Assembly: GCA_965223545.1 (NCBI GenBank)
Contig: OZ245006.1
Location: 7,296,001 to 7,360,000 of the forward strand
Origin: Planctomycetota bacterium
GTDB lineage: Bacteria; Planctomycetota; UBA1135; UBA2386
Length of the DNA: 64,000 bases
Direction of reading: 5' to 3'
Shown: piece by piece, positions 1 through 64,000 of the stretch
Numbering within the stretch: position 1 is the first letter of the stretch
Layout: the number at the start of each line of letters is the position of its first letter
Position numbers and translations under genes: made by a program
The notes under the pieces: generated by a model
What the model was told of the DNA's origin: nothing
Databases searched by the model: none
The model's input: only the letters and a program-made list of their open reading frames with translations

Positions 1-348
1 TGTGGTGCCACCCAGCGGCCTTGGTTGTCGACCGGTGACCCGGTGCTCGGCTCGGGGATGCAGGTCCGGTTGCGCGAAGCCGCGCCCGGCACCGTTGGCG
101 TCCTGCTGCTGGGTCTGGAAGGGCGCGGTGTGCCGTTCTTCGGCTGCCGGCTCTACATCAACCCCGCTACCCTGACGTCCCTGTTCACGCTGCTGCCGAC
201 CGGAGGCGCGTGGGCTGGCTCGCTGCCGATGCCAGCCAATGCGTCGTTGATCGGTGCGCGCGCCGGCGTGCAGATGGCGGTCGGTCCGACCGCGAGGCCG
301 CTCAACGTCGACCTCACCAACGGTGTCATCCTGACGCTCGGATTCTGA
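1..348 (+). CDS. 3' end of a secreted protein (C-terminal domain of the type recurring in this window); partial at window edge
   Basis: Frame is open from base 1 (CGATQRPWLSTGDPVLG...) to TGA 348; ends QMAVG...DLTNGVILTLGF, resembling the C-termini of 2461-4785 and 57942-59189. Confidence 0.75.
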   Translation, partial: CGATQRPWLSTGDPVLGSGMQVRLREAAPGTVGVLLLGLEGRGVPFFGCRLYINPATLTSLFTLLPTGGAWAGSLPMPANASLIGARAGVQMAVGPTARPLNVDLTNGVILTLGF

Positions 349-438
349 CCGAGCCAGCGGCCGGGCGCGGAGACGTGATCTCTGCCGCCCGGCGTCTGGC
401 CCCGGCCGGCCCGCCGCTCTACTGTCGCGCGTCGCGCG

Positions 439-1539
439 ATGAGCAGTGAACCCATGGCTGTTGCCACCGTCGGCGGAGCGAGCGCCGAGCGCGTCTTGGT
501 GGTCGAACCACAGCACCACTCTCGAGGTGGCAAGCACACGCTGGCGCCGCAGCGCCTGTTGGCGGGCGGCAGCGCCGTCAACCAAGCCTGTCGACTGCTC
601 GCCACGGGCCATTCGGTGCAGCCGATCGTGCCGCTGTGCCGCGACGCCTTCGGCGCGGTCGTCGAGGCTGCCATGGTCGACGCGGCCGGTCGCGGTGGTG
701 GACGCTTGCACGACGAGGCCCTGTTTCTGTCCGACGGGGACGCGACGCCGTTCACGACGATCGTCTCGGTCGGCGCCGAGCGCACCATCTACACCGAGTT
801 CTCCGAGGACTTGTTCGCGCCGTTCGACCGCCACATCGAGTCTTGTCTGCGTGGCCGGTCGGGACGGGATACCGGTGCCCTACTGGTCGGACACCTGCAC
901 TGTGATCGGTCGCGGCCGCCGGGGCGCGCCGGCGAGGTGTCGCGGCGTTCGGTGCGCGAGGCGCGTGCAGCGGGGATCCCGGTGTTCGTCAACCCGGGCT
1001 CGTCGCAGTATCGCCAGGGCGCGGCGACCCTGCTCGATGTGCTGGACGACGTGACCTGCTTTCAACTCGACCTCGAGGAGATGCGCGCGTTCGTCGGTGG
1101 GGCGGGTCCGCGGCCGCGGTTGGTCGACATTCTCGATTGGTTTCGCGGCAAGTGCACCGTAGTGGTGACCTTGGAGAGGATGGGAGCGGTGGGCCAGCGC
1201 GTCGGGTCGTCGCGAGTCGTGTTGACCTGGCCGTACGAGATCCAGACGGTGGACACCACCGGCGCTGGGGATGCGTTCGCCGCGGGACTGGTCGCCGGCA
1301 TGCTGGAACGGCCGTGGGACGACGACGATGCGTTTGCCGCGGCGATGGCGCGCGGCGGCCTGTATGCGGCGCACGCCTGCACCACCCCTGGCGGCGCCGA
1401 CCAGTGCCCGACCGAGGGAGAGCTGGAGGCGTTCCGCGCCGCCCGTGGCCGCGTGCTCGACACCGAGGTCACCGAGGTGGCGCAGGCGGGCAGGCTGCTG
1501 CAGCTGCTCGACCGCGCGTTCCCGCCGCGTGGTGCTTGA
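439..1539 (+). CDS. PfkB/ribokinase-family carbohydrate kinase
   Basis: GGSAVNQA N-terminal signature and VDTTGAGDAFAAG PfkB C-terminal signature. Confidence 0.9.
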   Translation: MSSEPMAVATVGGASAERVLVVEPQHHSRGGKHTLAPQRLLAGGSAVNQACRLLATGHSVQPIVPLCRDAFGAVVEAAMVDAAGRGGGRLHDEALFLSDGDATPFTTIVSVGAERTIYTEFSEDLFAPFDRHIESCLRGRSGRDTGALLVGHLHCDRSRPPGRAGEVSRRSVREARAAGIPVFVNPGSSQYRQGAATLLDVLDDVTCFQLDLEEMRAFVGGAGPRPRLVDILDWFRGKCTVVVTLERMGAVGQRVGSSRVVLTWPYEIQTVDTTGAGDAFAAGLVAGMLERPWDDDDAFAAAMARGGLYAAHACTTPGGADQCPTEGELEAFRAARGRVLDTEVTEVAQAGRLLQLLDRAFPPRGA

Positions 1540-1564
1540 GCGCGCTCGGATTGGCTGACTCGCC

Positions 1565-2410
1565 ATGCGCATCTACGCCCACTCGGACGTCCACGTCGAC
1601 TACGCCGCCAACCGGGAGTGCTTGGCCGCGTTGTCGGTTGCGCGCTATGGCGACGCTGGTTTGATCCTCGCCGGCGATGTATCGCACGATCTCGACCGAG
1701 TCGCCGAAGCCTTCGCGCTGCTGCGAGCCCGGTTCGGCTCGGTTGCCTACGTGCCCGGCAACCACGAGCTGTGGGTGCGGGACGGCGACGCCGCCGACTC
1801 GATGGCCAAGCTCGAGCAGTTGCTCGAGCTGGCACGCGCGCACGATGTGGCCACCGAGCCGGTGCGCTGGGGCTCGGCCTGGGTGGTGCCGCTGCACTCC
1901 TGGTATACAAAGCCGGAGCAGGGCGAAGACTCGCTCTATCTGACCAAGCCCGGCGAGGACGCCAGTCTGCGCATGTGGAGCGACGAGGTCTTCCTGCGTT
2001 GGCCAGCCGCAATGCGAGAGTCGCCTGCGCAGCACATGCTCGCGCGGAATCGCGCAGCCCTGCGCCGCGATTACGACGCGCCGGTGATCACCTTCAGTCA
2101 CTTTCTCCCCCGCGCCGACCTGATCCGGCGCACGCAGAGTGAGATCGCGACCGAGGCGGTTCAGGTCGCCGATCGCCTGCCGGCCTTCAACTTCAGCCGG
2201 GTGGCCGGCACGGCGGCGTTGGACGTGCAGATCCGCCAGCTCGGCGCGCGCATCCACGTCTACGGTCACCAGCATCGCAACCGGGACCGGGTGGTGGACG
2301 GCGTGCGCTACGTCTCCCACTGCCTCGGCTACCCAAGCGAACGCCGCCACGGCGCGCCGGGCCCGGGCGCCGAGCAGCCACTGCTGATCTGGCCGCCGAC
2401 ACGGGTGTAG
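1565..2410 (+). CDS. Calcineurin-like metallophosphoesterase
   Basis: Motifs SDVH, AGD, GNHE, SH, GHQH. Confidence 0.9.
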   Translation: MRIYAHSDVHVDYAANRECLAALSVARYGDAGLILAGDVSHDLDRVAEAFALLRARFGSVAYVPGNHELWVRDGDAADSMAKLEQLLELARAHDVATEPVRWGSAWVVPLHSWYTKPEQGEDSLYLTKPGEDASLRMWSDEVFLRWPAAMRESPAQHMLARNRAALRRDYDAPVITFSHFLPRADLIRRTQSEIATEAVQVADRLPAFNFSRVAGTAALDVQIRQLGARIHVYGHQHRNRDRVVDGVRYVSHCLGYPSERRHGAPGPGAEQPLLIWPPTRV

Positions 2411-2460
2411 GGGGCAGGGGGGCGCTGGCAGCCCGCAAGACGGATCGGTGTCGGCGTTGG

Positions 2461-4785
2461 CTACCGAACACTCACGTCGAGTCCCCGCGACATCGAAACG
2501 GTCGTGCCGACCGTGAGCAGCTGGGCGTACAGATGGGCGCTGCCCGGCAGCGGCAGCAGCGGCAAGGGCGCGCTCAGGGTGAACGACGTCTGTCCACCGG
2601 CGAGCTGGCGCACCAACGCGACATCCGGGCTGCATTCGAGTGTGCACGGCGCGCCCAACAACGGCCCCAGGTTGAGCGGGAAGGTTCCTGCGGCGTCCGC
2701 CTGTAGGCCCAAGACCAGCAAGGTGGCGGCGCCCGGCTCGATGGAGTCGGCGTGCAGCGCCAGCGTGCCACCGTTCACCGGGGGTTGAGTGGTGCGCAGC
2801 GTCGGAACGCCGGTTGGCCCCGGACAGCCTTGGCCGAAGGGGTTCCCGGTAGCGCTTTCGCGTTGCATGACGGCCACGATCTCGGCGGCGTCGAGGGGGT
2901 GGGCGTGGATGAGCAGGTTGTCGACGGTGAACAGGTTGCTGAAGCTGGGTTGCCTGCCCGGTGGTGCCCAGCGGCCGATCGAGAAGCCGTCGGCGAGCGT
3001 GTAGGAGTGCGTGCCCGGCGGGAACGATCGCTCTCCATCGAGCGTTCCGTCGACGTAGAACCGCATGACGCCTCTCGCATCGTCCACGACCAGTGCGATG
3101 TGGTGCCAGCCCAACGCCCTGCCGGCGTTGGAGGTGGTGCCGAGCCACGGTGTTGCGCTCGAGAGGTAGCCGATGCGGCGGCCGAACGGCCAGCTCGTTC
3201 CGAGTTGTGGCAGCAGCCGGAAGGAGCTGTCGTCCCATTCGATCTGGCCGCCCTGGAATCTCTGCCACCAGGAGATCGTCATCGACCTCAAGGTCAGTGG
3301 GTTCGGTACCGGGTAGGTGATCGTGTTGAAGGAGAAGCCACCGCTGGCCTCCGGCGGCCGGAACCCGGCGCTGGGGGCGGCGCCTCCCGGGTGGAACGGC
3401 AGCGAAGTGTCCACCTGAGATGCGAGTGCCTGGAACCGAGCGGTGTTGTAGACCTCCTGCGCGCCGACGTAGGGTGGGATGCCGCCCGGCTTCGGTCGCG
3501 CGACCTCGTTGAACTTCAGCTCGAGAATGTCGGCGGAGTTGCGGTTCCCGGTCGTCGGCAGGGGCGAGACCTCGACCGCACCGCGCACGGTCAGCCGGTC
3601 GGTTGGTGGCGTGGCGCCGGCTCCGCTGACCGTGAGCGTGACGTCGTAGCGGCCGGCCGTCCCGTAGGTCCATTGCGGATTCTGCACTGTCGAGTCGACG
3701 TTGCCGTCGCCGTCGAGGTCCCACGCCCAAGCCGTGGCCGGGCCGAAGCGGCTGCGGTCGAAGAACGACACCGTGTCGCCGCGGGCGGCGAAGCTGCCGT
3801 GGGCGGCGAAATCGGCCTCGATCTGATCGACGACGATGAAGTCGGCGCGGCGCAACGTGCGCGTGTTTTGCGCGTCGCTCACCGTCAAGCGGACGGTGTG
3901 GCGCCCGGTCCCGAAAGTCCACGTTGGCGCTGGTCCGGTGGCATCGGGTGTGCCGTCGTCGTCGAAGTCCCAGGCGAAGGCGGTGATGCCGCCCGGCGCC
4001 GTGCTCGACGAAACGTCGTTGAAGCGGACCTGGAGCGGGCCGGCCCCTGTGGTGACGTCCGCCGCGAAGTCGGGGACGAGGTCGACGAACGGCATGTAGT
4101 CGAAGTCGAGCACCAGGCCACACACTGGGTCGATGGTCGAGGCTTGGGCTGCCAGCGCGTTCGAAGGGTGTTCGATGCAGGTGGCAAACGCTTGTGTTGT
4201 CGGTTCGCCCGAAGTGACGGCGGCCGCTCCGATCACTTGCGCGCCGCCGCCGACCGACAGGACCTGGATGTCGACGGCAAGTGGTTGGCCCGAACGTGGG
4301 TCGTAGACGAACGCGGGCGAGAGCGGTAGGTCGACGATTGTGCTCGCGATCCCGACGTAGGGTTGCAGGAAGCCCGACGCAACGTTCACGCTGCCGCTGT
4401 GCACCAGAACGCGATCAGCGCCGTGGTTGGCCGCAAACTGCGCGCTCGGATTCTGGAAGCTGGACGGGCTGGTCGAGAGCGACACGTCGACCGACCCCAA
4501 GGAGCCGCCGCCCCACTGGCCGTTGTAGGACTCGTCGTGGCGCCAGCGCAGCCGCGTGATGCGAATCGGACCCTCGATCCCAAGCCGGCCGAAATGCCCC
4601 GCATCGTAGAGCGAGAGGGACCGGCAGGGTTGCTGGGTGTTGAACGGAAGCGCGCGGCCGGCAACAGGGTTGCCGCCGGCGCCAGCGGGGATGACGGCGC
4701 GCTGCGCGGGAAGCGTGCCTGCTCCGGTCAACAACGCGAGGCAGATGGAGACCACCGGGGTGTGGTGCCGTTGGGCACGAACCAT
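2461..4785 (-). CDS. Secreted protein with two PKD domains, a LamG-like domain and the recurring C-terminal domain
   Basis: AGGAG-like RBS before ATG 4785; signal peptide; PKD motifs AWDFDDDG and AWDLDGDG; LamG-like WHHIALV...FYVDG. Confidence 0.85.
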   Translation of the reverse strand: MVRAQRHHTPVVSICLALLTGAGTLPAQRAVIPAGAGGNPVAGRALPFNTQQPCRSLSLYDAGHFGRLGIEGPIRITRLRWRHDESYNGQWGGGSLGSVDVSLSTSPSSFQNPSAQFAANHGADRVLVHSGSVNVASGFLQPYVGIASTIVDLPLSPAFVYDPRSGQPLAVDIQVLSVGGGAQVIGAAAVTSGEPTTQAFATCIEHPSNALAAQASTIDPVCGLVLDFDYMPFVDLVPDFAADVTTGAGPLQVRFNDVSSSTAPGGITAFAWDFDDDGTPDATGPAPTWTFGTGRHTVRLTVSDAQNTRTLRRADFIVVDQIEADFAAHGSFAARGDTVSFFDRSRFGPATAWAWDLDGDGNVDSTVQNPQWTYGTAGRYDVTLTVSGAGATPPTDRLTVRGAVEVSPLPTTGNRNSADILELKFNEVARPKPGGIPPYVGAQEVYNTARFQALASQVDTSLPFHPGGAAPSAGFRPPEASGGFSFNTITYPVPNPLTLRSMTISWWQRFQGGQIEWDDSSFRLLPQLGTSWPFGRRIGYLSSATPWLGTTSNAGRALGWHHIALVVDDARGVMRFYVDGTLDGERSFPPGTHSYTLADGFSIGRWAPPGRQPSFSNLFTVDNLLIHAHPLDAAEIVAVMQRESATGNPFGQGCPGPTGVPTLRTTQPPVNGGTLALHADSIEPGAATLLVLGLQADAAGTFPLNLGPLLGAPCTLECSPDVALVRQLAGGQTSFTLSAPLPLLPLPGSAHLYAQLLTVGTTVSMSRGLDVSVR

Positions 4786-4933
4786 GTTCTCTCCTTGGAG
4801 TCGCACGAGGTGGGGTCTCGGGAACCCTCGCTACATGCTACCACGGCGTCGGTGCTCCCATGACAGCGCGCGCGAGGAGCAACGTCTCGGGCCCGCGGCA
4901 GGTGATGAATCGGAGCCTGGCTCCGTACGTTCG

Positions 4934-8017
<3,084 letters not shown>

Positions 8018-8208
8018 GGCGGAAGTCGTGGCCTTGGCCGGGCCGATTCTAGGCGTAGCCCGCGCCACCGCACCACGCGGCCTCGGTGAACCAAGGGAGC
8101 GCCCGCCGGAAACACAAGATCGCGACAAACAGCCCGCGGCCGCGCGCCGCACTTCGCGGCGGGCGGGGTCGGAAGTCGTTGAGCGGGCGGGTTTTCGGAC
8201 GCGCGGCG

Positions 8209-8691
8209 TCAGGCGCTGGCGGCGGCGTCGCCGCGACTGCGCGGCGCGTGCTCGGCAGCGGCCTTGAGGTCGGCCAAGTCGCGCTGCACCTCATGCCGCA
8301 GCATCTTGATCATGGGACGGCTCAGCACCGACATGATCCTCGCCAGCAGCGACAGCGGCGTGGCTTCAAACGTCATCACCACGCGCGTGCCGCCGGCCTC
8401 CCCGGTGAACCGCAGCTCGCTCAAATAGCGGCAGCCGCAGCTATCGGCAGCGAGGGCGTAGCGGTGCGGTGGCTCGAACGCGACCACCTCCATCTCCTCC
8501 CGCGCCTCGCGCTTGAACATGCGCCGCGTCTCGACGAACCGTGTGCCGACTCCGACCGGTCCCTCGGTCAACATCTCGACCTTGATGATGCTGCCGATGC
8601 GCTCGGAGGCGTTGGCGAAGTCGGCGGCCAGGGCGAAGACCCGTTCGACCGGGGCCTGTACATGTTCGGTGATCTCGATCTTGGTCGGCAT
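8209..8691 (-). CDS. SRPBCC/polyketide cyclase-family protein
   Basis: APVERVFALAAD start and GPVGVGTRFVETR motif; 160 aa. Confidence 0.85.
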   Translation of the reverse strand: MPTKIEITEHVQAPVERVFALAADFANASERIGSIIKVEMLTEGPVGVGTRFVETRRMFKREAREEMEVVAFEPPHRYALAADSCGCRYLSELRFTGEAGGTRVVMTFEATPLSLLARIMSVLSRPMIKMLRHEVQRDLADLKAAAEHAPRSRGDAAASA

Positions 8692-8757
8692 CTGCGCTGT
8701 GTTCGGTGCTTCGGGGCGTGAGCCTATCGTCTCACCCGCCGAAAGACAGGCCGTCCG

Positions 8758-10029
8758 TCAGCGCGCGTTCTCGACCGCCAACCCGATCCACCACGCTGCC
8801 CCCGACCGCGCCGGCGCGTCGCCACCGAAGTAGAACAGCCAGTGTCGGTAGCTGGCGCCGCCGTCGGGCACGATCTCGACCGCGGGCGCGGTGATGCGAC
8901 CGCGGTCCCAGCCGTCTTCGCCGGCGACCAGGATCGGGTTTTCAGGGTGGGGATGCCACTCGATGCCGTCACGGCTGAATGCGTGGTGGAACGCGTGGCG
9001 CGGGCCGCGGCGCTCCTGCCAGTACATGTGCCAGCCTCCGCGCGGGTCGCGCACCACGTCGGGCTGGCCGGCGCCGCGGCCGTCGCTGCCGCGTTGCAGA
9101 GGCCGTGGCCAACGCACCCAGGTCTCGCCGTCGTCGAGCGAGCCGGCGACGCCGACCGACGGCCACTGTCCGCGCCCGTAGGTGACCGCTCCGTACCACG
9201 ACACCAGCCACTCGCCGCAGCGGTGCAGCGACGGCTCTTGCAGGCCGCCTTGCAGGTTGTCGTCGCGGTCGCGATACGGGCGTTCGAACGGCAGCTCGGG
9301 CCACATCACGGCGCCGTGCTTGGTCCACGGGCCGCGGGGAGTCGGCGCAGTTTGCAGCGACAGGTGGTCGCGGCGGTGCTTGCCGCGGTAGCGGTAACGC
9401 AGGGTCAGCATGATCCACTGGCCGGTGCGCTCGTCGAACAGCACGTTGGGGGTCTCGTACTGCCAGCGTTCGTCGTCGTCCGGCAGCACTGCCGGCGTCG
9501 GCGTCGTGCAGCGCAGGCCGCTCGCGTCGGTGTGGGTGTAGAAGATCGCGGTCGGCCAGCGATTCCAACGCCGCACGGGGTGGTTGAACCAGACGTGGAA
9601 GCCGCCGTCGGGGTCCTGCACCGGGCAGGGGTCGGTGCAGTAGCCGCGCTGGTGCAAGTTGGCGTCGAGCGTGCGCGCCGGCGGTCCGCGCACCGCGTCG
9701 CGCACCAAGCGCCCGCGCTTCTCGAACGGACCGGGGAACGCCCATGGCGGCAGCGAGTCGCCGTCGATCGGCGCTGCGGCGGCGATCGCCGCGCGCAGAG
9801 CGAGCGCGGCGGGTGGCGCGACTTCGGGGGGTGCCGCCTCGATGGCCTCCGCCTCGTCAGGCTCGGGCGCAGCGACCTCGGGCTCGACAAGCTCGGGCGC
9901 GGCAACCTCGGGCTTGGGCGCCACCGATGGCTCGCCCGCGGGCGCAAGCGACGGCGATGGCTGCGTCGGCTGGTGCGCACACGCGGCGACCAGCAGCAAC
10001 CCGATGACCGCGCGGCGGTGCGGCCGCAC
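8758..10029 (-). CDS. Putative lipoprotein with a five-bladed beta-propeller (GH32/GH43-like) domain
   Basis: Lipobox-like LLVAAC, Pro/Glu linker, propeller repeats (DPCP, ETPNV, EPSL, QPDV, HPENPIL); start uncertain (10029 or 10056). Confidence 0.65.
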   Translation of the reverse strand: MRPHRRAVIGLLLVAACAHQPTQPSPSLAPAGEPSVAPKPEVAAPELVEPEVAAPEPDEAEAIEAAPPEVAPPAALALRAAIAAAAPIDGDSLPPWAFPGPFEKRGRLVRDAVRGPPARTLDANLHQRGYCTDPCPVQDPDGGFHVWFNHPVRRWNRWPTAIFYTHTDASGLRCTTPTPAVLPDDDERWQYETPNVLFDERTGQWIMLTLRYRYRGKHRRDHLSLQTAPTPRGPWTKHGAVMWPELPFERPYRDRDDNLQGGLQEPSLHRCGEWLVSWYGAVTYGRGQWPSVGVAGSLDDGETWVRWPRPLQRGSDGRGAGQPDVVRDPRGGWHMYWQERRGPRHAFHHAFSRDGIEWHPHPENPILVAGEDGWDRGRITAPAVEIVPDGGASYRHWLFYFGGDAPARSGAAWWIGLAVENAR

Positions 10030-10048
10030 AGCGCCGCGGCAGCCGGCC

Positions 10049-10495
10049 TCAGTCACCGCGCTGGCGCAGGGACAGCGAGCGCGCCACGTCGAACAAGAAC
10101 GCGCACGCGATCTCGGGCTCCTCCAACCGCAACCGGTCGAAGTCGTGCAGCGCCAGGCGATGCACCACCGAGTCACTCACAGCGGCGATCGTCGCGGAGC
10201 GCGGCCGGCCGTCCAGAAAGGTCTGCTCGCCAAAGATCGCCACCGGCCGCACGACCGCGATCCTCTGCGGTGTGTCGTCGCCGGCCGCCGCGGTCACCTC
10301 GAGCTCCCCGTCGGTCAGCACGAAGGTGGTCCGCTCGGTGTCGTGCTGGCGGATCAGCACGTCGCCGGCACCGATCTCGAGTCGGTCGGCGTAGCTCAAG
10401 AACAGCGCCCAGTCCGCCTCGCCCTGACGCTCGACGGCCTCGGCCAGGTTGAGCAGGTCCTGCTCGTTGAGGAAGTGGGCGTTCTGCGGTTCCAT
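10049..10495 (-). CDS. Stand-alone cyclic nucleotide-binding domain protein
   Basis: FGEQ...PRSATI phosphate-binding cassette; no HTH. Confidence 0.9.
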   Translation of the reverse strand: MEPQNAHFLNEQDLLNLAEAVERQGEADWALFLSYADRLEIGAGDVLIRQHDTERTTFVLTDGELEVTAAAGDDTPQRIAVVRPVAIFGEQTFLDGRPRSATIAAVSDSVVHRLALHDFDRLRLEEPEIACAFLFDVARSLSLRQRGD

Positions 10496-10561
10496 CGGCG
10501 TTCGAGTCTACGCGACGCGGCGGCGGACCAGAAGAGCGGATCCGCGCGGGCGGGCCGCGCG

Positions 10562-12472
10562 TCAGCCGGTGGTCGCGGCGCGCCGCATCTCGGTCCAGGC
10601 GCGCTCGCACGTGGCCGGTGCGGGGGCCAGCACGCCGCCGAGCGTGGTGTCCGCCAGGCGAACCACCGAGCGGCGCAGCCTGCCGTCCTCCGGCTGTGGG
10701 CTCAGCGCGGTGGTCGCGGTGGGGGCGCCGAGGTCGGTGGCGCCGAGCTCGACCGCGTGCAGGCGCAGCGCGCCCTGCAGGTCCGGCGGGTGCAGCAGGA
10801 TGAACGCGCCGTCCGCCAGCCGGCGGATCAGGTAGCCGGTCGCATCGCCGGCCCGCACCGGCACGAACATCAGCACCTCGTCGTGCTCCATCGCCAGGGC
10901 GCGCAGGCTGTAGCACTGCACCGGCTCGCGGCGGTTCTTCACTTCGAGCGGCGGCATGCGGACGCCAAAGCCGCGCTCGTTGAGAGCCTGCCAGGTGGAC
11001 GCGCTGATCAGCACCTGGTCGGTACAGGCCACTGCGCCGATGCGCTGAGCGGTGTTGACCGAGTCGCCGAGCACCGTGTACTCGCGCCGGTTGCCGGCGC
11101 CGATGTTGCCGGCCACCATCTCGCCGGTGTTGAGGCCGATGCCCATGGGCAGCGGCCGGTCGACCTCGGAGTGGTAGGCCGCCAGCTGGATCTGCATGGT
11201 CAGCGCGGCCGCCGCGGCGCGCAGCGCGCTCTCGTCGTCGTCGGTGGGAATGCCCCACACCGCCATGATGGCGTCGCCCATGAACTTGTCGATCGAGCCC
11301 CCCTCGCGTTCGACCGTCGGCACCATGCGGTTGAAGTAGCCGTTCATGAAGTTGACCAGCTCCTCCGGTCCCATGCGCTCGGCGAGGGCAGTGAAGCCGA
11401 TCAGGTCGGAGAACAGGATCGTGCCGTGGTGGCGCCGGCCGCCGAGACCGCCGTCGATCTCGCCGGCGAGCACGCGGTCGGTCATCGCCTCGGGCAAGAA
11501 GCGCATCAGGTTGTTGCGCACCGCCGTCTGCGCGGCGACCTCCTCGAGCAGCTGGGCGTTGCGGATCGCGATCGCGACCTGCTGGCCGATCGCCGCCGCC
11601 ATCTCGAGGTCGTCCTGGTCGTAGGGCCGCGCGGCCGAGCGCGTGTCGAGCACCACCAAGCCGACGATCTCGTCGGCCACCAGCAGCGGCACGGCCAGCG
11701 CCGAGCGGATGTTGAGGTCGGCGACGGAGTGGCCGGCGTCGATCGGCTCGTCGCCGCCCTCGCGGTAGATCAGCGCGGCGCGCTTGTCCAGCGCTGCGCG
11801 GCAGATGCTGCGCGACACGGCGAGCGCGGCGCGATCGCCGCGGTCGCGGGAGCGCATCGCCTGCGGCTGCAGCGTCTCGGCGTCGCTGCCCAGCAGCAAG
11901 AAGCCGCGGTGGGTCTGCGGAAACAAGCCCAACAGCACCTCGAGCACCGGGTCGGAGAGCTCGTCGACGGTGCGCTCGCGCGCCAGCACCTCGGCGACGC
12001 GCATCAGGCTCTGCACGCGGCGCTGCAGCACTTCGGGGCTCTTGCTGGTCGACTGCTCGCGCAGCTGGGTCACCGACACGGTGTGCGAGGTCTGTGGCTC
12101 CCGGGCGTCGGCGAGGCCGAACACGGCGGTGCGGTCGCCGGCGCCGTTGCGCCGCTGGCGCAGCCGGAGGCGGGTGGTGCCGAGCCGCAAGATGTCGCCG
12201 TGGCGCATCTGTGCCTGCGTCACCGGGTGCTCGTTGAGGAAGGTGCCGTTCGAGGAATTGGCATCCGTGAGAGTCACGTTGACGCCGTCGAACGTCACCT
12301 GCGCGTGGGTGCGGCTGACCCGTGGATCCGGCACCTCGAGCGAGCACTCGGCGTCGCGGCCGGCGAGCAAGGTGCCGCGCACCGGCACCACCACCCCGGC
12401 GCGCGCGCCGCTGAGGAACACGAGCTCATAGGAGAGGCGCGCAGGGCGGAAATCGTCGCGGGGCGTCGACAT
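10562..12472 (-). CDS. FHA-GAF-class III adenylate cyclase
   Basis: FHA (GR...SRTHA...SSNGT), GAF (SALAVPL), cyclase (FSDLIGFT, DKFMGDAIM, YTVLGDSVNTAQR). Confidence 0.92.
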   Translation of the reverse strand: MSTPRDDFRPARLSYELVFLSGARAGVVVPVRGTLLAGRDAECSLEVPDPRVSRTHAQVTFDGVNVTLTDANSSNGTFLNEHPVTQAQMRHGDILRLGTTRLRLRQRRNGAGDRTAVFGLADAREPQTSHTVSVTQLREQSTSKSPEVLQRRVQSLMRVAEVLARERTVDELSDPVLEVLLGLFPQTHRGFLLLGSDAETLQPQAMRSRDRGDRAALAVSRSICRAALDKRAALIYREGGDEPIDAGHSVADLNIRSALAVPLLVADEIVGLVVLDTRSAARPYDQDDLEMAAAIGQQVAIAIRNAQLLEEVAAQTAVRNNLMRFLPEAMTDRVLAGEIDGGLGGRRHHGTILFSDLIGFTALAERMGPEELVNFMNGYFNRMVPTVEREGGSIDKFMGDAIMAVWGIPTDDDESALRAAAAALTMQIQLAAYHSEVDRPLPMGIGLNTGEMVAGNIGAGNRREYTVLGDSVNTAQRIGAVACTDQVLISASTWQALNERGFGVRMPPLEVKNRREPVQCYSLRALAMEHDEVLMFVPVRAGDATGYLIRRLADGAFILLHPPDLQGALRLHAVELGATDLGAPTATTALSPQPEDGRLRRSVVRLADTTLGGVLAPAPATCERAWTEMRRAATTG

Positions 12473-12692
12473 GAACGGGAGCGGCGCGTGCGGCCTGCGG
12501 GGCTTGGCTGGCCGGCGGCGGCTGAGAGAGACTTGTGCCTCACCCTATTCTGCGTTGCGCGAATGCCAAACCCACGGCCGGTGGCGGGGGACGAGAATCT
12601 TTGCCGCGCGGCGGTGGATTGTCGCTACGTTAGGCGCCGCGGGCGCGGGCTTGGCTCCGGCTCGCGCCACTTCGAAGACCGGTCGGCCGAGC

Positions 12693-13658
12693 ATGCGAAC
12701 GGTGCGTAAGCGCGATAGGATCGGCGCCGACGGCACGGCGCCCAAGCCGTTCCGCGCCCTGGTGTCGGTGCCGGTGTTGCCGTCGATGGTCACCCTCGGC
12801 AACCTGTTCTTCGGGTTTCTCGCGATGGCCAAGGCCGTCGACGCCGTCGTGCTGCAGGGCGCCGCGCCGGTGCTCACCCCCGCCACGCTGGCTCTCTTCG
12901 AGGCGGCCGCGCTGCTGGTGTTCCTGGCGATGGTGTTCGACGCGCTCGATGGCGCGGTGGCGCGGCTCACCAACCAGACCTCGGCGTTCGGCGCGCAGCT
13001 CGACAGCCTGGCGGACGTGGTCACATTCGGCGTGGCGCCGGCGTTCCTCGCCAAGATCCTGATCGACTTCCACGCTCGCGGTCCCGAGGCGCTGCTGCCG
13101 GAGAACGCGAAGATGTACTGGGCGGCGGCCGCGATCTACGTGCTGTGCGCGGCGATGCGCTTGGCGCGCTACAACGTCGAGGGCGACCAGGGCAGCGGCG
13201 ACGAGTTCGTCGGTCTGCCGACGCCGGCGGCGGCCGCGGTGGTGTGTGCTGGGTTGGCGTTCTTCGCCACCCGTGCGGACAACAAGCAGATGATCAGCCG
13301 GTGGGTGCTGCCGCCGGGCACGCTCGAGGCGATCTACGACTACCTCGTGCTCGCGCTGCCGGTGGCGTTGGTCCTGCTCGGGCTGCTGATGGTGAGCCGG
13401 TTTCCGTATCCGCACCTGGTGTCGAGCCTGGTGCGCGGCCGGCACAGCTTTCCGTTCTTGGCGACTCTGGTCGTGGCGGTGTTCGTCGCCGCCATCGAGT
13501 GGCAGTTCGCGCTGGTGTTGGTCTCGGTGAGCTACGTGGTGGTCGGCATCCTGATCGGGCTTTGGCGCCTGCTGCGCGGCGGGAGTCTGGGGCCGCCGGG
13601 GGGAGACCACTCCGGGGCCACGCTCGACGAAGACGCGCTGGACGTGCGGTACAACTGA
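12693..13658 (+). CDS. pssA: CDP-diacylglycerol--serine O-phosphatidyltransferase
   Basis: CDP-alcohol phosphotransferase motif DALDGAVAR...FGAQLDSLAD; LPSMVTLGN; RLARYN; FVGLPTP. Confidence 0.88.
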   Translation: MRTVRKRDRIGADGTAPKPFRALVSVPVLPSMVTLGNLFFGFLAMAKAVDAVVLQGAAPVLTPATLALFEAAALLVFLAMVFDALDGAVARLTNQTSAFGAQLDSLADVVTFGVAPAFLAKILIDFHARGPEALLPENAKMYWAAAAIYVLCAAMRLARYNVEGDQGSGDEFVGLPTPAAAAVVCAGLAFFATRADNKQMISRWVLPPGTLEAIYDYLVLALPVALVLLGLLMVSRFPYPHLVSSLVRGRHSFPFLATLVVAVFVAAIEWQFALVLVSVSYVVVGILIGLWRLLRGGSLGPPGGDHSGATLDEDALDVRYN

Positions 13659-15041
13659 GTGGCGTCCACCACGGTCTACCTCGGGCTCGGCGCCAACGTG
13701 GGCGATCGTTCGGCCAACATCCACGCCGCCCTGGAGCGGCTCGAGCGCTGTCCGGGGATCCGCGTGCTGCGGGTCTCGAGTCTGCGCGAGACGGCGCCGT
13801 CGGGGGGGCCACCGCAGGGGCCCTATCTCAATGGCGTCGCCGAGCTGTCGACGACGCTGCCGGCGCCGGCGCTGCTGGCGGTGTGCAAGGCGCTCGAAAC
13901 CGCGGCGGGACGCCGCCTGGATGCCCCCCGCAACGCGCCGCGGCCGCTGGACCTCGACGTGCTGCTGTACGGGGATGAGGAGATCGACACCGCGGCGCTG
14001 ACCGTGCCACACCCGCGCCTTTGGGAGCGGCAGTTCGTGCTGGATCCGCTCGCCGAGCTCGGGGTCACGCCGCCCGCGCAGCCCCGCCGCCCGCTCGTCT
14101 GCGCCACCTCGGCCGAGTTTGCCGCGCTCAGCCGGCGTTGGCTGCGCGGCGGCTGTCGCACCGGGCTGGTGCCGACCATGGGCGCTCTGCACGAGGGGCA
14201 CGCTTCGCTGCTGCGCCGTGCGCGGGGAGAGTGCGACCGCGTGGCGGCGACGATCTTCGTCAACCCGCTGCAGTTCGGCGCTGGCGAGGACTTGGCGCGC
14301 TACCCGCGCACCCTCGAGGCCGACCTGCAGCTGCTGGCGCGGGAGGAGGTCGACGCGGTCTACGTGCCGGCTGCCGACGCGGTCTATCCGCCGGGGTTCT
14401 GCACTCACCTCTCGGTCGGCGAGGAGGCGCGCGAGCTCGAGGGTGCGGCACGCGCCGGTCACTTTGCCGGCGTCGTCACCGTGGTGGCCAAGCTGCTGGC
14501 GGCGGCGCGGCCGGAACGGGCCTACTTCGGCGCCAAGGACGCGCAGCAGGTGGCCGTGCTGCGGCGAATGGTCGCGGACCTCGACTTCGACACCGAGGTC
14601 GTGGAGTGCCCGACGGTGCGCGCCGGTGACGGGTTGGCGCTGTCCAGCCGCAACGCCTATCTCTCGGCGGAGGATCGCCGTGCCGCGACCGCCTTGTCCC
14701 GCGCGCTGCGCGCCGCCGCGGCCGCGTTCGACCGGGGCGAGCGCGCCGCCGCCGCCCTGCTGGCCGCCGCGCGCACGGTGCTCGCCGCCGAGCCCGGCGT
14801 CGCGGTCGAGTACTTGGAGTTGCGGCAATGGCGCGACCTGGCGCCGTTGTCACCCGGCCCGATCGCCGTCGGGCGCTTGCTCGTCGCCGCACGCGTGGGG
14901 GGGACGCGGCTGATCGACAACCTGGTGATCGGCGACCGGGCGGCCGCCACCGGCGGCGAGACCCACGGTCAAACCTCGGGCGCGCGGGGTGATTTGGGTT
15001 TCAACCGCCCTTGTTATCGGGAAAATACCTCGAACGAATGA
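13659..15041 (+). CDS. folK-panC: Fused HPPK (FolK) - pantoate--beta-alanine ligase (PanC)
   Basis: N-terminal YLGLGANVGD, YLNGV, PRPLDLDVL, VPHPRLWER (FolK); then PTMGALHEGH, IFVNPLQF, YFGAKDAQQ, GLALSSRN, RLIDN (PanC) in one ORF. Confidence 0.9.
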   Translation: MASTTVYLGLGANVGDRSANIHAALERLERCPGIRVLRVSSLRETAPSGGPPQGPYLNGVAELSTTLPAPALLAVCKALETAAGRRLDAPRNAPRPLDLDVLLYGDEEIDTAALTVPHPRLWERQFVLDPLAELGVTPPAQPRRPLVCATSAEFAALSRRWLRGGCRTGLVPTMGALHEGHASLLRRARGECDRVAATIFVNPLQFGAGEDLARYPRTLEADLQLLAREEVDAVYVPAADAVYPPGFCTHLSVGEEARELEGAARAGHFAGVVTVVAKLLAAARPERAYFGAKDAQQVAVLRRMVADLDFDTEVVECPTVRAGDGLALSSRNAYLSAEDRRAATALSRALRAAAAAFDRGERAAAALLAAARTVLAAEPGVAVEYLELRQWRDLAPLSPGPIAVGRLLVAARVGGTRLIDNLVIGDRAAATGGETHGQTSGARGDLGFNRPCYRENTSNE

Positions 15042-15228
15042 ACCGGGTGGGCGCTGGCTCCCCGGACGTCGTCGCCGGAGCCGGGGCCGCCAGGTGCCGG
15101 GCTTTCGACGCGCCGGGAGCGGGCTCCACCGCGGTGGTGGCCGACGCCGATACAGAGAACGGGAGCTCCCCCTTTCCCCGGCAGTGCACATCCCCCTTGC
15201 AGCCCGTGACGCATCGCAGGAGGCGCGC

Positions 15229-16122
15229 ATGACGCGCCGTGCCACCGCCTTCGCCAAGGTCAACCTGACGCTGCGCGTCCTGGGCCGCCGCGCGGACGGC
15301 TATCACGACATCGCGTCGTGCATGCACGAGGTCGAGCTCGCCGACGAGCTCTCGTTGCGGCCGCTCGAGCAGGAGGGCGCGATCGCGATCGAGGTGACGG
15401 GGGCGCGCCGCGGGCACGCGGTGCCGGCCGACGCCGACAACTTGGTCTGGCGGGCGACGCAGGCGTTCCGCGCGGCGACCGGCACCCACGCCGGCGTCTC
15501 CTTTACTCTGCACAAGCGCATCCCGGCCGGTGGCGGGCTGGGTGGCGGCAGCGCCGACGCCGCCGCCGCGCTGCGGCTGCTGTGCGCGGAGCACGGTCTG
15601 TCGGCGGACCAGCCGCGCTGGGGCGACGTCGCCGCGTCGCTCGGCGCCGATGTGCCGTTCTTCCTGGCGGGCGGGACCCAGCTGGCGCGCGGCGTCGGTG
15701 AGCGCTTGGAGCGGGTCGCGGGGCCGCCGCGATTCGAGTTCGTGCTGGTGGTGCCGCCGTTCGGTACCGAAACGGCCGCGGTCTACCGCGCCTGGCAGCC
15801 GGCGGCTGCGGGCGAAGTGCAGCGGCCGTTGCTGCCGGCGACGCCGGCGCAGATGTTCAACGACCTGGAGGAGCCCGCCCTGCGCATCCAACCGGCGCTG
15901 GCGGGCCTGCGCGCGCGCATCGTCGCCGCGGGCTACGAGCAGGTGCGGCTGTCGGGCAGCGGCTCGACGATGTTTCTGGCCTTTCCCGAGGCGAGCGCCG
16001 CCGATGCGGCCGCGCGCGCGCTCGGGTTCTTGGCCGATGAGGGTGTGGAGCTCCTGCGGACGCGGTCGGCGGCTCCCACTGAACAACCGATCGAGGGCGA
16101 CAACCGGGGATTGGATCGATGA
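15229..16122 (+). CDS. ispE: 4-diphosphocytidyl-2-C-methyl-D-erythritol kinase
   Basis: AKVNLTL, GYHD, KRIPAGGGLGGGSADAA, LGADVPFF, LSGSGS; AGGAGG RBS before ATG 15229. Confidence 0.95.
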   Translation: MTRRATAFAKVNLTLRVLGRRADGYHDIASCMHEVELADELSLRPLEQEGAIAIEVTGARRGHAVPADADNLVWRATQAFRAATGTHAGVSFTLHKRIPAGGGLGGGSADAAAALRLLCAEHGLSADQPRWGDVAASLGADVPFFLAGGTQLARGVGERLERVAGPPRFEFVLVVPPFGTETAAVYRAWQPAAAGEVQRPLLPATPAQMFNDLEEPALRIQPALAGLRARIVAAGYEQVRLSGSGSTMFLAFPEASAADAAARALGFLADEGVELLRTRSAAPTEQPIEGDNRGLDR

Positions 16123-16616
16123 AGATCACGGAGATCCGCATCAAATTGACCAACGACACGCGCAACAAGCTCAAGGCCTATTGCAGCGTCACGTTCGAGA
16201 ACGCGTTCGTCGTGCGCGATCTCAAGGTCATCGAGGGTGGCAAGGGGCTGTTCGTGGCGATGCCGAGCCGCAAGCTCGCCGACCGTTGTCGGCACTGCGG
16301 CGGCAAGAACCACCTGCGGGCGGCGTTTTGCAACTCCTGCGGCGGGCGCCTCGACCCGGACCGGGCCGGCGAGGATGAGCGCGGGCGGGCGCGGCTGCAC
16401 GCCGATCTGGCGCACCCGATCAACTCGAAGTGCCGGCTCGAGCTGCACCGTGCGATCGTCGAGGCGCTGAACGCCGAGGTCGAGCGCAGCCAGCAGGACG
16501 GCTACGTGCCGCCGAGCTTCGACGACTTCGACGAGGTCGAGGACTTCATCGACGAGCGCGAGCTCGAGGCCTACTCGCGGCGCGCGCCCGACCGCGCGGC
16601 CGAGCACGGCGCCTAG
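16119..16616 (+). CDS. spoVG: SpoVG-family protein with a zinc-ribbon insertion
   Basis: MKITEIRI...LKAYCSVTF...GLFVAMPSRK, CRHC/CNSC insert, ADLAHPIN; follows ispE. Confidence 0.92.
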   Translation: MKITEIRIKLTNDTRNKLKAYCSVTFENAFVVRDLKVIEGGKGLFVAMPSRKLADRCRHCGGKNHLRAAFCNSCGGRLDPDRAGEDERGRARLHADLAHPINSKCRLELHRAIVEALNAEVERSQQDGYVPPSFDDFDEVEDFIDERELEAYSRRAPDRAAEHGA

Positions 16617-16629
16617 CGCGACGCGGATC

Positions 16630-17493
16630 ATGGGCCCGAGCATTGCGGTGGTCGGCCCGGGCCGCGTCGGCACGGCGCTCGCTGCGCTGTGGCACCGCGG
16701 AGGCGCCGATCTGCTGGGTTTCGTCGGCCGGCGCGTCGAGGACGCGGCGCGGGCGGCGGTGCGCGCCGGCGGGGGCCGAGCACTGGCGGGCCTCGCGGAG
16801 TGCCACACCGCGGACTGTGTGGTGCTGGCAGTGCCCGACGCCGAGGTCGGCCGAGTGGCGGCTGCGGCCGGGGGCGACGCCGTGCGGCGGGGTGCGCTCT
16901 GGCTGCATACGAGCGGCGCGCTCGACCTCTCCCCGCTGGAACCGCTGATGGCGCGGGGCGCGGCGATCGGGTCTCTGCACCCGGTGTGTCCGGTGCCCGA
17001 TGTCGAGACGGGGATTCGCGTCTTGCCGAGCAAGCCGTGCGTCCTGTCGGGCGACCCGGCGGTGGGCGCCGTGCTGGAGCAGCTCGCCGAGGCGGCGGGG
17101 TTGCGCCCGGTTTGGGCGAGCGGTGGCGACCGCGCGCTCTACCACGCCGCGTGCGCGCTGGCGGCCAACGCCGGCACCGCGCTGTTCGGCGCCGTCGAGG
17201 AGCTGCTGGCCGTCGCGGTGACTCCGGCCGAGGCGCGGGCGTTGACTGCGGCGTTGATGGCGGCGGCTGTGGAGGACTCGGCCGCGCGGGGGGCGGCGGC
17301 GGCGCTGTCCGGACCGGTGCGGCGCGGTGAGCGGGACACGGTGACGCGACACATACGTGCCCTGGCGCAGGCGGCACCACAGCAGCTACCGCTGTACCGC
17401 GCGCTGATGCGCGCCGTCGCCGCGTTGGCCGAACGCGGCGGGTCTCTGAGCGCCGCGCAGCGCCGGGAGTTCGATCAGCTGTTGGGTGACTGA
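16630..17493 (+). CDS. Rossmann-like + DUF2520 oxidoreductase (PanG-like ketopantoate reductase candidate)
   Basis: GPGRVG, LAVPD, HTSGA, SLHP, YHAAC..AAN, LSGPVRRG. Confidence 0.85.
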   Translation: MGPSIAVVGPGRVGTALAALWHRGGADLLGFVGRRVEDAARAAVRAGGGRALAGLAECHTADCVVLAVPDAEVGRVAAAAGGDAVRRGALWLHTSGALDLSPLEPLMARGAAIGSLHPVCPVPDVETGIRVLPSKPCVLSGDPAVGAVLEQLAEAAGLRPVWASGGDRALYHAACALAANAGTALFGAVEELLAVAVTPAEARALTAALMAAAVEDSAARGAAAALSGPVRRGERDTVTRHIRALAQAAPQQLPLYRALMRAVAALAERGGSLSAAQRREFDQLLGD

Positions 17494-19015
17494 CCCGGAC
17501 CGGGCGCCGCGGCGCCCGCCGGGCTATGGTGCGGCGACTCCGTCCGTCGCCGTGCCGCCCGCTCAGCTGATCGCCAGTGTGTTCGCCAAGGCGCCCGCCC
17601 AGGCCCGGCGCGCGGTGCGGCGTGCGGCGATGGCGGGGGCGGACTGGGTCGAGCTGCGGCTCGACCGGTGGCCGCACGACGCCGCACTGGCGCCGGTGCT
17701 GGAGGCGTCGTCGTTGCCGTGCCTGTTGACTTGCTCGCCCAAGCGGCACGGCGGCGAGTACGAGGGCAGTGCCGCGCGGCGGCGCGCGCTGCTCGAGGCG
17801 GGCCTCGCCGCCGGGGCCAGTGGGGTCGATCTCGCGCACGACGACGACTGGACTCCGTCGCCGTCGCCGCGGCTCTTGGTGCGCTCGTTCCACGCGCCGC
17901 GCGGCACGGCTTGGCCCGCGGATCTCAGCGCGCTGCGCGGCGAGCTGCTGCACGACGGCGGTTGTGCGAAGATCGTGCTCTGGGCCGACGACGTCGCCGA
18001 TTGTGCGCCGTTGCTCGCGCTGTTGGCGGCGACCGACCAGCGCCGGGAGCCGACCTGCGCGTTCGCCATGGGCGAGGCGGTGGCGGCGACGCGGGTGCTG
18101 GCCGCGGCGTTCGGCGCGCCCTGGATCTACGCGTCGGTCGATGCAGGCGCGCCGACGGCGCCGGGGCAGCTCGATCTGCGCGCGCTGCGCGACCTGTATC
18201 GCGTCGCGCAGCTGGGGCCGACGACGCGGCTGTTCGGCGTGCTCGGGCGCGGGGTTTCGGACTCGTTCGGGCCGTGGCTGCACAACCGCGCCTTCCGCCG
18301 GCTCGACGTCGACGGCGTCTACCTGCCGCTGGACACCGCGCGGCCCGGCGACGCAGTTGCGCTGGTGCCGCCGCGGCGTCGCGGTGGCTTCTCCGTGACC
18401 GCACCACACAAGACCGCGGTCGCGTCGATGTGCCACCGCCTCGAGCCACTGGCGGAGGCCGCGGGCGCGGCCAACACGTTGGTGTTCCACGCCGGCGACC
18501 AGTGGGTCGGCGCCAACACCGACGTGCACGGGGTCGAGGAGGCGCTGCGGCGCGCCGGGGTCGATGGTGGTGATGGCGCACCCGCAGCGGTGTTCGGCGG
18601 TGGGGGCGCAGCGCGCGCGGCCGCGGTGGCGCTCGAGCGGCTCGGCTTCGCGCCGCGTATCCTCGTGCGCGACCCCGAGGGCGCGGCGGCGCGGGAGTGG
18701 GGGGAGGCGCGCGGCGTCGAGCTCGGGCCGCTGTCGGCGCCGGCGCTCGATGCGCTCTCGCCGGCGGTCGTGATCAACGCCACCCCGGTGGTCGACCGGC
18801 CGGTCGTCGACGGCTGGTCGCCGGCGCCGGGCACGGCCGCGCTGGACATGGCCTACCGGGTGAAGACCACACCGCTGCTGGCGTCGGTCGACCGGCCGGT
18901 GCACGGTCTGGAGATGTTCTTGACGCAAGCCGCGTGGCAGCTTGCGGCGTTCACCGAGCGCAGCGCGCCGCCGCTCGATGAAGACGAGCTGCGCGCGTTC
19001 TGCCCGGTGCCATGA
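17486..19015 (+). CDS. aroD-aroE: Bifunctional type I 3-dehydroquinate dehydratase / shikimate dehydrogenase
   Basis: ADWVELRLD, RSFH, AFAMG, TAPGQ (AroD); FSVTAPHK, GAANT, GANTD, GGGGAARA, INATP, HGLEMF (AroE). Confidence 0.9.
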   Translation: MTDPDRAPRRPPGYGAATPSVAVPPAQLIASVFAKAPAQARRAVRRAAMAGADWVELRLDRWPHDAALAPVLEASSLPCLLTCSPKRHGGEYEGSAARRRALLEAGLAAGASGVDLAHDDDWTPSPSPRLLVRSFHAPRGTAWPADLSALRGELLHDGGCAKIVLWADDVADCAPLLALLAATDQRREPTCAFAMGEAVAATRVLAAAFGAPWIYASVDAGAPTAPGQLDLRALRDLYRVAQLGPTTRLFGVLGRGVSDSFGPWLHNRAFRRLDVDGVYLPLDTARPGDAVALVPPRRRGGFSVTAPHKTAVASMCHRLEPLAEAAGAANTLVFHAGDQWVGANTDVHGVEEALRRAGVDGGDGAPAAVFGGGGAARAAAVALERLGFAPRILVRDPEGAAAREWGEARGVELGPLSAPALDALSPAVVINATPVVDRPVVDGWSPAPGTAALDMAYRVKTTPLLASVDRPVHGLEMFLTQAAWQLAAFTERSAPPLDEDELRAFCPVP

Positions 19016-19593
19016 GCGGGGGATTGCGCGAGACGGCTGCAGAGTGCGGTGCGGGTCGCATGGTGGCCCTGGTCGGGCCGCGCGGCGCGGGCAAGAGCAC
19101 GCTTGGCCGGGCGCTCTCGGCGCGGCTGGGTGCGGCGTTGGTCGACACCGACGAGCGCATCGCGGCGGCGGTCGGCGCGCCGGCGGGGGAGTTCTTGGCC
19201 CGCGCCGGCGAGGCGGAGTTTCGCGCGGTCGAGGAGCGCGTCTGCCTGCTGGCGCTGGCCCCGCCTCGGCGTGGCACGGTGGTCGTCGCGCTCGGCGGCG
19301 GGGCGGTGCTGTCGCCCGCGGTGCGGTGCGCGCTGCGGCATCCGCGCGTGCTCTGCGTCGGCCTGGCCGCGCCGGTGGGGACGCTGGCGGATCGCATCGC
19401 CGGCGGCGGCCCGCGGCGGCCGGCGTTGACCGAGCTGCCGCCGGCGGAGGAGGTCGTGGCGTTGTGGGAAGCGAGGCGGCCGCTGTACGGCGAGGTCGCG
19501 CGCGTGTGGGTCAACACCGGCACCTCGAATGTCGATGCAAGTGTAGAGCGCATTCTGGGTATGATGCGCGCTGAACCGCCGCGCTCCCGGTAG
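19012..19593 (+). CDS. aroK: Shikimate kinase
   Basis: Walker A GPRGAGKST, DTD, GEAEFR, ALGGG, RRPLY. Confidence 0.92.
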   Translation: MSGGLRETAAECGAGRMVALVGPRGAGKSTLGRALSARLGAALVDTDERIAAAVGAPAGEFLARAGEAEFRAVEERVCLLALAPPRRGTVVVALGGGAVLSPAVRCALRHPRVLCVGLAAPVGTLADRIAGGGPRRPALTELPPAEEVVALWEARRPLYGEVARVWVNTGTSNVDASVERILGMMRAEPPRSR

Positions 19594-19618
19594 CGCCCGT
19601 CTCGGGGGCGTTCGGCCT

Positions 19619-22333
19619 TTGCCACCAATGATTGCCGCCGCCGTCGCGTTCGCTGCCGGAGTCTCGCTCCTCGCGGGGGCCTCGGCCGTGCACGGTGCCA
19701 GCGTGCCGCAGGCGGCAGCCCGCGAGGCGCTTGTCGCGCAGCGCGATGGCCGGATCGAGGAGCTGCGCGCGCAGCTGCGGCTGCCCGGCCCCGAGGCGCG
19801 GGTGCAGCGCGAGGCGGCGGTGGCGCAGCTGCTGGCGATGGCCGAGGAGGCGGCGCACGTCGCGCTGCGCGAGCTGCTGGTCGAGACCGTCGACCAGAAC
19901 GGGCTGGTGCCGCATCTGCTCGACCAGCTGCGCATGCGTCTCCGCAATCCGCACGACGCGGTGCTCGGGCTACAGGTCGACGGCGCCGCGCCCCGCCGCG
20001 CGGCGTATCTCGCGGTGTTGATGCGGCGCTTGGGTCGCGACGCGCCGCTCGACGTGCGCCTGCGCGAGACGGTGTTCGCCTTCGCCTCGTGGGAGCGCGT
20101 GGTGGCCGTGCGCGGCTTGTTGGCCGACGATCAGGCGGGCGTGCGCGCTGCCGGCGCCCGCGCCGCTGGCTGGTGCCGGGACTTGAGCGTGGCGGTCGAG
20201 CTCGCGGGCCATCTGGATGGTGCCGGCGATGCTCTGGCGCCCCTGCTGCGCGCGGCCCTGGAGCGGCTGACCTTCGTGCAGGGCGGTTTTGCCAGCGAGG
20301 CGGAGTTCGGCGCCTGGTTCGAGCGCGTCGGCGCGGCGGAGAAGACCTTCGTCCACCTCGCCGAGGAGGCCGCCGAGCGGGTGCGGGCCGACGCGCGCGC
20401 CGACCGCGAAGCGCTGATCACGGCGCTCGAGAGTGCCGTCGTCGCGCTGGTCGACAGCTACGTCGACCGGCCGGAGGTCGACTGGGTCGGGCTCGGCGAG
20501 CGGCTGCTCGGAGATGGTCCCGAGCGGGCCGTGCGGGCCGGGCTGCGCCGGCTGCGCGCGCGCCTGTCCGAGCGAGTGACGTTGACGGGGGTCGCCAGCG
20601 ATCGGTTGTTGCTCTTGGACTCGCTCGGCGAGCGGCTCGAGCGGGCGTCGGATCCCGAGCAGGAGGCGGTGTTGCTCGAGCTGTGCGCGTATCTCGTCGC
20701 ACCCGAGGAGCTCGACCGCCGCAACCTCACCCTGGCGCGGCTGACAGCCGAGCTGCATCCGGGGCAGCAGCCCGTCGTGCGTCGCGCCGCGTTGGCCGGC
20801 CTGGCGCGCTTTCCGTCGACGGGTTCGCTGGAGAGCGTGTTGCAGGTGCTGCGCGAGGCACTGGACCGCAGTGACCAGCCGCTGCTGGCGCGGGCGATGG
20901 CGACCATCGCCGCGTGGCCGGCGCCGGAGCGGAAGGAGCGCGGCGAGTGGCTGCGGTTGATCGAGGCGTGTGTGCTCGACGCGCGGCTGTCGGTCGAGGT
21001 GCGCCGCCAAGCGCTGGCCGTGCTCGCCGGCACCGACGCGGAGGGGCGGCGCGTTCCCGAGGCGCAGGATGTGCTGGCGCGGCTCGTGGTGGCGCCCGAC
21101 CAAGATGTTTCGCTGCGCGAGATCGGCCTGCTGCGGCTGGCGGACGCCGCCGACACGCAGAACCTCGACGGCTACTTGCAGGCACTGATCGCCTGCCTGT
21201 CGGACCCCTCCGAGCGCGTGCGCAAGCGCGCCGCTGGGTTGCTGCCGCGCCTGCCACCGGCGGAAAGTCGCGAGCAGCACCGCGGCTGGCTGCGCCAAGT
21301 GCTCGACGCGGCCCGGCCGCGGCTGCTCATCGAGACCGATGCGGGCGTGCACCAACAGCTGGCGCAGAGCATGCGCCAGCTCGGCGAGCAGGGGGGCGAG
21401 CCGCAAATGGTGATCGCCGTATTGGCCGAGGTCGGCACCGGTTTGGCCGGCACCGAGTCGGGTGCGGACGGCGGCTTCCGCCGCGCGCATGTCATCGAGG
21501 CTCTGCGGATCTTGGCCTCGGCGCAGGACCGCGAGCCCGAGTTGTGGATCCGCGCGGGCGAGGCCATCGCGGCGCTCAGGGACCGCGCTGCGCTGCGCTT
21601 CGTGCTGATGCGTCCGCTCGCCAACCAAGCGGGTGCCGCCGCCGCGTTGCCGGCTCCGCTCGCCGCCCGCGTGCGCACCCTGCGGTTGGCGGCCGCCCGC
21701 CTGGCGCCCCCCGACCTGGACTGGAGCGCCACCGAGCAAGCCGCCGAGCGCGATGCAGTGCTGGCCGCGGTCGAGGCTCAAACCGCGGCCGGCACGCCGC
21801 CGAACGATCCGCTGATGACCGCCCTGCGCATGCGTCTCCACGCGGCGCGCGGCGAGCACGAGGCCGTCGTCGACCTCGCCGCCGCGCTGGCCGCCAGCGG
21901 CGCCGACACGCTGCCCGACGCCCACCGCCGCGCCACCGCGCTCTGCGCGGCGCGCAGCCACCGCAGCCAACGCCAGCTCGTCGCCGCCCGCGACTGGCTG
22001 CTGCCGCTGGTCTCCGCCAGCGCCCCGGACGCCCCCGCGATCCGCCTGCTGCAAGACCTCGCCAAGGACTTGGTCAAGGACGGCAACCCCACCTCCGCCG
22101 TCCCCGCCCTCCGCGCGATTCTCGACGCCACCCCCGCCGACTCCATCGAGCTCCCCGCCCGCGTCCTCACCCTCGCCGAGACCATGCTCCGCGCCGACCC
22201 GCAAGCCGCGGGCGCGGTAAAGAGCGTGCTCGACGAACAGCGCGGATTGTTCACCGGCGAAGGCGTCAACCGCGCGCACGCGCGGAGGTACGACGCGCTC
22301 TTGCGCCAGCTCGAGGGCGCTGCCGGCGGGTAG
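19619..22333 (+). CDS. Large HEAT/ARM-repeat alpha-helical hypothetical protein
   Basis: Signal-like N-terminus; repeated VRRAAL/VRKRAA HEAT-like motifs; 904 aa. Confidence 0.7.
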   Translation: MPPMIAAAVAFAAGVSLLAGASAVHGASVPQAAAREALVAQRDGRIEELRAQLRLPGPEARVQREAAVAQLLAMAEEAAHVALRELLVETVDQNGLVPHLLDQLRMRLRNPHDAVLGLQVDGAAPRRAAYLAVLMRRLGRDAPLDVRLRETVFAFASWERVVAVRGLLADDQAGVRAAGARAAGWCRDLSVAVELAGHLDGAGDALAPLLRAALERLTFVQGGFASEAEFGAWFERVGAAEKTFVHLAEEAAERVRADARADREALITALESAVVALVDSYVDRPEVDWVGLGERLLGDGPERAVRAGLRRLRARLSERVTLTGVASDRLLLLDSLGERLERASDPEQEAVLLELCAYLVAPEELDRRNLTLARLTAELHPGQQPVVRRAALAGLARFPSTGSLESVLQVLREALDRSDQPLLARAMATIAAWPAPERKERGEWLRLIEACVLDARLSVEVRRQALAVLAGTDAEGRRVPEAQDVLARLVVAPDQDVSLREIGLLRLADAADTQNLDGYLQALIACLSDPSERVRKRAAGLLPRLPPAESREQHRGWLRQVLDAARPRLLIETDAGVHQQLAQSMRQLGEQGGEPQMVIAVLAEVGTGLAGTESGADGGFRRAHVIEALRILASAQDREPELWIRAGEAIAALRDRAALRFVLMRPLANQAGAAAALPAPLAARVRTLRLAAARLAPPDLDWSATEQAAERDAVLAAVEAQTAAGTPPNDPLMTALRMRLHAARGEHEAVVDLAAALAASGADTLPDAHRRATALCAARSHRSQRQLVAARDWLLPLVSASAPDAPAIRLLQDLAKDLVKDGNPTSAVPALRAILDATPADSIELPARVLTLAETMLRADPQAAGAVKSVLDEQRGLFTGEGVNRAHARRYDALLRQLEGAAGG

Positions 22334-22387
22334 CGCGGGTGCGCCGGTGCGCGGAGAGGGGGCGCGATGGTTTTTGTGGGTGGGCGC

Positions 22388-22415
22388 TTGAAGTCGGGGG
22401 GTGCCGCCCTATCCT
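22388..22415 (+). promoter_or_regulatory. Sigma70-type promoter candidate for the tRNA
   Basis: TTGAAG-N16-TATCCT ending 18 nt upstream of the tRNA. Confidence 0.55.
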
Positions 22416-22433
22416 CCTCGCCTCACCACTCGA

Positions 22434-22510
<77 letters not shown>

Positions 22511-22517
22511 GTTGGTC

Positions 22518-22554
22518 GTGGGGCGAACCGGTCCACAAAGCCGGTTCGCCCCAC
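22518..22554 (+). terminator. 14-bp stem-loop immediately after the tRNA
   Basis: GTGGGGCGAACCGG-TCCACAAAG-CCGGTTCGCCCCAC; U-tail weak. Confidence 0.65.
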
Positions 22555-22665
22555 AACTTATGCGCCTCTCCTTCTTCCCGAGGGCACTTCGTCTGACATC
22601 GACGAACGCGGCGTGAACTTCTCAAACTGCAACCACTGGTTGCAAAAGCCGAGAGGATCGCAGCC

Positions 22666-23277
22666 ATGCCCAAGAGGCGAGAGTCCCCCCTGCCCCGCTA
22701 CCAGGAACGAAGAGACAGGGGAACCGCTGTCTCGTGGGTCTACGACGAGAGCGGAAAGCGGCACCAGGTCACCCTTGGTGCTTACGGTTCTCCAGAAAGT
22801 AAGCGTCGCTACCGAGAGCTTCTGGCATCTCTTGTCGACGGAAGAGTGAGCAGCAGCGCCGCAGGCCCCTGCCCCGCTCATGCAAGCGGAGTCACCATTG
22901 AAACGCTCGCTGCTCGATTCCTCGCCTGGGCTGAGCGCTACTACCGAAAGCCGGACGGAACTCCAACTCGAGAGTTTCCAAACTTCGTCGCAGCTGCCCG
23001 CCCCCTGCTCGAACTCTACCGAGATGAACTCGCAACTGAGTTCGGCCCGCTAAAACTCCGGCGCGTTCGCGAGGTCATGGTCGGACTTGGGTGGAGCCGC
23101 ACCTTCATCAACAAGCAGGTTGTCCGTCTCCGCCGCATGTTCAAGTGGGGCGTCGAGCAAGAACTGATCGCTCCGTCAGTTCATCAGGCGTTGCAAGCGG
23201 TTGCTGGACTCAAGCGAGGCCGGACCTCTGCGCCGGAACCCAAGGGATTCTGTCAAGAGTTGTGGATGGCGAGTTGA
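22666..23277 (+). pseudogene. Tyrosine recombinase/phage integrase, N-terminal part only, truncated by IS256 at 23244
   Basis: Arm-binding/core-binding region (LGAYGSPES, FGPLKLRRVR, RLRRMFKWGV); catalytic domain absent. Confidence 0.85.
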
Positions 23278-24627
23278 TCACGCGGCGTCCTCAGCCCAGA
23301 TTCCATCTTTGACTGAACGCCGTCGACGACTGCACGGACGAGCTCCGCGCCGTTGAGGCGACGCCATTTCTTTTCCGCGGCCTCGGCCAACTTGAAGACC
23401 ATGGCCAGACAGGCGACCCGTGACCCGGAACCCTTAGTGTGCCGGTGGCGCAGGCGGGCGGTCGCGAACGTGGACTCGATCGGATTCGTAGTTCGCACGT
23501 GTTGCCAGTGCTCCGCCGGGAAGTCGTAGAAGGCGAGCAATTCGTCACGGTCCTTCTTCAAGCAGTTGTTGGCTTTCGGGTACTTGGCCTCGTACTTGGC
23601 AATGAACGCGTCGAATGACGTGATCGCGTCATCGCGCTTCTCGGCCATCCAGATTTGGTGAAGGTCGGTTTTTACCGTCGCGTGCTTGTTCTTGAGGGAA
23701 GCAGTTCAGCACGTTGCCGGCCTTGTGCATCCAGCAACGCTGAGCCCGCGTCGTCGGAAACTCCTCGGCGAGCGCCTTCCAGAAACCGAGCGCGCCATCG
23801 CCAATTGCAAGCTCGGACGCGTGCTCGAGCCCTCGCTGCTTCATTCCCAGAAGGTTCTCCTTCCAGCTCTGGGCACTCTCGCGGTATAGCCGTCGTCGAT
23901 CGCCACGAGTTCCTTCCTGCCGTCCTTGGTGGCCCCCATGACCTCGAGGATGCACTGGCGGTCCTCCTCGAGCCTGATTTGAAGTGCACGCCATCGACCC
24001 AGAGGTAGGCGTAGCGCTTGCCGGCGAGTGAGCGCTGGCTCCATTCCTGGCACTCCTTGGACCAGATTTCTTTGAGGCGGACGACCGTGGTGGTCGACAG
24101 GCTCGCCGTGCTGTTGCCGGTCAGGTGCTGCAAGCACTCCGAGAAGTCATTGGTCGAGATCCCCTTGACGTAGAGCCAGGGGATGAACTCCTCGATGTCC
24201 TTGTGCGGCGGAGATATGGCGGCAGGATCTTGCTCGTGAACCTGAAGCGTGAGCCGTCGGCGTCGATGCGCTTGTCGTTGACGCACGGTTGCTTGACTTC
24301 GACGGTGCCTACGCCCGTGTGAATCTCGCGCTTGCGATGGCGGCCGTTTCGGACGACGAGCCGATGGCCAGCCTCGTCGACCTCGTTCCCGTGCTTGTCG
24401 ATGTAGGCCGCGACCCCCGCCTCGATGGCTGTCGCCAGCATCTGCTGGGCACCGGCCCGGAGAACTTCGGTGAGCGCGTCCTGGGCGGAGCCTGGACCTG
24501 AGAGAACGAGTGACGTAGCTTCCATCTCGTGGCGTACCTGCCCTTGCCGGGGCGATTGGCTGTCGTGAACAACTGCCAAGGTACGCCGCATGTTTGTACG
24601 GTCATCCAAAACTTCTGGTCATATCCC
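23244..24627 (-). mobile_element. IS256-family insertion sequence with a frameshifted transposase
   Basis: Imperfect IRs GGGATTCTGTCAAGAGTTGTGGATG / revcomp GGGATATGACCAGAAGTTTTGGATG; Mutator motifs VRNG, YLWVDG, IGDGALGFW, QRCWMHK, RTTNPIES spread over several frames; no target duplication seen. Confidence 0.9.
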
Positions 24628-24669
24628 GCTCACTTTCCGCAGGGGCGCCTCTGTGAGAAGATCCACCTC

Positions 24670-25572
24670 ATGGCTAACGAAGAGCACGTTCGCGTTCTGC
24701 TAGAGGGGACAAGCGCGATCGAGAAGTACCGAGCACAGCAAAAGGTGCGCGGCGGAATGAATATCGACGTGCCACTCGATCTGCGAGGAGCGTCACTCAT
24801 TGACGCTACGCTCAAGCATGCTCCACTGCGTTGGTGTGACTTCACAAAAGCTAAACTGTGTAATGCCAATCTCTGGCACGCATACCTAATTGAATGCACA
24901 CTCGACGATGCGGATCTGAAAGAAGCCAACCTCTGTTATGCCGACCTCACTGGGTCGAGCATGGTTGGCACCAACCTTCGCGGTGCGGTCCTACTGCATG
25001 CTCGAGGAGTCAACCTGACAGGTGCCAGGGGCTATGTGCTTGACGGTGAAGACATGTCCTCCTGGGTGCTGCCCCCATCGCCACTGCTTCCGATCATCGA
25101 GCATGTAACAGCTTCTGCCGAAGGCGTATCGGTGCGCCGTCGGTTTGGCTGGCCATATACTGATCCATGGAGTGCGTTGCGCCGTACGTACACAGGCGTT
25201 ATGACCGCATTCCATTTGTTGCTTGGGATCACGGCGTTGGCCCCACATGTTCTGCAGGCTACCCTGGGTATCTCGAATGGCGACACTCAAGATTATTCCC
25301 GATTCGAGGTTCTGCTCGGATGGCACAAGCCTGAACCGGGGCTCCTGGTTGCTTCCTCTGGCATCATTATCGGGTACAACGTGCTCCGCATCGGCGCCAC
25401 CTGGTATTTATCACAACTTCGTGAAGAAGAGGCTCGATCTCACCACGCCCCCCGAAAAAGCCAGTATCTATATTGGTGGATAGCGCACCAGTGGTTTATG
25501 CGCTGGGCAGCGCTGCTTGCAGTTGGGCTCAGCATTTGGCGAACCTGCTGCTGGCTCTCCGAGCCGGTCTGA
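24670..25572 (+). CDS. Pentapeptide-repeat protein with C-terminal transmembrane segments
   Basis: MANEEH start; A(D/N)L repeats (ANLWH, ADLKE, ANLCY, ADLTG); three hydrophobic segments. Confidence 0.8.
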   Translation: MANEEHVRVLLEGTSAIEKYRAQQKVRGGMNIDVPLDLRGASLIDATLKHAPLRWCDFTKAKLCNANLWHAYLIECTLDDADLKEANLCYADLTGSSMVGTNLRGAVLLHARGVNLTGARGYVLDGEDMSSWVLPPSPLLPIIEHVTASAEGVSVRRRFGWPYTDPWSALRRTYTGVMTAFHLLLGITALAPHVLQATLGISNGDTQDYSRFEVLLGWHKPEPGLLVASSGIIIGYNVLRIGATWYLSQLREEEARSHHAPRKSQYLYWWIAHQWFMRWAALLAVGLSIWRTCCWLSEPV

Positions 25573-25942
25573 TCGTCTGACTCTGAACTGAGCTGGCACG
25601 ACGAAACTGTTGCGGCCGTGTGGTCCGAAAAATCAGTCGGTGCGAATCAGTGGCTCGAGGTCGCTCACAAAGGGCACTCGCCGATCCGGCGGACACCAGT
25701 TCGGTCGGCACGAGCAGAACGGTGGCGCTTGTAGCATGTCGTTTCAGGGTTCCCCGTGGTGGCTCAGCCGTCAGGCCGCGCGGTGGTAGCTGTTGAGCAG
25801 CCCACCGAGTCGTTCGTGGACGACGACCTCGCCGTTACCAGTCGACGGCACATCATCGATCAGCTCGTTACCGAGTCCTTGGTGCGTAACTGTTCCGGCA
25901 ACCACGTCTGCAAACGCTCGAGTCGTTCGCCACGATGCGGCC

Positions 25943-26272
25943 ATGTCGAAGCGAGCAAGTCGTCGCCGTGAGATCCGGCAGGTTCTCGCGCTCCGCGAGC
26001 AGGAAGGGTTTTCGCTGCGTGCGCTCTCGGAGCGGTTCGGTATCCCGATCGGGACGCTGAGTTGGTGGTCGCATCGGTTGCGATCGGAGGAGAGCACTGG
26101 GTTCGCGGAGGTCCGAGTCGTCGATCGCGATGGTCGGGGCCGGACGAGTAACGACGAGGGCGAGAGCTCGAGCCTTGTGCGGCTCAGGTTCCCGGCGGGC
26201 GTCGTCGCGGAGTTCGAGGGCGCGATTGCTCAAGACATCGCGTACCGCTTGCTGGACTCTGTGGCCGACTGA
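25943..26272 (+). CDS. tnpA: IS66 accessory protein TnpA (HTH)
   Basis: HTH SLRALSERFGIPIGTLSWW; FAEV; first ORF of IS66. Confidence 0.85.
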   Translation: MSKRASRRREIRQVLALREQEGFSLRALSERFGIPIGTLSWWSHRLRSEESTGFAEVRVVDRDGRGRTSNDEGESSSLVRLRFPAGVVAEFEGAIAQDIAYRLLDSVAD

Positions 26273-26685
26273 TGCTGGCCTTCCCAGCGGGCGTGCGCGT
26301 GTACGTCGCCAACGAGCCAACCGACATGAGGAAGTCGTTCGACGGGCTGAGCGCGATCGTCCAGCACAGCTTTCATCGGGATCCGTTCGATGGCGACGTC
26401 TTCGCGTTCTTCAACCGGCGTCGCGATCGCGTGAAGATCTTGTTCTGGGATCGCAACGGTTTCTGGATCTCGATGAAGCGACTCGAGCGCGGCACGTTTG
26501 ACAGTTGGCGTCCCAAGAGCGGCGACGCCACACATGTCGAAGTCGAGCGCGCACAGCTCGTGATGTTGCTCGAAGGGATTGATCTGAAATCCGCCAAGTT
26601 TCGTCGGCATTACTCGCGCTCTGTTCGTATCAATGGTCGCGATGGGCGGTCGCAAGCAAACGGTCAACGTCGACGCACTGGATGA
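26272..26685 (+). CDS. tnpB: IS66 accessory protein TnpB
   Basis: PTDMRKSFDGL, FNRRRDRVKILFWDRNGF, KRLERGTF. Confidence 0.95.
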   Translation: MLAFPAGVRVYVANEPTDMRKSFDGLSAIVQHSFHRDPFDGDVFAFFNRRRDRVKILFWDRNGFWISMKRLERGTFDSWRPKSGDATHVEVERAQLVMLLEGIDLKSAKFRRHYSRSVRINGRDGRSQANGQRRRTG

Positions 26686-28255
26686 GGCGCAGCTACGTGC
26701 CTTGATCCCGGATCTGCTCACGCAGATCTCGTCGCTGAAGTCGCAGATGTCCGACCTTCAGCGCATGCTGTTCGGTCGCCGCTCGGAGAAGAGCCGCTAC
26801 ATCGACCCGCGACAGCTGCTGCCGTTCGCGCAAGAGGCTGTAGAGGAAGCGGGAGCCGACGCCAAGGCGGCCGAAGAAGAGGCCGAAGAGATCACCGTCC
26901 CCGAGCACAAGCGCAAGCGCACCAAGCGACGCAAGGACTTCCCAGAGCATCTTCCGCGGCAACGCTCCGTATTCACGATCGAGGGCGAGGACCTGCTGTG
27001 CCCTTGCTGCGGCAACGGCCGTCGGGAGTTCGGCGAAGAGGTCTCGCAGGAGCTCGAGCGCATCGAGCTCTCGTTCGTCCACCAGATCGTGAGGAAGAAG
27101 TACTCCTGCGCGACCTGTCAGGGCTACGTCGTCGTCGCCGCGGGCCCCACCCGAGTCCTCGACAAAAGCATCCTCGGCCCCGGCTTCCTTGCGCAGATCA
27201 TCTTCGACCGCTTTGCCAACCACATGCCGTACGCGCGGTTGGAGAAGAAGTACGCAGCCGAGGGGCTCAGCCTGTCGCGTAGCGTCCTATGCACTTCGGC
27301 GATGCGCTGTGCCGAGCTCCTGAAGCCCGTGTTCGATGCCCATGTCGAGCAAGTTCTCGAGAGCCTCGACACCTCCGTCCTGCAGGTGGACGACACCTAC
27401 GGCAACCAGCGCAACGGCCGAAACCCCGGACAGAAAAAGATCCACGTGTGGGCGTGGCGCGATCAACACGCCGGGGTTTTCTACACCGCTACGGACTCAC
27501 GCAATCGCGGCAGCCCCAAAGAGGTCTTGGGCGACCGCGGTGGTCGGTTGCAGTGCGATGGCCATGACTGCTACAGCGATCTCGATCCAACCAGCATCGC
27601 GCGCATCGGATGCTGGGCACACCTTCGTCGCTACTTCGTGAATGCGCGGAAGCTCGGCGACTCGACCACGGAGAAGGCTCTGGGCTGGATCGGCAAGCTG
27701 TTCGCGATCGAGAGCGTCGCCAAGAAGGGCAAAGATGGTCGACCCTTCACGGATGACGAGCTGGTCGAGGTCCGTCAGCGCGACTCTCGCCCGATTGCGA
27801 ACGCGCTCAAGGCTTGGCTCGAGCAGATGCACATCGACCAGCCGAGCCTCCCGAAGGGGCCGCTCATGGAGGGAGTTCGCTACGGGCTCAACCAGTGGCC
27901 TGCTCTCGAGCGCTTCCTGACCGATGGCCGCATCCGCGAGATCTCGAACAACGGTTGCGAGCGTGCTCTGCGTGCAGTCGTGATCGGCAAGAAGAACTGG
28001 CTCTTCTTCGGATCCGAGGACGGCACCCAAGCTTCACTCATCCTCTTGAGTCTCGTCCAGTCGTGTCGAGAGCATGGCATCAGCCCGCTGCTCTACCTGC
28101 GGGATGTGCTTCACGCGATCTCGACCACTCCTGCCTCCCAGGTCGGTCAGCTGACTCCGCGTGGCTGGATGCTGGGACGGCAACGGCGTGCCCAGATCGC
28201 CAAAGCCGACAACGCGATCGACAACATCGTGCGTCAGTTGTTCGTGGGCTCGTAG
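26642..28255 (+). CDS. tnpC: IS66 DDE transposase TnpC
   Basis: FGRRSEK, CPCCG zinc finger, [27 protein letters not shown]. Confidence 0.95.
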
Positions 28256-29423
28256 CCCAGCCAGCTACGGACGGTCACCGTCGTGGCCGGCGCCGGTGCC
28301 GACACCCGGTGGCCGAAGTTTCTGTTCATGCGCCGGTTCGGCGCGGCGCGAAGAACGTGCGTGCCGGAACAGTTACCTTGGTGCGGCCGTTCGGCGTGGT
28401 AGTGGGCGACGTACTCGTTGAGCGCGCGCTCGAGATGGCCCTGCCCGAACAGGATGAGGCGATCCAGGCACTCCGTCTTCACCGACTTGACCCAGCGCTC
28501 GGCGAACGCGTTCATGTCCGGGGCTTCGTAGGCGGTGCGGACCGTCTCGATGCCGGCGTTCGTGATGACCTTGCAGAAGTGCTCGGTGAACTTCGTGTCG
28601 CGATCGAGGATCAGGAAGCGCTTGCCGCGAAGGAAGCCGTCATCGAGCGCCGTGAGGTTGCGAGCGACCTGGGCCATGAAGCCGCCGTCGGGGTTCGTGG
28701 TCGTGCCGGCGATGTGGACGACGCGCGAAGCGTGGTGGATCACGAACAGCACGTAGTGCGTGACGAGGCCACGGCTGGTCCAGACCTCGGTCGTGAAGAA
28801 GTCAGCGGCACAGATCACGTCCGCATGGGACTTGAGGAAGGTGCGCCACGAGGTCGGTCGCTCGGGTGCTGGTCGAATGCCGTGCTCTCGCAGCGTGTTC
28901 GCGATGGTCGATCGCGCGACGGTATGGTTGGGCTTCTTGAGCTCGCCGCGGATGCGGCCGTAGCCCCATTCGGCGTTGTCGGTGGCCATGCGGACGATCA
29001 AGGCGCGGATCGCCTTCATGAGTCCCGGCCGGCCGACGCGCTTGGTCGGGTGCGTCCACTTCGCCGCGATCAGGTTGCGGTGCCAGCGCATTATGGTGTC
29101 GGGCGTGACGATGTTGGCGACGCGGTGGAGCAGTCTCCAGCCGAGCACCTTGCCCTTCGCTGCGAGCCTGCTCCGTTGATCATCGCTCAGACGAAGTCGT
29201 CGATCGCCGAGCTGCTCGCGCAGTACTCGGTTCTCCTCTCAGAGCGTTCCTCGGGTTGTGAACCCGAGAGCGGAAAACGTGGGTCGATCCAGACGCTCCT
29301 CGAACTCGAGGGTTCGGAGATCGGAGGTCGACCTGGCGCGAGGGTCATGGCGACCATCCTTCGATGGCCACGCTGACGGGGTGTGCCGAGCATGAACCGC
29401 TCGGAACATGGAGCGAAGCTCCT

Positions 29424-30578
29424 TCAGCCCCGATCGGTTCTCCCTGGGTCCGAGCTGTCCTCGCTCTCGTCCGCCTGCGGTTCTGCTGACCGAAGAGGAA
29501 GGCGCTTCGACGGTGATCCATCCGAGTGACTGTGCGCGTCGTCGTAGACATCCAGGTGCGCGTCCTTGGGGAAGATGGGGTCTATCCTGACCCCTTGAGG
29601 CTCCTGAGTGAGCCGGACTAGCTGCTCTGTGCCATCGGTGCGGATGGCCCCGGTCAGCATCAAGTATCCGACCGGTTGCTCGAGGTTCATCTTGAAGCTC
29701 GGCCCGAAGTTGAAGGTCACCTTCAGGGGTGCAGTCAGAGTCGGGTAGATCATCGACGCGATTCCACCTTCGTCCAGCGTACAGCCAGAGTGGATGCCGC
29801 AGACGTTGCCTTCATCGTTGAACACGGGCCCTCCACTCTGACCTGGGTAGGTCTCTTGGCCCGTCAGGAAGCACGGTCCACCGACGAAACGATGCCGGTG
29901 CAGGAAGAGCGTTCCGACGCGGCCCTCCACGACCATCAACTTGTGCTGGTATTTTGACCTCCAGTCGAAGGTCCCTGCACGGATGTCCGAGGCTGACATT
30001 CCATGCTTTGCGAGTTCGTCTGGGAATCGGTAGCCGACGGTCAGCACCCGCGTTCCCGTCTCGGGCAGCCCAGGACTAAGCCGAGGAGAGAGCAGGGCCG
30101 TTGGAGGCGTCTCCTTGACGAGCGAACCAAACACCGCGTCGGTTGGGGGAGCACCGGCCACGTTCGTGATGGGCCAGACGGTAAATCGCATCACATCGGG
30201 CTCCACCAGTTGGTAGTGGAGGACGCTCAGGCCGTTGTCCTTCAAGTCGTGGTGTCCAGGCCCCTCGAAGGACCGAGGGTTCCTCTCGTTTCTGACTGCC
30301 TCGTCGATGCAGTGCTTGGCCGTTGCGACAATCCCGAACCTACTCACGCAGAACGCTGTTCCGATCGGATAGAGCCGATCGTTGTGCTGCCTAAGGAGAG
30401 GGAAGACACCCTGACTGAGAGGGTTTTCCCACTGGGGCAGCTCCCATTCAGGCTCGTCCTCCGATCGGAAGGATCGGAGGTCTATGCGCCCGTCGTTGGT
30501 CCCTGACCGTGCGCCTGCCCCCTCCTGGCCTTCTGGGGTGCTCTTGGAAGGTTCGTCCTCGTTGTTCTTGTTGCTCAT
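29424..30578 (-). CDS. Trypsin-like serine protease (cytoplasmic)
   Basis: TAKHC (His), PTDAVF (Asp), GQSGGP (Ser); no signal peptide; GAGGTGG RBS. Confidence 0.88.
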   Translation of the reverse strand: MSNKNNEDEPSKSTPEGQEGAGARSGTNDGRIDLRSFRSEDEPEWELPQWENPLSQGVFPLLRQHNDRLYPIGTAFCVSRFGIVATAKHCIDEAVRNERNPRSFEGPGHHDLKDNGLSVLHYQLVEPDVMRFTVWPITNVAGAPPTDAVFGSLVKETPPTALLSPRLSPGLPETGTRVLTVGYRFPDELAKHGMSASDIRAGTFDWRSKYQHKLMVVEGRVGTLFLHRHRFVGGPCFLTGQETYPGQSGGPVFNDEGNVCGIHSGCTLDEGGIASMIYPTLTAPLKVTFNFGPSFKMNLEQPVGYLMLTGAIRTDGTEQLVRLTQEPQGVRIDPIFPKDAHLDVYDDAHSHSDGSPSKRLPLRSAEPQADESEDSSDPGRTDRG

Positions 30579-30769
30579 CGATCCACCTCATTCGCTTCGC
30601 CCGACAAGTGGCCACGACCGTTGGGTGATTGCTCGTCGATCAACTCGTTGCGGAGCCCCTTCGATGCGGCCAGTCCTCATGTTGGCGGGATCACCCAAGG
30701 ATCTCGTCGAGCACTTCCGTGACCCCGGCCCGCCGTCGCCATGCCGCTCGGCGAACAGCCTCGCCATCA

Positions 30770-33700
30770 TCAATGCCTCAACCGCTTGCTGACCTTGGCC
30801 TCGGAATCTTGCCACTCGGCTTCGTGGTCATACGAGGCGGCGATGTCTTCGAGGGCGCGGGCGACGTACGGATACTCGAACGCGAGCTTCTGCGACCAGT
30901 CGCGGTACTTAGCTGCGAGGTCACGCTCTTGTGCTCCCCCTTCGCCGCGCCAGTGGACGCCGCGCGAGTTGCGGACGCCTATGTTAAAGCCTCTGGCGAT
31001 CTCGGGAGAGGCGATGTGTTCCATCGCTTCGCATACTGGTGCACACGGCCAGGTGTCTGAGTCGTCCGAAGGAGCCTTGGCCAGGAGCTGCCCAATACAC
31101 TGATCGGTGATCTCGGCGCGGCCGTACAGCGTTGCGAGTTCGCGGACCTGCTCAAGCCAGTCCGCCAGGTCGCCGGTGACTATCTTGCCGTCGGGGTTGG
31201 TTCCCGGGATGCGCTTGATTTGGTCAATCACCCGGCGCATCGCGGAGCCGACGGCGCGGCACTGCTCGGGATCCTCAATCTGCCATTCCGGCGGGTCCTG
31301 CCCATCATCGCTTCGCTTCCAGAGCAGCGCCATCGCCTGCATGTACAGGAGCGGTGAGTCCGCGATCTGGCGTTCGAGGTTGGGGATGCCGTGCTCAGAG
31401 CGGTCGAGCGCGCTCGCGAACCGGAACTCCATCTGCGCCATGTCGTTCACCGTGACGCCGGCGCGTCCGTCGAGCGCTTCAAGCGCCTGGGAAATGTCGT
31501 GAGCGTCCAACTGATACGCACCCTGAGGCTCCGTGCTGACGCTGGACACGTCGGTCAGCAGTCGCTTGATGCGTGAGGTTTCGAGGCGCACCCAATCCAT
31601 GTGCGCCGCGTGGAAGGCCGCCCGCGGCCGTTCGACGTTGAGCAAGCGGTCAACGAGCTCGTTCAGATCTGACTCGGAGTGACGGCGTCCCCACTGAGGA
31701 GGCACCGCTTTCCAGTAGCGATTGCCGAACTCCTCGCCGTACTCGTCGACGATGAGCCAGGTCGCTCTCTCGAACGGGGATGACTTGAGGAGTCTCACCC
31801 GCTGCTCCGCGTCGAGCGTGTCGGCCGCGGTCCGCAGAAGCGCCCGACGCGGCTCCGCATCAACCGTCCACAGGAACCCTGATATGCAGGCCTCAGCCTT
31901 CGGCTCGAGGTCGCCGTGTACGTCAAGGCAGCGGCGAACAAACTCGATACGTGCTGCCGGCTCAGTCACACAGAGAGCCGCATACTGCCCGACGGTGGGC
32001 TCGGCTTCGCTCTCTGAAAGCAGGGCGGTGATCCCGTCGAACCCTTGCTGGGACCAGATTTCGGCGAGGGCGTTCAGGCGCAGCGCGTGTACGCGTTCTT
32101 CGCGGGCGGTGAAGTCCAGCTCTTCGTCCTCGAGTTCATCAGCCGACTCCTCGACCCACTGTCTTGCGAAGAGCCATCCGTGTCTGATCACCGGATCTGA
32201 GGGTTCGAGTAGTGTGTAGATGTCGCGCGCCCGATTCCTCGTGGTCGGGTCCTCAACCCGGCGACGGCCGACGCGTGTGAGTGCGTACCGCCGCACTCTC
32301 TCACGCAGTGCGGCTTTGGCCCTGTCGGTCGTCTTCGTGTCGGCGGCCCAACCCTCTATCAGCTTCCACAGGGTGGTGCGGTCCTCCTTCGCTATACCGT
32401 CCAGCCGTTCTACTAGATCGCCGAGGGTGTTTTCGTCGTGGCTCGACCAGGCGAGCGCGAGGTCGACGGACTTTCGCACAAACTCGTAGACCTCCCTTCG
32501 CGTCCTGAAGGGCTGGCCTGCGCCAGACGCGTCGCCGCGCCAGCGCGGACGGTAGCTGTAGTTGCCCATGCGGGAGTTGGGGCTAAACTGCTCGATGCAG
32601 ATCTGCCACGCGATGTCGGGAAAGCGCTTCACTAGGAGTTCGAGCGCCTTGCCCCTCTCCTCAAGAGATGCGGCGGTCTGTGGCATCCACGACCTGAAGA
32701 TGGCGTCGAGGCTCCTGATCGGCTTGTTCACCCAGTTGTCGTTGATGGTGGTCCGGGAAAGCTGCGCCAGAACGGCGGTCACGCGCGCGAGGTTCTGCGG
32801 CTTCCACCCGAGGCACTCGAGCGCCCAGAGCAAGCCAGTCCGGGGGCAGCTTCCGAAGACGCCCGTGCTAGCGGGTTTGAGCAGGCCTAGAACTACCGGC
32901 TCGACCGTGTTCAGGTCGGCTTCGATGACGTCGAGAAACGTATCCGGCGCGGCTTCCGCGTACCGCGGAAGGTCACGCTGGTTCGACATCAGCCTGTCGA
33001 GAGTCAGCGGCGTCAGCAGTCGCTCAATCAGTGCGCCGACGTGCGCATTCACGTCGACCCCGAGCCGCTCCTTGAACAGGTTGTTTCCGTGAACAGACAG
33101 GATCACGAGCGTTTCACAGACGCCCTCGCGGAGTGCCGCAGAGTGGTCGCGGACCTTGCTGTAGATGCTGGCCGCCCAGCGGTCGTCCTCCGGCAGTTCC
33201 AGGGCCGGGTCCTCTTCCGACAGCACGTACTCGGCCAACATAAAGAACTCGTCGAGGTCTTTCTCCGTCACCACTTTGCTGACGGCGAAGATGAGGTCGA
33301 TCTTTGACGCTACGCCGCGGTAGTTACCTCCCGACCACACCGGTGGGTCGTCGAATCGCAACAGCCGCGCGACGTCCACCTCGATGTTCTCGTAGGGCCG
33401 GCTGGCCAACACCGACAGGACTTCGGTGTCGGCTTTCGCCTTCGCGTTCCACGCGCCGATCAGCATCAGGGGGATCAGCGTTCTCGCCGTGCCGGTATCC
33501 GTCGCCCAAGCGGGCGACTTGATGGCATCGACGCGCGAGAGTCGGCGACGAAGGATCGTGGGGGACATGCCGGATTCGCGGGCGAGGCGGTCAACGGCGT
33601 CGCCGGTGATCTTCATTGCGCCGAGCGCCTTCTCGAACGCGTCGTGGCGCAGAAGGTCGAGTGCGATATCGGGTTCGGAGTCCACCGCGTTGCGGGGACG

Positions 33701-34849
33701 AACGACGATGGAATGGTGGTTCCGGTAGATGGCAACGAGTTCGCGCTCAGCTTCTTCCGTCGTGACGATGGGAATGAAGGGCGACGACGATGGCGCGAGG
33801 GTGCGAAGCGTTTCCGGGGACTCGAAGACGGCAGCCAGGTGCTTGGAGTTCGACCCAGCGTCGGTCTGCTCGAACATGCAGGCGAGGAAGGCCAGACCCT
33901 CATCTCGCGAGTCCGTCGCGACGACAAGCGGACGGTCGCTCGCCTTCTCAAGCCATGTCGTGAACGGCTTCTTGTAGGCCGCGATTGACGGCGCGAAGAC
34001 CTCCGGCGTCATGCGCGGTTCGCTGCCGGAGGCCCAGCGCTCCCAGCATCGGTCTAGGGTCTCGTGGCCAGAGGTCGGCATGCCGAGCTTCTCGGCTAGC
34101 CATATCTGCGCGGGAATTGACTCCTCAAGCCATTGCTCAAGATCGTTGGCGTCGAAGACGCTGATGTCCTCCCATTCGTTCTGGGCGGTCTTCTTCTTGA
34201 GCCACGACTCCTTGCCTGGCCAGTGACGGGGTGTCACGAAGACGAACGTCGCGTTTGCGCGCTGTGCGGCGGGCACTGATCTGACGCGCGCCGTGTAGTC
34301 CTTGTTCGCCTTGGCCTGTGCGTCGCCGCTGACGCCGAACTCCCAGAACGACTTTCCGGCGGGAACCCATGGCGTGGCAGAATCCGCTTCGACGAGCCCG
34401 TCAGACCCCTTGCGCTCGGCGTTGTCGAAACCGGGAAAGTCGACGCAGCGCAGGTCATGAGCCGTTGAGTGGATCAGTCGCCGCAGAAGTACGGGCAGAA
34501 GCTGGCGGGCATCAAGATGGTCAGCCCATGCTTCGATCTGGCGGGCCTTGATACTGAGGAAGTTCGGCACGTAGCGGCGCACTGCCAGTGACTTCTCGGC
34601 GTCGCGCTGCTTTACCCGATGGGTGGCGGCCTGCATGTCGAGCAGCGTCTGCCGGTCCGCGCCGAAGCACTTCTCAAGGCGCGCCGCCATGTCCGGCGAC
34701 AGCGCGGCGTTGCTGTTGAGCAGGTTGGATAGGGCCGGGCGCCCGACACCAAGGCGGCTCGCCGCTTCCTTGACGGACATCCCGGTGGGGATCACGTGTT
34801 GCCGGATGTATTCGCCCACTCGAACGGCCTGGTTGGGATCCTGCCTCAT
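30770..34849 (-). CDS. 1359-aa protein: HigA/XRE HTH + putative PD-(D/E)xK nuclease-like domain + long helical region
   Basis: SVKEAASRLGVGRPALSNLLN...LSPDMAARLE HigA-like HTH; GSDGLV...WEFG motif; start taken at ATG 34849. Confidence 0.8.
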   Translation of the reverse strand: MRQDPNQAVRVGEYIRQHVIPTGMSVKEAASRLGVGRPALSNLLNSNAALSPDMAARLEKCFGADRQTLLDMQAATHRVKQRDAEKSLAVRRYVPNFLSIKARQIEAWADHLDARQLLPVLLRRLIHSTAHDLRCVDFPGFDNAERKGSDGLVEADSATPWVPAGKSFWEFGVSGDAQAKANKDYTARVRSVPAAQRANATFVFVTPRHWPGKESWLKKKTAQNEWEDISVFDANDLEQWLEESIPAQIWLAEKLGMPTSGHETLDRCWERWASGSEPRMTPEVFAPSIAAYKKPFTTWLEKASDRPLVVATDSRDEGLAFLACMFEQTDAGSNSKHLAAVFESPETLRTLAPSSSPFIPIVTTEEAERELVAIYRNHHSIVVRPRNAVDSEPDIALDLLRHDAFEKALGAMKITGDAVDRLARESGMSPTILRRRLSRVDAIKSPAWATDTGTARTLIPLMLIGAWNAKAKADTEVLSVLASRPYENIEVDVARLLRFDDPPVWSGGNYRGVASKIDLIFAVSKVVTEKDLDEFFMLAEYVLSEEDPALELPEDDRWAASIYSKVRDHSAALREGVCETLVILSVHGNNLFKERLGVDVNAHVGALIERLLTPLTLDRLMSNQRDLPRYAEAAPDTFLDVIEADLNTVEPVVLGLLKPASTGVFGSCPRTGLLWALECLGWKPQNLARVTAVLAQLSRTTINDNWVNKPIRSLDAIFRSWMPQTAASLEERGKALELLVKRFPDIAWQICIEQFSPNSRMGNYSYRPRWRGDASGAGQPFRTRREVYEFVRKSVDLALAWSSHDENTLGDLVERLDGIAKEDRTTLWKLIEGWAADTKTTDRAKAALRERVRRYALTRVGRRRVEDPTTRNRARDIYTLLEPSDPVIRHGWLFARQWVEESADELEDEELDFTAREERVHALRLNALAEIWSQQGFDGITALLSESEAEPTVGQYAALCVTEPAARIEFVRRCLDVHGDLEPKAEACISGFLWTVDAEPRRALLRTAADTLDAEQRVRLLKSSPFERATWLIVDEYGEEFGNRYWKAVPPQWGRRHSESDLNELVDRLLNVERPRAAFHAAHMDWVRLETSRIKRLLTDVSSVSTEPQGAYQLDAHDISQALEALDGRAGVTVNDMAQMEFRFASALDRSEHGIPNLERQIADSPLLYMQAMALLWKRSDDGQDPPEWQIEDPEQCRAVGSAMRRVIDQIKRIPGTNPDGKIVTGDLADWLEQVRELATLYGRAEITDQCIGQLLAKAPSDDSDTWPCAPVCEAMEHIASPEIARGFNIGVRNSRGVHWRGEGGAQERDLAAKYRDWSQKLAFEYPYVARALEDIAASYDHEAEWQDSEAKVSKRLRH

Positions 34850-35049
34850 CCGCGTAGTGTAGCGTGTCACGCGACACGAGACAGCCGAGCTGTCGTGGAA
34901 TTGGTGGGGGTGTCGCAGGAGTCGGCCGTCGCGCCGATGCCTTGGTATCGTTTCTAAGTCGCTGTCATGTGACGACATCGCCGCGTCCGGGCCGCCGGTC
35001 ACGACCCCGCTGCGGGTGGCTACGTGCGGCGTAGCGCCGAGCACATTGT

Positions 35050-35428
35050 TACGGTCTGCCGATCGACCGCGGGGAAGGGAGCGTGTCAGCGCCGCCTGCG
35101 CCTGCCAGTCGGCCTGACGCGTCAGTTCTCGTAGCTGCTTGTCCCCGAGTTCGAGATCGCCGCACAGGATCGCCTCCTGGATGTTGGGGGAGAGTAGAAC
35201 CAGGCCCATCAGGTGGGTGACGCGCGGTTGGCTGACGCCCAGCATTCGTGCGGCCTGCGAGTAGTCTGATACGAGGCCTCGATCGATCAGGCGGGCGAGG
35301 TGGTGTGCCAGGGCGAGGTTTCGTGCCGCGGGGGTGGCCGTGCCCAGTGAGGGGGCGGCCACACGGGTCTTCTTCTCTTTCTTGGGCGTAGGTGCTCGAT
35401 CGACCTGGAATCGCGCCTTGAGTTTCAC
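35050..35428 (-). CDS. Small HTH protein typical of the gene after large serine recombinases; reads through in frame into the HigA fusion
   Basis: GTG overlaps recombinase TGA; ALAHHLARLIDRG...AARMLGVSQPRVTHLMGLVLLSPNIQEAIL; no stop before 34849, so end approximate. Confidence 0.7.
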
Positions 35429-36300
35429 GTGCTCGCCTCTTGTGCCTTGTCGTTCAGGGTTTCGATGCCCGATGCGCGCAGCTGCAGTTCGACATCGCAG
35501 GTGTCCGGCTGGTAGACGACGTGCTCGACAAGGAGGCGAAGTAGCCGCTCCTTCTCGCGCGGGAACAGCTCGTTCCACGTCTCGGTGAACGAGCCGAGCG
35601 CGCTGCGCACGGCCGCCTCGTCGGCGCCGTCGTCGAGGTCACGGAGCGACAGGCCGACGCGTTCGAGTTCGCCGTTGGTCTCGACGAGTTGCCTGTCGAG
35701 ATCGGAGATCCGCTCGCCAACTCGTGCTGTTGAGTTCTCCGCGGCGGTCGCGAGCAGCTCTCGGCGTGCAGCAGAGAGTTGGTCGCGCTGCTTCGTCAGC
35801 CGGTCGTGCCCCTGCGTTAGGCGCCGTCGTTCTTCGCGTGCTGCCTCCTGCATCGCCTCGGCCGTAGCGGCACGAGGTTCTCGTCCCGGCCTATCCCGCG
35901 CAGCCGGTCGGCCACGAACTGCTCGAACTGTCCGGCGGGCACGCGAGCATCTGGGCAGGCGTCTCGCCCTTCCGTGTGCGCCTTGTTGCAGACGTAGTAG
36001 CGGTAGCGTTTGGACGTCTTGTCCTTGCGGCTGCGCTTCGTGCTGAAGGTGTGAATCATTGGCGAGCCGCAGCGGCCGCATGCCACGAGACCTCGGAGGA
36101 TTGCGCCGGTCTTGTTCCTCGTGCTTGCGCCACCGCTGGTTCGATTCGCGGCTTGCCAGAGGGCCTCGTCGACGATCGGGTCGTGTTGCCCGTCGACCAC
36201 GTCCTCGCCGCAGCGCAGTTGCCCCCGGTAGATCACGTTGGTCAGCAGCGCGTGCAGCGTCGCTTTCGAGAATGGTCTGCCGCCGGACGTGCGATCGTCC
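35425..36300 (-). pseudogene. Large serine recombinase, C-terminal half only, frameshifted near 35875
   Basis: LLTNVIYRG...GQHDPIVD, zinc ribbon CGRCG...YRYYVC, coiled coil, WNELFPREKERLLRLLVE; catalytic N-terminus missing. Confidence 0.85.
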
Positions 36301-36304
36301 TTGG

Positions 36305-36387
36305 TCGAAGAGATCTTCGTAGCGTGTCGCCAGTTCGGCCGCGGAGAGCGTTTCGAGTTCCTGGACTTGTTGTGTGATGGAGGTCAC
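36305..36387 (-). pseudogene. DUF2924-like N-terminal fragment
   Basis: VTSITQQVQELETLSAAELATRYEDLF then abrupt junction with mid-recombinase sequence. Confidence 0.6.
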
Positions 36388-36542
36388 GAGCGACCTCCAC
36401 ATGGAGCCTCAGCTTGGGGCGGCTCTGCAAGGCGATTCTCAGAGCAAAGCCAGCGCAGGCAACCGATCGCGAGGATCCTGGCTAGTTCGGCGGTCCGTTC
36501 CTTGGCGGTCATCGTCGATGGGTCACGGTCGGTGCGAATCAT
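36384..36542 (-). CDS. Small 52-aa protein preceding DUF2924
   Basis: MIRTDRDPSTMTAKERTAELARILAIG...; 4-bp start/stop overlaps with both neighbours; below the ORF-track length cutoff. Confidence 0.65.
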   Translation of the reverse strand: MIRTDRDPSTMTAKERTAELARILAIGCLRWLCSENRLAEPPQAEAPCGGRS

Positions 36543-37060
36543 CGGTCAAGGCCCTCCTGAATCCGACGAAGGCGGTTCTGAGGGCCCCGAACAACGTCTT
36601 CGTTCACCTCGTCGGGTAGCGATACGTATCCGCCGCGCTCCGCGTAGAGGGCGAGCTGGTGCGTGGTCTCTTCGACCGCGATCTGCCATGCCTTGGACCC
36701 GATCTTCGGTATACCTGGGGCAGGGCGGTAGGCGTGCTGGAGCATGATCTCGGCGGCCTTCCCGACTTCGCCGAGATTGCAGTAGTCGCCGAGGCCCAAC
36801 GCTGCGCAGCGCTCCTGCCCCATGCGCAATAGAGTGCGGAAAGTCTCGCGCGCCTCCGGAAGCGCATGGCTGGGGTCCGGTAGCTCACCACCGTCTTTGA
36901 TCAGTTTGGTGGCTTCCCACGCGACCCAACCTGTCGCCATGAGCCACGGCGTGGTGTTGGGCTCAGGCAGCCCCGGTTCCCAGTCGCGTTCGTGGTGAAG
37001 CGCCATCACCCGGTGGGCAAAGTGCCACGCTTCTCGAGGGAGGGGCGGTTGTTCACACAT
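36539..37060 (-). CDS. Hypothetical protein of the integrative element
   Basis: GGAGG RBS; translationally coupled to both neighbours. Confidence 0.65.
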   Translation of the reverse strand: MCEQPPLPREAWHFAHRVMALHHERDWEPGLPEPNTTPWLMATGWVAWEATKLIKDGGELPDPSHALPEARETFRTLLRMGQERCAALGLGDYCNLGEVGKAAEIMLQHAYRPAPGIPKIGSKAWQIAVEETTHQLALYAERGGYVSLPDEVNEDVVRGPQNRLRRIQEGLDR

Positions 37061-37088
37061 GAGCCAGCTCCTCCCGATCGATCCCTAG

Positions 37089-39077
37089 CCCAACTTCCGC
37101 AGCTCGACGATTTTTGAGGCCAATTCGGAGCCTCGGCGCGGCGCCAGCCCGCTATCCACCGTCGCGGCGGCGCAGATCGGCCGTGTAGTGCCAACCCGCC
37201 CCGTTGATCGGTGTGGCAGGGAGCACGACAACTGTGTGCGAGGCGGCGGACGTGTACCTGCGACGCAAGACGGTCAGAAAGAACGGCAAGACCCACGAGT
37301 ACTGGCTCCTCGTTCGGTCGGTGCGGCACGGTCGTCGAGTGCGGCAGGAGGTGATCGCGCAGCTGGGCAAACTGGATGCGAAGGGGCGACGCCGGGCTCG
37401 TGCGCTGGCAGATCGGATGACCGGTCGCCGAATGCACCCGAGCCTGTTTGAGCCACCGGTGACAGACGACGACCCGGTCGAGTCGATTCGCTTGAAGGAG
37501 GTCAGCCTCGACCGGACACGCCGCTTCGGCGACGTTTTCGTCGGCCTGGCGCTGTGGCACGCACTGAAGTTCGACGACGCACTCTGGGAGCTCATGCCGC
37601 GGGGCCGTGAAGATGTCCCGTGGTCGACGATGGCGGCAGCGATGGTCATCTGTCGGTTGTGCATGCCCTCCAGCGAGCTGCACCTGGCTGAAGTCCTGTA
37701 CCGCCAGACCGCGCTTGACGACCTGCTTGGCCTGCCGGAAGGCAAGGTCAACGACGACCGGCTCTACCGGGCTCTCGACCAGATCCTGCCGCACAAAGAG
37801 GCGCTGGAGCAGCATCTCCGCGCACGGCTCGGCGAGTTGTTCGACGTTCAGTACGACTTGCTGCTCTACGACGTGACCTCGACCTACTTCGAAGGCCTCA
37901 TGCTGGGCAACCCCCAGGCGCAGCGTGGCTACAGCCGAGATCACCGGCCTGACTGCAAACAGGTTTGCATCGCTCTGGTCGTGACCAGACAGGGAATCCC
38001 TCTTGCGCACGAAGTGTTCGACGGCAATCGGACTGACGTCACGACGGTCCGCGAGATCGTCGAGACGATGGAGCGGCGATTCGGTGCTGCTGATCGCATC
38101 TGGGTCATGGACCGCGGAATGGTGAGCAAGCGCAACCTGAAATGGTTGAAGGAGGGAAGGCGACGGTACGTCATCGGCGCATCGCGTTCGGACCTGCGCC
38201 GCTTCGAACAGGAGATCGTCGACCGTCGAGACTGGCGCAGCATTCGTGAGGATGTCGAGGTCAAGCTCTGCCCGAGCGAGGACGGGGAGGAGACGTTCAT
38301 CCTGTGTCGCTCCCAGGCGCGCATCGAGAAGGACGCCGCAATTGTCGCGCGAGCAGCCGAACGCATTCGCGCGAGGCTTGCGTCGCTCGAACGCCGACTG
38401 GCGGCGTCGAAGAAGTCGATCGAACGGGACCGCGTCAATCAACAGATCGGACGCATCTTGGCCCAGAACTCGCGGGCCTCCACGTGCTTCTCGGTTTCGT
38501 TGATCGAAGCCCCGGATCGACCATCGGGGCTTGCCGTGGAGGCTTGTGAGAACACGAACTGGGTGGACCAGAGCGCCGGGTGCTACCTGCTCAGGTCCAA
38601 CGTGACGGGTTGGACAGATGAGGAGCTTTGGCGGACGTACATCCAGCTCACTGATGCTGAGTCCGCGTTTCGGATCCAGAAGTCCGAGCTGTCGATCCGC
38701 CCGGTGTGGCATCAACGCGAGGACCGGGTCAGGGCGCACATCCTCGTCTGCTTCCTCGCCTACGCCTTGTGGAAAACGCTCGAGCTCTGGCAGGAGAAGG
38801 CCGGACTCGGCAACAGCCCGGCCGCCATCCTCGAGGAGCTCCGTCAGGTCCAAAGCGCAGACGTGCTCCTGCCAACTACTGACGGCCGCGAACTCCGGGT
38901 CCGCTGCGTGGTCACCCCCAACGAGGCGCAGGCGCACCTGCTCGACCGGCTCGGCATCCAGCTACCCAGGAGGCTATCCGTCCCCGCGCCACTCCGTTCG
39001 ACCGCGATGTAGTGCCAACCAATCGACGTAAGTCGTTGCTTTTCAACGTGACGACCCGTCGAACTGCGGAAGTTGGG
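37089..39077 (+). mobile_element. IS1634-family insertion sequence
   Basis: IRs CCCAACTTCCGCAGCTCGACG / CGTCGAACTGCGGAAGTTGGG; CTAG on both sides (37085-37088, 39078-39081). Confidence 0.93.
37252..39012 (+). CDS. IS1634-family DDE transposase
   Basis: YDVTSTYFEG, GYSRDHRPDCKQ, VMDRGM, YIQLTDAESAFR, IRPVWHQ. Confidence 0.95.
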   Translation: MYLRRKTVRKNGKTHEYWLLVRSVRHGRRVRQEVIAQLGKLDAKGRRRARALADRMTGRRMHPSLFEPPVTDDDPVESIRLKEVSLDRTRRFGDVFVGLALWHALKFDDALWELMPRGREDVPWSTMAAAMVICRLCMPSSELHLAEVLYRQTALDDLLGLPEGKVNDDRLYRALDQILPHKEALEQHLRARLGELFDVQYDLLLYDVTSTYFEGLMLGNPQAQRGYSRDHRPDCKQVCIALVVTRQGIPLAHEVFDGNRTDVTTVREIVETMERRFGAADRIWVMDRGMVSKRNLKWLKEGRRRYVIGASRSDLRRFEQEIVDRRDWRSIREDVEVKLCPSEDGEETFILCRSQARIEKDAAIVARAAERIRARLASLERRLAASKKSIERDRVNQQIGRILAQNSRASTCFSVSLIEAPDRPSGLAVEACENTNWVDQSAGCYLLRSNVTGWTDEELWRTYIQLTDAESAFRIQKSELSIRPVWHQREDRVRAHILVCFLAYALWKTLELWQEKAGLGNSPAAILEELRQVQSADVLLPTTDGRELRVRCVVTPNEAQAHLLDRLGIQLPRRLSVPAPLRSTAM

Positions 39078-39324
39078 CTAGCCATGCGAAGACGGCCTTT
39101 TCGAACCGAGCGCGGGCTGAATCGTCTACATGCCAGATTCGCTCGGGCAACTTGAGCGAGGTCCGGCCATCGTGCGTTCGGTGGAGGGCGATGCCGTGAA
39201 CGAGGATCCCGCAACCGAACTCGACTGTGAGCAAGCCCTGCAGCCCGCGCGCTTGATCATGAGCGTTCGCGCAGATCATGGCGGCAACGCGCAGGCTCGA
39301 AGCCTCGAGTGAAGGCATGCTCAT
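39078..39324 (-). pseudogene. SpoVG-like small gene interrupted by IS1634
   Basis: ...GILVHGIALHRTHDGRTSLKLP...FAWL continues as GIDREELAHV-stop left of the IS, overlapping ATG 37060. Confidence 0.6.
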
Positions 39325-39910
39325 CTTGGATCTCCTTCCGCCTGGCCCTCTGGCGATTGCTTCGAGCCCAGTAGACCGGCTGGTTCTGCGGGCGGTCGTG
39401 GGGAGGGCAACGGACTGGTTGATGGCGGCGGCATCACCGGTGGGTTGGGAGGGTTTGGTGGGATGATCTCGTCCCGCGCAGATCTGACTCCGATGTCAAT
39501 AGCCTCGCCCGGCGCGGTTCGGAGCGATTGAGCTGAAGGTGTGGTAGCGAGGTCGCGGGGCGACGGTCCAACGGAACCCACCGAACCCACGGGGGCGGAC
39601 TGGTCGGTCGTAGAGACTCGGTCGTGGACGCGGACGACGCGCCATAGGGCTACGCCTTGCCGATCCCCGACCCGTTCGATTCTCAGGCCGCCTTCAGGCC
39701 TGCGCTGGAACTTCGAAAGGTAGTTGCCCAGCCGCTTGGCCTCTGGGTTCCCGCCCCGCCCAGGTACGACCTCCGCGAGAGCAGCCTGCAGGGCCGGGTC
39801 GAAGTCCGCCGCGTCGGGGTTTGCTCGACGGATGACCTCCGCTGCTGTGCGCGTAGCAGGACCAAGCGCGTTCTCCCAAGCAAGTAACAGGACGCGCAGG
39901 ACGCTGAGGT
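39321..39910 (-). pseudogene. C-terminal fragment of a phage/satellite-type primase-helicase
   Basis: TAAEVI...ALAEV...KRLGNYL...GLRIER...ALWRV winged-helix-like tail; TGA overlaps next ATG; 5' part missing. Confidence 0.5.
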
Positions 39911-39953
39911 TTCGAATCGGACATCGTCGTGAGGGCGATGCCGGGCCCGCGCC

Positions 39954-40580
39954 ATGCCTGAGAAGAACACAGAAGTGGGCGATGTCCGAACCGCCGCGCC
40001 CGGCGACGCCGACGCCGCCACGGAGATCGAGACCGACACGGCGACGGTCGAAATCGAGACCAAGGTGACCGGTCGCAACGGCATTTTGCGCATGTGCCGC
40101 AACTGCGCAGTCCACGCGCTGGCGCAATTCATCGGCTACAGCGGCGCGAACATCGTCACGGATCACCTGTCGCCGGAGCCCGCGCCAAGCCAGACCACGC
40201 CCGACGCGCCGTTCGACACACAGGACGAGCAGAACGAACGCGTCGCGCAGTATGAGCACGACGACGCCGAGCCGGCCGTGGTCGCCGCCACAAATGAGGG
40301 GGAGACGGGCGAGGAACCCGGCGCCGCCGCCGAGCGCGAACAAGAGCGCGAAGATGAGCTCGAGAGCGGGCTGGAGGACGAGCTGGACCGTGGTCCGACG
40401 GAAGTGCAAGAGGTCCGCTACCTCGACGACGATGACAAGGAGGTCGATCCCGACCTGATCATCCAGGTGAATCGACGCACCCGGCAGCAGGTGCGGATGG
40501 CGCGGGTGGCCGACGACTCCCCGGTCGATCCCGCCCACCCGGTGTGGGTGCCCCGACCCGTCGCCGAGTCCGGCTGGTAG
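39954..40580 (+). CDS. Acidic hypothetical protein
   Basis: 208-aa ORF with high-GC codon usage, strongly Asp/Glu-rich. Confidence 0.55.
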   Translation: MPEKNTEVGDVRTAAPGDADAATEIETDTATVEIETKVTGRNGILRMCRNCAVHALAQFIGYSGANIVTDHLSPEPAPSQTTPDAPFDTQDEQNERVAQYEHDDAEPAVVAATNEGETGEEPGAAAEREQEREDELESGLEDELDRGPTEVQEVRYLDDDDKEVDPDLIIQVNRRTRQQVRMARVADDSPVDPAHPVWVPRPVAESGW

Positions 40581-40942
40581 CCGGTCCAGCCGAGGTCGCC
40601 GAGCGATGTTGAATCGTCACTCTGCCTTGGCCGATCACGGCACCGCCTGTAGCTCGAGGCGGTGCGCGAGGGCTACGCCAAGGGGAAACCGGTGTTGTTC
40701 GAGCTTCGCCTCGACCTCGACTTCATCCTCCCGCGTGGTGCGATAGCGCCGGTGCTGGGGGGGCGCCGGGGTGGTCTGCGATCGCCGGCGAGTCCTTGCG
40801 ACGACCCACGAGCGGGCCGCAAGAAAGACGAAATTTGCGTCCGCGTCGACACGCCTGGGCACTCTGTTCCGGCGAAGAGCTGCCGCCCTATCAGCGACCG
40901 GGGCGGCTTGTAGCCTTGCCGACCTCGTTCTTTACTGTTTCG

Positions 40943-43621
40943 GTGGCGAACTTCCCGACAGAACCCTGCGATCCGGAGGATGCCGATCCGGCGAGCGCAC
41001 GCTGGGGAGACAACCTGTCCGGGCAGGATGCGGCTCTGCGGCGGTTGGCTGCCTCGCTCGTGCGCGATCAAGAGATCGGTGACGTGGTGCAAGAGACCTG
41101 GGTCTCGGCGATGGAGATGCGCGCCGAGGTTCGGCTTCCCACGGTGTGGTTGGCGAGTGTGCTCCGCTACAAGGCCGCGAGGATGTACCGGTCGGATCGG
41201 CGGCGGCGAGAGGAGCTGGCGGAATGGGCGCATCGCAAGCTCAACGAGGCGCAGGGCGATGACGCGGACGATCGCGAGGGGCAGCTCTCGGCGGCGGTCG
41301 AGCAGCTGCCCGAGCGCTATCGGACACCGCTGGTGCTGCGCCATATCGAGGGTTGGTCGATCGACGAGATCGCGCGTCATCTGGGGAGGCAGCGCAACAC
41401 GGTGCGGAGCCAGCTGGTTCGGGCGGTGAAAATCCTGCGGCGGAAGCTGGCACCGAAGGCGCGACGGCGGTGGGTCGCGCTGCCGGTGTGCAGTTTGGCG
41501 CGCAAGGGTCAGCGGCGGCGCGGGCCCGGGCCGGTGTCTGCGCAGCTGCTGGCTGCAGCGGGGATGGTCCTTGCGCTGGTGGGTGCTTGGACCATCCGGT
41601 GGACGGACAGTTTGCCTCCCGAGCCGCTCGCTCTCGTCGTCGACGGAGCCGAATGCCGACGCCTTGACGAGCCCGGCGTCGAAGCTGGTTTCAACACTGA
41701 GCGGCGCGAAGTCGCACCGGTCGCCACAGTCCGCGGCCGGGTGGTGCGCGATCGGCAGGGCGTCGCCAATGCGACGATTGTGTTCCGCGACGACGGCAGT
41801 GGCCGCAGTCGGGCGATCGCGATGACCGACGGTGCCGGGTACTTCGTCTCCGACAGCGCACCGACGCGGGGTTGGGTCCGCGCGACGTTGCCCTGGGGCG
41901 GTCACACCCGTTGGGTCGCAACGCAGCCCCACCCCGGTAGGACCGTCGAGATCCGCGTTCAGGCAGGTCTCGGCGAGCTGCGGGGCAGGGTGCTGGGTGC
42001 AGCTGGAGAACCGCTCGACGGAGCGCTGGTTGGGATCCACGTTCGGTCGCGCAGTGGTCCGCGGTTTACCGACGGCGAGTGGCACTTGCCGCCGCCGCCG
42101 GTGCGCACGACGACGGACTCTTTGGGCCGGTTCTCGCTCCAGCGTCTCAGCCCGCACCGAGACGTCCTGTTGGTCATGGCGCATGGATATGCGCCCAGAG
42201 TCGTGCCCATCGCCAAACCGTTGGCGGGCGACATCCGTCTACAACGCGCAACGCAGCTGAGCGGACGGGTCGTTTCCGTCGGTGGGCGCGCCGTGGCCGG
42301 GGCGAAGATCTCCGTCGGTCTGCCCTGGCCCGCGGGATCGCGGACCACGCGCTCGGGCGCCGACGGCTGCTTCGTGCTCGATGATCTGCCGGCTGGTCGC
42401 CACTTTCTGCGGGTGACGATGGCCGGTGGCGCGGGTCTCGCCACTACAGTTCGGAGTCCGAGCCTGGCGCCGGTTGTCCTCCGCGCAACGCGCGATCAGT
42501 CGATTGTCGGCGTTGCAACCGACCCCCAAGGACGCGGGCTCGATGGATGGGTGGCGACTCTGCTCTCTGAGGCCGAACTCGAGCAAGCCGGGCGCTTCGC
42601 GCCGCTGATTGTCGAGCAGCGGGCGCGGACGCACACCAGTGCAGATGGTTCGTTCGTGTTTGCCGGGTGCGTGCCGGGCACTTACGTCGTTACGCTGAGT
42701 CGGCCGGGAGCAGCCACACCCTCGGCCTGGCGCGCGAACGTCGCGCCGGGCTCGGTGCCCTGCGAAATCGTGGTTGGTGCCGAGCCCCGAGCGGGCGTCT
42801 CGGGTCGGCTTGCCGGGATCCAGCCGGGCGACCGCGCCGAGATCCGGGTTCCGTCGGTCGGATGGTCGCAGGACATTACCATCGACCCGGCACAGCGCTT
42901 CGAGGTGCACGACGTTCCACCGGGTACATGCGAGATCTGGGTCTGGCCGCCCGCGAGTCCGCCGCGCCGCCTCCTCCGGCGCACGTTGCTCGCGGGCGAG
43001 TCTGCGGAATTGGGTGCGCTCGTCCCGCCGCGTCCCGGTCAGTTGGAGATCCAGCTCGCTGCACCGCAAGCGGAGTTGCTGGCCAATGTCTCCGTCATCT
43101 TGCGGGGGGATTACGTCCGGTTGGCCCACACACCGCATGGCACGCGCGGCATCCGCTACGACGGCAACGGGCGGGTGACCGCCAACAACCTCGTGCCCGG
43201 GACCTACGAGCTGCGGTTGCGCTGCCCCGGTTTCGTCGACCTCTACCAGAGTATCGAGATCCAATCGGGTGCGACCACGACCCTGCGCCACGAGCTCGAA
43301 CGGGGTCGAGACGTCGCTGTGCGTGTGTCCGGTCTACGGTGGCTCCTGCCTCGCGAGCCCTACACTCTGGCGGTGGTCGATCGCCGCGGTTGCGAGTTGC
43401 TGGCCGGGCGCGAGTTCTACTACGACGGCGTGGATGCGTTCTCCCTCCGTGTCTGCGTGCCGGTCTCGGCAACTGCTGTCGTGGTCCGCTCGGCGACGCG
43501 GATGGCCCGCGGTCGCATCGACGAGGCGATGGGACAACTCGCAGAGGTCAATCTCGAGCTCGAGCCGATCTTGAAGGGCGGCGGTCAGGGCACGCACAGT
43601 CGGGTGCCCGCGGCGAACTGA
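40943..43621 (+). CDS. ECF sigma factor with transmembrane segment and carboxypeptidase-regulatory-like repeats
   Basis: Region 2 DVVQETWV, region 4 LPERYRTPLVLRHIEGWSIDEIA...TVRSQL, hydrophobic helix, repeated GRV...G...GA / TDxxGxF units; start uncertain. Confidence 0.85.
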   Translation: MANFPTEPCDPEDADPASARWGDNLSGQDAALRRLAASLVRDQEIGDVVQETWVSAMEMRAEVRLPTVWLASVLRYKAARMYRSDRRRREELAEWAHRKLNEAQGDDADDREGQLSAAVEQLPERYRTPLVLRHIEGWSIDEIARHLGRQRNTVRSQLVRAVKILRRKLAPKARRRWVALPVCSLARKGQRRRGPGPVSAQLLAAAGMVLALVGAWTIRWTDSLPPEPLALVVDGAECRRLDEPGVEAGFNTERREVAPVATVRGRVVRDRQGVANATIVFRDDGSGRSRAIAMTDGAGYFVSDSAPTRGWVRATLPWGGHTRWVATQPHPGRTVEIRVQAGLGELRGRVLGAAGEPLDGALVGIHVRSRSGPRFTDGEWHLPPPPVRTTTDSLGRFSLQRLSPHRDVLLVMAHGYAPRVVPIAKPLAGDIRLQRATQLSGRVVSVGGRAVAGAKISVGLPWPAGSRTTRSGADGCFVLDDLPAGRHFLRVTMAGGAGLATTVRSPSLAPVVLRATRDQSIVGVATDPQGRGLDGWVATLLSEAELEQAGRFAPLIVEQRARTHTSADGSFVFAGCVPGTYVVTLSRPGAATPSAWRANVAPGSVPCEIVVGAEPRAGVSGRLAGIQPGDRAEIRVPSVGWSQDITIDPAQRFEVHDVPPGTCEIWVWPPASPPRRLLRRTLLAGESAELGALVPPRPGQLEIQLAAPQAELLANVSVILRGDYVRLAHTPHGTRGIRYDGNGRVTANNLVPGTYELRLRCPGFVDLYQSIEIQSGATTTLRHELERGRDVAVRVSGLRWLLPREPYTLAVVDRRGCELLAGREFYYDGVDAFSLRVCVPVSATAVVVRSATRMARGRIDEAMGQLAEVNLELEPILKGGGQGTHSRVPAAN

Positions 43622-43634
43622 CATGGCGCCGTGG

Positions 43635-43660
43635 ATCGATTGCGGTCATCGATTGCGGTC
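43635..43660. repeat. 13-bp tandem duplication
   Basis: ATCGATTGCGGTC twice in a row. Confidence 0.9.
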
Positions 43661-43668
43661 CCTGAGCG

Positions 43669-43764
43669 TCCGGCGCCTCGAATCGTCGAGCTGCGACAAC
43701 ATTTTCAAGGCAACGCCGCTGCCATGGCGACAACGCGGCCGCGCCGGAGGCTCGGAGAGACAGT
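43669..43764 (+). repeat. 96-bp intergenic repeat, copy 1
   Basis: 87/96 identical, ungapped, to the reverse complement of 59297-59392. Confidence 0.92.
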
Positions 43765-43908
43765 TCGTGACCGATTCATCTCTCGGCGTGACTCCGGGCC
43801 TTTGACGCGTGCTCGACTTGGCAAGTGATCGGGCATCGAACGCCGACCGGATTTTTTCGCGTCCGGTGTGTGCGGTTCAGGCACCTACAACCCTGACCGG
43901 AGTCGTTC

Positions 43909-44598
43909 ATGCCCTCATCGATCGCGTCCTTGTTCTTGGCCGTCCTTGGCGTCTGCAGTAGCGCCCTTCTCCCAAACTCCTTCGATGGCGGGCGGTGTAC
44001 CGCAACGCGGTCGGCCGAAGTCTCGGCGACCAGGTTGGCCGAGAGCCAACGAGGGTGGGCGCGGCAAACGCAACCCGCCCTGGCCAACATCGAGCCCTTG
44101 GTCGGCCGAAGCAGGGCGCACGAAAGGGAGTCCCGACCGCCACGTGGAGTCTCCACGTTGATTCCGCAAGCAACCGTTTGTCCGACGTCGCCCACCACCT
44201 GCCCGCTCGCGGAGACCCTGTGCCCGTTTGCGAACACGGTGTGTCCAGTCCAAACCACGGTCTGCCATCCGACTCAGTGTCCGGTGGTCACCACGGTATG
44301 CCCTGAGAGCGCGACGATTTGCGAGTTCACCGTGTGTCCGCAGTCGTCGACCAGTTGCCCGACCGTGCCCACGGTGTGCCCGATCGAGGCGACGGTCTGC
44401 GCGCCGACAACTTGCAACTTCGTCATCACGTATTGCCCGCGCAGCTACACCAGATGTCCGAAATGCACTGAAGTGGCCAGTTCCGTGCCGGTGCGCGAGC
44501 TCGCGCCTTCCGATCGACGATCGCAAATCGCAACCGTCGGCGACGCGGTGGCGGCGCTCGATGGTCTCGTGCCGGCTACATCCGACCCAACGGAATAG
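43909..44598 (+). CDS. Secreted Cys/Thr-rich T-x-C-P repeat protein A
   Basis: GGAG RBS; hydrophobic signal; 15 T-x-C units at 44173-44466. Confidence 0.85.
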   Translation: MPSSIASLFLAVLGVCSSALLPNSFDGGRCTATRSAEVSATRLAESQRGWARQTQPALANIEPLVGRSRAHERESRPPRGVSTLIPQATVCPTSPTTCPLAETLCPFANTVCPVQTTVCHPTQCPVVTTVCPESATICEFTVCPQSSTSCPTVPTVCPIEATVCAPTTCNFVITYCPRSYTRCPKCTEVASSVPVRELAPSDRRSQIATVGDAVAALDGLVPATSDPTE

Positions 44599-44618
44599 TG
44601 ACCACGAGGTCCCATCCC

Positions 44619-45371
44619 ATGAAATCTCTTTGGATCATGCCGCTTGCGGCCGCACTCTTGCTGCCCGCCGCCGATCCGAGCACGGGCCCGGACCTCGACG
44701 GCTCAGAGATCGTCTGTGGTTGTCCGCTCGCGCAACAGCTGCTCACGACCGCGACGCAGCGTTGGCTCGTCGAACGGCGGACGGAGTTGGCGTCGCCAGC
44801 CGAGGTTGGTGAACGAGTCGATCTCTCGGCGCAGTCCTCCGATTCGCACGAGACGTTCCAGGCCATGCCGGCGACCCAGGGGCCGTCGACCCAATGTCCG
44901 GTAGAGACTCAATGCCCCATAAGCTCGACGTTTTGTCCAACGCGAGTGACCTACTGCCCGCAGGCCGAGACCGTTTGTCAAGAAACCCACTGTGCAACGG
45001 TCACCACGCGCTGCCCAACGGTCCCGACGGTGTGTGAGCACACGGTGTGTCCGGTCTCGCCGACGGTTTGTCCTCAGCTGGCAACGGCATGCCCCTACGT
45101 GAGCACGAAGTGCCCTATCTCGACAACCTACTGCCCGACCCTTGCGACGCAATGCCCGCAGAGGACGACGTATTGCCCCGCGGAGGAGACACGGTGTCCG
45201 GTGATCCAGTCGCTGTGTCAATGCGAACTGGCGTCGCCGTCGGTCGACGGATCATCATCGCTCGCCTCTGACCTGTCGAAGTCCGTCGAGCGTTGGCCAC
45301 CGAGACACCCGGAATGGCGGCTTTCGGATCCAACGGAAGCCATCGAGACGATGTTCTATGTCGGTCGCTAA
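44619..45371 (+). CDS. Secreted Cys/Thr-rich T-x-C-P repeat protein B
   Basis: GAGG RBS; MKSLWIMPLAAALLLPA signal; 16 T-x-C units plus SLCQC at 44889-45224. Confidence 0.88.
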   Translation: MKSLWIMPLAAALLLPAADPSTGPDLDGSEIVCGCPLAQQLLTTATQRWLVERRTELASPAEVGERVDLSAQSSDSHETFQAMPATQGPSTQCPVETQCPISSTFCPTRVTYCPQAETVCQETHCATVTTRCPTVPTVCEHTVCPVSPTVCPQLATACPYVSTKCPISTTYCPTLATQCPQRTTYCPAEETRCPVIQSLCQCELASPSVDGSSSLASDLSKSVERWPPRHPEWRLSDPTEAIETMFYVGR

Positions 45372-45490
45372 AGACCGCTCGAACGGCTGCACGAGGGTGC
45401 GGGTCGAGCGGTCCTCGATCGACCCGCGGCGCGCGACGCGACTCGGCTGTGCGGCTGCTCGAATCGTGCCATAACCGCGCCCGCAGAGAG

Positions 45491-47734
45491 ATGATGCTCG
45501 CCACGGCACGCGGACTTTCTCGCGCATGCTCGTGCCTGCTGACGCTGTCGTCCGCCGGCCTGTTCCACGGTTCGGTCGCCAACGCGCAGGCGCCGATTGG
45601 TCCAACGTCTTGGCCGATCCTCGGCAGCCAAACCCAGCGTTGGTCCATGGATCTGCCCGTGGCGATCCACCAGCTTCGTGGAGCCGTCCGCTTCGTCGAC
45701 GGCGGCGAGCGCGCATCGAGGAGCGAGGCTTTACGGCTGCATGTGCTTGGTTCGGCCAGTGCGCTCTACGAGGTGGTCCACTCGGCAGGCTTTCTCAGCG
45801 AGGGGTTCACCGAGTTCTATGGAATCGAGGCAGGTAGGCGGCCTTGCTACCTGCGCCGAGGGGATGAGACCAGCGGTTTGCTTTGGCTGGATGTCGCCGC
45901 GCACGAAGTGATCGAGTGGCCGACACCGCCGCTCCTGCCGTGTCGGCTGCGGCGCTTGGAGTTGCGGGGGCCCTCGGAGTTGGCGCTGAGCGGGGCAACC
46001 GTCCTACTCGAGTACGACGGCTTCGCAATTCCGCGACCATGGCTCGGCGAGCCCATCGTCCTGGAATCACCCCTCGATCAGCCAGCGACCGTGCGCGTGC
46101 GGTTGCCCGCCACCGGCGGTGGGACGGTGGCTCGATTCGGGACCACCGCAAGCGTGCTGCCGGGGCCTGAGCCCATTGTGATCGCGGTCGACGGCGGCGG
46201 CCGCTCGATCCGCCTCGGGTCGAGCCCGACGCAAAGCGCCTCGACGCCAGCCTCGATTCGTTATCGCCTGTCGATCGAACCCGTGGCGAGCGCCCTCGAA
46301 CGCATGGTCGGTGCACCCGTCCGCCTGTTGGCGGCGGTGGACCCTCTGCAGTTTCGCTCACCACCGCGTTCGCACACTTGGGTCGAGGGCGGGTCGACGA
46401 CCGATCTACGCATCGACGGCCTTGCCGCGGACAAGGCGTGGCTCGGGGTGGGGACCGACCACCGCTGCCGCGCGATGCTCTGGCGCCAGCAGCCGAAGAC
46501 GGTCACCGAGGTGCACTTGGAACCCGCGTCCATCGCCAAGGGCGCCGCCGAGCTGATGGTCTTGCCGCCGTGGATGCGCACCATCGATTTGGACTCACCC
46601 GTGGGCCCTGGTCCACGCCGTGTGATCTCTGGGGCGCCGAGTCAGCTGTGGACCGGTGGGCCTGGGTTTCGCGACGCGCGCCGCCTGCTCGGGTGGCGGA
46701 ACGGTGATGGCTTGGAGGTCGAGCTGCCCGTCGCGATCCCGGTTCTGCCGCACCCACAACTGGGTCCGGACGACGAGCTGACCGTGCGCGTGCGGGCCTT
46801 TGGCGTGGCGGTCCACCACGGCGAGCGCTTCTATTGGCGGCAGCGTGCCCCCTTCGATGGCACTTGGCCCGAGATGCCCGACGGGCTTCTCGACGCTGTG
46901 GTGCGGCGGCGGGGACGCGGCGTCAAGGTCCTGCGCGGTGTGCTGGTCGATGGTGTCCTGCTCAAGCCGTTCGCCCGCTGGCGCGACGTGGGCGCGGTGC
47001 AACCCGAGACCGAGGGCGTGACGGTCGTGGGCCCCGACGGCCGACCAGTCGTCGGCGCAACCTTGCTCGATGCCAATGGCGAGGCCGTCGGGACGACGGA
47101 CGAGGACGGGCGGTGCTCGCTATCAGCGGCGCTCCAGGGCCGCGAGCCCGGGGTCGTTGCGGTCCTGCCGCCATGGGGTGGGTTTGCGCAGCGGCACACC
47201 GTCGACGTGAACGGATCGACGCTTCATCTAGAACGCCCGGAGCCAAACCACACCTGGGAGAACCTGCAGCGCGTTCTTGGAGTCGACCTCGAGTCGGTGG
47301 GCATCCACAGTGTCAGGCTGTGGCGGATTGGCTCGGGCGAGAGTGCGAACCTGTCGATCCAGCACCCCGCCACGCTTTCCCAAGGCGAGCCCGTCGAGTT
47401 TGCGGGCAACGCGCCCGGGGTGCGGACGTGGGGTTGGTTCCGCGCGCCCTCGGCCACCGTTGGCCCGACGGTTGGCGCCGGCCGTGCGGAACTCGTCCTC
47501 GCCAACCGCTCCGCGTCGCGGTTTGTGCACGTTTCGTTGGCGCGCTGTGAGCTGCGCCTGGAGATCGGAGCGCGCCGTCAGCAGCGGTTGTCGATCAGAG
47601 CGCCGGCATCGATCTCGGTGGTCTCGGCCGTGGAGAAGAGCACGAGTTCAGAAGAGCTACTGTTGGACGAGGTCGTCCGCGCGGACCTGGCCGACAAGGA
47701 TGTTCTGGTCATTACCTTCGGCGAGAGTTGGTAG
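45491..47734 (+). CDS. Secreted hypothetical protein (beta-rich, one carboxypeptidase-regulatory-like motif)
   Basis: Signal ending ANA-QA; GPDGRPVVGA...TTDEDGR motif; TAG overlaps next GTG. Confidence 0.7.
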   Translation: MMLATARGLSRACSCLLTLSSAGLFHGSVANAQAPIGPTSWPILGSQTQRWSMDLPVAIHQLRGAVRFVDGGERASRSEALRLHVLGSASALYEVVHSAGFLSEGFTEFYGIEAGRRPCYLRRGDETSGLLWLDVAAHEVIEWPTPPLLPCRLRRLELRGPSELALSGATVLLEYDGFAIPRPWLGEPIVLESPLDQPATVRVRLPATGGGTVARFGTTASVLPGPEPIVIAVDGGGRSIRLGSSPTQSASTPASIRYRLSIEPVASALERMVGAPVRLLAAVDPLQFRSPPRSHTWVEGGSTTDLRIDGLAADKAWLGVGTDHRCRAMLWRQQPKTVTEVHLEPASIAKGAAELMVLPPWMRTIDLDSPVGPGPRRVISGAPSQLWTGGPGFRDARRLLGWRNGDGLEVELPVAIPVLPHPQLGPDDELTVRVRAFGVAVHHGERFYWRQRAPFDGTWPEMPDGLLDAVVRRRGRGVKVLRGVLVDGVLLKPFARWRDVGAVQPETEGVTVVGPDGRPVVGATLLDANGEAVGTTDEDGRCSLSAALQGREPGVVAVLPPWGGFAQRHTVDVNGSTLHLERPEPNHTWENLQRVLGVDLESVGIHSVRLWRIGSGESANLSIQHPATLSQGEPVEFAGNAPGVRTWGWFRAPSATVGPTVGAGRAELVLANRSASRFVHVSLARCELRLEIGARRQQRLSIRAPASISVVSAVEKSTSSEELLLDEVVRADLADKDVLVITFGESW

Positions 47735-50100
47735 TGTCAGCGAGGCACGAGCGGAGGGCTGGAGTTACCGCCCCCGGCCGCACTCCATCGCGGACCGCGC
47801 TCGTGGCGACGAGCGCGTTCGGCCTGCTGCTGAGCGGCGCACACGGTTGGTACCCGGCGATGCTGCAGCCGTTGCTGCTGCTGGTTGCGGGCGGCATCTC
47901 CGTTGCCAGCATCGCGGGCTCCGATCGTCGCTCGCAGCTGCTCGGATCCGTGCTGCTTATCCTGGGCGTGATCGGCAGACAACTGCTGTCCACTGATCTC
48001 GTGGCGGTGCTGGGATTGGCCGGAGCGCATGCCTTGGTGCGGCAACCGACCATTTGTCGGGGGCTGTTGGGCCTGATGATCCTGTGTCTCGTGCTGACGA
48101 CGCGCGTCGGCTACTACGCAGAGGTCGGGCTGGCGCAGTGGATCTCGATGGTCGCGGCGATCGGCTCTGGCGCCGACGTCTCGCTGGGACCGGTCTACAG
48201 CGGTGCTCGTATGGCCGTCGTGTTGATCACGATCGTGGCAATTGCAGCTCCGACTGCGCGCGGGAGGCAGGTCGGACGCATCCTGCTGCTGCTCGCAGCC
48301 GCGGTCGCCGGAGCCGTGCTGGTCTCGTGGGCGGCGAGCGTCTTGCCGCCGTTCGGATCGAGTCCGTCGGCGAGTCTACGCAGCTCGGTGGTCGCCGCGC
48401 AGCTGCCATGGGTCCATTCGGTCTGCGGTCTCGCGATCGTCACCGCGCTTGCAGCGCGGGCACGCCCGCGCCCAAACCCCCACCCGTCCCCAAGGTTCGT
48501 GGCCGCGTTGCCAGTTCTCGCTGCCGGTGCTCTGCTTCTCAGTCTTCCGCCGGTGGGCCTGCCTGCTGCGCGTCATGTCACGTTCTATCGGCCTGGGTTC
48601 TCCAACTGGGACCTGCCGCGGGCGGACCTGTCCGGCGCTGGCCCCTACAGCACCGGAATGCTCGGCTCTCTGCCGATGTTTGCGCGCGCCCTGGGCTTGC
48701 GGAGCGATCTCGTCGATGACATCGACGCAGAGGTTCTGGCGACGACACAGATCCTGGTCCTCGTCAATCAGAACGAGCCGATGACGGGCGGTTCCGATGT
48801 CGCGATCGAGGCGTGGGTCCGCGCCGGGGGGCACTTGGTGGTCGTGACGGACCACACCTTTCTCCATCCGAGTGAGGATGGCCATCGCATCCACGGCAAC
48901 GACCCGATCGCGGCCACCGGGATCCGGATCGAGAACAACTCGGCGGATCACCTGACCGCGGCCAACTTTGACGGCACCGTGGCTTTTGGATTCGCCCAAC
49001 CGCTCGACTGCGTGCCCGGCAACCCGCACATGCCGATCATCGGCGCAGGTCTTGCGCTTCGTTGGCCGGCGACGCCGCTCGTGATCGGGCGTTACGGCTA
49101 TGAAGATCTCGGCCGGATTCCCACCGCCGTCTCCGACGACGCGATTGGCGACCTGACTTGGAACCCCGGCGAGCACCTCGGCGGAGTCGTTCTGATCGCA
49201 GCTCAGCAGCTCGGCCACGGCAGGGTCAGTGTCGTTGGCGACACGACTGGCTTCCACAACATCGCCCGCACCAGCACCTGGCGCGTGGTCGGTGACTTTC
49301 TGTTGGGGCGAGCGCACGGTGGTCCTGGGCCGGCCGCAGTCGCCGCGGCGGTGCTGCTGTTGCTTGGGATCGTGATTTGGCGGCGCCGGGGACCGACCCA
49401 GAGGACGGCGATGCTCATGGCCACTGCGCTCACTGGGGTTGCGGTGCTGTCCAACGCGAGCAACGCCCCGGTGGTCGCAACCGATCCTGCGCAGCCGCTG
49501 TTGGTGCTTGACACCGCGGTGTCACCTTCGGGACCGCGCGGCGATTGGAGCCCGGAAGGACACTTGACGGTGATCTCGACCGCGCTCCGCTCGGGGTTCC
49601 TGCCGCTGTTTACGAACACCAAAGACGGCATTCCCGACGGAACTCGATGCATCATCCTGTCGCAGCCCAGGGCCGATCCCGGTCGCGAGTGGGCGGCCAA
49701 CCTGCTGCGCTGGGTCGAAGCTGGAGGACATCTGCTGATTGCGGCCGGCTACGAGGAGCAAGCGGCGATGGCGGGTCTGTTTTCCAGGATTCACTGCCGC
49801 GTCGATCCCCTGGTTGTCGCACCGAACATCGTGAATGTCCGTGATCGCGTTGGCGAGGTCGTCGACGTCCGATTGCCCGAGTCCTGGAACCTGTCGTTGG
49901 GTGAAGGCGGTTGGTCGCGCGTTCTGTTCGACGCCGAGACGACCACCATGGCGCAACGCCAACTCGGCGAGGGCCTCGTCACCGTCGTGACGGATGCGAC
50001 GTTCTTTCAGAACCGCTACCAGGAGTCAGAGGAGTTGATCGTCGAGGGCAACCTGCGCTTCACCATGTCGCTGCTGACGAACGGAGTGGAGCTGCGGTGA
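47734..50100 (+). CDS. Multi-pass membrane protein with two DUF4350/GldG-like soluble domains
   Basis: Many N-terminal TM helices; LATTQILVLVN...AWVRAGGHLVVVTDHT; GHGRVSVVGDT; second domain WVEAGGHLLI...GEGLVTVVTD. Confidence 0.8.
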   Translation: MSARHERRAGVTAPGRTPSRTALVATSAFGLLLSGAHGWYPAMLQPLLLLVAGGISVASIAGSDRRSQLLGSVLLILGVIGRQLLSTDLVAVLGLAGAHALVRQPTICRGLLGLMILCLVLTTRVGYYAEVGLAQWISMVAAIGSGADVSLGPVYSGARMAVVLITIVAIAAPTARGRQVGRILLLLAAAVAGAVLVSWAASVLPPFGSSPSASLRSSVVAAQLPWVHSVCGLAIVTALAARARPRPNPHPSPRFVAALPVLAAGALLLSLPPVGLPAARHVTFYRPGFSNWDLPRADLSGAGPYSTGMLGSLPMFARALGLRSDLVDDIDAEVLATTQILVLVNQNEPMTGGSDVAIEAWVRAGGHLVVVTDHTFLHPSEDGHRIHGNDPIAATGIRIENNSADHLTAANFDGTVAFGFAQPLDCVPGNPHMPIIGAGLALRWPATPLVIGRYGYEDLGRIPTAVSDDAIGDLTWNPGEHLGGVVLIAAQQLGHGRVSVVGDTTGFHNIARTSTWRVVGDFLLGRAHGGPGPAAVAAAVLLLLGIVIWRRRGPTQRTAMLMATALTGVAVLSNASNAPVVATDPAQPLLVLDTAVSPSGPRGDWSPEGHLTVISTALRSGFLPLFTNTKDGIPDGTRCIILSQPRADPGREWAANLLRWVEAGGHLLIAAGYEEQAAMAGLFSRIHCRVDPLVVAPNIVNVRDRVGEVVDVRLPESWNLSLGEGGWSRVLFDAETTTMAQRQLGEGLVTVVTDATFFQNRYQESEELIVEGNLRFTMSLLTNGVELR

Positions 50101-52598
50101 TCGGTCGCGCGCTCGTCCTCGGACAGCTTCTCGGCATCGTGTTGGTGGCGTCGGCCTTCCGGCGCTTCTCCGATCTCGGAGACACAGTGCCAGCGATGGC
50201 ACTGTGGGTCGCCATGGCGGTGGGCTTGCTGCTGTTCGCCGCGTGTGCCCGCTCGATCGACGATGGCTTGCCGCCGGCAAAGGCTGGTGCTTGGCCGATC
50301 GCACTCGGGGCCGCGCTGGCCCTGAGCATTCCCTCACCGACGGTTGTCTGCCTGTGCGTCGGAGCGGGCGCGGTTTTCGTCGGTTCGGTGAGCAGGACCG
50401 ACTGGCTGGTCCGAACGGGTCTTCAGGCGCTGCTCTGCCTGCTCGCGGTCACCGCGGCGATACACCTGATCGACCTGTTCGCGCTGCAACGCCCCGAGCT
50501 ACCGTGGGTGGCTCGGTGGGTGGCGGGGATCGGTGAGTTGCTCGGCTGGGAGTCCGCTGCAGGAGTGGACCGGGTATTGATCGAGGGACCGCGCAGCGAG
50601 TTGGCCTTTCGCGCCTCGCCGACGACGCTGGGGTTATCGGTACACGTGGCCGTCGTCGTGACGTGGGGTGCTCTCCGGTGGGCCGGAGGGGTCTCGGCCC
50701 CGGGGTGGTTGTCTCTCGCGCTGTACCTGCCGCTCGTGTTGATTACGCGGTTGGCACTCGTCGTCGCCGCGGGCTTGGTCGGCGAGCACGTGGCGGACTA
50801 CGATGTGCCAGACTTCGATCTGTCGCCCATGTTGGACTGGCGCTACGGCCTCGTGATCGACGCGGCTGCGGCGACGGGTGTCGGCTGGCTCCTGTTCCGC
50901 ACGACTGAGTCGACGCCAGTAGCCAGATCCGCGTCATCCCTTGTACTGCTCGCGGCGTTGTGCGTTGGGGTGTCGTGGTCGACCGATCGCATTCTCGATG
51001 CGTCTCCCGACCCCAAGGCGGGACGCATCGCCATTGATGAACGACATTCGCGGTGGGAGTCGTCGGATCTTCCATTGGGACGCGCCTACTACGGGCAGGA
51101 GTCCGGCTACAACTTTCGCGGTTTGGCGGATTGGCTCGAGAGCCGCTTTGGCCAGATCCGCCGGATCTACGATCCTCTGACGGAGGATGTGCTTGGGCAG
51201 GTCGATGTCCTGATCATCAAGACCCCTACGGAGCACTACACCACGGACGAACTCGCGACGCTCGACGCGTTCGTACAACGCGGCGGGGGCCTGGTCCTCA
51301 TCGGCGACCACACCAACGTCTACGGCACCAGCGAGGTACTGAACTCCATAGCGCACCGATACGGTGTGGACTTCCAGTACGACTGCTGCTTCGACCACCG
51401 CAATCGGTTCGAGTACTGCTACTGGACCGAACCGCAGGTCCGAGGCCACCCCGTGGTTCGCGGCGTCGAGAGCCTGTTGTTCGAGGTCGGCTGCACTCTC
51501 GACCTCAACTCGCTGCGCGCCCGGCCGTTGATCGTGGGGCGCGCTCTCAAGAGTCAGGAGATCGACTACAACGTCGAGAACTTCTACCCCAGCCCGAGGG
51601 ACTCGAGTGACCAGGCATGCGGCCAGTTCGCTCTCGTCGTTGCTTGTGTGCGGGGCACCGGTCGTGTGGTAATGATTGCCGATAGCACGCTGTTCTCGAC
51701 GTTCTCGGTTTTCATGCCAGGGCGCAGGGAACTGGTCGAAGGCGCAGTCGAGTACGTCAATCACCGCGACGTTGGGGAAGGCGTGCGATCGCCGTTGTAC
51801 CGTCTGAGTTGGGTCATCACGCTGTTGCTCGGTTTGCTAGTGCGGCGCCGGGGGTTAGTGACCCTCGTTGCGGTCGGTGCGATGGCATGGGGCGCTTCGC
51901 AGGCGAGCTGTGCGGCCGCCGATCGCTGGCTGTATCCGGGCCCCGACCAGCCCCCGCACGAGCAGGTCGCCCGCAATGTGACCTTCGTTTGGGAAGACGG
52001 TTGGGTCGATTGGGGGGCTCACGGATTCCGCACAGATTTTCAACGGGCCTACGCCTTGTTCTTTCAGTTCGTGGTGCGCAGTGGCGGATTCCCCCGGCTG
52101 CTGCGCGATCGCCAGGCCGCACTCGACAGCGGCGGGCCGGTGCTGTGGTTCAATCCCGGTCCGGTGGCGCCAATTGTCGCCGAGCAAACAGCGGACTTCG
52201 TGCGCGGCGGAGGGACGCTGTTCCTGCTGGAGTCCGCGCCCAACGCGGCGGTCACGGCGATTGCGCGCGAGGCGGGAATCGAGATTTCCGCCGATCGCAA
52301 GCGCACCGGCCCACTCGACTCCGTCTACGGAGTGGTGCCGATTCCGGCAGGCACCGCCGGCTTTCGCTCGGTCACCGGCGGCGAGCCAATCCTCGTCGGC
52401 GAGGGCGATGGATCGCCTGTCCGAGTCCTGACCCGTCACGTCGTCGGCGACGGGCAACTGGTCCTTGTGACGTGCGGGGAGCTGTTCGCGGATGCCAACT
52501 ATGGGGGGCGCTACGGCGTGCTGCCAGAACCGGGACTCAGGCGCCTGTACGAGGTGCAGTTCGCAATGCTGGCTGCGGCCATCGACGGAGCCAAGTAA
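50097..52598 (+). CDS. Multi-pass membrane protein (exosortase-like topology) with two DUF4350/GldG-like domains
   Basis: GTGA overlap with previous gene; IAIDERHSRWE, VDVLIIKTPT...FVQRGGGLVLIGDHTN, GTGRVVMIADS; second domain FVRGGGTLFLL. Confidence 0.82.
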   Translation: MIGRALVLGQLLGIVLVASAFRRFSDLGDTVPAMALWVAMAVGLLLFAACARSIDDGLPPAKAGAWPIALGAALALSIPSPTVVCLCVGAGAVFVGSVSRTDWLVRTGLQALLCLLAVTAAIHLIDLFALQRPELPWVARWVAGIGELLGWESAAGVDRVLIEGPRSELAFRASPTTLGLSVHVAVVVTWGALRWAGGVSAPGWLSLALYLPLVLITRLALVVAAGLVGEHVADYDVPDFDLSPMLDWRYGLVIDAAAATGVGWLLFRTTESTPVARSASSLVLLAALCVGVSWSTDRILDASPDPKAGRIAIDERHSRWESSDLPLGRAYYGQESGYNFRGLADWLESRFGQIRRIYDPLTEDVLGQVDVLIIKTPTEHYTTDELATLDAFVQRGGGLVLIGDHTNVYGTSEVLNSIAHRYGVDFQYDCCFDHRNRFEYCYWTEPQVRGHPVVRGVESLLFEVGCTLDLNSLRARPLIVGRALKSQEIDYNVENFYPSPRDSSDQACGQFALVVACVRGTGRVVMIADSTLFSTFSVFMPGRRELVEGAVEYVNHRDVGEGVRSPLYRLSWVITLLLGLLVRRRGLVTLVAVGAMAWGASQASCAAADRWLYPGPDQPPHEQVARNVTFVWEDGWVDWGAHGFRTDFQRAYALFFQFVVRSGGFPRLLRDRQAALDSGGPVLWFNPGPVAPIVAEQTADFVRGGGTLFLLESAPNAAVTAIAREAGIEISADRKRTGPLDSVYGVVPIPAGTAGFRSVTGGEPILVGEGDGSPVRVLTRHVVGDGQLVLVTCGELFADANYGGRYGVLPEPGLRRLYEVQFAMLAAAIDGAK

Positions 52599-52828
52599 TC
52601 GAGACCCGTCGCTCGCCGGTCTTGAGCGCACGTCGTCGAGGACCCGAAGGCGGGCTTGTTTGCATCGGCGGCGCTGTCCGACCCGCGACCGCCGGATTCC
52701 GTTGTCGAGATCACGTCGACCAAGAGGCCTTGTCTCTCCGAGCGTACTGGAGCCAGGTCCTCGGACAGTTCGCGGTCGCCTTCGAAGCCGCGCCCACGCT
52801 CTCTGGCTCTGATCCTTACGGCTGCTTC

Positions 52829-54074
52829 AAAACTGCAGCCCTTCCGTGGGCCTGGCTAGCTGAGAGACGCTGACCGAGACGTAACCGGAGCCCTCTTTCG
52901 AGTCACTGGAAGTGACGCAGGGCCAACTGCGCAACGGTGCCCTTTTGGTCCCCCCCGCGTTGTGTCTCGGAGGTCGCCGATGTTCGTTCCCCCGCGTTGC
53001 CCCAACTCAGCTTGCCCGCACAACCGCAGCCCGCGGCCCGGCTTCTTCGTACGCCGTGGCTACTACTACCCCAAGTGCCGCGCCCAAGGCGTGCCGCGCT
53101 TCCGCTGCCGCCATTGCCGGCAGGGCTTCTCGCGGCAGACGTTCCGCATGGATTACCTCGACCACAAGCCCGACCGCAACGCCTGGATCGTCATGTTGCT
53201 CTGCTCTGGCCTGGGCCTGCGACAGACCGCACGCCTGGCCGGGCTCACGGCCCGCAACACCGAGATGAAGTTCCGCAAGATCGGTCGTCACGTCCGCCGC
53301 CTGAACAACAACTTACGGGGCGACCTCCCGGTCGGCTCGAGCTTGCAGTTCGACGAACTCGAGAGCTACGAGGGCCGCCGCAACACGCGGCCCCTGACGC
53401 TGCCTGTCCTGATCGAGCGCGGGAGCCGCTTCATCCTCGCAGCGCGGTCGGCCCCGATCCGCCCCGGTGGCCCCAAACCGGCTGCGCGCCGGCGAGCGAT
53501 AGAGGCCGACGCGCGGCGGTTTGGCCGGCGGCCGTCGCGGTCGCGCGCGGCAACGCGCAATGCGCTGTGCCGGGGCGCGCGCGCTTGCACTCGGTTGACC
53601 ACCGTGTTGCTCGAAACGGACGAGAAAACGACCTACTCAGGACTCGCGAGGGGCATTTTCGGCGCGCGGCTCGAGCACCGGCGAACACCAAGCACGCTGC
53701 CGCGCGAGACCTGGAACCCGCTGTTCGCGATCAACCATACCGAGGCAATGGCGCGCGACCTCAACGGTCGTCTGCGGCGCGAGTCCTGGCTGGTCAGCAA
53801 GAAGCGCTGTTTCCTCAACCTGCAGCTGCACATCTACATCGCGTACCGCAACTTCACGCGACCGCGCTTCAACTTCGACCGAGACACGCCGGCGATGCTG
53901 GTTGGCTGGCTGCCCCAGAAGTTGCGGCTGAACCAGGTGCTATCCTGGCGCCAGGACTGGGGCACGCGCAGCGGCCATCCGCTGGATCGAAACGCAAAAC
54001 CGATCGAGAACTTCCTGAAGAGCTCTGCCTGAGTTTCTTGCGGCCGTGCCGGACCACGGAAGGGCTGCAGTTCG
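52829..54074 (+). mobile_element. IS1-like insertion sequence
   Basis: 19-bp perfect IR core AACTGCAGCCCTTCCGTGG at both ends; flanking DR GGCTGCTTC(A) at 52820 and 54075. Confidence 0.88.
52980..54032 (+). CDS. Zinc-ribbon/HTH/DDE-type transposase (IS1-like)
   Basis: CPNSAC...CRHC, HTH LRQTARLAG, QFDELES, ETDEK, INHTEAMARD..GRLRR; GGAGG RBS. Confidence 0.85.
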   Translation: MFVPPRCPNSACPHNRSPRPGFFVRRGYYYPKCRAQGVPRFRCRHCRQGFSRQTFRMDYLDHKPDRNAWIVMLLCSGLGLRQTARLAGLTARNTEMKFRKIGRHVRRLNNNLRGDLPVGSSLQFDELESYEGRRNTRPLTLPVLIERGSRFILAARSAPIRPGGPKPAARRRAIEADARRFGRRPSRSRAATRNALCRGARACTRLTTVLLETDEKTTYSGLARGIFGARLEHRRTPSTLPRETWNPLFAINHTEAMARDLNGRLRRESWLVSKKRCFLNLQLHIYIAYRNFTRPRFNFDRDTPAMLVGWLPQKLRLNQVLSWRQDWGTRSGHPLDRNAKPIENFLKSSA

Positions 54075-54131
54075 GGCTGCTTCAGATACGACCTACACAG
54101 TTCAAGCGGACACTCTATGCCCGCGAAGTCA

Positions 54132-56930
54132 TCACCGGGCCAGCAAACGACCAGCCGAAACCACCGCCGCGACGCGTCGCGTGGCGCGGATGTCGTCGAG
54201 TGGATTGGCTTCCAGCAGCACCAGGTCGGCGCGCGCTCCGCGGCGCACGACACCCGTGTCCTCCAAGCCCAGCCACCGGGCCGGCAGCACGGTGGCCGCG
54301 CGTAGCGCCTCGAGCGGCGCCGCGCCGCCGCGCACCATGAACTCCATCTCCCAGTGTGTCGAAGGTCCGACTAAGGCGTTGCCCAGACTGCAGTCGGATC
54401 CGACCACTACCGTGACCCCTCCGCGTGCAGCGCGCGCGACGTCGCGCGCGCGCGAACGCACCAGCCGCTCGAGGTTGGCGTCGCTCATCGGTCCGACCTT
54501 CGGGCGCGCGGACCACAGCCGGAGGCTGACCGGGTCCACCGTCGCGCGAAACAGTGGCTCCTCGAACTCGGCACGCTCGCGCCGCCGCTTGACGTCGCCC
54601 GCGCCTCGCACCGACAGGGTCGGACACCACGCCACGCCGCTGTGTCGCAGGAGCTCGAGCACGTCACCGTGCAGTGCAGGCAGCTCCTCCGGCCAGTGCT
54701 CGAGACAGCCGGCTCCGTCGACGACAGCGGTGACCAGCTCACGCAACGATGAGACGTGCATCGTCGTGGAGACTTGCAGCGCACGGGCGCGAGCGAGAAC
54801 GACCCGTTGCAGGGACCGGGGCAACGTCGGGTACAGCTTCACCGTGTCGACGCCATCGCGGGCGCGGCGCTCGATGAGCGCGGTTGCCTCCTCCGGGCTC
54901 TCGATGATGTGGAACGCGTTGCCCCACGCCGGACGGGCTCCCTCGAAGATCTCCCCAGCCGAAACGTGGCGCGGGCCGAGCAGCTCACCCCGCGCGATCA
55001 GCTCGAGCTCGGTGAGCTGCCACGGCCAGACCGACCCGAGCTGGCGGACCGTCGTGACGCCCCACGCCAACATCTGCTTCCCCGACACCGCCACCTGGTG
55101 CACGTGCAGATCGAGCAAGCCCGGGATCAAGTAGAGACCACGCGCATCGATGCGCTGCACGTCGACGGCAAGGGGCTCGTCGCGATTTTCGATCGCCTCG
55201 ATGCGACCATTGGCGAGTCTCACGCGGCGATCGCGTAGCAGTTCGCCGCTCTCGACGTCGACCACGTGACATCCGTCGAGGACGAGCGGCGGTGGCGTCG
55301 CGGGAGGGTGCACCCGCGGTTTGAGCTCGAGCGTCCTGCGCGCTTCTCCCGTGTCACAGTCGAACACGTGCACCGCCAACCCGGCGGCGACCCACAGCTC
55401 CTTCGAGTCCGCGGAGAACGCCAGACTGTGCGCGCCGGTCGGCCCGACGGCGTGCAGATCATTGTCGCGCAGGGACCCCTCGCCACGCTCGGCGAGATGG
55501 GCACGGCCATCGCGCAACACGGCGAGCCACGCACCATCGCGTGACCCTACGACGAGGTGCGGTGGACGCCGAAACTCGGACAGGGCGCGAGGCTCCTCGG
55601 CAGCCGCGTTGATCGAGTAGATCTGTGGAACTCTCGTCCCGAGGCGCGCAGTCACCAGGATCTCGGTGCCGTCGCGTCCCCAGGACGGATGCGTGACCCA
55701 CGCGCCGCGCTGGCGGCGACCGCGCAGCACCGGTGTCCATTCGCTTCCGCGGGACCAGTCGGCGATCTGCGCGCCGGGGTTCGTCATGCCGATCGGATGC
55801 ACGACGCGCGCCCCGTCGGGTGCCAGCTCGAACAGGTCCACGAACTCGGTGGCGACGCGCAGGCCAAGTGCTTCGACCACCCCGCCGTCGGACTGCACTC
55901 GACACAGCTCGCCGTCCCTCGCGAAGTAGATCCACTCCCCTGCGGGGCCGAACTGTGGCATGCGATCGACCGCGGGGCCGGACGTGACGCGCACGGCCGC
56001 GCCGTCCACCGCTTGCCGCCAGACGTCACCGAGAACGGCGAAGACGACCGACTCACCTGACGGATCCGGATGGACGCGGTCGATCCCGCGCGGTGGGGCG
56101 GTGGGGTCGATTCCCCATCCGCGTCCGCGGACGGGCTTCGCGACGTCACTCGCGACCTCGACGCTCCAGTCGAGTCGCTGTGCCGCGCCGGTCTCCAGAT
56201 CCACGCGCACGATGGCGCCGGCCAGCGGAACGAACGCCGCGCGGTCCGATATCGCGGCGCGCGTGGTCCGGTCGGTCTCGCCGGTCCAGATCTGGTCGTC
56301 CAGCGATGCGAGCACGGACCCCGTCGAGAGATCGACGACGCGCACCCGCACTCGGTCGGGTTGGCGGTTCTTCCAGGGCCCACTCGTCGCGAGCACGGCC
56401 CACTGTCCGTCGGGTCCAACCCCCGCCCACTCGATGCGCTCGTCGCCTTCTGGTCGATGGTGCACGGAATAGTCCTCCCCCCGTAGGCGAACAATCGGAC
56501 GCTGGCGGTCGCGGCCATCGATGCCCAGGCGCGCACCATCACGTGCGAAGCGGAGAGTGCGGGCATGCATCGCGACATCGCCCTCGATGGTCTTCACGAC
56601 GCCGCTCGCGAGGTCCAGCTGACACAGGCGGTCTGCTCCCCCGTGACGGTCGCTCACGAACACCACGGCGTCCCCATCGCTCGCGGGGAGCGGGGCTCGG
56701 TCGTAGCCCGGTCCGCTGGTCAGGGCCCTTCCGTCACCGCCGCGCGCCGGTACCGCGACCAGATCGCCGAGCACCTGGAAGTACAGGGTTTCCCCGTCCG
56801 GCGAGATTGCCAGCGAGGGCTGGGTGACCTCGGTGACCGTGATCGTTTGGGCGGCCGTGTGCGGCGCCACTGCGGCGGCGAGCGTGGCGAGGGCGAGCGT
56901 AGACGGGAACTTGGGCATCGGCTTCTCCAT
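54132..56930 (-). CDS. Secreted amidohydrolase with TolB/WD40-like N-terminal propellers
   Basis: Signal peptide; PD40-like repeats; LIPGLLDLHVH, GSD, GARADLVLLEANPL. Confidence 0.9.
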   Translation of the reverse strand: MEKPMPKFPSTLALATLAAAVAPHTAAQTITVTEVTQPSLAISPDGETLYFQVLGDLVAVPARGGDGRALTSGPGYDRAPLPASDGDAVVFVSDRHGGADRLCQLDLASGVVKTIEGDVAMHARTLRFARDGARLGIDGRDRQRPIVRLRGEDYSVHHRPEGDERIEWAGVGPDGQWAVLATSGPWKNRQPDRVRVRVVDLSTGSVLASLDDQIWTGETDRTTRAAISDRAAFVPLAGAIVRVDLETGAAQRLDWSVEVASDVAKPVRGRGWGIDPTAPPRGIDRVHPDPSGESVVFAVLGDVWRQAVDGAAVRVTSGPAVDRMPQFGPAGEWIYFARDGELCRVQSDGGVVEALGLRVATEFVDLFELAPDGARVVHPIGMTNPGAQIADWSRGSEWTPVLRGRRQRGAWVTHPSWGRDGTEILVTARLGTRVPQIYSINAAAEEPRALSEFRRPPHLVVGSRDGAWLAVLRDGRAHLAERGEGSLRDNDLHAVGPTGAHSLAFSADSKELWVAAGLAVHVFDCDTGEARRTLELKPRVHPPATPPPLVLDGCHVVDVESGELLRDRRVRLANGRIEAIENRDEPLAVDVQRIDARGLYLIPGLLDLHVHQVAVSGKQMLAWGVTTVRQLGSVWPWQLTELELIARGELLGPRHVSAGEIFEGARPAWGNAFHIIESPEEATALIERRARDGVDTVKLYPTLPRSLQRVVLARARALQVSTTMHVSSLRELVTAVVDGAGCLEHWPEELPALHGDVLELLRHSGVAWCPTLSVRGAGDVKRRRERAEFEEPLFRATVDPVSLRLWSARPKVGPMSDANLERLVRSRARDVARAARGGVTVVVGSDCSLGNALVGPSTHWEMEFMVRGGAAPLEALRAATVLPARWLGLEDTGVVRRGARADLVLLEANPLDDIRATRRVAAVVSAGRLLAR

Positions 56931-56962
56931 GCTCCGTCGTAGCCGAACTCTTTCTGGATTTG

Positions 56963-56976
56963 TTTAGTCGACTAAA
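56963..56976. promoter_or_regulatory. Perfect palindrome, candidate TetR operator
   Basis: TTTAGTCGACTAAA in the 69-bp divergent gap between the amidohydrolase and TetR genes. Confidence 0.75.
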
Positions 56977-56999
56977 GTTTTTGAGCGATACTGAGGCGC

Positions 57000-57695
57000 A
57001 TGGTGCCGACCCCGGCCAAGAAGCTCCCGACGAGTTGGGAGTCGCTACCCTTGCGCGCACGCAAGGCGGCCAAGACGCGCATCGGCTTGTTCGCCGCCGG
57101 GCGCGACGCGTGCGAGAAGCGCCGCTTCGCCGACATCAAGGTCGCCGAACTGTGCGAAGCCGTCGGCGTGACCGAGCCGACGTTCTACAAATACTTCCCG
57201 GAGAAGTCGGACTTGCTGGTGCTCGGCATCATGCTCTGGGGTGTCGAGACCGCGTGGAAGCTCTCGCGGCTGCCAAAGGCCAAGACTTCGCTGCAGAGAA
57301 TCGACTGGCTGTTCGCCGAATCTGCGCGCGGCTTCGTGTCGCGACCTGGCTTCACGCGCGAGATCCTCGCGCGCCAAGCCACCCGAGCCGGCCCGCCCAA
57401 GTTCCTCGAAGTGACGATCGCCGAGCGGCTGTACGCGTTCCCGGGACGCGAGGGTATCGAGCGTTTTCCCGGCTGCGGCATCGTGGCGTTGGTGACGCCG
57501 CTGGTCCGCACCGCGAAGCGTCGGGAGCTCTCGCCTTCCTCCCCGAGCGTCGACGTCCTCGTGCAGGCGCTGGTATCGATCTTTCTGGGCGTGCCGATCT
57601 TCACGTTGTGGGAGGATCCGAGCCTGGTGGGCCGCCGCTACCGTCAGCAGCTCAAGCTGCTGTGGCGCGGCGCCGGCGCCGCTCAGCACGCGTGA
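57000..57695 (+). CDS. TetR/AcrR-family transcriptional regulator
   Basis: HTH VAELCEAVGVTEPTFYKYFPEK. Confidence 0.92.
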   Translation: MVPTPAKKLPTSWESLPLRARKAAKTRIGLFAAGRDACEKRRFADIKVAELCEAVGVTEPTFYKYFPEKSDLLVLGIMLWGVETAWKLSRLPKAKTSLQRIDWLFAESARGFVSRPGFTREILARQATRAGPPKFLEVTIAERLYAFPGREGIERFPGCGIVALVTPLVRTAKRRELSPSSPSVDVLVQALVSIFLGVPIFTLWEDPSLVGRRYRQQLKLLWRGAGAAQHA

Positions 57696-57941
57696 GGCGA
57701 TTGTCCGTGCGCTCAGGACAAGCGGACAGCAGTGCGCGAGTCGCGGAGTTTGCCGGAAACCTCGAGACCGTGAAGGGTAGTGCGGCAACTGATACGTCGG
57801 TGGGCATTCGTCCCTGAACAGGCGGTGCCGCACGAAGATCTCGATGCCCGCGCTCCCTCCGCGGTGTAGTTGCCGTCTCACACGTCATGCCCTCTTGAGT
57901 TGGACGCCGTGCGGCGGACCAACCCTTGTCCCCTTCCCTCG

Positions 57942-59189
57942 ATGAAGACTCCCATGACCCTCCGCTGCCGACTTGGACCTCTGGCCATGCTCGCCGCTGT
58001 CGTCGTGCCGCTTGGACTGGCCCCAAGCCTCGCCGCCCAGCCGTTCCCCGCGGGATATCTCGACATGACGCTGCCGAACACCACCGGGGCAGGGTCGGTT
58101 CCGCTCGCGGTCCGAGCCTACTACCCCGCCCAATCCACGGGGGCGCAGTCGCCCCTGCGCAGTCAGGTCGGTGGCTATCCGGTGCTGGTCTTCCTCCACG
58201 GCCGCGGTTTCAACAACCGCAGCTACGAGATCGCCGGCGCCTATTTCGCCAGCCGTGGCTATGTCGTTGCACTGCCGACTTCGGGGGTATCGGCGCAACT
58301 CCAGTTCGACGACGCCATCGCAACCCATGCCGCCCTGGTCGCTGAGAACGTCCGCCCCGGCGCGTTCTTGTTCGGTGCACTCGATATGCAGCGGGTCGGG
58401 ATTTGCGGTCATTCCATGGGCGGCGGCAACGTCGTGCGCACGTTGGCATCAAACCCGGGCTTCCTCGCCGGCTGCTCGCTGGCGCCGTGGGATGTGGTGC
58501 GCAGCTACCCGCCAGCCTACTCCCACTTGGTGAAGGTGCCGCTGGCGATCGTCCACGGCGAGGGCGACCGCACCGTGGCCTGGCAAGTGAGTGCGCTCGA
58601 GTACTTCCAGCGCGCCCAAAGCCACACCGGCATCAAGTTGCTGTACCTGATGGACTCGAACTGCAACCATTTCAATTGCGCCGGCCTGAACCTGGTCAGC
58701 CAGGCCGACCGCGATGTTTGGGATCGTGCCGCCGCGCTCGCCGCTGGCTTCTTCGACCACTATCTCGGAGTCTCGAGCAGCGGTCTCGAAGACGTGCTTG
58801 GCCCGGTGCCGCAAGCCGACCCAAAGCTCAGCCAACTGATGATCGACGTCGAGGCGCCTGCGCTGTGGACCGCCGGTGCGCCGCGAATCGGCACCACCGT
58901 ATCGTTCGCCGTCGCCGCGGAGCCGGGGCCCGCGGCGTTGCTGGCCGCGGCGGGGCCCGCTGCGATATCGACGCCCTTCGGTCTGCTCGAGCTCGACCCG
59001 GCGACTCTCGCATTGGTCGCGGTCGGCGCCGCAGCGACGGCGGTGCCTCGGGACCACGTCTTCAGTGTCGCGGTTGCGATTCCAGCGTCGCCGAGCTTGA
59101 TCGGCGCCGCGGTGTCGCTCCAGGGGTTGGGTTCCGGGACCGCAGCAGTGCGACTCACGGGGTCGCTGGGAATGTTGATCGTGCCTTAG
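57942..59189 (+). CDS. Secreted alpha/beta hydrolase (chlorophyllase/cutinase-like) with the recurring C-terminal domain
   Basis: Signal peptide; VFLHG, GHSMGGG nucleophile elbow, GEGD, CNHF; start uncertain. Confidence 0.85.
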   Translation: MKTPMTLRCRLGPLAMLAAVVVPLGLAPSLAAQPFPAGYLDMTLPNTTGAGSVPLAVRAYYPAQSTGAQSPLRSQVGGYPVLVFLHGRGFNNRSYEIAGAYFASRGYVVALPTSGVSAQLQFDDAIATHAALVAENVRPGAFLFGALDMQRVGICGHSMGGGNVVRTLASNPGFLAGCSLAPWDVVRSYPPAYSHLVKVPLAIVHGEGDRTVAWQVSALEYFQRAQSHTGIKLLYLMDSNCNHFNCAGLNLVSQADRDVWDRAAALAAGFFDHYLGVSSSGLEDVLGPVPQADPKLSQLMIDVEAPALWTAGAPRIGTTVSFAVAAEPGPAALLAAAGPAAISTPFGLLELDPATLALVAVGAAATAVPRDHVFSVAVAIPASPSLIGAAVSLQGLGSGTAAVRLTGSLGMLIVP

Positions 59190-59296
59190 GGGGAGGCTCA
59201 GCGCGGCCGAGGCCGCAACCAAACACGGAGCGTTCCGCGACCCGAGCGTGGGGCGCGGGTCCCGCGGTCGCCGGCGGCCGCGCTGAGCCCGGAGGC

Positions 59297-59392
59297 ACTG
59301 TCTCTCCGAGCCTCCGGCGCCGCGGCGTTGTCGCCATGGCGGCGGCGTCGCTTCGAAAATGTTGTCGACGCTCGACGATTCGTGGCGCCGGA
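59297..59392 (-). repeat. 96-bp intergenic repeat, copy 2 (inverted)
   Basis: Reverse complement matches 43669-43764 at 87/96. Confidence 0.92.
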
Positions 59393-59486
59393 GGCCCATC
59401 AGCGACAAAGAGGCAAGACGCCGTGGCGGGCGCTCTAGCCCCGCTGCCGACTGCCGTGGGGGGGCGGCGGCGTATTCTCCGGTGCC

Positions 59487-60785
59487 ATGCATGTGCTCCC
59501 GTGGCAGGACTACGACTTCACCCGCCTCGCCACCGGCAGGTTGTTCGCCTACGTGGGTGCGGGCCTGTCGCAAGCGGCGGGGCTCGTGGGTTGGAACGAC
59601 CTCGCCCGCCGCGTCGCGACGTTCCGTCGCGATTACGACGGTGCGGCCGACGACGCGGAGGCACTACCTGACGATGAGGCCGCCAACCAGCGCGTGCTAC
59701 GGGCGTTCGTCGAACAGGTGGGCCACGACGGCCACCCAATCCTCTCGTACCCCTCGACGGACCTGCGGACCTTCGGACGCACGGTTCTTCTCAACCTACT
59801 GCTGCGTCGCCGGTCACCCTCTGGCCGCCGCGCGGCCGAGGAGTTCGATGCCGGCGACCTGGACCTGCACCACTCGCTGTGGCGGGCGCGCGTTCAGGGC
59901 GTCTTCACCACCAACTACGATATGCTGCTTGAGGAGGCATTCCATCTGACGCCGCTCGCGGAGCGCGACGCGGCTTACGGGCGCCGCGCGCTCCGCACCT
60001 ATCGCTACGACGCGCGCTTCCTCCGCTTCGTGCTGAGCACGCCACGGTTCGTGCTGAAGCTGCATGGAGACGTCAACGACCTGGGCACGATGCTGTTCGA
60101 CCCCTCGGCCGCTTGGGCTCCCGGGGGCGCCCTGCACGGTGCCCGCGGCCGCGACCTCTGCCGGGCCCTCGACAGTGCCCGAAACGCTGGACACATTGTC
60201 TATGTCGGCTGTGGCGCCCGTGATCGCACGTTCCGCTCGCTGCACGCGACCCCCGCTCCGACGACGCCGCCATTCGAGCGCGTCGCCCTCGTGCCGCTCT
60301 GTGAGGCGGGACGCTTGACCGACGTGCACGGTTTGCAGGTCCTCACCTATGGTGGCGCCGAACAACCACGAGCGGAGTACGCTCGCGAGCAGCTGCGCGG
60401 TTTCCTCGGAGCGCTGGAACAGGCCACCGAAACAAGGCCGGAGAGCCCCGCGCCGGAAGCGGTGAACATCTGGACCCAGCTCAGCCAGACCACGATGCGG
60501 CGGTGGTCGGTCAGCAACCCGTGGGACCTCCGCGACCTCTCCGTCCGAGCGGACGCCTGGCACCGCGTCGAACCGCCTGAACCTGGCCACTATCTCTGGC
60601 GACGCCGCGATGGCGACCGCAGTCCCTTCCTATCCAAGGTCGCCGCCGTCGAATGCCACGAGAGGTACCTGTGTGCGGTACTCGAGGGCCGCGAGGTGCA
60701 GTGGGACTGGACGACGCAGCGAGGTGCGGACGAACCGCTGCGAGCCTACGAATGGATCGGCCCCCTCGACGCTTCGTGGGGCTGA
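59487..60785 (+). CDS. SIR2-like (SIR2_2) domain protein
   Basis: VGAGLS...W, FTTNYD, LKLHGD, YVGCG. Confidence 0.85.
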   Translation: MHVLPWQDYDFTRLATGRLFAYVGAGLSQAAGLVGWNDLARRVATFRRDYDGAADDAEALPDDEAANQRVLRAFVEQVGHDGHPILSYPSTDLRTFGRTVLLNLLLRRRSPSGRRAAEEFDAGDLDLHHSLWRARVQGVFTTNYDMLLEEAFHLTPLAERDAAYGRRALRTYRYDARFLRFVLSTPRFVLKLHGDVNDLGTMLFDPSAAWAPGGALHGARGRDLCRALDSARNAGHIVYVGCGARDRTFRSLHATPAPTTPPFERVALVPLCEAGRLTDVHGLQVLTYGGAEQPRAEYAREQLRGFLGALEQATETRPESPAPEAVNIWTQLSQTTMRRWSVSNPWDLRDLSVRADAWHRVEPPEPGHYLWRRRDGDRSPFLSKVAAVECHERYLCAVLEGREVQWDWTTQRGADEPLRAYEWIGPLDASWG

Positions 60786-60975
60786 TGCGCCGAGGCCATT
60801 GACGTGGCAAGGATCATCGGATCGCCCCGCCCGCCGAGCCCTCCTGGCGTCACGAGTCCTCGGAGACCGCGACGACCCCGTCTGTGCCCGACCATTCTTC
60901 TGCTGCGCTCAGGCGGCATGGTCCGATTCCCCCGCATGAGGCCGTTGTGCGGTTGGCGACTCGTGGCTCACCGGT

Positions 60976-63627
60976 TCACGGGAGCGCGACTTCCAAAGCG
61001 AGCGTCTCCCCCGCCTTCAGCTCGATGGCGAGCCGTTGCGTCTCGATGTTCGGCCCGCGTACGACGAGGCTGTGCAAACCGGTTGGAAGTAGGCGAAAGC
61101 TGACGCTTTGGCCCTCTCGCTGCCCGGTGTCGACGGTGATGCCCGCTGCGTCGACGACCTGGACTTCGAGGTCCTCGAGCTGTGTGTGGTTTGCCGGCTG
61201 GATGGCCACGACCAGGCGGGCCCCATAGCGCAGGCGTGCATCGGGAACCTGGCGGACTTCGCCGGCGACGAGGGAGAGTTCGCCGAGCTGCGCATCCAGG
61301 AAGCCAGCGAGCGATCCTCTGATCTCGTACCGACCTGCGGGCAGCGGTCCGACTTCGAAGCGACCTCTCGCGTCGGTCTCGGGCGGCGGGACCATCGGAT
61401 ACGGGTGGTTGGCCAACTGCAGGCTGACTTTGGCCGCAGAGTTGCCATCAGGCATGAGCACCCGTCCCGTGATCCTGGCGCTCGGCAGCGCTTCGCGGGG
61501 GACCTCGATGGTCAGCTCCGCCGCGCCGGGAAGCACGTGCTGCACTGTCCGTACTGCCGGCCCGACGAAGCTCGGCGGGTACACCTCGAGGGTGTACTCC
61601 CGAGCTTCGCAGTTGTTGAGGACGAACGCGCCGCCGCGGTCGGCGCGGGCGAAGGCACCGGCTGTGCCTCTCTCCGCGATCACCCAGTTCTCCAGCGGTT
61701 GGCCACGATGGTCCACGAGCTCGCCCTCGATGCGCAGTCCGGCATCGAGCCTGAAGTCGACCTCGTGTGGTCTGCCGCTAGTCAGCAGGATCGTGGGCTC
61801 CATGCTGCCGTGCTGCGGGCTGTGGATCGAGAGAGTCAGCTCTCCCGCGGGCAGGTCGTCGAAGCGATACCGACCGTCGGCGGTTGTCATGGCGACTCCC
61901 GTCTCGGCGTAATTCGCGGGGCGCAACACGTACGCGTCCTGAACGGGCTCTCCGTCTCGATTCGTGATGCGCCCGAAGAGTGCGGCTCCGCTTTGCAGTT
62001 GGACAGAGACGTGGGTCGCACCTCCCGGTGGGCAGACCGCCGTTCCCCGCCACCGGGAGTACCCTCGGGCGTAGACATACAGGGCAGTGGGACCGGACCG
62101 GAGGGACGTCGCCCTGAACTCCCCCTGCGCGTCGGTCGCGACGTGCACCGTCGGTGGGGCGTGGAAGGTGCCGCCACCGGGCAGTACCCGCCGACGCTCC
62201 CGGCTACCCCTGCCGCCGATCGTCACCCATGCGTTGGCGACCGGGTTCCCCCGCGGGTCGGAGACGCGACCGGTCATGGCTGCGGGCAAACCCGGCAGAG
62301 TCAGGCGAAGGATCACGTCGCCGCGCGAGTCGGGCACGAACTCGTCGAGCAGAGCGAAGTCCGAGGTCCCGTGGTTGCGAGTTCGGGCGCCAATCAGGTT
62401 GCCGCGACTCGGCGAGTCGACGCGGAAGCTGCCGTCGCCCGCGGTGACGGTCAGCGGGTAGGCCGACTGCGGCGGACTCAACGACGCGACGCAGAGGATC
62501 TCGGCTCCGGCCACGGGCAGGTCGTCCCGGTCGACGACGATGCCACGGATCGACAACCCGCGGGGGATCGCGAGCTCGACGGTCGTTCGCTCTCCGGCGC
62601 GGGCCTCTACCGCGTCTCCGTCTTGCCGGAAGGTGCGCACGTCGAACCTGCCGGGGTCGAGGGCGTCGAATAGTGCTTTGCCCGCCGCATCGGTTGGAGT
62701 GAGCGTCGCGGGCGCTGCAGGGTACCACGCCCCCGTGCCGGTCGCGCGGAGCCTGGTCACCGACACGCCGACGTGACCGGCTGGCTCTTGCGTTCCTTGC
62801 CAGACCACGCGCACGAGAAGACTGGCCACCTCGACTGCCGGAACCGGAGGGGCGGCCGGCACCAGAATGTGGCGGTCACCGACAGGGCTCGGTACGTCCG
62901 AAACGGGCGCATCTGCCGCAATCGGGTTCGCTGGGGAGCGTCCGGGCTCGGGCGGGATCGCGGCGGTAGGACCACTTCGGTACCAGACTCCGAGCAAACC
63001 AGCGAGCACGAGACCTGTCACGAGCAGGGCTTTGGTCTTCACCTTCATCAGGACGAACCCCCACAACGTCGGAGTGTCGACTTTCCAGAGGGCTGGCGAG
63101 GCGATCGGCGGCAGCCACCCTCGCCTTCCGTCGTACGAGTGGTCCAGCTTGGCCCGCACCAGGGCGAGGCCTCGCTTGAGCCGGGTGCGGACGGTCTCGA
63201 CCGGGACGCCGGTCCGGGCCGCGATTGCCCGACACGAGAGCCCCTTCATGAACCTCGCGAGCAGCGTGGAGCGATAGGGCTCGTGGAGATCCAGCACGGC
63301 CCGACCGGCTTCAAACTGGAGCTCTGCTTCGGCGACGACGTCCCCGGCGGCGCGCGCATGCTGTGCGGCGGGGGCGGCGTCCTCCGCCCGCTGCCGTCGT
63401 GTTTCGCGGCGACAAAAGCCGATGGCGATGTTTCGAGCAACCCGCGCCAACCACGAGCGGCGGGGGACGCCGCGTGGAGGCGGGTTGGAGAGTTCGGCCA
63501 AGACGACCTCTTGACCGAGATCCTCCGCCAGGTCGGCATCTCGGATGAGCGTGCGCGCAAACCCTCGCAGCCACTCCAGATCCAGCAAGGTCGAGTCGAG
63601 CGCCTGGCGGTCGGTGGGGTGGCTCAT
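60976..63627 (-). CDS. ECF sigma factor with transmembrane segment and carboxypeptidase-regulatory-like repeats
   Basis: AEDLGQE, WLARVARN, LHEPYRSTLL...VETVRTRLKRG; TM helix; repeated TDAxGxF beta-sandwich units. Confidence 0.9.
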   Translation of the reverse strand: MSHPTDRQALDSTLLDLEWLRGFARTLIRDADLAEDLGQEVVLAELSNPPPRGVPRRSWLARVARNIAIGFCRRETRRQRAEDAAPAAQHARAAGDVVAEAELQFEAGRAVLDLHEPYRSTLLARFMKGLSCRAIAARTGVPVETVRTRLKRGLALVRAKLDHSYDGRRGWLPPIASPALWKVDTPTLWGFVLMKVKTKALLVTGLVLAGLLGVWYRSGPTAAIPPEPGRSPANPIAADAPVSDVPSPVGDRHILVPAAPPVPAVEVASLLVRVVWQGTQEPAGHVGVSVTRLRATGTGAWYPAAPATLTPTDAAGKALFDALDPGRFDVRTFRQDGDAVEARAGERTTVELAIPRGLSIRGIVVDRDDLPVAGAEILCVASLSPPQSAYPLTVTAGDGSFRVDSPSRGNLIGARTRNHGTSDFALLDEFVPDSRGDVILRLTLPGLPAAMTGRVSDPRGNPVANAWVTIGGRGSRERRRVLPGGGTFHAPPTVHVATDAQGEFRATSLRSGPTALYVYARGYSRWRGTAVCPPGGATHVSVQLQSGAALFGRITNRDGEPVQDAYVLRPANYAETGVAMTTADGRYRFDDLPAGELTLSIHSPQHGSMEPTILLTSGRPHEVDFRLDAGLRIEGELVDHRGQPLENWVIAERGTAGAFARADRGGAFVLNNCEAREYTLEVYPPSFVGPAVRTVQHVLPGAAELTIEVPREALPSARITGRVLMPDGNSAAKVSLQLANHPYPMVPPPETDARGRFEVGPLPAGRYEIRGSLAGFLDAQLGELSLVAGEVRQVPDARLRYGARLVVAIQPANHTQLEDLEVQVVDAAGITVDTGQREGQSVSFRLLPTGLHSLVVRGPNIETQRLAIELKAGETLALEVALP

Positions 63628-64000
63628 GCTTGCGTTGGATCGCCGCGGAGCGGAATCATGGTTCGGAAAATCCGCACTCTGACCGCTCTTTCAAGCTGGT
63701 CGGGCTCGAAAGTCGACACTCGGGTCCGATGGCCTCTGGCGAGGGTGTTTTCGCCGCGGGTCACGCCGACATCGGCGCTGGCTGGGGTGCAAGTGAGGAG
63801 AGTCCGCGAACGACCGTGTAACCGGCCAGAGCGTCACTACGCGGTCGGTCCCCGGCCAGGTTGGCGCATCTTGGTCAGCGCGGGGGGAGGCGGTCAGCAG
63901 GAGCCTCCAGGTCGCGGGTTCCGTGTCGACGGCGCGCTTCACCGCACCAAGGACCTCGGGGACAAGCAGGTGCCCGAGTGCAGCTCTTCGGCCGATTGGC

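Follow-up and report, generated by a model that had tools for sequence, protein, structure and literature searches.

What does a pair of related membrane proteins do to the Cys-rich exported proteins encoded beside them? The question is raised by a locus in the window, the whole 64,000-nucleotide stretch of planctomycete DNA that was analysed, where five co-oriented open reading frames lie on the + strand at 43909-44598 (substrate 1, 229 aa), 44619-45371 (substrate 2, 250 aa), 45491-47734 (accessory protein, 747 aa), 47734-50100 (subunit A, 788 aa) and 50097-52598 (subunit B, 833 aa). An earlier note on this DNA had described five co-oriented genes, some with overlapping stop and start codons; the coordinates bear this out, the genes are judged to be real and both overlaps (TAGTG at 47732, GTGA at 50097) are present in the sequence. 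GC3 of these genes, 0.73-0.80, is similar to that of neighbouring genes, and in each of two public runs of one sample, possibly the source, a single 9.1-kb contig matches 43725-52856 or 43734-52856 with zero differences. Promoter and terminator scans of the locus gave matches at chance level only. An ECF sigma fusion encoded upstream was left out of the system, because the genome has a great many genes of this kind.

Putative substrates and accessory genes

The first two genes encode small T-x-C-P repeat proteins, as had been claimed, with 11 and 13 such motifs; in a six-frame translation of the host genome (8.1 Mb, 93,822 segments) no others have at least three. Substrate 1 has an N-terminal hydrophobic signal at residues 3-21, a weak leader-like helix at residues 36-51 (44014-44061, +) and a T-x-C-P array of 16 Cys from Cys91 to Cys186, with a 'headless' hydroxyl (Ser82/Thr83) 9/8 residues ahead of the first Cys and a spare Cys (TRCPKC) at the end. 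Substrate 2 has a signal-like N-terminus that falls under the hydropathy cut-off used, a leader-like helix at residues 35-50 (44721-44768, +) that gives an ungapped alignment with the family motif S-P-L-F-x-x-x-L, and 18 Cys from Cys93 to Cys202, with Thr86 seven residues ahead of the first Cys and again a spare terminal Cys (SLCQC). Each putative leader or docking helix is the best of 69 windows; the score for substrate 1 is reached by 57% of null genes, so it is not significant alone, and that for substrate 2 by 8%. Neither substrate has a C-terminal hydrophobic helix of the sorting-signal kind, and the ESM Atlas gave no usable match for substrate 2.

The third gene, described at first as encoding a secreted protein of about 750 aa, does encode a secreted or membrane-anchored protein, with no family above cut-off. 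Homologues occur only in two close relatives, directly upstream of A in both, and, being present in 3 of 301 genomes, the protein is a clade-specific extra.

The absence of a RiPP maturase, also claimed, holds for the five genes, in which family searches found none, and is qualified by a LanL-like gene 13 kb past the A/B pair, outside the window. LanB-, LanC-, LanM-, LanKC- and LanL-type enzymes are absent both from the five genes and from the recurrent neighbours across relatives' loci, as are radical SAM/SPASM maturases. The LanL-like gene was rejected as the maturase: it is of a soluble, kinase type, accompanies A/B in this genome only, and is missing from relatives' loci and from the genomes G328 and G383, neither of which has a LanC match. 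No obvious precursor was found in its surroundings, so that a role for it in the system has some small probability.

Two outward-facing GIFT proteins

Subunits A and B are paralogues, as had been proposed, with P of 100% and E of 1.3e-56 in profile comparison, a relation invisible to tblastn. Both consist of nine transmembrane helices, a first GIFT domain, a transmembrane hairpin and a second GIFT domain, and the positive-inside rule places both GIFT domains of each on the outside (the start of A is unsure, the database protein having 765 aa against 788 for the open reading frame). The claim of two DUF4350 stretches in each protein was confirmed, with Pfam DUF4350 scores of 53.7 and 49.7 bits against a cut-off of 30.4; PF09822 is over its cut-off for B, and the GldG model TIGR03521 reaches 14.6 bits against a cut-off of 389.85. 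The GIFT fold matches IFT52 (Z 21.0, rmsd 2.4 over 207 aligned residues), OST48 (Z 18.5), site-1 protease (Z 18.3) and homoserine O-acetyltransferase (Z 10.4), and the ESM Atlas returned only unnamed DUF4350 clusters for B. For the membrane domains, which were not modelled as separate units, no structural match was reported. Comparison by family, profile and structure assigned A and B to no known complex, and in particular to none with unrelated substrates, an outcome for which the earlier note had proposed to look.

The (G/T)DHT motif is present at T372-D-H-T375 of A and G403-D-H-T406 of B, and each protein has it in its first GIFT domain only, not in both domains as had been described. In B this domain holds a conserved pocket (E315, H317, W320, E321, Y338, K375, D404, H405, T406, D429, C466 and D529-S-T531), in which Asp404, His405 and Cys466, candidates for a triad like the Cys-His-Glu/Asp one of class I glutamine amidotransferases and Cys hydrolases, are conserved and several conserved residues come after core strand ends. 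The first GIFT domain of A has D373-H374-T375, D458 and D503, with Ala438 at the position of B Cys466, and its second GIFT domain has D593, R619, D754, E764 and N773. Cys466 (51492-51494, +) is Cys in 91%, Ser in 5% and Asp in 2% of 146 relatives, and some B proteins with Ser or Asp here have normal substrates; it is a candidate nucleophile or metal ligand, and B is probably the catalytic subunit. Neither A nor B has a second conserved Cys or a CxxC.

The earlier description of the pair as exosortase-like stands for the fold, and not for activity, the domain being catalytically dead. The membrane domain shares with exosortases and archaeosortases (PF09721) a layout of helix, beta-strands, helix and Arg-helix, and the Arg of the N-x-x-R helix aligns with Arg218 of B, conserved in 97% of 146 relatives and not seen in A. 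However, the catalytic Cys is absent, the C-S-G position reading T177-L-G179 in B and Y155-S-G157 in A (F, A or Y across the A family). Within residues 1-300 of B no His reaches 70% conservation, and the exosortase profile alignment stops short of the catalytic His position. A co-fold of A(279-781), B(306-559) and B(624-830) with a 34-residue leader, from which both exosortase-like domains were excluded, scored 0.01 and is counted neither for nor against an association.

Coupling of the pair to repeat and leader genes

Relatives of B, found by alignment-based search (a single-sequence search for B loci gave no matches), number 356 in species-level genomes and 1,018 representatives at E < 1e-30. 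The two genes are coupled: A accompanies B in 63 of the 67 loci with enough upstream DNA, across many phyla and the archaea. A gene with a Cys/Thr-repeat run or a leader adjoins the pair in 63 of 99 loci, as against eight comparable Cys runs in the whole 8.1-Mb host genome, two of which are the open reading frames of this locus. This is the adjacency that the earlier note had asked to have checked, and it supports the idea of a substrate with dedicated heteromeric membrane machinery. The other 36 loci have no partner gene, many of them being on short contigs. Enzymes that might activate the hydroxyl, such as a kinase or a glutamyl donor, do not recur near the 99 loci, nor does any glycosyltransferase or donor-supply gene, ABC transporter or MoxR partner, an ABC ATPase-like neighbour occurring in 5 of 99 only.

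The leader family motif, S-P-L-F-x-x-x-L-x-x-A, has a leave-one-out score of at least 15 in 31 of 34 cases and is weak at this locus. In some systems the leader helix may lie on a separate membrane-anchored TPR adaptor rather than on the substrate, and the substrate tails of relatives are host-specific (T9SS-like, PstS, TolB-like propeller or S-layer-like). The genome G328 has at least ten T-x-C open reading frames at seven sites remote from its single adaptor-A-B operon, an arrangement suggesting that one pair may serve many scattered substrates. T-x-C-P genes occur with no match to B in three genomes, G349 and G547, each 91% complete, and G666, at 77%, the first two of which also have no detected A, and archaeal partners have two Cys only, in or near membrane helices.

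A pairwise Ser/Thr-Cys code

When neighbouring Cys arrays were collected with no filter for Ser or Thr, 73 of 79 had Ser/Thr at a fixed offset from at least 70% of their Cys; the next class at a fixed offset was Pro (15 of 79), and among 16 control arrays of the host genome three had fixed-offset Ser/Thr, two of them the genes of this locus. Periods range from 4 to 13-15, and T-x-C-P is a single variant of a broader code that combines Ser/Thr with Cys. These counts come from a strict repeat detector, which replaced a looser one that fired in 114 of 405 control bins (GC-rich shadow frames); closely related genomes are among those counted and a protein may contribute more than one array, and P values are therefore overstated.

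The ends of the arrays differ. Among 60 arrays whose internal units are about 93% occupied, 46 have a Ser/Thr belonging to the first Cys and 14 one belonging to the last. An extra Ser/Thr stands one period ahead of the first Cys in 27 arrays, or in 47 if a shift of one residue is allowed; at the mirror position the figures are 5 and 17. In an independent set of 16 dispersed genes, a headless Ser/Thr was found at -8 to -10 in 16 of 16 and the last Cys had its own Thr in 3 of 16. Ser/Thr frequency upstream of the first Cys peaks at -9, the commonest internal distance from Thr to the next Cys, at 0.63 against 0.02-0.12 at most other positions. Across 2,323 seven-residue units the paired position is Thr in 90.6%, Ser in 2.2% and Val in 0.6%, against a Val background of 7.7%. 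The number of Cys is even in 42 of 76 arrays and in 7 of 16 of the independent set, so that parity is random. Taken together, the headless Ser/Thr, the spare terminal Cys, the exclusion of Val and the random parity indicate that each Ser/Thr pairs with the Cys of the next unit. There are exceptions: L143 has the reversed end pattern, some arrays have no spare Cys, and L145 has Asn, not Ser/Thr, at the fixed offset.

Subunit B co-varies with its substrates. All 20 T-x-C-P loci fall within one starred clade of the B tree, and Ser-type substrates, from several phyla, lie on one side of its deepest split (support 94). Residue 408, in the motif G403-D-H-T-N-V408 (51303-51320, +), is Val or Ile in all 39 systems of the Thr type and Leu in all 14 of the Ser type, and is Val in L143, a Thr-type system on the Ser side; the tree is a quick one, on which the Val/Leu switch is mostly one phylogenetic event and L143 the one test case.

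What the complex may do

The reading preferred here, with a probability of about 0.45, is that A and B form an extracytoplasmic complex, unrelated to Lan enzymes, that would make thioethers between Ser/Thr and Cys. A and B would contact one another in the membrane, as the coupling of their genes suggests, with their GIFT domains towards the periplasm or cell exterior. Sec-exported substrates would be recruited by the short helix, on the substrate or on the TPR adaptor, and the hydroxyl-bearing carbon of each Thr/Ser would be linked to the Cys thiol of the next repeat with loss of water. The product would be a ladder of overlapping (methyl)lanthionine-type rings, up to about 190 per protein, spaced i to i+9 at this locus and i+5 to about i+10 in other systems, and may act as a rigid, redox-insensitive surface rod. 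The catalytic site is likely to be the Asp/His/Cys pocket of the first GIFT domain of B, possibly metal-binding, with A as a Cys-less partner. In favour of this reading, the GIFT domains are on the side to which substrates are exported. The hydroxyl would have to be activated with no ATP, for which cystathionine beta-synthase offers a small-molecule precedent in the condensation of Ser with a thiol (PMC7474069); against this, protein lanthionine synthesis as described in PMC2843593 activates Ser/Thr first. The further proposal that the pair is a new class of lanthionine synthetase, extracytoplasmic and ATP-free, making tens to nearly two hundred overlapping rings by way of a TPR adaptor or a transferable docking helix, with one residue as the switch between Thr and Ser, and with the first catalytic role for GIFT, across many phyla and archaea, is more tentative and on the doubtful side. 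To our knowledge, no GIFT domain has demonstrated catalysis.

Sequence alone would look the same whether Thr and Cys are covalently linked or, in a stacked repeat, are in contact through a hydrogen bond or a bridging metal. It is possible that the repeats form a solenoid whose Thr hydroxyls and Cys thiolates are stacked or bind metal together, as a metal sponge or mineral template, and that A/B is a metal-loading or folding chaperone whose Asp/His/Cys pocket passes on the metal. Up to 194 Cys per protein, the tolerance of odd Cys numbers and the metal-type ligands of the B pocket, where Cys466 alternates with Ser and Asp, would suit such a role, and a Thr ladder one rung off the Cys ladder would likewise yield the end asymmetry. 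However, this is unlikely for three reasons: first, the wide range of periods includes turn-closed units (T-x-x-P-G-C, T-M-N-P-M-D-x-x-C) that resemble single macrocycles. Second, Val is excluded despite being beta-branched. Third, a B residue that tracks Thr versus Ser is needless for a metal chaperone.

Less likely again is another pairwise covalent reaction or group transfer, in which a lipid-derived acyl, phosphoglycerol or sugar group would pass via Cys to Thr/Ser and the dead exosortase domain would bind the lipid donor. GIFT domains are found in oligosaccharyltransferase, with sugar binding proposed in PMC7226087, OST48 is among the fold matches, the fold family includes Cys-nucleophile acyltransferases such as homoserine O-acetyltransferase, the exosortase Arg is retained and a hydroxyl is required at the paired position. 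Nevertheless, no donor-supply gene or glycosyltransferase recurs, no sequon around Thr is shared across families (Pro being fixed in so few arrays), and the spare terminal Cys is unexplained by simple decoration.

That the Cys simply pair as disulfides, with A/B a dedicated thiol oxidase or isomerase acting through Cys466, is improbable. The clients are secreted and Cys-rich, the conserved Cys of B faces outward and both window arrays have even Cys numbers, but the random parity across the family, the missing second Cys and the obligatory, asymmetrically placed Ser/Thr are unexplained; insect antifreeze-type beta-helix repeats differ in having all Cys paired. Least probable is that A/B acts as a transpeptidase of the exosortase kind, cleaving the repeat proteins and anchoring them, given that, despite a weak alignment of the B membrane domain to exosortases (E 2e-4, P 46%) and the retained Arg, the Cys and His of the Cys-Arg-His triad (bioRxiv 2023.06.07.544157) are missing, the window substrates have no C-terminal membrane helix, relatives bring their own tails and the recognition motif is N-terminal. 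Among the fates proposed in the earlier note, namely processing, anchoring or assembly, processing in the sense of modification is favoured and anchoring disfavoured, because there is no exosortase Cys and sorting tails on the substrates are either host-specific or absent.

Relation to known systems

The thioether reading brings the system close to the lanthipeptides (classes I-V), as defined in PMC2843593 (LanB/C, LanM, LanKC, LanL; the promiscuous ProcM/SyncM). In both, the precursors match Ser/Thr to Cys at positions suited to closing rings that overlap and have a conserved segment resembling a leader, and one enzyme can have many scattered precursors, up to 79 for SyncM (PMC9872173). In contrast to Lan enzymes, A/B has no sequence or fold relation to them, faces outward from the membrane and has no kinase or ATPase partner; its substrates are Sec-exported, reach 1,650 aa and 190 Cys and are often fused to folded domains, the leader may belong to a TPR protein instead, and the thioether is a predicted one. 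With other GIFT/DUF4350 proteins (IFT52, OST48/Wbp1, site-1 protease, GldG, archaeal arCOG01314) the pair shares the class-I-glutamine-amidotransferase-like fold, and it differs in that two GIFT domains sit on a scaffold of 11 helices, the paralogues form a seemingly obligate pair and the polar pocket is strongly conserved; the archaeal DUF4350 family has a single C-terminal helix (PMC5898192). Bufferins also combine a Sec-signal RiPP precursor, Cys chemistry and a periplasmic product, but, as described in PMC11626156, soluble DUF692/DUF2063 enzymes make thiooxazoles from four Cys with no Ser/Thr code. Periodic Cys are shared with radical-SAM RiPPs (CefA/CefB, CXXX-repeat), and in one case a Ser-type partner reaches 24.9 bits against CefA, under the cut-off of 30; in contrast to those, the loci have no recurrent radical SAM enzyme and the partners have signal peptides. 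The literature searched yielded no description of the A/B-substrate system, in agreement with the view that no described pathway has this architecture.

Under any of the rival explanations too, this is a widespread, undescribed envelope system. If the thioether reading is true, A and B would represent a mechanistically independent route to lanthionine and would extend RiPP-style chemistry to large exported proteins. It would also give a function to the fold common to IFT52, OST48 and site-1 protease, whose role is so far proposed only, and an enzyme able to close 5-10-residue rings along tandem arrays of exported proteins would be of use for peptide stapling.

The locus and its relatives

The five open reading frames, gene overlaps and repeats claimed by the earlier note are all present in the sequence: two secreted T-x-C-P repeat proteins (substrate 1, 43909-44598, 229 aa, 11 motifs; substrate 2, 44619-45371, 250 aa, 13 motifs), a 747-aa protein (45491-47734) and the membrane proteins A (47734-50100, 788 aa) and B (50097-52598, 833 aa), all on the forward strand. 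This stretch is identical, with zero differences, in public contigs of one sample, and its nearest named relatives are Planctomycetota. Among the 93,822 six-frame segments of the 8.1-Mb host genome none beyond substrates 1 and 2 holds three or more T-x-C-P motifs, and homologues of the 747-aa protein occur in two of 300 other genomes, each immediately upstream of A. An ECF sigma factor fused to carboxypeptidase-regulatory-like domains (40796-43621), co-oriented upstream of substrate 1 and one of many such genes in the host, is a possible regulator of the locus. Between it and substrate 1 is a dispersed repeat of ~100 bp (43662-43764; ~100 genome matches); an IS1634 transposase (37204-39012) lies upstream of the locus, an IS1-like element (52962-54032; 11 matches to its end) directly follows B, and GC falls to 0.59-0.65 across about 22-40 kb of the window. 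The locus may lie at the edge of an island.

Species-level genomes, searched by pattern, gave 356 confirmed relatives of B; among the best 80 loci are members of Planctomycetota, Chloroflexota, Bacillota, Acidobacteriota, Desulfobacterota, Latescibacterota, Eisenbacteria and Thermoplasmatota. A was found in 63 of the 67 B loci with sufficient upstream DNA, 13 being left out as too short. The distribution of B is patchy (22/301 genomes of the class; at least 26/401 of the phylum). A Cys array or leader gene accompanies 63 of 99 loci; the other 36, many on short contigs, show none. All four class genomes matching the T-x-C-P core carry B, as do 13 of 18 in the phylum sample; two of the remaining five are weak matches only, and three (G349, G547 and G666; 91, 91 and 77% complete) have genuine arrays with no B detected, A being likewise not found in the first two. 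Kinase, radical SAM, glycosyltransferase and protease genes were not recurrent among the 869 neighbour ORFs of the relatives' loci, and an ABC ATPase-like ORF was near the pair in five loci. One subclade of pairs (L138, L139, L141, L145, L153) adjoins a very long YD/Rhs-like gene, mostly without a nearby Cys array.

A Ser/Thr-Cys code in the arrays

Cys periods in the arrays of the partner proteins range from 4 up to 13-15. With no filter for Ser/Thr, 73 of 79 arrays had one of the two residues at a constant distance from 70% or more of their Cys (Pro, the next, in 15/79), against 3/16 in a host-genome control, two of these being substrates 1 and 2. Substrate 1 has Thr at -2 for 15 of 16 array Cys, and in substrate 2 Thr accompanies 16 of 18 and Ser one. 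Val occupies the paired position at 0.6% against a background of 7.7%. Some of the arrays counted come from kin, and the counts are not independent.

The array ends were compared in 60 arrays whose units have their own Ser/Thr at -1 or -2; these come from the 77 left once truncated, gapped or duplicate runs had been dropped. In 46 of the 60 the first Cys has its own Ser/Thr, in only 14 the last, and in 27 an extra Ser/Thr precedes the first Cys by one period, against five in the mirror position. Upstream of the arrays the Ser/Thr frequency peaks at -9 (0.63, 41 arrays), which is also the Thr-to-next-Cys distance found most often inside them (1,720 cases). The extra Ser/Thr is present, at -8 to -10, in every one of 16 dispersed genes fetched later (four of them from genomes in which no pair was detected); 13 of the 16 have a spare terminal Cys lacking its own Ser/Thr. 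Substrate 1 fits the code fully, with Ser82 at -9 and Cys186 as the spare; in substrate 2 the extra residue is Thr86 at -7 and the spare is Cys202. The exceptions are L143, with array ends reversed, L145, with Asn at the fixed offset (Asn-x-x-Cys), and the archaeal partners, which have two Cys near membrane helices.

A signal peptide opens the partner proteins; after it there is usually S-P-L-F-x-x-x-L-x-x-A, a putative docking helix (leave-one-out score at least 15 in 31/34). Substrates 1 and 2 carry divergent versions, picked by eye, each the best of 69 windows and neither significant alone. The repeat proteins of at least 12 Planctomycetota-type loci are without the motif, which is carried instead by a separately encoded, membrane-anchored TPR protein just upstream of A; in G328 a single TPR-A-B operon occurs along with 10 or more T-x-C genes at seven other sites. 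The gene after B at L047, L053, L055, L060, L068 and L076 encodes an archaeal partner of ~250 aa that carries the S-P-L-F leader. It has no more than two Cys; both lie at a C-terminal membrane segment, with a Thr a few residues before each, and the protein is read as a candidate minimal or membrane-embedded substrate.

The membrane pair

A and B each score DUF4350 twice and are paralogous (profile comparison, P 100%, E 1.3e-56), as had been claimed; the one-helix archaeal DUF4350 family of PMC5898192 is a different family. Confident AlphaFold2 models (A, pLDDT 91.7, pTM 0.92; B, 93.5, 0.94) give both the same layout, in which nine helices precede a globular domain and a helical hairpin leads on to a second one. 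Because loop Lys/Arg density alternates in both families, the N-terminus is predicted inside and both globular domains outside. The likeness to exosortases held in part: B's membrane part aligns weakly (E 2e-4, P 46%) with a self-built profile of 15 sequences (from 15 of 24 fetched loci) and keeps the Arg, but the catalytic Cys is missing, as it is in A. The exosortase triad is Cys, Arg and His (bioRxiv 2023.06.07.544157).

Structure comparison shows B's first globular domain to have a GIFT fold (Z 21.0 to IFT52, 18.5 to OST48, 18.3 to site-1 protease). Across 146 relatives W320, Y338, H405, R523, D529, S530 and T531 are invariant and E315, E321, K375, D429 and C466 at least 90% conserved; A has Ala in place of C466. 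Several of these residues follow the C-terminal ends of core strands in the model, the usual active face of such a fold.

A quick tree of 97 B domains places all 20 T-x-C-P loci in one starred clade. Its deepest split (support 94, unstarred) has the Ser-type partners, from several phyla, on one side only, and genomes of the host's own family on both. At B residue 408, three positions past His405, Thr-type systems have Val/Ile (39/39) and Ser-type systems Leu (14/14). L143, which is Thr-type yet on a long branch of the Ser side, has Val, and L023, with a mixed Ser/Thr array, has Ile. This co-variation amounts to one tree split and one test case, yet it points to B's D-H-T loop as the place of the substrate hydroxyl residue.

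Proposed chemistry

It is suggested, at somewhat under even odds (about 0.45), that A/B forms a thioether between each Ser/Thr and one Cys, which would be the simplest chemistry that pairs the two and spares neither. Lanthipeptides have such a Ser/Thr-Cys thioether, and their enzymes activate the hydroxyl first (PMC2843593); in contrast, the A/B system encodes no activating enzyme and its site faces outward. Since ATP-free direct exchange of hydroxyl for thiol is known for free amino acids (PMC7474069), a metal- or Cys-assisted displacement without ATP may be possible.

A LanL-like lanthionine synthetase of the host (C1:7361910-7364912; L193:4007-6913; 526.9 bits, cut-off 650) lies just past the window end, with no obvious precursor adjoining. 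At C1:1929363-1933590 (L195) the host has a radical SAM/SPASM gene whose best match, PapB-like at 211.6 bits, falls short of the cut-off. It stands 2 kb upstream of a Cys/Asn/Thr/Ser repeat ORF (227 aa, 21 Cys) that lacks the A/B-family leader, and the locus is probably that of a separate thioether RiPP. A small, secreted-looking Pro/Cys-rich ORF (C1:5809783-5810022) is unlinked to the A/B system.

Among the alternatives, a metal or folding role for the pair is unlikely, though the strongest of them, and some other transfer reaction is a little less likely still. Disulfide catalysis appears improbable; the Cys number is even in 42 of 76 arrays. Sortase-type anchoring can very nearly be discounted: given that partner tails differ by host (T9SS-like, PstS, TolB-like propeller and others that, by eye, we take to be S-layer-like, CHRD-like or dockerin-like), anchoring is supplied elsewhere, not by A/B. 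A small remainder of the probability goes to no named reading. Thr-Cys arrays are fused to a PstS-like phosphate-binding domain at L050:3256-6045, L078:403-3141 and L079:3906-6110.

No description of the A/B system was found in the literature on GIFT/GldG, the Pfam families, exosortases with Cys-rich leaders, Planctomycete lanthipeptides and Phycisphaerae Cys/Thr repeats, of which subscription papers or supplements may hold a mention. If the thioether reading holds, it would add to the lanthipeptide-like linkages one made by an outward-facing membrane pair.
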